From an uncultured virus (IMG/VR IMGVR_UViG_3300028179_000157) (taxonomy: Duplodnaviria > Heunggongvirae > Uroviricota > Caudoviricetes): a stretch of 20,000 nucleotides of DNA. The stretch is from IMG/VR virus record IMGVR_UViG_3300028179_000157; one strand, given 5' to 3'. The notes under the pieces were generated by a model, which was not told the origin of the DNA, did not search any database, and worked only from the letters and a program-made list of their open reading frames with translations. Made by a program: the position numbers and the translations under genes. Below are positions 1-20,000 of this stretch, one piece after another. Numbering within the stretch: position 1 is the stretch's first letter; the number at the start of each line of letters is the position of its first letter.

Positions 1-1314
1 AAGGTCTTCGACGACAGCCTGCTGCCCCTGCTGCTGAAACAGATCCGCGAGCTGTTCGACGTCATGACTCCGGAAGATCTCTCCAAGTGGATGAGTCTGC
101 GAGGCAACGCTGGTATCCCCAGTGCCATCTCCGACGCCTACACCGAGGAAGGTCGCTATGGGAGCATCAAGCGCTTCCATGACCGGACCTGCCTGCGTCC
201 TGACTACCGCAACTTCATCTACACCGCTTTGGCATTGCGTTCGCTGATGCCGGTGTTCGGTGAATACATCTCCCGTACCGAGAAGATCAATGGCGCGGTC
301 TTCAAGGAGATGATGGCACTGCCGCTGATCAGCGGAAGCCAGTTGTGGGACATGCCGGGCGTGCAGTGGTTGATCAAGTACGTCGATGCAACGCTGGAGC
401 AGGAGAAGCCTTCTGACTCGGCAATCATCGGCGGTATCGGTCCATCGGAACGACCGGACTGGCTGCTGGCCAAGATCTTGATCCGTCGCCTCACCACCGA
501 AGAGTTCCCGGTGAATGGCGATGACAACAACATCATGATCAACATCTACCACGTCGTACGCAACTCGTTGAAGAACGAGCACAAGAGCTTGATGGGTCCG
601 ATCACCAGCAAGTTCCGCAACGACAGCGACATGGGCGATGATCAAGAGCGCATCTCCCGGTACGAGCAGTACAAGGAACGCACTAATCTCTCCCAAGGTG
701 ACATGGCGCCCAATCGCATCTGGATCGAAGACTACGTCGCAGCCGCTCAGCGACTGGACCCGACGATCGACCAGGCGATGGTGGAGACCTGCGTCAGCTA
801 CGCACGCAAGCAGGATATCACGGTGATCTCCGAGCACACCATGGTCCTGATCAAGTACGTGCTGGATCCGGCCGTATCCTCCAAGAGCATTGATCCGCTC
901 TTGCTGCCCACTACTCTGGTAGCGGCAGGCGTTACCCAAGCACTGCTGTGGCATTGGGGCTTCTTCGATCTGGCCGGCATCGTTACCGCCCGTCGTTTCG
1001 AGGTTCCCGAAGATGCAATGGCTTCTGGTCCTGAGCAACGTAACCGAGTCCCCAAGGACTTGGCCGAGGACTTGACTCGACTGTATCCCCACTATGTAAC
1101 CCCGAAGGGTGGGCGACCGCAGACCGAGCGAAAGAAGAACATGGCATACATCGCCATCGATCTCATGGCAAACCTGATGTTCGGCGCAGAATGGACTCTG
1201 ACCTGTCCGCCGGCGTTGGCCAAACAGACCAACCGTATCACCAATGACAGGATGGTCGCACCAGCGGACCTGAGAGAACAGCTGGCAAGACTCATCATCG
1301 AACGTATCGCGTAA
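1..1314 (+). CDS. Non-virion RNA polymerase fifth (sigma-like) subunit, phiKZ gp68-like; 5'-truncated by the window edge
   Basis: The frame is open from base 1 (KVFDDSLLPLLLKQIRELFDVM...), so ATG 64 is not the true start. The sequence pattern (IPSAISDAY..EG....RTCLRPDY..F...L.LRSLMPVFGEY) and the position directly upstream of the gp69/gp70/beta/beta'/helicase block match phiKZ-like synteny as I recall it. Confidence 0.7.
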   Translation, partial: KVFDDSLLPLLLKQIRELFDVMTPEDLSKWMSLRGNAGIPSAISDAYTEEGRYGSIKRFHDRTCLRPDYRNFIYTALALRSLMPVFGEYISRTEKINGAVFKEMMALPLISGSQLWDMPGVQWLIKYVDATLEQEKPSDSAIIGGIGPSERPDWLLAKILIRRLTTEEFPVNGDDNNIMINIYHVVRNSLKNEHKSLMGPITSKFRNDSDMGDDQERISRYEQYKERTNLSQGDMAPNRIWIEDYVAAAQRLDPTIDQAMVETCVSYARKQDITVISEHTMVLIKYVLDPAVSSKSIDPLLLPTTLVAAGVTQALLWHWGFFDLAGIVTARRFEVPEDAMASGPEQRNRVPKDLAEDLTRLYPHYVTPKGGRPQTERKKNMAYIAIDLMANLMFGAEWTLTCPPALAKQTNRITNDRMVAPADLREQLARLIIERIA

Positions 1315-1332
1315 CGGAGTAAAGACAAGAGC

Positions 1333-2604
1333 ATGGCACGCAAAACTCGCATCATCCAACTTCTGTTCCGGGAGACTGGAACCTACCAGACGATGCAGGC
1401 ACGTCCCTACGTCGCCGAGATTGACGGACACGACCTGATCAGTTTCGCTGAACGCACCGATGACGGTTCGAACTTCAGCCGCGAAGCATTGGCCGGACTG
1501 GCTGGTAGCATCCTCTCACCGCAGGCCCACAGCGCTGGCGAAGTTGACATCGCCGGTGGTTACGGCAACAAGCGCTACCGCTTCATCATGGAAGTCAGCC
1601 ATGAAGATCGCTTCGGCGGTGGACACCGTCAGGTGTTCTCGGGTTACACCGACTACATGGGTGCCGACTCCCGCACCCGCCGTGGCGATCAGGTTTCCAT
1701 CGACCGGAACATGAAGCTGTACCTCAACAGCGTCATGACCATCCGCGACGTGGTGGACCACAGCAGCAATCGTCGCGACACCATGTCCACGGTGTTCGAG
1801 AACTCCCACATCCTGTCGGGCCTTTACAAGCCGAGCCTGCGACAGGACGAAGGTTCCATGGACGTGCGCATGCGGCCGGAAGACGTCTTCGCTTCGATGA
1901 CGTTCAGTTCGTTCAAGTCCTCCCGCCGTTCCACCAACGACGTGGTGCACGACACGCGAACCTCCTTCGCCGACGGCATCTGCAAGTCGCGCCGTTCCAA
2001 CTCGACCGCTGCCAACTACCTGAGTGACCTGTTGACCACCTACAGTCGCACGACGGACAACATGCAGTACGAGAACACCGATCGTTACAAGAAGCTGGAA
2101 TCGGCTCGCGGCGCCATCGCCGAGAACTACATCACGGATGACCTGTTCCTGGGTCCGCTGTACCGTGAGACCAGCCTGAAGACCGGCAACTGGATCACCT
2201 TCCAGGAACTGATCGACATCGATCCGGACGTGGAGCGCGATGAAGTCACCCAGGTTCACCACAGCAAGGTGATCCATCGTGACAGCACCCGCCTGCGTGA
2301 TCGCAACGACGACCAGGATGACTGGGCCGACGTCAACAACGAGACCGTGGCAGCAACCATGCTGTCGCACGCGGTCCCGGCGATCATGATGGACCTCACG
2401 CTGACCCAGGTGGCGTTCATTGCTACCAACCGTACCCGTGACAACCGTCCCGAAGTGCACCCGACCGGCGGCCGCATGTTCAGCAAGCATGTGGACAAGG
2501 TTCCCGAGAAGGTCATGAACGTCTTCCTGAACCGCCTGGAAGATGAAGTGCTGCGCGACATCTCCAACCGTGGTCGTATCGACTACGACACAAAGTGCGC
2601 GTGA
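1333..2604 (+). CDS. picA: phiKZ gp69-like protein (PicA/Imp1 phage-nucleus import factor), N-terminal 423 aa; frame ends prematurely at TGA 2602-2604
   Basis: GGAG at 1316-1319 lies upstream of ATG 1333 and codon usage is phage-typical. It sits immediately after the gp68-like gene. The motifs TGTYQ..Q.RPY, IAGGY...RYRF.MEV, FSGYTDY and MRPEDVF resemble gp69-family proteins from memory; unconfirmed. Confidence 0.6.
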   Translation: MARKTRIIQLLFRETGTYQTMQARPYVAEIDGHDLISFAERTDDGSNFSREALAGLAGSILSPQAHSAGEVDIAGGYGNKRYRFIMEVSHEDRFGGGHRQVFSGYTDYMGADSRTRRGDQVSIDRNMKLYLNSVMTIRDVVDHSSNRRDTMSTVFENSHILSGLYKPSLRQDEGSMDVRMRPEDVFASMTFSSFKSSRRSTNDVVHDTRTSFADGICKSRRSNSTAANYLSDLLTTYSRTTDNMQYENTDRYKKLESARGAIAENYITDDLFLGPLYRETSLKTGNWITFQELIDIDPDVERDEVTQVHHSKVIHRDSTRLRDRNDDQDDWADVNNETVAATMLSHAVPAIMMDLTLTQVAFIATNRTRDNRPEVHPTGGRMFSKHVDKVPEKVMNVFLNRLEDEVLRDISNRGRIDYDTKCA

Positions 2605-2912
2605 ACGTGTTCGGCGACTCGATCATCAAGATCTCCCTGCTGGGCGGTCGACATCACGAGTTCGTTGTACCGTCCTTCAGCGATGCCGGCTTCGTGCCGG
2701 TGCTGGCCCGTAGCAGCAGTGCTCTGGCCAGCCTCGCCCAGGAACTGACGGAGCTTACCTCCACCGTCGATGCCAATGCAGCGGCACGTAACAACTTCAG
2801 GTCGAACTTCATGGGCACCCGTGATGACGACACCATCGACGATCGACCCACCAATAGCGGCCGTAGCCGCTGGACCGAGAATGACCGCAATGACGCTGAT
2901 TCCGTTCTATAG
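2592..2912 (+). CDS. C-terminal continuation of the gp69/PicA-like protein in the -1 frame (KVRVNVFGDSIIKISLLGG...PSFSD...)
   Basis: It overlaps the end of the 1333 ORF in the -1 frame, has the same codon bias and no clear RBS, and fills the gap up to the next gene. Joined length is about 526 aa. Confidence 0.6.
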   Translation, partial: KVRVNVFGDSIIKISLLGGRHHEFVVPSFSDAGFVPVLARSSSALASLAQELTELTSTVDANAAARNNFRSNFMGTRDDDTIDDRPTNSGRSRWTENDRNDADSVL

Positions 2913-4308
2913 TTCCTTGCTCGATTCGCTCAACGTTGTACAGAGCGATGATGGCAAGCTTTCCCTGCTCGTCGGCAACGAAGAGCGCCCGCTGCTGATC
3001 AGCGGCAAACGTGCGGCCATGCCGATCGCTGAAGTGCTGCGTGGCGGCATCGATGATGGCGTCGTGGTATTCCATCCGCTGTCGGAGAAGATCTTCCGCG
3101 GCGAATCGGAAGTCCTGAAGAAGCTGAAGGAGCTGGTGACCCTGCGACTGGGCACCGCTCTGACGCTGACGATGGCGCACATCCTGGACATCGCCGCAGA
3201 ACCCGAGCAGCACAAGAAGCTGCCGCCGCAGGCCATCAAGCTGCTGCGCAACCTGCCCGACGCTGACGACAAGTTGGTCAAGACCTTCGAGAAGATCACC
3301 GAGACCTTCGCCGAGCACAAGGAGCACCGGCCGTTCAAGCTGTTCCTGCGCAAGAGCGGCGTGATCGGTGATACCACCTACAGCCGTGTGGCCAAGGTGG
3401 ACTTCCCGTACATCGACCAGATCGATCTGGAAAAGACCGACCTGTTCGGCTTGAAGGTCCGCAAGCGTGATCCGAAGGCGCTGTTCAACCTGATGGATAT
3501 CGTGGTGCCTGGCTGCGCGGTGCCCAACACCTACAGCTACGGCAGCAACGCGCTGATCGCTCCCAACTTCGATGCCCTGATGCGTGCCTACCACAAGGTG
3601 GCCAAGCAGATCAACGAAGTCAGCGAGCTGTTCCGCGACAAGAACGAGGAAGTCAATGAGCTGTACATCGACCTGAGCTGGTTCGATGGCATGGACGACC
3701 TCGACAACCTTGCCGTGCAGGTGCCCTCGATGTCGGGCAACGAAGGCAACGTGGCCATCGAAGAACGTGCACCGGGTGATGACAAGGAACGCGAGAAGCC
3801 GGTCGAACCGGAACGCGTGCCGGAAACCCGCCGCAACGAAGAACGCGACGATCGTGATGATCGACGTGATCCGCTGCGTGACAACCGTGGTGACCGCGAG
3901 TTCTCCGAATCGCGCGATCGCTACCGTCGTGAACGTGATGAAAGCCGTGGCCGTGATCGTGACCGTCGTGATGACGAACGCGAACCGGCCCGTAGCAGTC
4001 TCACCGACCGCTACACCGGCAAGGCGGATAGCGCCCCTTTCCGCGACTCGTCGTCGTCCAGGGATCGCGACGATTCGAGGTACGGAAGCCGGCGCGATGG
4101 CTCCTCCGAGCGCGCTGGATATCATCAGAGGCCTCGGAATGGCTGGCGTTCTGATGATCGCGACGATCGTGGTCGTGATCGTGACTACCACTACCGCGGT
4201 GAGCGCGATCGCGATGATCGTGATGACCGTCGTAGCAGTCGGCGTGACCGTGATGACCGTTACGACCGCGATGACCGCGGCCGTGGACGTCGTGACCGTC
4301 GCTACTGA
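2890..4308 (+). CDS. phiKZ gp70-like conserved protein with an Arg/Asp-rich low-complexity C-terminal tail
   Basis: Long ORF with good codon usage. The likely start is ATG 2881 or 2890, since the upstream part of the track ORF shadows the 2595-2912 ORF. It has a globular N-terminal ~290 aa followed by an RD-rich tail and a terminator. Synteny fits. Confidence 0.65.
   Translation: MTLIPFYSSLLDSLNVVQSDDGKLSLLVGNEERPLLISGKRAAMPIAEVLRGGIDDGVVVFHPLSEKIFRGESEVLKKLKELVTLRLGTALTLTMAHILDIAAEPEQHKKLPPQAIKLLRNLPDADDKLVKTFEKITETFAEHKEHRPFKLFLRKSGVIGDTTYSRVAKVDFPYIDQIDLEKTDLFGLKVRKRDPKALFNLMDIVVPGCAVPNTYSYGSNALIAPNFDALMRAYHKVAKQINEVSELFRDKNEEVNELYIDLSWFDGMDDLDNLAVQVPSMSGNEGNVAIEERAPGDDKEREKPVEPERVPETRRNEERDDRDDRRDPLRDNRGDREFSESRDRYRRERDESRGRDRDRRDDEREPARSSLTDRYTGKADSAPFRDSSSSRDRDDSRYGSRRDGSSERAGYHQRPRNGWRSDDRDDRGRDRDYHYRGERDRDDRDDRRSSRRDRDDRYDRDDRGRGRRDRRY
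3830..4305 (+). repeat. Low-complexity coding repeat (CGT/CGC-GAT/GAC; RDDRDDR-type)
   Basis: Recurrent gatcgtgatgaccgt/cgcgacgatcgt units encode RDDRDDRR, RDRDRRDD and RDRDDRYDRDDRGRG. Confidence 0.85.
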
Positions 4309-4317
4309 GTAACGGCA

Positions 4318-4352
4318 TAGGCGGGGGGATAAACCCCCCCGCTTATTTTTTT
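4318..4352 (+). terminator. Rho-independent terminator between convergent genes
   Basis: Stem GCGGGGGG / CCCCCCGC followed by TTATTTTTTT, just after the stop at 4308. Confidence 0.85.
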
Positions 4353-4361
4353 GCCTTCGAC

Positions 4362-4721
4362 TCACTGGCCAGAGGTCATCAGAGTGCGCTTCTCGGTGAT
4401 GTAGCGAGACCGCAGCTTCTCGATAACTTGAGAAGACGGAACCCGCAGAACCGTTTCGGTCCCAAGGAAGTCTTCATTGCTGCGCATGTTGTTGACGCGC
4501 ATGACAATGTGGTGCATGAAGCGTGGCACATCCATGGCGGTGAGCAAGCCTGCCAGATCGCCTTCATTCTTCCACCCGTGACGTTCAGGCACAGGCATCA
4601 ACGTCGTCGAGGCGTCCCGACGCAACAGCCCCAGGTGAGACTCAATCATCCGGATGAAGTCAGGGTCGTAGTAGATATCGAGCCCGTCGTCTCGTTTCGT
4701 TCTGCGTAGACTCGATTGCAT
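4362..4721 (-). CDS. Small conserved jumbo-phage protein, possibly LysM-like or T4 gp53 baseplate-wedge-like
   Basis: GGAG RBS 5 nt before the ATG on the minus strand. The pattern EGDLAGLL...VP...HHIVMRVNNM....DF.G....LRVPS is reminiscent of LysM/gp53-type 'I..xN.......G..L.IP'. Function is an inference. Confidence 0.6.
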   Translation of the reverse strand: MQSSLRRTKRDDGLDIYYDPDFIRMIESHLGLLRRDASTTLMPVPERHGWKNEGDLAGLLTAMDVPRFMHHIVMRVNNMRSNEDFLGTETVLRVPSSQVIEKLRSRYITEKRTLMTSGQ

Positions 4722-4741
4722 GACCGCTCCAAAAGAAAAAA

Positions 4742-4762
4742 GTACAAACCTATATCATTCAT
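4742..4762 (+). promoter_or_regulatory. Candidate phage promoter (partial match to the early-type motif) upstream of the nvRNAP beta gene
   Basis: GTACA-AACC-TATATCAT follows an A-rich tract in an AT-rich intergenic gap. It resembles the motifs at 18879 and 19209 and the phiKZ early TATATTAC core. Confidence 0.4.
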
Positions 4763-4813
4763 TAGCAGAAGAGATTTGAAGTCTGCATTCGCTAGGTTAA
4801 CGGAGCACCAAGA

Positions 4814-6925
4814 ATGTCCGAGCATTCGCACGACTTTCACAACCCCAAAGGTCGTGAACAGTTGTCCCCGCAATTGCTGGGGTTGAGTTCGCTCAACAGC
4901 TTTCCCGCAGAAACATCATCCTCACGTGCGCAGATGTGGACATCGCACATGGGGCAGACCCAGGTAGTAAAGGGAGCATGTCCGCCTGTAATTGCCACTG
5001 GCACGGAGTGGGATTACGGTCAGTACACCTTCAACATCAAGATGCCGTGCAATGCGATCATTCGCAAAGTCATTCCCAAATACAACACGCGCACGGTCGG
5101 TTACGAGTCCATCCGCGAGAACCCATCCACGCTGGTGATCTTCGAAGATGCCGACAGCCGCGCTGGCCGCATCGACTGCATCGAGATCCCCCGCCACTGC
5201 ATCCACCATCAGCACTTCGGGTTCATCTATGTTCCCACGGCCGCTGAGAAGATGCTCTACGAAGGTGCAGCCATCGAGGAAGGCACGATCCTCGCAGACT
5301 CGCCCAACGTAGATGAGAACGGCGACTACAACTTCGGCATTGAGGCGCAGGTAGCCCTGATGTCGTTGCCGGGCGTCATCGAGGACGGCATCATCGTCAG
5401 CGAAGACTTCCTGGAGTCGATCACCTCAGTTGGCATCGAGACCCGTACCTTCAGCTTCGGCAAGAAGCGTTTCCCGCTGAACATGTACGGCCGTGACTCC
5501 GGTGACTACCGTCCGTTCCCCGAGATCGGTCAGGCGGTTGCTGAAGATGGCATCGTGTGCGCACTGCGTGAGTACGATCCGATCCTTGCCCCGATCCACA
5601 TGTCTCCCCAGGCACTGCGGACTCCGGATGCTCCCCACGATGACGTGATCTACGCACCGCCCGGTGCTATCGTGCGTGACATCCAGGTGTGGCATGACAA
5701 CCGTCGTTCCTCGGCACCGCCGACTCCGGTGGGTATGGAAGTACAGCCGGCACGCTATCACTCGGCGGCATCGCGCTATTACAAGGCGATCATCGACACC
5801 GTGGAAGGCGTGGAACGTGAGCGCAAGCGCGCAGGTCGTCCGTTCCAGTTGGGCGAGCGGCTGGAGGAAGTGATGGTCAAGGCCATCGCTGATGATCCCA
5901 GCAACGGCGGCGATCAGAAGATCACCTACACCTACCGCAACGAACCGCTGGATGACTGGCGTGTCGAGATCACTCTGGAATATCCGGTGATCCCCGACAT
6001 CGGTTCCAAGGCGACCGGGCAGGATGGTGACAAGGGCGTCTTCGTGGAAGTGCGCAAGCGTGAAGAAATGCCGGTGGACATGCACGGCAATCGCGCTGAC
6101 ATCGTCATGGATGCTGAGTCTGGCATCAAGCGCATGAACATGGGCCGTCTGTACCGTCAGTACTTCGCATCGTCCTGCCTGTACCACACCGGCGTGGTGC
6201 GTGACATGTACGACAAGAAGGTGCCGATCGAAGAGATCTGGGACTTCATGCTGGGCTACTACGCCATCTGCTCCCCGATCAAGCACCAGCTCCTGACCAG
6301 CGCAAGCTACCAGGGCACGCCCGAAGAGCACATCCGTTCCATCGTCAAGGATCAGATCCGTCTGACCATCCCGTGTGACAACCCGGCACGTTCCATCGAC
6401 ATGGTGCGTGAGCTGGAGAAAGCCTACCCGACGCCGTATGGTCCGGTGAGCTTCATCGGCAAGCGGGGCAACAAGATCACCACCAAGAACAAGGTGCGGA
6501 TCGGCGGGCTGTATATCCTGGTGCTGGAAAAGACGGGTAACGACTGGGCAGCAGTATCGTCCGGCAAGACCAGCCACTTCGGGTTCCCGGCCAAGCGTAC
6601 GCAGCGTGACCGCTACAGTGAACCGGGTCGTACCGGCTCCACTCGCGTGGGCGGTGAGGCGGAAGTCCGTCTGGGTGAAGCAATTGCCCAAGGTACGTTC
6701 GCTGAACTGATCGAGCAGTCCAACAGCCCGGTAACGCACGGCAACATCGTGTTCAACATTCTGACCCACCCAACGCCGAGCAACATGGATACGGCAGTGG
6801 ATCGGAACATTGCACCGCGCGGCCAAGGGCGCAACCTGCGATTCCCGAAGCACATCTTCGGATGCTTCGGCTTCAGGATGATTCAGGTTGATCCCGAAAC
6901 GGGTGAAACCCTCCAGCGTCTGTGA
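4814..6925 (+). CDS. Non-virion RNA polymerase beta subunit, C-terminal part (phiKZ gp71-73-like), uninterrupted
   Basis: RpoB-like motifs are present: SSRAQMWTSHMGQ, IEDGIIVSE, GSKATGQDGDKGV (cf. GDKxxGRHGNKGV), MP...G.RADIVM, KRMNMGR (cf. SRMNIGQ), YILVLEK and RVGGEAEVR (cf. RFGEME). GGAG RBS at 4802-4805. Confidence 0.92.
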   Translation: MSEHSHDFHNPKGREQLSPQLLGLSSLNSFPAETSSSRAQMWTSHMGQTQVVKGACPPVIATGTEWDYGQYTFNIKMPCNAIIRKVIPKYNTRTVGYESIRENPSTLVIFEDADSRAGRIDCIEIPRHCIHHQHFGFIYVPTAAEKMLYEGAAIEEGTILADSPNVDENGDYNFGIEAQVALMSLPGVIEDGIIVSEDFLESITSVGIETRTFSFGKKRFPLNMYGRDSGDYRPFPEIGQAVAEDGIVCALREYDPILAPIHMSPQALRTPDAPHDDVIYAPPGAIVRDIQVWHDNRRSSAPPTPVGMEVQPARYHSAASRYYKAIIDTVEGVERERKRAGRPFQLGERLEEVMVKAIADDPSNGGDQKITYTYRNEPLDDWRVEITLEYPVIPDIGSKATGQDGDKGVFVEVRKREEMPVDMHGNRADIVMDAESGIKRMNMGRLYRQYFASSCLYHTGVVRDMYDKKVPIEEIWDFMLGYYAICSPIKHQLLTSASYQGTPEEHIRSIVKDQIRLTIPCDNPARSIDMVRELEKAYPTPYGPVSFIGKRGNKITTKNKVRIGGLYILVLEKTGNDWAAVSSGKTSHFGFPAKRTQRDRYSEPGRTGSTRVGGEAEVRLGEAIAQGTFAELIEQSNSPVTHGNIVFNILTHPTPSNMDTAVDRNIAPRGQGRNLRFPKHIFGCFGFRMIQVDPETGETLQRL

Positions 6926-6930
6926 GGACT

Positions 6931-8883
6931 ATGAGCAAGTATTACAAGGCAAGGGACGTCGCAGCGATGTCCCACGACGAACTCTGGGATATTCCCGATG
7001 GCCTGCACGAGGTCGAGTTCGACGACGGAACTGTGGAGGTCAAGGGTCGCTACCTGATCCTGTCCTCCTACATCTGGCGATTCGTCAACGAGTGGCCTGA
7101 CGCACCGCTGCTGAAGGAGCACTTGTACTCGGAGAAGGAGTTCTCCAACAAGGCCTTCCTGAAGCTGCTGGGCACCATGCTGTTCAACGTGTTTGACACG
7201 TACGACATGCGGCGTGACCCGGCTAACATCGAGGATCTGTGCAAGTACTTGTACGAGATCGTCAATGCGGTGTTCAACAACTTCACGCTGAACTGTGAAG
7301 AGAACGCAACCTCCCTCGATATCCTGGACTTGATCGAGGTGGTGGACTACCCGGAGATCGCAGCAGCCAAGGCTGCGGCACTGCCCACCCAGCGCGGCAT
7401 CAAGAAGGCCCACGCGGCTATCAAGGATTCCCTGCTGGATGCGGAAGATCTCAGCCACAACGCCACGGCGAAGATTGCCCGGCGTCTGCTGGTTTCGATC
7501 GACCAGATCATCCAGTGTATCGGCCCCCGCGGCTTCATTACCGATATCGCATCGGTGACGTTCCGCGAGCCGGTGATGTCCGGCTACATCGAAGGTCTGA
7601 ACACGCTGTACGAGTTCATGATCGAGGCGCAGTCGGCTTCCAAGTCGCTGCTGTTCAACAAGGATCCGTTGGCTGACTCGGAGTACCACAACCGTAAGCA
7701 GCAGCTGTCTGCTAACGTGGTGCGCCGTGTGGAACGTGGTGATTGCGGTACGCCGTACTACACCACCTTCAACATCAAGGCCAGCGACCTTCGTGCATTT
7801 GCGGGCAAGTACTACTACGGCGATGACGGCAAGCTGTTGACGCTGAAGGAAACCGACCGCCACCTGCACGGTGCCAAGATCAAGATGCGCTCGGTGCCGC
7901 ATTGCCAGCACAAGGATCACGGTACGGTCTGCTCGACGTGCTTTGGTGAGTTGTGGATCTCCATCCCCGACGAAACCAACCTGGGCCATGTGGCAGCAAC
8001 GGTCTTCTGTAAGCTGATCTCTCAGCTGATCCTGTCCACCAAGCATTTGGATAGCAATGCCTCGGTGGATGAGATCAACATCAGCGACATGGACAAGATG
8101 TACATCCAGGTTGCCGATGACCCCAACCAGATCCAGTTCACGGAAATGATGGGGAAGCAGAAGTTCAAGATGGTGATCCATGCATCGGAAGCCAAGTACC
8201 TGTCCGACGTCAACTTCGTGTCGGAAGTGGATCAGCTGCCGATCTCCCGCATGAGCGAAATGACGGCTGTAAAGTTGGTCATCGGAGAAGGATCTAATGT
8301 ACAGGTTATGGTCGTCCCGGTTGAGATGAATGGTCGCAAGGCCTACTTGACCTACGACATCCTGGACTACATCAAGCGCAAGAGCTGGACGATCAACCAC
8401 GAAGGCAACATCGTGATCGACATGTCCGAGTTCGATGTGAACAAGGCTGCTTTCGAGCTGCCCCAGCGTCACATCAACATGGTCGACTACATGCGCTGGA
8501 TGGAAGCGTTCCTGCGATCCTCCGGTCGTTCCGAGCGTAAGAAGATGGGTATCGAGAAGCGCCGCGTGCTGAGTGACTTCAACAGCATTGACGCTGCGTT
8601 GGCCGAACTGTATGAGATGGCCAGCTCCAAGCTGACCGTCCCGATCGCATACCTGGAAGTGCTGATGTACTCCACCATGGTGCGTGATCCGGCCAATCGC
8701 GACCATCGACTGCCCAAGGGCGGTGACCCGATTCACTTCGGTACGTTCGGCGACAACATGACCCGTCGTTCCTTGACTGGTCCGCTGGCGTATCAGGATC
8801 AGATCGGCGTCATCACCGACGTGGAGTCCTACATCCTGCGGCATCGTCCGCCGCATGTGCTGGATGAGATGGTTATCGGCTAA
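6931..8883 (+). CDS. Non-virion RNA polymerase beta' subunit, C-terminal part (phiKZ gp74-like)
   Basis: RpoC-like motifs are present: QCIGPRG, bridge helix SASKSLLFNKDPLADSEYHNRKQQL, DCGT, Zn site RSVPHC...VCSTCFG, and trigger loop GHVAAT...ISQLILSTKH. GAGG RBS before ATG 6931. Confidence 0.92.
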   Translation: MSKYYKARDVAAMSHDELWDIPDGLHEVEFDDGTVEVKGRYLILSSYIWRFVNEWPDAPLLKEHLYSEKEFSNKAFLKLLGTMLFNVFDTYDMRRDPANIEDLCKYLYEIVNAVFNNFTLNCEENATSLDILDLIEVVDYPEIAAAKAAALPTQRGIKKAHAAIKDSLLDAEDLSHNATAKIARRLLVSIDQIIQCIGPRGFITDIASVTFREPVMSGYIEGLNTLYEFMIEAQSASKSLLFNKDPLADSEYHNRKQQLSANVVRRVERGDCGTPYYTTFNIKASDLRAFAGKYYYGDDGKLLTLKETDRHLHGAKIKMRSVPHCQHKDHGTVCSTCFGELWISIPDETNLGHVAATVFCKLISQLILSTKHLDSNASVDEINISDMDKMYIQVADDPNQIQFTEMMGKQKFKMVIHASEAKYLSDVNFVSEVDQLPISRMSEMTAVKLVIGEGSNVQVMVVPVEMNGRKAYLTYDILDYIKRKSWTINHEGNIVIDMSEFDVNKAAFELPQRHINMVDYMRWMEAFLRSSGRSERKKMGIEKRRVLSDFNSIDAALAELYEMASSKLTVPIAYLEVLMYSTMVRDPANRDHRLPKGGDPIHFGTFGDNMTRRSLTGPLAYQDQIGVITDVESYILRHRPPHVLDEMVIG

Positions 8884-8889
8884 GTGTAA

Positions 8890-8983
8890 GGAGGGCTGGG
8901 CAACTAGCCCTCCATGTAACAGGCGGCACCTCTGGACGGGGGACTTCGGTCCCCCACGTTCACGGGTACAGGTTTTTTCTTTT
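8890..8983 (+). terminator. Tandem intergenic hairpins (possible terminator or processing signal)
   Basis: GGAGGGCTGG/CTAGCCCTCC at 8890-8913, then GGGGGAC-TTCG-GTCCCCC at 8938-8955 (cUUCGg tetraloop). The T-tract at 8973-8983 is separated from the stem. Confidence 0.5.
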
Positions 8984-8993
8984 GGAGATATCC

Positions 8994-10526
8994 GTGGATC
9001 AGCTCAATTACGCGATGCGCATTGATGTCTACACGCATTACGTGAAAGCAACCAAGTTTGACACCATGGGCAAGACGGCGCTCTTTGAGTTCGCCATCGC
9101 CCAAGGTATCCGCGGATGGAAGCCCATCGGTCGCGGTAAGTCAGTCCAGTGCATTACGTCGATCTTCGCTGCGGCGACCAAGGATCGATCAGAGTTCCGT
9201 TTCCACATCAACCATTTCGAAGCGCTGAAGCGCCACCTGATTGCTCACGACATCGGTCCGAACAAGATCGAATTCGTCCAGCATGGGGAATACATCCCGG
9301 CGATCGCGAACTTCGTCAAGATTTCGGATAAGAGCCTGTTTGATTATCAGGTTCCTCTCCATGAGTATTTCATCGCCCCAGGTAAGACAAAGGTCGTCAC
9401 CCTCCAGACTGGTAAGGGTAAGACGATGCTGTTCCTGGAGTCGGTGTACAAGATCCAGAAGCGGGTGATCTTAATCATCCGTCCCAAGTTCATCGACAAG
9501 TGGATCCTTGACTTCCGTGAGATGTTCAAGGAGACCGACACGTCGCTGGCTGTTATCCGGGGCGGTGGGCCGCTGTCTAACATGCTGCAGGCCTGCGTTG
9601 ACGGCACCTTCGACGTCGACTTCACGATCATCTCCAACAAGACCTATCAGCTCTGGCTGAAGGACTACGAACACACGCGTGGTCAGTCCGGGGAGTATCC
9701 GCTCAACCCTGACATGCTGTGCGAGGCAACCAAGGCTGGCGTCATAGCCGTGGACGAGGTGCATCTGGACTTCCATCTGAACTACAAGATGGACCTGTAC
9801 ACCCACGGCGCCAAGTCGATGAACATGTCGGCTACGTTGGTCAGCGGCAACCCGAAGATCACCGAGATGTATCAGGTCAAGTTCCCGAAGTTGGAACGAT
9901 CACCTGAGATCGAATACGACAAGTACATCGCAGTGTCCGCTCTGTCCTACACCCTGCTCTCACAGAAGGGGATGCGCTACAAGCGCAGCATGGGCTACTC
10001 GCACACCGCGTACGAAGAATCGATCATGAAGGACAAGGAGCGCTTGCGCAACTACCTCTCCATGATCGCAGGTATCACCAAGACGACTTACGTCAATCGC
10101 ATGGTGACTGGCCAGAAGATGCTGATCTTCGCATCCACCGTTGAGATGTGCACACTGATCACCAAGTTCATCGAACCGATGTTCCCCGATCAGAAGGTGA
10201 ATCGCTACGTGGGTGAGGACGACTACAGCGATCTGCACACCGCAGATATCGTGGTCAGTACCATCCAGTCGGCAGGTACAGCGGTTGACGTTGACGGACT
10301 GTGGATTGTGTTGATGACTGACTCGATTGACTCGATCCAGTCCAACCTGCAGGTTCTCGGTCGTCTGCGCAAGATGAAGGGTAAGTTCCTCGGCATCACG
10401 CCGGAGTTCTACTACCTGTTCTGTAATCAAGTCGAAAAGCAAGTCCAGTATCACATGAACAAGTTGGAGCATTTCTCCGGCCGCGTAATTGGACACAGAA
10501 CCTTGCTTACCTCCTACAAGGTGTAA
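8994..10526 (+). CDS. Superfamily 2 DExH-box helicase (phiKZ gp75-like)
   Basis: Q-motif LFDYQ, Walker A LQTGKGKT, Walker B DEVH, motif III MSAT, motif V STIQSAGTAVDV and motif VI QVLGRLR. GGAG at 8984-8987 favours GTG 8994 as the start. Confidence 0.92.
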   Translation: MDQLNYAMRIDVYTHYVKATKFDTMGKTALFEFAIAQGIRGWKPIGRGKSVQCITSIFAAATKDRSEFRFHINHFEALKRHLIAHDIGPNKIEFVQHGEYIPAIANFVKISDKSLFDYQVPLHEYFIAPGKTKVVTLQTGKGKTMLFLESVYKIQKRVILIIRPKFIDKWILDFREMFKETDTSLAVIRGGGPLSNMLQACVDGTFDVDFTIISNKTYQLWLKDYEHTRGQSGEYPLNPDMLCEATKAGVIAVDEVHLDFHLNYKMDLYTHGAKSMNMSATLVSGNPKITEMYQVKFPKLERSPEIEYDKYIAVSALSYTLLSQKGMRYKRSMGYSHTAYEESIMKDKERLRNYLSMIAGITKTTYVNRMVTGQKMLIFASTVEMCTLITKFIEPMFPDQKVNRYVGEDDYSDLHTADIVVSTIQSAGTAVDVDGLWIVLMTDSIDSIQSNLQVLGRLRKMKGKFLGITPEFYYLFCNQVEKQVQYHMNKLEHFSGRVIGHRTLLTSYKV

Positions 10527-10527
10527 C

Positions 10528-11163
10528 ATGGAATCGAACGAAGAGCGTGTCTTAGTGTACGCTGACCAGATCCGGGGTGGCGTCAACCACCCCGGCGTAG
10601 CTGCCCACACTCCGGCAGAGAAAGACTGGCGCTACTACATGGACGAATGTCAGGATACCGAGAAGGCCTGGCTGACCATCCATGCAAAGCACTACCAGCC
10701 CCGCTGGATGGCTATCCTGATCCACAAGCCGCGTCTGTCAACGATCGCCACCGTCTGGAGTGAAGACCGGATGGTGAAAGAAGAGTGGCGTCAGGGCAAC
10801 CGTGCCCAGGATCTGCTGACTGGCATCAAGCGTGCACTGACTGGCATGTGCTACATGCTTGGTCCGGACACCACGATGAAGATGATGAACATCAACGGTC
10901 GCGCCTTCATCACTGCCGCTCTGGCTTCGTTGGACATGGAAGCATCTCCGCATGAGAACCCGGCGCTGAACATGCTGGCGGCAATCATGGCAGACGCTTC
11001 GTGCGAGCTGTATCCGACCGACCCGCGTTGTGGCTACATCCACCTGTGCGGTCAGGTAGGCGTCCCGTTCCGCTTCCTCAGCGCTATCATGCCCATCGTT
11101 GATGAGTACTTCGAAGCGCGCGATGAAGCTGTGGCCGAAGGCTACCAAGAACTTAGTTCGTAA
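10528..11163 (+). CDS. Hypothetical protein (~211 aa)
   Basis: ATG 10528 lies 1 nt after the helicase stop; coding-like codon usage; no recognised motif. Confidence 0.7.
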   Translation: MESNEERVLVYADQIRGGVNHPGVAAHTPAEKDWRYYMDECQDTEKAWLTIHAKHYQPRWMAILIHKPRLSTIATVWSEDRMVKEEWRQGNRAQDLLTGIKRALTGMCYMLGPDTTMKMMNINGRAFITAALASLDMEASPHENPALNMLAAIMADASCELYPTDPRCGYIHLCGQVGVPFRFLSAIMPIVDEYFEARDEAVAEGYQELSS

Positions 11164-11166
11164 GAA

Positions 11167-11201
11167 CATAAAGCCCCTCCCGTCTTGGGAGGGGCGATAT
11201 G
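11167..11201. terminator. CATA-hairpin-TATG intergenic element
   Basis: CATA-AA-GCCCCTCCC-GTCTT-GGGAGGGGC-GA-TATG directly after the stop at 11163; no U-tract. Confidence 0.55.
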
Positions 11202-11230
11202 CTGTTAATCAACCAAGGAGCAACACAAAG

Positions 11231-12403
11231 ATGTCGATGTCACATGAAGCAATTGCCCTGCGTGGTAGCTTGATCCGCTTGCAGGCGATCGTTGGTATCA
11301 TTCTCGAAGCCGGTGCACAGATCAACGAAGAGCACGTGCAGGAGCTGTCCAAGTACATCGGTGAGCTCGGGTTTGTCAACGAGAGCTTCCAATACGAGCG
11401 CGTCATCTCGCTGATCAACACGGGCAATTACGAAAGCTACGCTCGCCCGCCGAATGAACTGATTGATGCAATGGCTGCTCGCGTGAGCAACTCCAACGTC
11501 GCCGGCGTTCTCTCGGCCGCGCAGTCCCTGAAGAAGATCACCACGCCCAAGGAGTACAAGAAGGTTGATTTTGCCGAGGTCATTGCAAGGCAGAAAGCTT
11601 CTTCCGCAGAACAGGTCTACGAGCGTACCCGTGACCTGATGCTGTACTTCCGCGATGATGCCCAGAAGAGCCACCCTGCCAATCCGGCGCTGGCTTTGCG
11701 TCACGCCGTCCAACTGACGGAGAACGAACTGCGCAAGGAGTTCGATGGAATCTGCAAAGTCATGCTTCGCGTTACGGACGGTACGGCAACGGTTATCATC
11801 AACCTGGATGAGCCGGGGGTCGGTCAACACCCGCCGCGTGAAGTGAACTACGACTACACCTACGCTGAAGGCAGTGTCATCAGCCAGATCGTCAAGGAGG
11901 CCAAGCATCTTCTTGCTACTGGGTTTGTTCAGGGCTGCAGGCAGTGGCCTGATAACCGGCTCTTGGCTGCGCACATGACTGTCAATGGGACCAGCGGTGT
12001 GCTCAACCTGCGCGGCGAGCGTCACTATGTCTACCGCATCAATCTGGTGGAGGACACCGGTGAGGTGCTACTGAAGGTTACCGATCGAGCGGGCAACGTC
12101 ATTGGTGAACAGATCGTCGGTGACCTGCTCAACAAGAAGTACGCTCACCTCGAAGCTCCAGTTCGACAAATGGCGGAGCAGCTCATCAACAGCACCGAGC
12201 TCCCTACGTACGAGGAGTGCGTCGCTATCGAGCATGACCTGCGCGCCATGTACCTCAATTTCATTCACCCGAAGTTGCGCGACATCTCCGAGGTCGAGAT
12301 CAAGACGTTCAAGTACGCGGCAAATGGGCGCCCGTTCTTCATGGTGGCCATCGATTCCACCGACCTGGAACATGAGATCGTATTCCCGGTCTACATGGAG
12401 TAA
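11231..12403 (+). CDS. Hypothetical protein (~390 aa)
   Basis: AAGGAG at 11215-11220 before ATG 11231; long ORF; no recognised motif. Confidence 0.75.
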   Translation: MSMSHEAIALRGSLIRLQAIVGIILEAGAQINEEHVQELSKYIGELGFVNESFQYERVISLINTGNYESYARPPNELIDAMAARVSNSNVAGVLSAAQSLKKITTPKEYKKVDFAEVIARQKASSAEQVYERTRDLMLYFRDDAQKSHPANPALALRHAVQLTENELRKEFDGICKVMLRVTDGTATVIINLDEPGVGQHPPREVNYDYTYAEGSVISQIVKEAKHLLATGFVQGCRQWPDNRLLAAHMTVNGTSGVLNLRGERHYVYRINLVEDTGEVLLKVTDRAGNVIGEQIVGDLLNKKYAHLEAPVRQMAEQLINSTELPTYEECVAIEHDLRAMYLNFIHPKLRDISEVEIKTFKYAANGRPFFMVAIDSTDLEHEIVFPVYME

Positions 12404-12408
12404 GCGGA

Positions 12409-12443
12409 CATACTCCCCCTCCCGGTTGGGAGGGGGAGCTATG
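12409..12443. terminator. CATA-hairpin-TATG element between convergent genes (probable bidirectional terminator)
   Basis: CATA-CTCCCCCTCCC-GGTT-GGGAGGGGGAG-C-TATG between the stops at 12403 (+) and 12445 (-). Confidence 0.65.
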
Positions 12444-12444
12444 C

Positions 12445-12906
12445 CTATCTCTTTTTCTTTGTCCCGATTACGATATCGGTTTCGAAGGGTAACGGATCAA
12501 GGTAGTGATACATCAAAGGACGGATCATGTCCTCGTAGTTCAAGTGCCCATTACCGCAACCCAAGGGGACCATGGCCATGTCACTGATCCCCATCTGTTC
12601 ATGCTTGTCTCTCAAGCGGATCAAGTTAGCCTCGATCCAGTCGTAGCGTGACGGGCTACCCCACCATTGCTTGGTGGGAAAGAGCAAGACTTGTCGACCT
12701 TCCCCGAAGGGATACAGATACATCTTGTCAATGGACAAGGCCTTAGCCTTGAACAACTTCATGTAGAACTCGTAGAGACCTGGGATAGACTCACGCAGAC
12801 TCAGCGCAACTCCAGCCCCCATAGCACCTGTGGTATTGATGGTACACACGAGCGTTTGACGCGGGGACGCCGAAACGTCCCCTACCAGTTCCTGTACGAT
12901 CGGCAT
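12445..12906 (-). CDS. Stand-alone macrodomain, DarG/TARG1-like ADP-ribosyl glycohydrolase
   Basis: GD at the N-terminus, TINTTGAMGAGVA (cf. NxVNxxGVMGKGIA), LFPTKQWW..S (cf. FPTKxHWR, catalytic Lys) and AMVPLGCGNGHL (cf. AIPPLGCGNGGL). Confidence 0.88.
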   Translation of the reverse strand: MPIVQELVGDVSASPRQTLVCTINTTGAMGAGVALSLRESIPGLYEFYMKLFKAKALSIDKMYLYPFGEGRQVLLFPTKQWWGSPSRYDWIEANLIRLRDKHEQMGISDMAMVPLGCGNGHLNYEDMIRPLMYHYLDPLPFETDIVIGTKKKR

Positions 12907-13436
12907 TATCGACCACTCTTCCCGTCGGTGGCTTCACGTGCTGCAGCTTCGGCAGCAGCCTGCAGCTTAGCTTGTCGCTCCAACCAATCCGCGTTGCTCT
13001 TGAACATGATCTCCGTTTCCCGCCGACTGAGTAAGACGAACTCGCTCCACGACACCCCATACCGGTCCTTGATCCCGTTGATCATGTACCGATACATCTT
13101 GTGCTCAAGCGGGCCGTAAGACCCGTATTGCTCTTTGGGGTGCATGGCAACAGCAGCCATGGGGCGAAGATCTACATCCCCCGTCTCTTCAGTGTAGCGA
13201 GAGTCGTGGTAGAAGATCCCGTAGTAGTCGTCGTACTCCTCCATGCACATCAACTGCACTGACATGGAGTCAACTTCCGAACTGACCGTAGCCAGCAGGT
13301 TGTTGTGCGGACCTAGATCGTTGACCTTATCCAACCCGAAACGATCAAAGACTACATGACCGTTCGGGTCTTCTTGTTCAAGGTCTACATCACAGAGGCG
13401 GAAATCGCCTTCGCTGTGCGCTGGCCGAGGAGCGTG
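12906..13436 (-). CDS. phiKZ gp76-like ORF; probably translated as a -1 frameshift extension of the upstream 568-aa gene
   Basis: The frame is open from the slippery site (13442-13436) to TAA 12908-12906. The first start codon is TTG 13334. It contains RPMAAVAMHP.E and YGVSWSEFVLLSRRE. Confidence 0.7.
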   Translation of the reverse strand, partial: HAPRPAHSEGDFRLCDVDLEQEDPNGHVVFDRFGLDKVNDLGPHNNLLATVSSEVDSMSVQLMCMEEYDDYYGIFYHDSRYTEETGDVDLRPMAAVAMHPKEQYGSYGPLEHKMYRYMINGIKDRYGVSWSEFVLLSRRETEIMFKSNADWLERQAKLQAAAEAAAREATDGKSGR

Positions 13437-15091
13437 AAAAAAAGTCGTGTCACGTCGAGCGGCAGCAGGCGCGGATGCTTGGAGCCTTCCACGGTCTGCG
13501 GGGCGGAACAGACACGGCAGTTGTAGCGCGGGATCGCCACCATTGCCACGGTCACCGAGTCGATGAACTTCTGCACGCCTTCGGTGAAGCGCTCCACCAC
13601 GTCCTGGCGGCTGGAGATTTCGCCGAGCAGTTCGACGAACGATTCACGCACGTCATCCTGGTCATCTTCTTCCGGGTTGAAGGTGAGCACACCTGCAACT
13701 TCTTCTTCCTTGTTCTTGAAGATGATGCGCTTGACCCAGTGGCTGTACTGACGAGCGGTGGCCATGCGGGACTGCGCCATGATGTACTGGTCGCGTTCCT
13801 GCCCTTCCAGGGCGGTGCCGAAGGCCGCGTCCACGCGCTCTTCGATGGAGTTGATCCATTCGAAGGAGGACTTCTCGTACAGCTCCACCGTGGGGACGGC
13901 GAACTCGACGTAGATGTCATCGCTGATGGCGCACAGCGCGGTTTCGGCGTAGGAGTGGCTGTTGACGTACTCGGTCAGCTCTGCGTCGTTGCTCTTCTGC
14001 GTACGACGGGCCATCAGCTTGCGCTGGCTCTGGCTCAGTGCACGACGGTCCACGAAGAGCAGGCGCGAGAGGTTCAGCACTTCTTCTTCGATGTGCTGGC
14101 ACTGGCCGGTGTGGTTGGTGCACGGACGGGCCAGCGGGTAGCCGTTGGGGTTGTTGATCAGACCCAGCTGCAGCATGAGCAGCGGGATATCGGTGATCAG
14201 CATCTTCTGCTTGATCGATGCCGGGGAGATGTCCTTCAGCGTGCTGTCGTACATCTTGCTGATGGCGAAGTTCGTCACCGTCAGCTGATGGTAGACGTTG
14301 TTGGCCGAGAAGGCCAAGCCGCCGGAGACACGACCCAGGGAGATCTTGCTGTTGCCCAGCTGCTGTTCCAGTTCCAGCATCTCGCCTTCACCCGGCGCCT
14401 GCAGCGACACCCAGAAGCCGGAGTGCCACATCGGTGCCTGTGCCAGCGAACCCACGCCCAGACGCGCCTTCAGGCGGCTCTTGGCTTCTTCGCCGGAGAC
14501 ACGGCCGTTGGTGGTGGAGTTGCCGCCGGTGGCGATCGGACGGCCGATGGCCAGCTCTTCGCCGTTGTGGTCAACAGTCTGCTGCCAGTCCGAGCCTTCG
14601 CGACTCAGGGCACGGCTGCCGTACTGACCGGTGGGCATCAGGCGCGAACCACGAGCAGCACCTTCCAGCCAGCGGATGATTTCCGGCGTCGGGGTGAGGT
14701 TGAGGTTGCCCATGCTTTCACCGACCGGAGCGAACTCCTCGGCGGTCTGGTTCAGGGACCACAGGTGGAAGCCCTTCTCCATGTCCTGCGCTTCGGCTTC
14801 GGTGGCCAGCGGACGGGTGACCGGACGGGTGAGGGTCACGGTCTTGCTCGGCGGCACGGCTTCCGAGCGCTTGGGCTGAACGCGACGCGCGGCGTCGGCG
14901 GCGAGCACACGTTCCTGCTTGCCGATCGGGGTCTCGACATTGGTCGCCGGGTCTTCGACGGAAGGCGGGTCAGCCGGGGTACGATCATGGTTCACGAACG
15001 TGCGCGGGTCGTCAACCGGGATCGCTGCCGCCTCGACGGGCGTTTCCACGGGTGGCTGGTCGTCGATGTTCTCGTTGGGATCCTGCGTCAC
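13385..15091 (-). CDS. phiKZ gp77-like conserved protein with two Cys pairs (C-x5-C and CxxC); candidate tail/baseplate assembly chaperone
   Basis: 568 aa, AGGAG RBS before GTG 15091. Acidic/Pro-rich N-terminus, PMWHSGFWVSL, CTNHTGQC, CRVC and a C-terminal LDVTRLFFTL. Confidence 0.75.
   Translation of the reverse strand: MTQDPNENIDDQPPVETPVEAAAIPVDDPRTFVNHDRTPADPPSVEDPATNVETPIGKQERVLAADAARRVQPKRSEAVPPSKTVTLTRPVTRPLATEAEAQDMEKGFHLWSLNQTAEEFAPVGESMGNLNLTPTPEIIRWLEGAARGSRLMPTGQYGSRALSREGSDWQQTVDHNGEELAIGRPIATGGNSTTNGRVSGEEAKSRLKARLGVGSLAQAPMWHSGFWVSLQAPGEGEMLELEQQLGNSKISLGRVSGGLAFSANNVYHQLTVTNFAISKMYDSTLKDISPASIKQKMLITDIPLLMLQLGLINNPNGYPLARPCTNHTGQCQHIEEEVLNLSRLLFVDRRALSQSQRKLMARRTQKSNDAELTEYVNSHSYAETALCAISDDIYVEFAVPTVELYEKSSFEWINSIEERVDAAFGTALEGQERDQYIMAQSRMATARQYSHWVKRIIFKNKEEEVAGVLTFNPEEDDQDDVRESFVELLGEISSRQDVVERFTEGVQKFIDSVTVAMVAIPRYNCRVCSAPQTVEGSKHPRLLPLDVTRLFFTLLGQRTAKAISASVM
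13436..13442 (-). other. Putative -1 ribosomal frameshift slippery heptamer T_TTT_TTC
   Basis: Codons 550-552 read CTT TTT TTC (A7 at 13437-13443 on the + strand). X_XXY_YYZ phasing is correct and the -1 frame is continuous with the 12906-13334 ORF. Confidence 0.7.
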
Positions 15092-15627
15092 TGCTCGTTC
15101 TCCTGTTGCGGGGTTTCGGCTGCTTCGGTGGCCGCTGCACTGGCCTTCAGCTCGTCACGGGTTTCCTGGTCGTAGTAGCCCAGCGTGTGCACGATGTTGG
15201 GCATCACGATGCGCGTGTGGCGACCTTGCCAGTCGGCGTACTTCTCGCCGATGTCGATGACCTGGATGGTTTCGTCACCGGTCATGCGCGGACGGCTGGT
15301 GGCACGCACGCGCTTGGTGACGGTGTTGCTGAACTCCACGTGTTCCTTGCGGATCGAGTCCAGCTCGTTGCGGAAGGTGCGGCTGTCCTGGCTGACGACC
15401 TGAGCCACCTTGACCAGAGCGGGGCGATCTTCGACCGGCACCTGACGCAGGGCGTCCTTGTTGCGCAGGATCTGCGAGATCGGCAACACCTGTGCCAGCT
15501 GTTCTTCGCAGCCGGAGTAGACTTCATCCAGCTCGCGCAGGGACTGTGCAGTCACGTCACGATCACGGCCAGCCTTGTAGGGGCGACGGGCGCCAGTGTT
15601 CTTGCGGTTCTTGTTGCTTACGGGCAT
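15088..15627 (-). CDS. Hypothetical protein (~179 aa, basic N-terminus, helical), gp78-like position
   Basis: GGAG upstream of ATG 15627. Its stop overlaps the GTG start of the next gene (GTGA). Confidence 0.75.
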   Translation of the reverse strand: MPVSNKNRKNTGARRPYKAGRDRDVTAQSLRELDEVYSGCEEQLAQVLPISQILRNKDALRQVPVEDRPALVKVAQVVSQDSRTFRNELDSIRKEHVEFSNTVTKRVRATSRPRMTGDETIQVIDIGEKYADWQGRHTRIVMPNIVHTLGYYDQETRDELKASAAATEAAETPQQENEQ

Positions 15628-15639
15628 GTCTTTATCCAC

Positions 15640-15720
15640 TCCGGGGATATGTATGTCAAAAACGAATTGCAGCCTTTTCATATAAAGGCTGGTGTGTGTA
15701 CTATTTAACCGAAAAGGAGA
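15640..15720. promoter_or_regulatory. AT-rich divergent promoter region with an inverted repeat and TATG motifs
   Basis: CAGCCTTT-TCATAT-AAAGGCTG at 15670-15691. TATG occurs at 15648 and 15652 (+) and within the loop on the minus strand. TATG is the phiKZ late-promoter core. Confidence 0.45.
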
Positions 15721-15725
15721 TTTGC

Positions 15726-16553
15726 ATGTCTGGTCTACTGACTGGCATTGCTCAGCTGGGTTGCTCCCCTGAGCGGGTGTTGTTGCTGGAACGCGTCCAA
15801 GACGTGCTGGCTGCTGTGGGCTTCACGGATATCGAAACTGAAGTGGAGAATGTCTACTTCAGCGGACAGGAAGTGGAGACGCATGTGTTGATCGAACTGA
15901 TCGACAATCTCTTCCACGGTTACCTCGACAGTTCCATCAAACAGCAGGGCGTGTTCACTCGCGACGACGCCAGCATGGAACAGAAGGTGATCCTGCTGGA
16001 AGACCTGCAACGCTTCGCCAACTTCGACAGCCCGCAGTTCTTCATCGAGCAGATGGACCTGGACGCCTCCGATACCGAGCGCCTGTGCGCTGGTCTGGAT
16101 ATCGTTGGCCAGTGGACTGCAGACCAGTATCTGGAGTTCATCGTCCACGTCAACAAGGGCTTGATCGATCGCATCCGTTCGTTCACCTCCGAAGTGGTCT
16201 CCACCGAGTCCGACGACAGTGCTGAGCTTGCTCGCGGTCGTCTGCGTATCCGTGGGTTCACCGAGACCTTCGGTAGCAACATGGTCGCAGAGCTGATCCG
16301 TGAGGGCTACAGCTGCGGTAACGACTACACCCTGTACTTGCACCAGCTGCGCGAACTGCTGCCTCAGCTGAGCGATCAGGATCTTTCCAAGAACATGGTG
16401 GCAGTAATGCTGGCCAGCTCCTTGCCGAAGGAACTGGTGCTCTCCACCGCGCTGGAAGAAATCGAACATCTTGATCTGCCGCTGTTGCGCGTGAGTGCAA
16501 TCAACGGTCTGGTCGCAAAGACCTACGGGGATTTCATCAATGCTCAAGCGTGA
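15726..16553 (+). CDS. phiKZ gp79-like acidic protein (probable virion-associated protein, ~275 aa)
   Basis: AAGGAG RBS before ATG 15726; lies directly upstream of, and overlaps, the gp80-like gene. Identity is by synteny only. Confidence 0.6.
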   Translation: MSGLLTGIAQLGCSPERVLLLERVQDVLAAVGFTDIETEVENVYFSGQEVETHVLIELIDNLFHGYLDSSIKQQGVFTRDDASMEQKVILLEDLQRFANFDSPQFFIEQMDLDASDTERLCAGLDIVGQWTADQYLEFIVHVNKGLIDRIRSFTSEVVSTESDDSAELARGRLRIRGFTETFGSNMVAELIREGYSCGNDYTLYLHQLRELLPQLSDQDLSKNMVAVMLASSLPKELVLSTALEEIEHLDLPLLRVSAINGLVAKTYGDFINAQA

Positions 16554-17874
16554 CTATTTCCTCCTCGCCATGAACAGCGGGGCATACCGCTGGAAGGCGT
16601 GGACGATCGAAGCGTTCGCTGTCACCAACCTTGCCGCCAAGGATCAGAACCGCAAGGCTGACCCGTGGACCGACCCGGAAGGTGCAAAGCAGCCTGGTGG
16701 CTATCCGTGTTCGCTGTTCTGCGAAGGCGATGTGGTGTGGTTCCATCATCCGGAAAGCGGCGAGCGCATTGTCATCGAAGACATCAAGCCGATGACCCAG
16801 CCGTTCAACTTCATGGACGAACTGGAGATCACCCCGGATGAAGTACCGAACCTGGACAAGGCAACCGTCACCACCTACGGCAACCTGCTGTTCAACTTCA
16901 ACGTGTTCGTCTACGCATTCGGCGATGTGATGCCTTACATCAACGGGCCGGTCAAGGTTCGTAAGCTGGAGGCAGAACTGGAACGCCGGATGTACGATGA
17001 CGGTGAGACTCCGCCTGAAGGTGGTGTCACCATCGCGCAGTATAAGAAGTTCGCTGAAGCCATGCTCTCGCTGGCTGGCCTGACGCAGCTGTGCGTACCG
17101 GCAGCTACTCCCAAGACGCTCGTGGTCAACCCGGCCATTATCAAGCGTCGTGACGAACTGCTGGCAGAGAACAAGGATCGTCTCCATGACCCGGCGGTGA
17201 TTGCCGACATCGAGAACGAGCTGATCGCCATGGATCGTGCGGACTTGGCTGGCGATGAGAGCATGGGCTTCTTCATCGACAACAAGTCCTTCGACATCGT
17301 CCGTAAGAAGACGCTGATCATGCACGGTGCCGAGTCTGCGTTCCAGGACGGCAACCATGTCCAGCTGATCCCGACCTCTCTGGATGAAGGCCTCGATCCG
17401 GACTACATGACCGAGTACGCCAACTCGCTGCGTGAGGGTTCCTACGCCCGTGGCACGTTGACGGCACTGGGTGGTTCGAAGGTGAAGGAAACCTATCGAG
17501 TCTCACAGAACGTGAGCGTCCAGCCGGAAGACTGCGGCGTGAAGTTCGGCATCCCCACCCTGATTCCGAAGGGGAAGGAAAAGTTCTACATCGGCAACTA
17601 CTACTTCGAGAATGGCAAACAAGGCCAGGTCACCGAAGAGAACGTGTCCGATCTGCAGACCCGTGCGATCGAAGTAAGGTCGCCCATCTATTGCCATGCG
17701 GAAGGCTCGAACTACTGCCGCTTCTGCGTAGGCGATGCGCTGGCCTCGGCTCCCGAAGCAATCCCCACCCTGCTGGCTGACGTCGGCTCGGACATGATGG
17801 GTCGCTTCATGGCACTGATGCACGGCAAGAAACTCTCCACGGCCAAGTACGATTTCAAAACGGCCATTTCGTAG
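16540..17874 (+). CDS. Virion RNA polymerase beta' subunit, C-terminal fragment (phiKZ gp80-like)
   Basis: Bridge-helix-like NSLREGSYARGTLTALGGSKVK, EDCG, Zn site RSPIYC...YCRFCVG, and trigger-loop-like DVGSDMMGRFMALMHG. GGGGA RBS before ATG 16540. Confidence 0.85.
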   Translation: MLKRDYFLLAMNSGAYRWKAWTIEAFAVTNLAAKDQNRKADPWTDPEGAKQPGGYPCSLFCEGDVVWFHHPESGERIVIEDIKPMTQPFNFMDELEITPDEVPNLDKATVTTYGNLLFNFNVFVYAFGDVMPYINGPVKVRKLEAELERRMYDDGETPPEGGVTIAQYKKFAEAMLSLAGLTQLCVPAATPKTLVVNPAIIKRRDELLAENKDRLHDPAVIADIENELIAMDRADLAGDESMGFFIDNKSFDIVRKKTLIMHGAESAFQDGNHVQLIPTSLDEGLDPDYMTEYANSLREGSYARGTLTALGGSKVKETYRVSQNVSVQPEDCGVKFGIPTLIPKGKEKFYIGNYYFENGKQGQVTEENVSDLQTRAIEVRSPIYCHAEGSNYCRFCVGDALASAPEAIPTLLADVGSDMMGRFMALMHGKKLSTAKYDFKTAIS

Positions 17875-17931
17875 CATGGTATGCAGAATGCCAATGCTGC
17901 CCAACAACTTCATTGACCCAGAGGTATAAAC

Positions 17932-18807
17932 ATGTCGTATCAGCAGAAGAAGCTCAAGGACTGGACCGATGCCGATTTCAAGGCCTGGTCGCAGGCCGGC
18001 GCCGAGAATGTCAACGGCACCAAGAACACCGTCATCTTCAACCGTGCCCGCGGCCGCTTCGAAGGCGCAGCTGATCTGGATGATGCCGCACTGATCGGCC
18101 TGCTGAGCCAGCTGGAAATCGAAGGCGAGGCTCCGGTTGCCGAAGTCGCCTCGGCCAGCGAAGAAGACGCCGGCCCGTCCGAAACCGTCGAAGGCGTCGT
18201 GCTCGACGAAGCTCCGACTGCCGAAGAAACCGAAGCTGCCGAGCGTGTCGACAGCGTCGTGGAAACCCCGGTCAACACCCGCGCTGAACTGGACGCCGTG
18301 CCCGACGACATCGCCGGCCCGAACACCCCGACCCCGCGCGTTGCCACGGTGAAGGAAAACGTGTTCACCCCGATGGGCAAGCTGACCACCGACGTGCTGG
18401 TGCGCAGCGAGCTGGAGACCTACCTGAAGGAAATGGCTCCGGGCAAGGCCGTCAGCGCTGACCGCGTGGTCGAACTGCAGCTGCGCCTGTGGCGCGTCAT
18501 CAAGCGCGTGCTGAGCTCCAACGGTAGCGACTTCAGCGCCAGCTTCGGCTACATGCTGCAGGTCTTCGCCGAGAACGACACCAAGCACTTCCACGTCGAC
18601 CGCATCATGCGTGGCTTCAACCGCATCGGCGCCCGCCTGCCGGCCCGCGAGTTCAACGCGTTCCGCAACATGCTGGACACGATGAAGCTGCTGGGCAATC
18701 CGGCCACCCGCAAGATCACCCTGACGCAGACCGATCTGCCGTACGCTCTGCGCCATCTGGGCGATGAAGAGCAGGGCAAGGTCCGCGCGTACTTCGAAGG
18801 CCTGTAA
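17932..18807 (+). CDS. Conserved jumbo-phage hypothetical protein (291 aa) with an acidic linker and helical C-terminal domain
   Basis: GAGG RBS, very strong codon bias suggesting high expression, TATG at 17880 upstream, and a following hairpin. Confidence 0.8.
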   Translation: MSYQQKKLKDWTDADFKAWSQAGAENVNGTKNTVIFNRARGRFEGAADLDDAALIGLLSQLEIEGEAPVAEVASASEEDAGPSETVEGVVLDEAPTAEETEAAERVDSVVETPVNTRAELDAVPDDIAGPNTPTPRVATVKENVFTPMGKLTTDVLVRSELETYLKEMAPGKAVSADRVVELQLRLWRVIKRVLSSNGSDFSASFGYMLQVFAENDTKHFHVDRIMRGFNRIGARLPAREFNAFRNMLDTMKLLGNPATRKITLTQTDLPYALRHLGDEEQGKVRAYFEGL

Positions 18808-18820
18808 CGGGCCATGTAGC

Positions 18821-18869
18821 CTGCCTAGGAGGACTTCGGTTCTCCTAGGCAGCTATGCCCTTTATGCCG
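18821..18869 (+). terminator. Strong hairpin with cUUCGg loop after the 291-aa gene
   Basis: CTGCCTAGGAGGAC-TTCG-GTTCTCCTAGGCAG followed by CTATGCCCTTTATGCCG. Confidence 0.65.
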
Positions 18870-18871
18870 TC

Positions 18872-18903
18872 AAAATAATTTCAACCATACAACACCTACG
18901 TGA
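18872..18903 (+). promoter_or_regulatory. Candidate early (virion RNAP) promoter, copy 1
   Basis: AAAATAA-TTTCA-ACCA-TACAACAC-CTAC-GTGA; spacing is identical to copy 2. Confidence 0.55.
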
Positions 18904-18932
18904 GGTCTCAACAAAACGCAGGCCTTACTAAG

Positions 18933-18976
18933 CGGCATAAAGCCCAGGGCGCGGGAACGCCCTGGGCCGTACTGCC
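18933..18976 (+). terminator. CGGCATA-hairpin element
   Basis: CGGCATAAA-GCCCAGGGCG-CGGGAA-CGCCCTGGGC-CGTACTGCC. Confidence 0.5.
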
Positions 18977-19005
18977 TTACTTCTACTTCAATGCGGAGAA
19001 AGCGC

Positions 19006-19134
19006 ATGTCAAACAAACGTCCTCGACCCCCAAAGATTGAGTACGTCAAACCAACTAAACATCCACTGGGCCAAAAGCCCGGTAGGATCTTGAAGCAGCT
19101 CTTTCGAGCGAATGGAGGTGAGGTAGCAGCCTAA
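19006..19134 (+). CDS. Small basic Pro-rich protein, 42 aa (not in the ORF track)
   Basis: GGAG at 18995-18998, 7 nt before ATG 19006. Translates as MSNKRPRPPKIEYVKPTKHPLGQKPGRILKQLFRANGGEVAA*, followed by a hairpin at 19154-19179. Confidence 0.45.
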   Translation: MSNKRPRPPKIEYVKPTKHPLGQKPGRILKQLFRANGGEVAA

Positions 19135-19153
19135 CCGCCATTCATAGTATCGG

Positions 19154-19179
19154 CTAGGGGGTAAGAAATTACCTCCTAG
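19154..19179 (+). terminator. Hairpin with GAAA tetraloop
   Basis: CTAGGGGGTAA-GAAA-TTACCTCCTAG. Confidence 0.5.
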
Positions 19180-19202
19180 ACTACCCCTTAAAAGTCGATT
19201 CC

Positions 19203-19233
19203 AATAACTTTCACCTCTATATAACTCAGGTGA
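19203..19233 (+). promoter_or_regulatory. Candidate early (virion RNAP) promoter, copy 2
   Basis: AATAAC-TTTCA-CCTC-TATATAAC-TCAG-GTGA. The core differs by one base from the phiKZ early consensus TATATTAC and precedes the small-gene cluster. Confidence 0.65.
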
Positions 19234-19289
19234 AGAGCCACATCAATCAAAGTAATTCCCTTCCGTTAGACTCACCAAGGAGTAACATC

Positions 19290-19469
19290 ATGGACATCAG
19301 TGATAACGCAGTGAAGCTGATCGTAGCAGGTGCTGTCGTAACTGCTGCTGGTTTGGGTTATGTGACCTACAAGAAGGGTCGCAAAGATGGCGTCCGTCTG
19401 GGCGCTGCCATCCAGCTCGGGCTGTACGACGACAAGCTGCGCAAGAACAAATCCCCCAAGGCCAAGTAA
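19290..19469 (+). CDS. Small single-pass membrane protein (59 aa)
   Basis: AAGGAG RBS before ATG 19290; hydrophobic LIVAGAVVTAAGLGYVTY followed by a basic tail. Confidence 0.75.
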   Translation: MDISDNAVKLIVAGAVVTAAGLGYVTYKKGRKDGVRLGAAIQLGLYDDKLRKNKSPKAK

Positions 19470-19479
19470 GGACACTATC

Positions 19480-19683
19480 ATGATCATCGCAAAAGAAGAC
19501 GCAATCGTTGCTGGCATCTCTCTGGCTGTTGGCGTCGCTGCAGTTGGCGCTGCCATGTACTTCGAAGGCAAGGCCCGTGGCCTGCGCTCCACCGGCGCTA
19601 TCCAAGCAATGGCTGCTGGCGTTCGTGCCACGGCGGAGGCTGAAGCTGCCGCCAAGAAGCCGGCCAAGAAGACCCGTCGCTAA
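19480..19683 (+). CDS. Small single-pass membrane protein (67 aa), probable paralog of the preceding gene
   Basis: AAGGA RBS before ATG 19480; hydrophobic AIVAGISLAVGVAAVGAAMYF and a basic KKPAKKTRR tail. Confidence 0.75.
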   Translation: MIIAKEDAIVAGISLAVGVAAVGAAMYFEGKARGLRSTGAIQAMAAGVRATAEAEAAAKKPAKKTRR

Positions 19684-19752
19684 ACGCACCAAGCTGTAAA
19701 CTGCAATACGAACACCCAACCCCTTCCGCAGTACCCCTAAAGGAGCATCACC

Positions 19753-19980
19753 ATGAACTTCAAGCACACCGCTATCTTCGCCCTGCTGGTTTCCTTCTTC
19801 GGAATCATCGGCTATGGCATCGCTGACAAGGCACTGGCCTATGAGGTCTCTGTCTGCGGCACCGGCATCACCCTCGCATCCCAGCTGATGCGCGACAACA
19901 CTCCCCACTGCAGCGTGACCTCGATCGGTTTCTTCAGTGGCCACCAGTCTTCCCGGATCGTTTTCCAGGAGCAGCAGTAA
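19753..19980 (+). CDS. Small exported or membrane-anchored protein (75 aa, two Cys)
   Basis: AAGGAG RBS; N-terminal MNFKHTAIFALLVSFFGIIGYGIA with ALA-Y as a possible signal peptidase site. The stop overlaps a following ATG (TAATG at 19978-19982). Confidence 0.75.
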   Translation: MNFKHTAIFALLVSFFGIIGYGIADKALAYEVSVCGTGITLASQLMRDNTPHCSVTSIGFFSGHQSSRIVFQEQQ

Positions 19981-20000
19981 TGACCGGTATCAAAGGAACC

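What the first reader, a model, noticed from the sequence alone, without database searches (positions are those of the whole stretch)
12906..15091. Probable programmed -1 ribosomal frameshift fusing the gp77-like and gp76-like genes: a G/GT-type chaperone pair in a nucleus-forming jumbo phage
Seen: 16 codons before its stop, the 568-aa gene reads CTT TTT TTC (heptamer T_TTT_TTC, 13442-13436). The -1 frame from there (FF-HAPRPAHSEGDFRLCDVDLEQEDPNGHVVFDRFGLDKVND...) has no stop and joins the 142-aa ORF, whose first start codon is only a TTG. Predicted products are 568 aa and 728 aa. A stem-loop (CACAG.AGGCG/CGCCT.CTGTG, 13418-13391) starts about 17 nt downstream, further than a typical stimulator. 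Established: X_XXY_YYZ -1 frameshifts make the gpG/gpGT tail assembly chaperones of lambda and many long-tailed phages. Inference: the CxxC followed by 'FF' at the C-terminus, and the downstream YGVSWSEFVLLSRRE motif, recall T4 gp26/gp51-like and gpT-like chaperones. These two hypothetical core genes may therefore be the unrecognised tail/baseplate assembly chaperone system of phiKZ-like phages. I do not know of a description of this in this phage group, but cannot verify novelty.
Basis: partly seen in the sequence, partly recalled or inferred. Interest (0 to 1): 0.9.

Follow-up and report, generated by a model that had tools for sequence, protein, structure and literature searches.

The report
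Conserved frameshift in jumbo-phage hub chaperone
A core gene of phiKZ-like giant phages, a distant relative of the phage T4 baseplate-hub assembly chaperones, ends at a run of seven T's where the reading frame very probably slips back one base, so this one locus would make a 568-residue and a 728-residue protein that genome records list as two unrelated genes.

Summary
On the minus strand the 568-aa ORF (15091..13385) reads CTT TTT TTC at 13444..13436. The -1 frame is open from there to 12906, and its first start codon is a TTG 36 codons further on.

The window alone does not make the case: a T7 run is not rare enough there. The case comes from relatives. In 78 of 79 non-identical related loci (GC 27-63%) the -1 frame stays open for 152-194 codons from the same conserved Phe-Phe. 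The first Phe codon is TTT in 78 of 78. T_TTT_TTN is present in 63, against 9.7 expected. Conserved residues of the -1 product lie before any start codon in 48 of 78. None of the 150 best family representatives is a fused form.

No conserved downstream RNA structure or upstream SD-like element was found.

The large protein has no solved-structure match. Predicted viral structures, sub-threshold Pfam hits, language-model features and a colinear 4-Cys plus C-terminal FFxL pattern all point to T4 gp26/gp51 (PF12322). The extension domain matches nothing known.

Ribosomal slippage is favoured over transcriptional slippage but is not proven. I found no paper or record that describes the frameshift.

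The parts
13385..15091 (-). Zero-frame gene, 568 aa plus TAG stop. It is the homolog of phiKZ gp77, 201phi2-1 gp136 and PhiPA3 gp074 (phrog_4585). Residues 1-70 are predicted disordered; residues ~75-568 form a confident fold.
   Evidence: AF2 model: pLDDT 87.2, pTM 0.84.
13436..13444 (-). Slip site CTT TTT TTC (L550 F551 F552). The T7 run is 13443..13437 and the in-phase heptamer T_TTT_TTC is 13442..13436.
   Evidence: The same aligned Phe-Phe carries a T5-T9 run in 79 of 79 relatives.
13385..13442 (-). Dual-coding overlap. The zero frame encodes the end of the C-terminal helix (FFTLLGQRTAKAISASVM*). The -1 frame encodes FFHAPRPAHSEGDFRLCDV...
   Evidence: In the 60-nt windows covering 13471-13382, identity to Xoo-sp14 is 100% and to L013 98%, against 86% over the matched region.
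12906..13442 (-). The -1 frame reading: 178 codons plus TAA (P0001). Joined to residues 1-552 it gives the predicted 728-aa trans-frame product. It corresponds to phrog_12109, 201phi2-1 gp135, PhiPA3 gp073 and PHIKZ076.4.
   Evidence: AF2 model: pLDDT 81.6, helical, with a long C-terminal helix at 140-176.
13335..13384 (-). Stretch between the zero-frame stop and the first possible -1-frame start. It has no start codon yet encodes the conserved ...DPNGHVVFDRFG motif (F35 is Phe in 73 of 78 relatives).
13332..13334 (-). TTG, the first ATG/GTG/TTG in the -1 frame (residue 37 of P0001). It is the start of the 142-aa ORF that a gene caller would report.
13391..13418 (-). Hairpin CACAG..AGGCG/CGCCU.CUGUG, 17 nt after the heptamer. 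It is present but not shown to be functional.
   Evidence: z -0.74. Across 78 loci the downstream 60 nt fold no better than control regions.

Best explanation
The two ORFs form one recoded gene. Most ribosomes read the 568-aa protein and stop 16 codons after F552. A minority slip back one base on U_UUU_UUC while tRNA-Phe occupies the site. They then read HAPRP... in the -1 frame for 176 more codons and make a 728-aa protein that shares its first 552 residues with the short form.

The shared body is a much enlarged, distant relative of the T4 gp26/gp51 baseplate-hub assembly chaperones. Its C-terminal helix runs through the Phe-Phe. In the long form this helix is cut at that point and replaced by a flexible linker and a ~160-residue helical domain of unknown partner.

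By analogy with lambda G/GT, a fixed low ratio of long to short form would couple a common chaperone body to a second binding module during tail or baseplate-hub assembly.

Shown here: the sequence anatomy, its family-wide conservation, the biased codon choice, and coding-type conservation of the -1 frame ahead of any start codon. Inferred: that the shift is ribosomal, how efficient it is, the chaperone function, and the role of the extension.
For: Anatomy in the window.

Close relatives:
- Xoo-sp14 (86% identical) has the same site and the same open -1 frame.
- tblastn with the -1 product found 19 phage records. In 18 of the 19 rows the match starts at query residue 1-13, upstream of the TTG at residue 37.
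- phrog_12109 also aligns from residue 22.

Survey of relatives. IMG/VR loci were picked by a motif about 330 codons upstream of the site and pooled with 12 named phages.
- Of 111 loci then held, 102 had a family ORF and 87 reached the C-terminal region.
- 86 had a residue in the aligned FF column, and 79 of those were non-identical.
- The -1 frame is open for at least 140 codons in 78 of 79; the +1 frame in 1 of 79.
- Among the 78: -1 frame 152-194 codons (median 167), zero frame 10-39 (median 16), +1 frame median 13.5.
- T-run lengths: T5 8, T6 13, T7 39, T8 17, T9 2.

Codon choice at the site:
- The first Phe is TTT in 78 of 78. Elsewhere in the same genes TTT makes up 37% of Phe codons. 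In the GC>=0.5 subset that figure is 16%, yet the site is TTT in 39 of 39.
- The preceding codon ends in T in 69 of 78, against a 27% background.
- T_TTT_TTN is observed in 63 loci against 9.7 expected; 0 of 200,000 simulations reached 63 (maximum 25).
- None of 28 other FF dipeptides in these genes is slippery.
- From the table, all 78 keep at least one in-phase T_TTY.

Coding conservation of the -1 frame:
- The first ATG/GTG/TTG lies after the conserved F35-G36 motif in 48 of 78 loci; the first ATG lies after it in 65 of 78.
- F35 is kept in 73 of 78, Y70 in 72 of 78 and E104 in 75 of 78.

No fused forms: there are 1287 family representatives, and by my reading of the table none of the best 150 runs more than about 20 residues past its match.

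Function of the shared body:
- Foldseek against BFVD gives ~250-aa 'baseplate hub assembly protein, T4-like', 'hub subunit' and 'hub assembly chaperone' models at E 3e-5 to 0.1, TM by target 0.43-0.56.
- PF12322 is the only family that recurs in a Pfam scan of 84 members: 3 of 84, best E 0.014.
- T4 gp26 and gp51 are both PF12322.
- ESM Atlas rank 2 is a PF12322-bearing cluster, score 0.90, 195 of 256 features.
- The motifs are colinear: C331~C84, P400~P119, CxxC~CxxC, FFxL~FFxL.
- The DT01 record annotates its homolog as gp26-like.
- A T4 review, read as passages, lists gp26 and gp51 as hub assembly chaperones (PMC3004832).
Against: No protein or ribosome-level evidence was available. The trans-frame product has not been seen.

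No conserved stimulator was found. The 60 nt downstream fold with mean z -0.50 against -0.55 for control regions (Mann-Whitney p 0.87). SD-like motifs upstream occur in 9 of 78 loci against 5 of 78 controls.

13 of 79 loci lack a canonical X_XXY_YYZ heptamer, and 8 have only T5.

A long T run could equally drive RNA polymerase slippage. RNA-library contigs of three studies of a phiKZ-like phage show the unedited T7, but contigs drop rare variants, and the one raw-read run held no phage reads. The two mechanisms are therefore not separated.

Sequence-profile support for the gp26 link is weak:
- hhalign A1 against the gp26 family gives Prob 2.5%; against gp26 alone, 26%.
- No family member reaches the Pfam cut-off.
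- NCBIfam gave nothing recurring.

The locus sits beside RNA-polymerase-subunit and helicase genes, not in a recognisable tail module.

In 30 of 78 loci a start codon precedes the F35 motif, so independent initiation of a shorter product cannot be excluded there. Xoo-sp14 has an AGGAG 13 nt before its annotated ATG.
Confidence: 0.72

Rival explanations
1. Transcriptional slippage. The phage (or host) RNA polymerase adds one U on the T run in a fraction of transcripts, and normal translation of those mRNAs gives the same 728-aa fusion.
For: The runs are long (T7-T9 in 58 of 79 loci). No ribosomal stimulator is conserved. These phages use their own unusual multisubunit RNA polymerases; one subunit gene lies 3 kb away in the window. 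The RTH11 record differs from LucasX by one T in this run, so run length is unstable at least in sequencing.
Against: 21 of 79 loci have only T5-T6, which is short for polymerase slippage by what is known of bacterial enzymes (recalled). All 78 keep an in-phase T_TTY, and 63 keep the full in-phase heptamer. 28 of 78 use TTC for the second Phe, which shortens the run. RNA-library contigs of 3 studies carry the unedited run, which is weak evidence because contigs drop minor variants.
Confidence: 0.2
2. No recoding. These are two ordinary neighbouring genes, the downstream one starts on its own (TTG 13334 or ATG about 13265), and the T run merely encodes a conserved Phe-Phe.
For: Records annotate them as two CDSs in 13 of the 14 named-phage records read. 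A start codon precedes the F35 motif in 30 of 78 loci. Xoo-sp14 has an SD-like AGGAG before its annotated ATG.
Against: Several observations go unexplained by this reading:
- TTT is used in 78 of 78 loci against a 16-37% background.
- The preceding codon ends in T in 69 of 78.
- None of 28 other FF dipeptides is slippery.
- The downstream ORF is in the -1 frame in 78 of 79 and never separated from the site by a stop.
- Conserved residues lie before any start codon in 48 of 78. In phiKZ the first start codon is 87 codons after the site.
Confidence: 0.05
3. The recoding is real, but the protein is not a baseplate or tail chaperone. It serves another conserved process of nucleus-forming phages, and the gp26/gp51 likeness is a shared zinc-ribbon-plus-helix scaffold only.
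For: The neighbours are RNA polymerase, helicase and head-protein genes, not tail genes. hhalign probability is low. No solved structure matches. The protein is more than twice the size of gp26.
Against: Three different methods converge on the same small family out of thousands. The invariant residues are colinear. No other PF12322 match was found in the 234-kb record that holds the window. That is a weak test, because the control genomes did not ring either.
Confidence: 0.25
4. Artefact. A homopolymer sequencing error has split one continuous gene.
For: One record (RTH11) does look like a one-base homopolymer error.
Against: The same frame relation holds in 78 of 79 independent loci from isolates and metagenomes. 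None of the 150 best representatives is a continuous long form. RNA-library contigs from 3 studies agree with the phiKZ-type DNA.
Confidence: 0.01

Closest known systems
Lambda gpG/gpGT, P2 gpE/gpE+E' and the conserved -1 frameshift of tail assembly chaperone genes in long-tailed phages (Xu, Hendrix & Duda 2004; Levin et al. 1993; both recalled, not read here)
   Same: A slippery heptamer near the end of the upstream ORF and an overlapping -1 ORF without a usable start. The short and long products share their N-terminal part. The frameshift is conserved while the sequences diverge. No strong RNA stimulator is evident. The likely role is in tail assembly, and the proteins appear absent from virions: the 201phi2-1 homologs carry no mass-spectrometry note, unlike their neighbour.
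   Different: The protein family and fold are different: no Pfam tail-chaperone family matches either part. The body is about four times larger. The locus is not between tube and tape-measure genes. The slip site lies on an almost invariant Phe-Phe inside a structural helix rather than in a linker.
Phage T4 gp26 (208 aa) and gp51 (249 aa), baseplate hub assembly chaperones, Pfam PF12322 T4_baseplate (gp51 also carries PF28602 Gp51_C)
   Same: Predicted-structure matches. The key residues are colinear: two Cys pairs, an invariant Pro, and FFxL at or near the C-terminus. T4 keeps a short form that ends two or three residues after FF, and a long paralog that continues 46 residues past the equivalent VFKLL. 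This locus makes a short and a long form from one gene.
   Different: No member reaches the Pfam cut-off and the profile-profile probability is low. The body is about 500 aa against about 200. T4 uses two paralogous genes and an internal start (26'), not a frameshift, and T4 gene 26 encodes FF as TTC TTT. The extension here shows no likeness to Gp51_C.
E. coli dnaX tau/gamma (-1 frameshift at A_AAA_AAG; recalled; mentioned in a passage of PMC7412058)
   Same: A homopolymer-type heptamer, and two products from one gene in a fixed ratio.
   Different: In dnaX the shift truncates the protein and is driven by an upstream SD-like element and a downstream hairpin. Here the shift extends the protein and neither element is conserved.

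Membership tests
-1 programmed ribosomal frameshift cassette | In-phase slippery heptamer X_XXY_YYZ | tested here: met
   T_TTT_TTC at 13442..13436. T_TTT_TTN is present in 63 of 78 relatives against 9.7 expected.
-1 programmed ribosomal frameshift cassette | An overlapping -1 ORF open from the site, kept in relatives, with coding-type conservation ahead of any start codon | tested here: met
   The -1 frame is open in 78 of 79 loci. The conserved F35 motif precedes the first start codon in 48 of 78.
-1 programmed ribosomal frameshift cassette | A stimulatory element (downstream hairpin or pseudoknot, or upstream SD-like sequence) | tested here: not met
   Window fold z -0.74. Across 78 loci, z -0.50 against -0.55 for controls, p 0.87; SD-like motifs in 9 against 5. 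From recall, this element is not obligatory in phage G/GT-type sites.
-1 programmed ribosomal frameshift cassette | The trans-frame protein is observed, and the shift is shown to occur on the ribosome | not testable with these tools
   Only RNA-library contigs were available. They show the unedited run.
Lambda G/GT-type tail assembly chaperone | Gene pair located between the tail tube and tape-measure genes | tested here: not met
   The neighbours are gp78- and gp79-like genes, an RNA polymerase beta-like subunit, a macro-domain ORF and, in relatives, a helicase.
Lambda G/GT-type tail assembly chaperone | Sequence or fold membership in the gpG, gpT or gpE families | tested here: inconclusive
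   No such Pfam family at E<=1 in 84 body sequences or 65 extension sequences. The only hint is a Phage_P2_GpE cluster in the ESM Atlas at score 0.84, a level that is often chance.
Lambda G/GT-type tail assembly chaperone | Short and long products share an N-terminus through a conserved -1 shift | tested here: met
   (inferred from sequence, not from protein).
T4 gp26/gp51 (PF12322 T4_baseplate) | Match to the family profile above its curated cut-off | tested here: not met
   0 of 84 members exceed 24.5 bits. 3 of 84 match below it (E 0.014, 0.028, 0.27). hhalign Prob 2.5-26%.
T4 gp26/gp51 (PF12322 T4_baseplate) | Shared fold | tested here: inconclusive
   Foldseek against predicted viral models gives several ~250-aa hub assembly proteins at E 3e-5 to 1e-3, TM by target about 0.5. 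No solved gp26 or gp51 structure turned up to compare with.
T4 gp26/gp51 (PF12322 T4_baseplate) | Two Cys pairs and a C-terminal FFxL in the same order | tested here: met
   A1 has C324 C331 C525 C528 F551 F552 L554. The gp26 family has C82 C84 C187 C190 F204 F205. The greedy hhalign pairs C331 with C84, P400 with P119, CxxC with CxxC and FF with FF.
T4 gp26/gp51 (PF12322 T4_baseplate) | Required for baseplate hub assembly | not testable with these tools
   Needs genetics and electron microscopy.
Chimalliviridae (chimallin-encoding jumbo phages) | The genome encodes a chimallin (phiKZ gp54) homolog | tested here: met
   The 234,278-bp virus record that shares 100% of the window's sampled words has a 684-aa ORF matching phiKZ gp54 at E 3.6e-23.

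The most novel reading that the evidence does not exclude
Every nucleus-forming jumbo phage makes its baseplate-hub assembly chaperone in two forms from one gene, by slippage on an invariant Phe-Phe codon pair. This would be the single-gene counterpart of T4's gp26/gp51 paralog pair. The slip rate would set the stoichiometry of a long form whose extra helical domain recruits a second hub or tape-measure component. Weak adjacent-gene matches in a small Leptospira myovirus suggest the arrangement may predate jumbo phages.
Probability: 0.4. Interest if true: 0.8.

Novelty: new variant of a known kind. Interest (0 to 1): 0.7.

Why it matters
If true, it adds a conserved recoding event to a core gene of a heavily studied phage family (phiKZ, PhiPA3, 201phi2-1, Goslar). 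All 14 named-phage records I read annotate this locus without a frameshift.

It explains an apparently non-coding 218-nt gap in phiKZ. It gives a function to two 'hypothetical' core genes. It extends the 'frameshifted assembly chaperone' principle from the G/GT family to an unrelated chaperone family.

It also offers a handle on a long-unclear point of T4 biology, why hub assembly needs two related chaperones. The trans-frame protein is directly testable by mass spectrometry in existing model systems.

Tried and rejected
- **Solved-structure searches.** The body gave 0 Foldseek PDB hits at E<=1e-3 and a best VIA Z of 4.2. The extension's best VIA Z was 5.8, on generic coiled coils, and a PDB sequence-profile search gave nothing below E 0.2.
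- **Extension against T4 gp51.** Prob 0.19% against gp51 alone and 0.17% against a 27-sequence gp51 alignment. The idea that the extension equals Gp51_C was dropped and kept only as an analogy. The ESM Atlas rows for Gp51_C (0.83) and P2 GpE (0.84) are below the level at which they mean anything.
- **Pfam scan of 65 extension sequences.** No family is matched by more than 2 members.
- **NCBIfam scan of 78 sequences.** Nothing recurs.
- **A1 against gp51.** Only a 12-column CPxC match, out of register.
- **The search for related loci.** The single protein found only 2 close loci. A degenerate DNA motif was used instead.
- **Word-based homolog search.** Only 6 hits.
- **RNA evidence for or against polymerase slippage.** The one raw-read run held no phage reads. 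Contigs of 3 RNA libraries show no indel at the run, but they cannot show minor variants.
- **PF12322 search of the 234-kb record.** No match, but the control genomes did not ring either, so it says little.
- **Complex prediction (body plus extension).** It never ran because the queue was full at every try, so nothing can be said on whether the extension docks on the body.
- **Literature.** Seven full-text searches listed no paper on this frameshift. The 'gp77', 'gp76' and 'gp136' passages I read in four papers concern other phages' numbering. bioRxiv supplements are closed, so gene-level essentiality tables for phiKZ and PCH45 were not seen.


Full report
**What is in the window.**

On the minus strand a 568-aa ORF runs from a GTG at 15091 to a TAG at 13387..13385. 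Near its end the sequence reads CGA CTT TTT TTC ACG. L550, F551 and F552 therefore sit on a run of seven T's (13443..13437), and the in-phase heptamer is T_TTT_TTC (13442..13436). Sixteen sense codons follow.

Reading from 13442 in the -1 frame gives 178 codons without a stop, ending at the TAA at 12908..12906 (P0001). The first ATG/GTG/TTG in that frame is the TTG at 13334, residue 37 of P0001. The products would be 568 aa and 552+176 = 728 aa.

Within the window the T7 run is not statistically remarkable: 2 matches against 0.58 expected, and 26 of 200 shuffles have at least 2.

**What phage this is.**

The region is 86% identical to Xanthomonas phage Xoo-sp14. A 234,278-bp virus record with terminal repeats shares all sampled words with the window. 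It encodes a homolog of the phiKZ nuclear shell protein (E 3.6e-23), so this is a chimallin-encoding jumbo phage.

The 568-aa protein is the homolog of phiKZ gp77, 201phi2-1 gp136 and PhiPA3 gp074. The downstream ORF corresponds to 201phi2-1 gp135, PhiPA3 gp073 and PHIKZ076.4, not to 'gp76'.

**Is the arrangement conserved?**

In Xoo-sp14 the slip region is identical and the -1 frame is open. The 60-nt windows covering 13471-13382 are 100% (Xoo-sp14) and 98% (L013) identical, against 86% overall.

tblastn with the -1 product found 19 phage records. In 18 of 19 rows the match begins at query residue 1-13, upstream of the TTG. PHROG 12109 aligns from residue 22.

For breadth I scanned IMG/VR with a degenerate motif from the N-terminal half of the family, about 330 codons from the site (96 stretches, 80 fetched with flanks), and added 12 named phages.
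- Of 111 loci then held, 102 had a family ORF and 87 reached the C-terminal region.
- 86 had a residue in the aligned Phe-Phe column, and 79 of those were non-identical.
- The loci dropped were truncated or exact duplicates. The window itself counts once, through its identical copy L014.
- From the aligned Phe-Phe the -1 frame is open for at least 140 codons in 78 of 79; the +1 frame is open that far in 1 of 79.
- Among the 78, the -1 frame runs 152-194 codons (median 167), the zero frame stops after 10-39 codons (median 16), and the +1 frame has a median of 13.5.
- The single exception, RTH11, has one T fewer than its relative LucasX and is annotated as a 627-aa CDS. It looks like a homopolymer error.
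- Independently, an exhaustive HMMER search found 1287 family representatives. By my reading of the table, none of the best 150 extends more than about 20 residues past its match, so no continuous long form appears among them.

**Is the site selected, or is it just Phe-Phe?**

T-run lengths are T5 8, T6 13, T7 39, T8 17 and T9 2. The codon-choice figures come:
- The first Phe codon is TTT in 78 of 78 loci, although TTT is only 37% of Phe codons elsewhere in these genes. In the 39 loci with GC>=0.5 the background is 16%, yet all 39 have TTT at the site.
- The preceding codon ends in T in 69 of 78, against a 27% background.
- The full T_TTT_TTN is seen in 63 loci against 9.7 expected. None of 200,000 simulations exceeded 25.
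- None of the 28 other FF dipeptides in the same genes is slippery.

The loci are related, so these are not independent trials. But they span 27-63% GC, and the family's best database representatives are only 25-45% identical to the window protein. From the table, all 78 keep at least one in-phase T_TTY.

**Is the -1 frame translated from the site?**

The -1 peptides align from their first residue (FFYP.RP, then HV...FG, then aYd..yGI). The first possible start codon lies after the conserved F35-G36 motif in 48 of 78 loci (first ATG: 65 of 78). It lies after the Y70 motif in 7 of 78. F35, Y70 and E104 are kept in 73, 72 and 75 of 78 loci.

In phiKZ the first start codon is 87 codons after the site. 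The 218 nt between PHIKZ077 and PHIKZ076.4 are open in the -1 frame. Independent initiation cannot explain this.

**Mechanism.**

Over 78 loci the 60 nt downstream of the site fold no better than control regions (z -0.50 against -0.55, p 0.87), and SD-like motifs upstream are not enriched (9 against 5). So the run itself appears to be the signal. From recall, this is also the case for lambda G/GT.

Ribosomal slippage is favoured because the in-phase requirement is met everywhere, 21 of 79 runs are only T5-T6, and 28 of 78 loci use TTC as the second Phe codon. Polymerase slippage is not excluded. RNA-library contigs of three studies of a phiKZ-type phage carry the unedited run, but contigs hide minor variants, and the one raw-read run had no phage reads.

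**What the proteins are.**

With a 150-sequence alignment the body folds confidently (pLDDT 87.2, pTM 0.84). The Phe-Phe lies inside the C-terminal helix 547-567. No solved structure resembles it.

Against predicted viral structures the hits beyond the family itself are ~250-aa proteins named baseplate hub assembly protein (T4-like), hub subunit or hub assembly chaperone (E 3e-5 to 0.1). Further lines point the same way:
- PF12322 T4_baseplate is the only Pfam family that recurs among 84 members (3 of 84, all below cut-off).
- T4 gp26 and gp51 both belong to PF12322.
- ESM Atlas features place a PF12322-bearing cluster at rank 2 (score 0.90).
- The gp26 family has two Cys pairs and ends with FFxL. 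The jumbo-phage family has C324, C331, C525, C528, F551, F552 and L554 nearly invariant. A greedy profile alignment pairs them in order, although with only 2.5% probability.
- One GenBank record already labels its homolog gp26-like.
- A T4 review lists gp26 and gp51 as hub assembly chaperones (passages read; PMC3004832).

I therefore read the body as a distant, enlarged relative of gp26/gp51. I do not file it as a Pfam member.

The 178-residue -1 product folds as a helical domain with a long terminal helix (pLDDT 81.6). It matches only its own family. It shows no likeness to gp51's C-terminal domain.

**Comparison with the known.**

The logic is that of G/GT and E/E+E': a short and a long chaperone share a body, made by a conserved -1 shift. 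The family, the size and the genomic position differ.

T4 offers a suggestive parallel. gp26 ends just after FFELL, with FF encoded by non-slippery TTC TTT. Its paralog gp51 continues for 46 residues past the equivalent VFKLL. Two genes in T4, one recoded gene here. This is an analogy, not a demonstrated homology of the extensions.

**Novelty.**

Seven full-text searches found no description. The 14 named-phage records I read annotate two CDSs (13 records) or one over-long CDS (RTH11), and none has a joined CDS.

Eight earlier notes of this scan, on other genomes, reach the same reading. I saw them after my own analysis, and they are not independent evidence.

**Verdict.**

A conserved -1 recoding event is very likely (about 0.9 for recoding by either mechanism, and about 0.7 that it is ribosomal). 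The hub-chaperone function is plausible (about 0.65). It is a new variant of a known kind.

Noticed in passing
L003 (Xanthomonas phage RTH11, OQ790161) 2815-2830: The T run is one base shorter than in its relative LucasX. The upstream CDS therefore runs on in a third frame (annotated as 627 aa) and the downstream ORF sits in the +1 frame. This is probably a homopolymer sequencing error in the record.
   Followed up: partly
L114/L115 (phiKZ NC_004629) 71442-73504: The ORF downstream of PHIKZ077 is PHIKZ076.4 (80 aa), not gp76. The 218 nt annotated as intergenic between them are open in the -1 frame and encode conserved family motifs.
   Followed up: yes
window 12445-12906 (-): A 153-aa macro-domain ORF (Pfam Macro, E 1.3e-4; phrog_335 'phosphatase') starts on the stop codon of the extension ORF (TAATG overlap). 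Xoo-sp14 has no such gene there; it has an A-run and a GC-rich hairpin instead.
   Followed up: no
window 4346-4352 (+): The only other T7 run in the window lies just after the ORF 2770..4308. It may belong to a terminator.
   Followed up: no
BFVD entries A0A343LED6 / A0A343LED7 (Leptospira phage LE4): Two entries with consecutive accessions, from a small myovirus, give weak matches: E 0.073 to the body model and E 3.7 to the extension model. The two-part arrangement might exist outside jumbo phages.
   Followed up: no
L113 (Pseudomonas phage pPa_SNUABM_DT01, MW735835) 951-2555: This record already annotates its gp77 homolog as 'putative baseplate hub assembly protein (GP26_BPT4)'. The downstream ORF is a separate hypothetical protein, and no frameshift is annotated.
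   Followed up: yes
L112 2008-2024 (phiKZ-type phage PA7 copy): Contigs from two RNA libraries end here, after the downstream ORF, and a third carries an extra A at 2016. This may be a transcript end or a second slippery homopolymer.
   Followed up: no
window 15088-15091: The GTG start of the 568-aa gene overlaps the stop of the upstream gp78-like ORF by 4 nt (GTGA), which suggests translational coupling.
   Followed up: no
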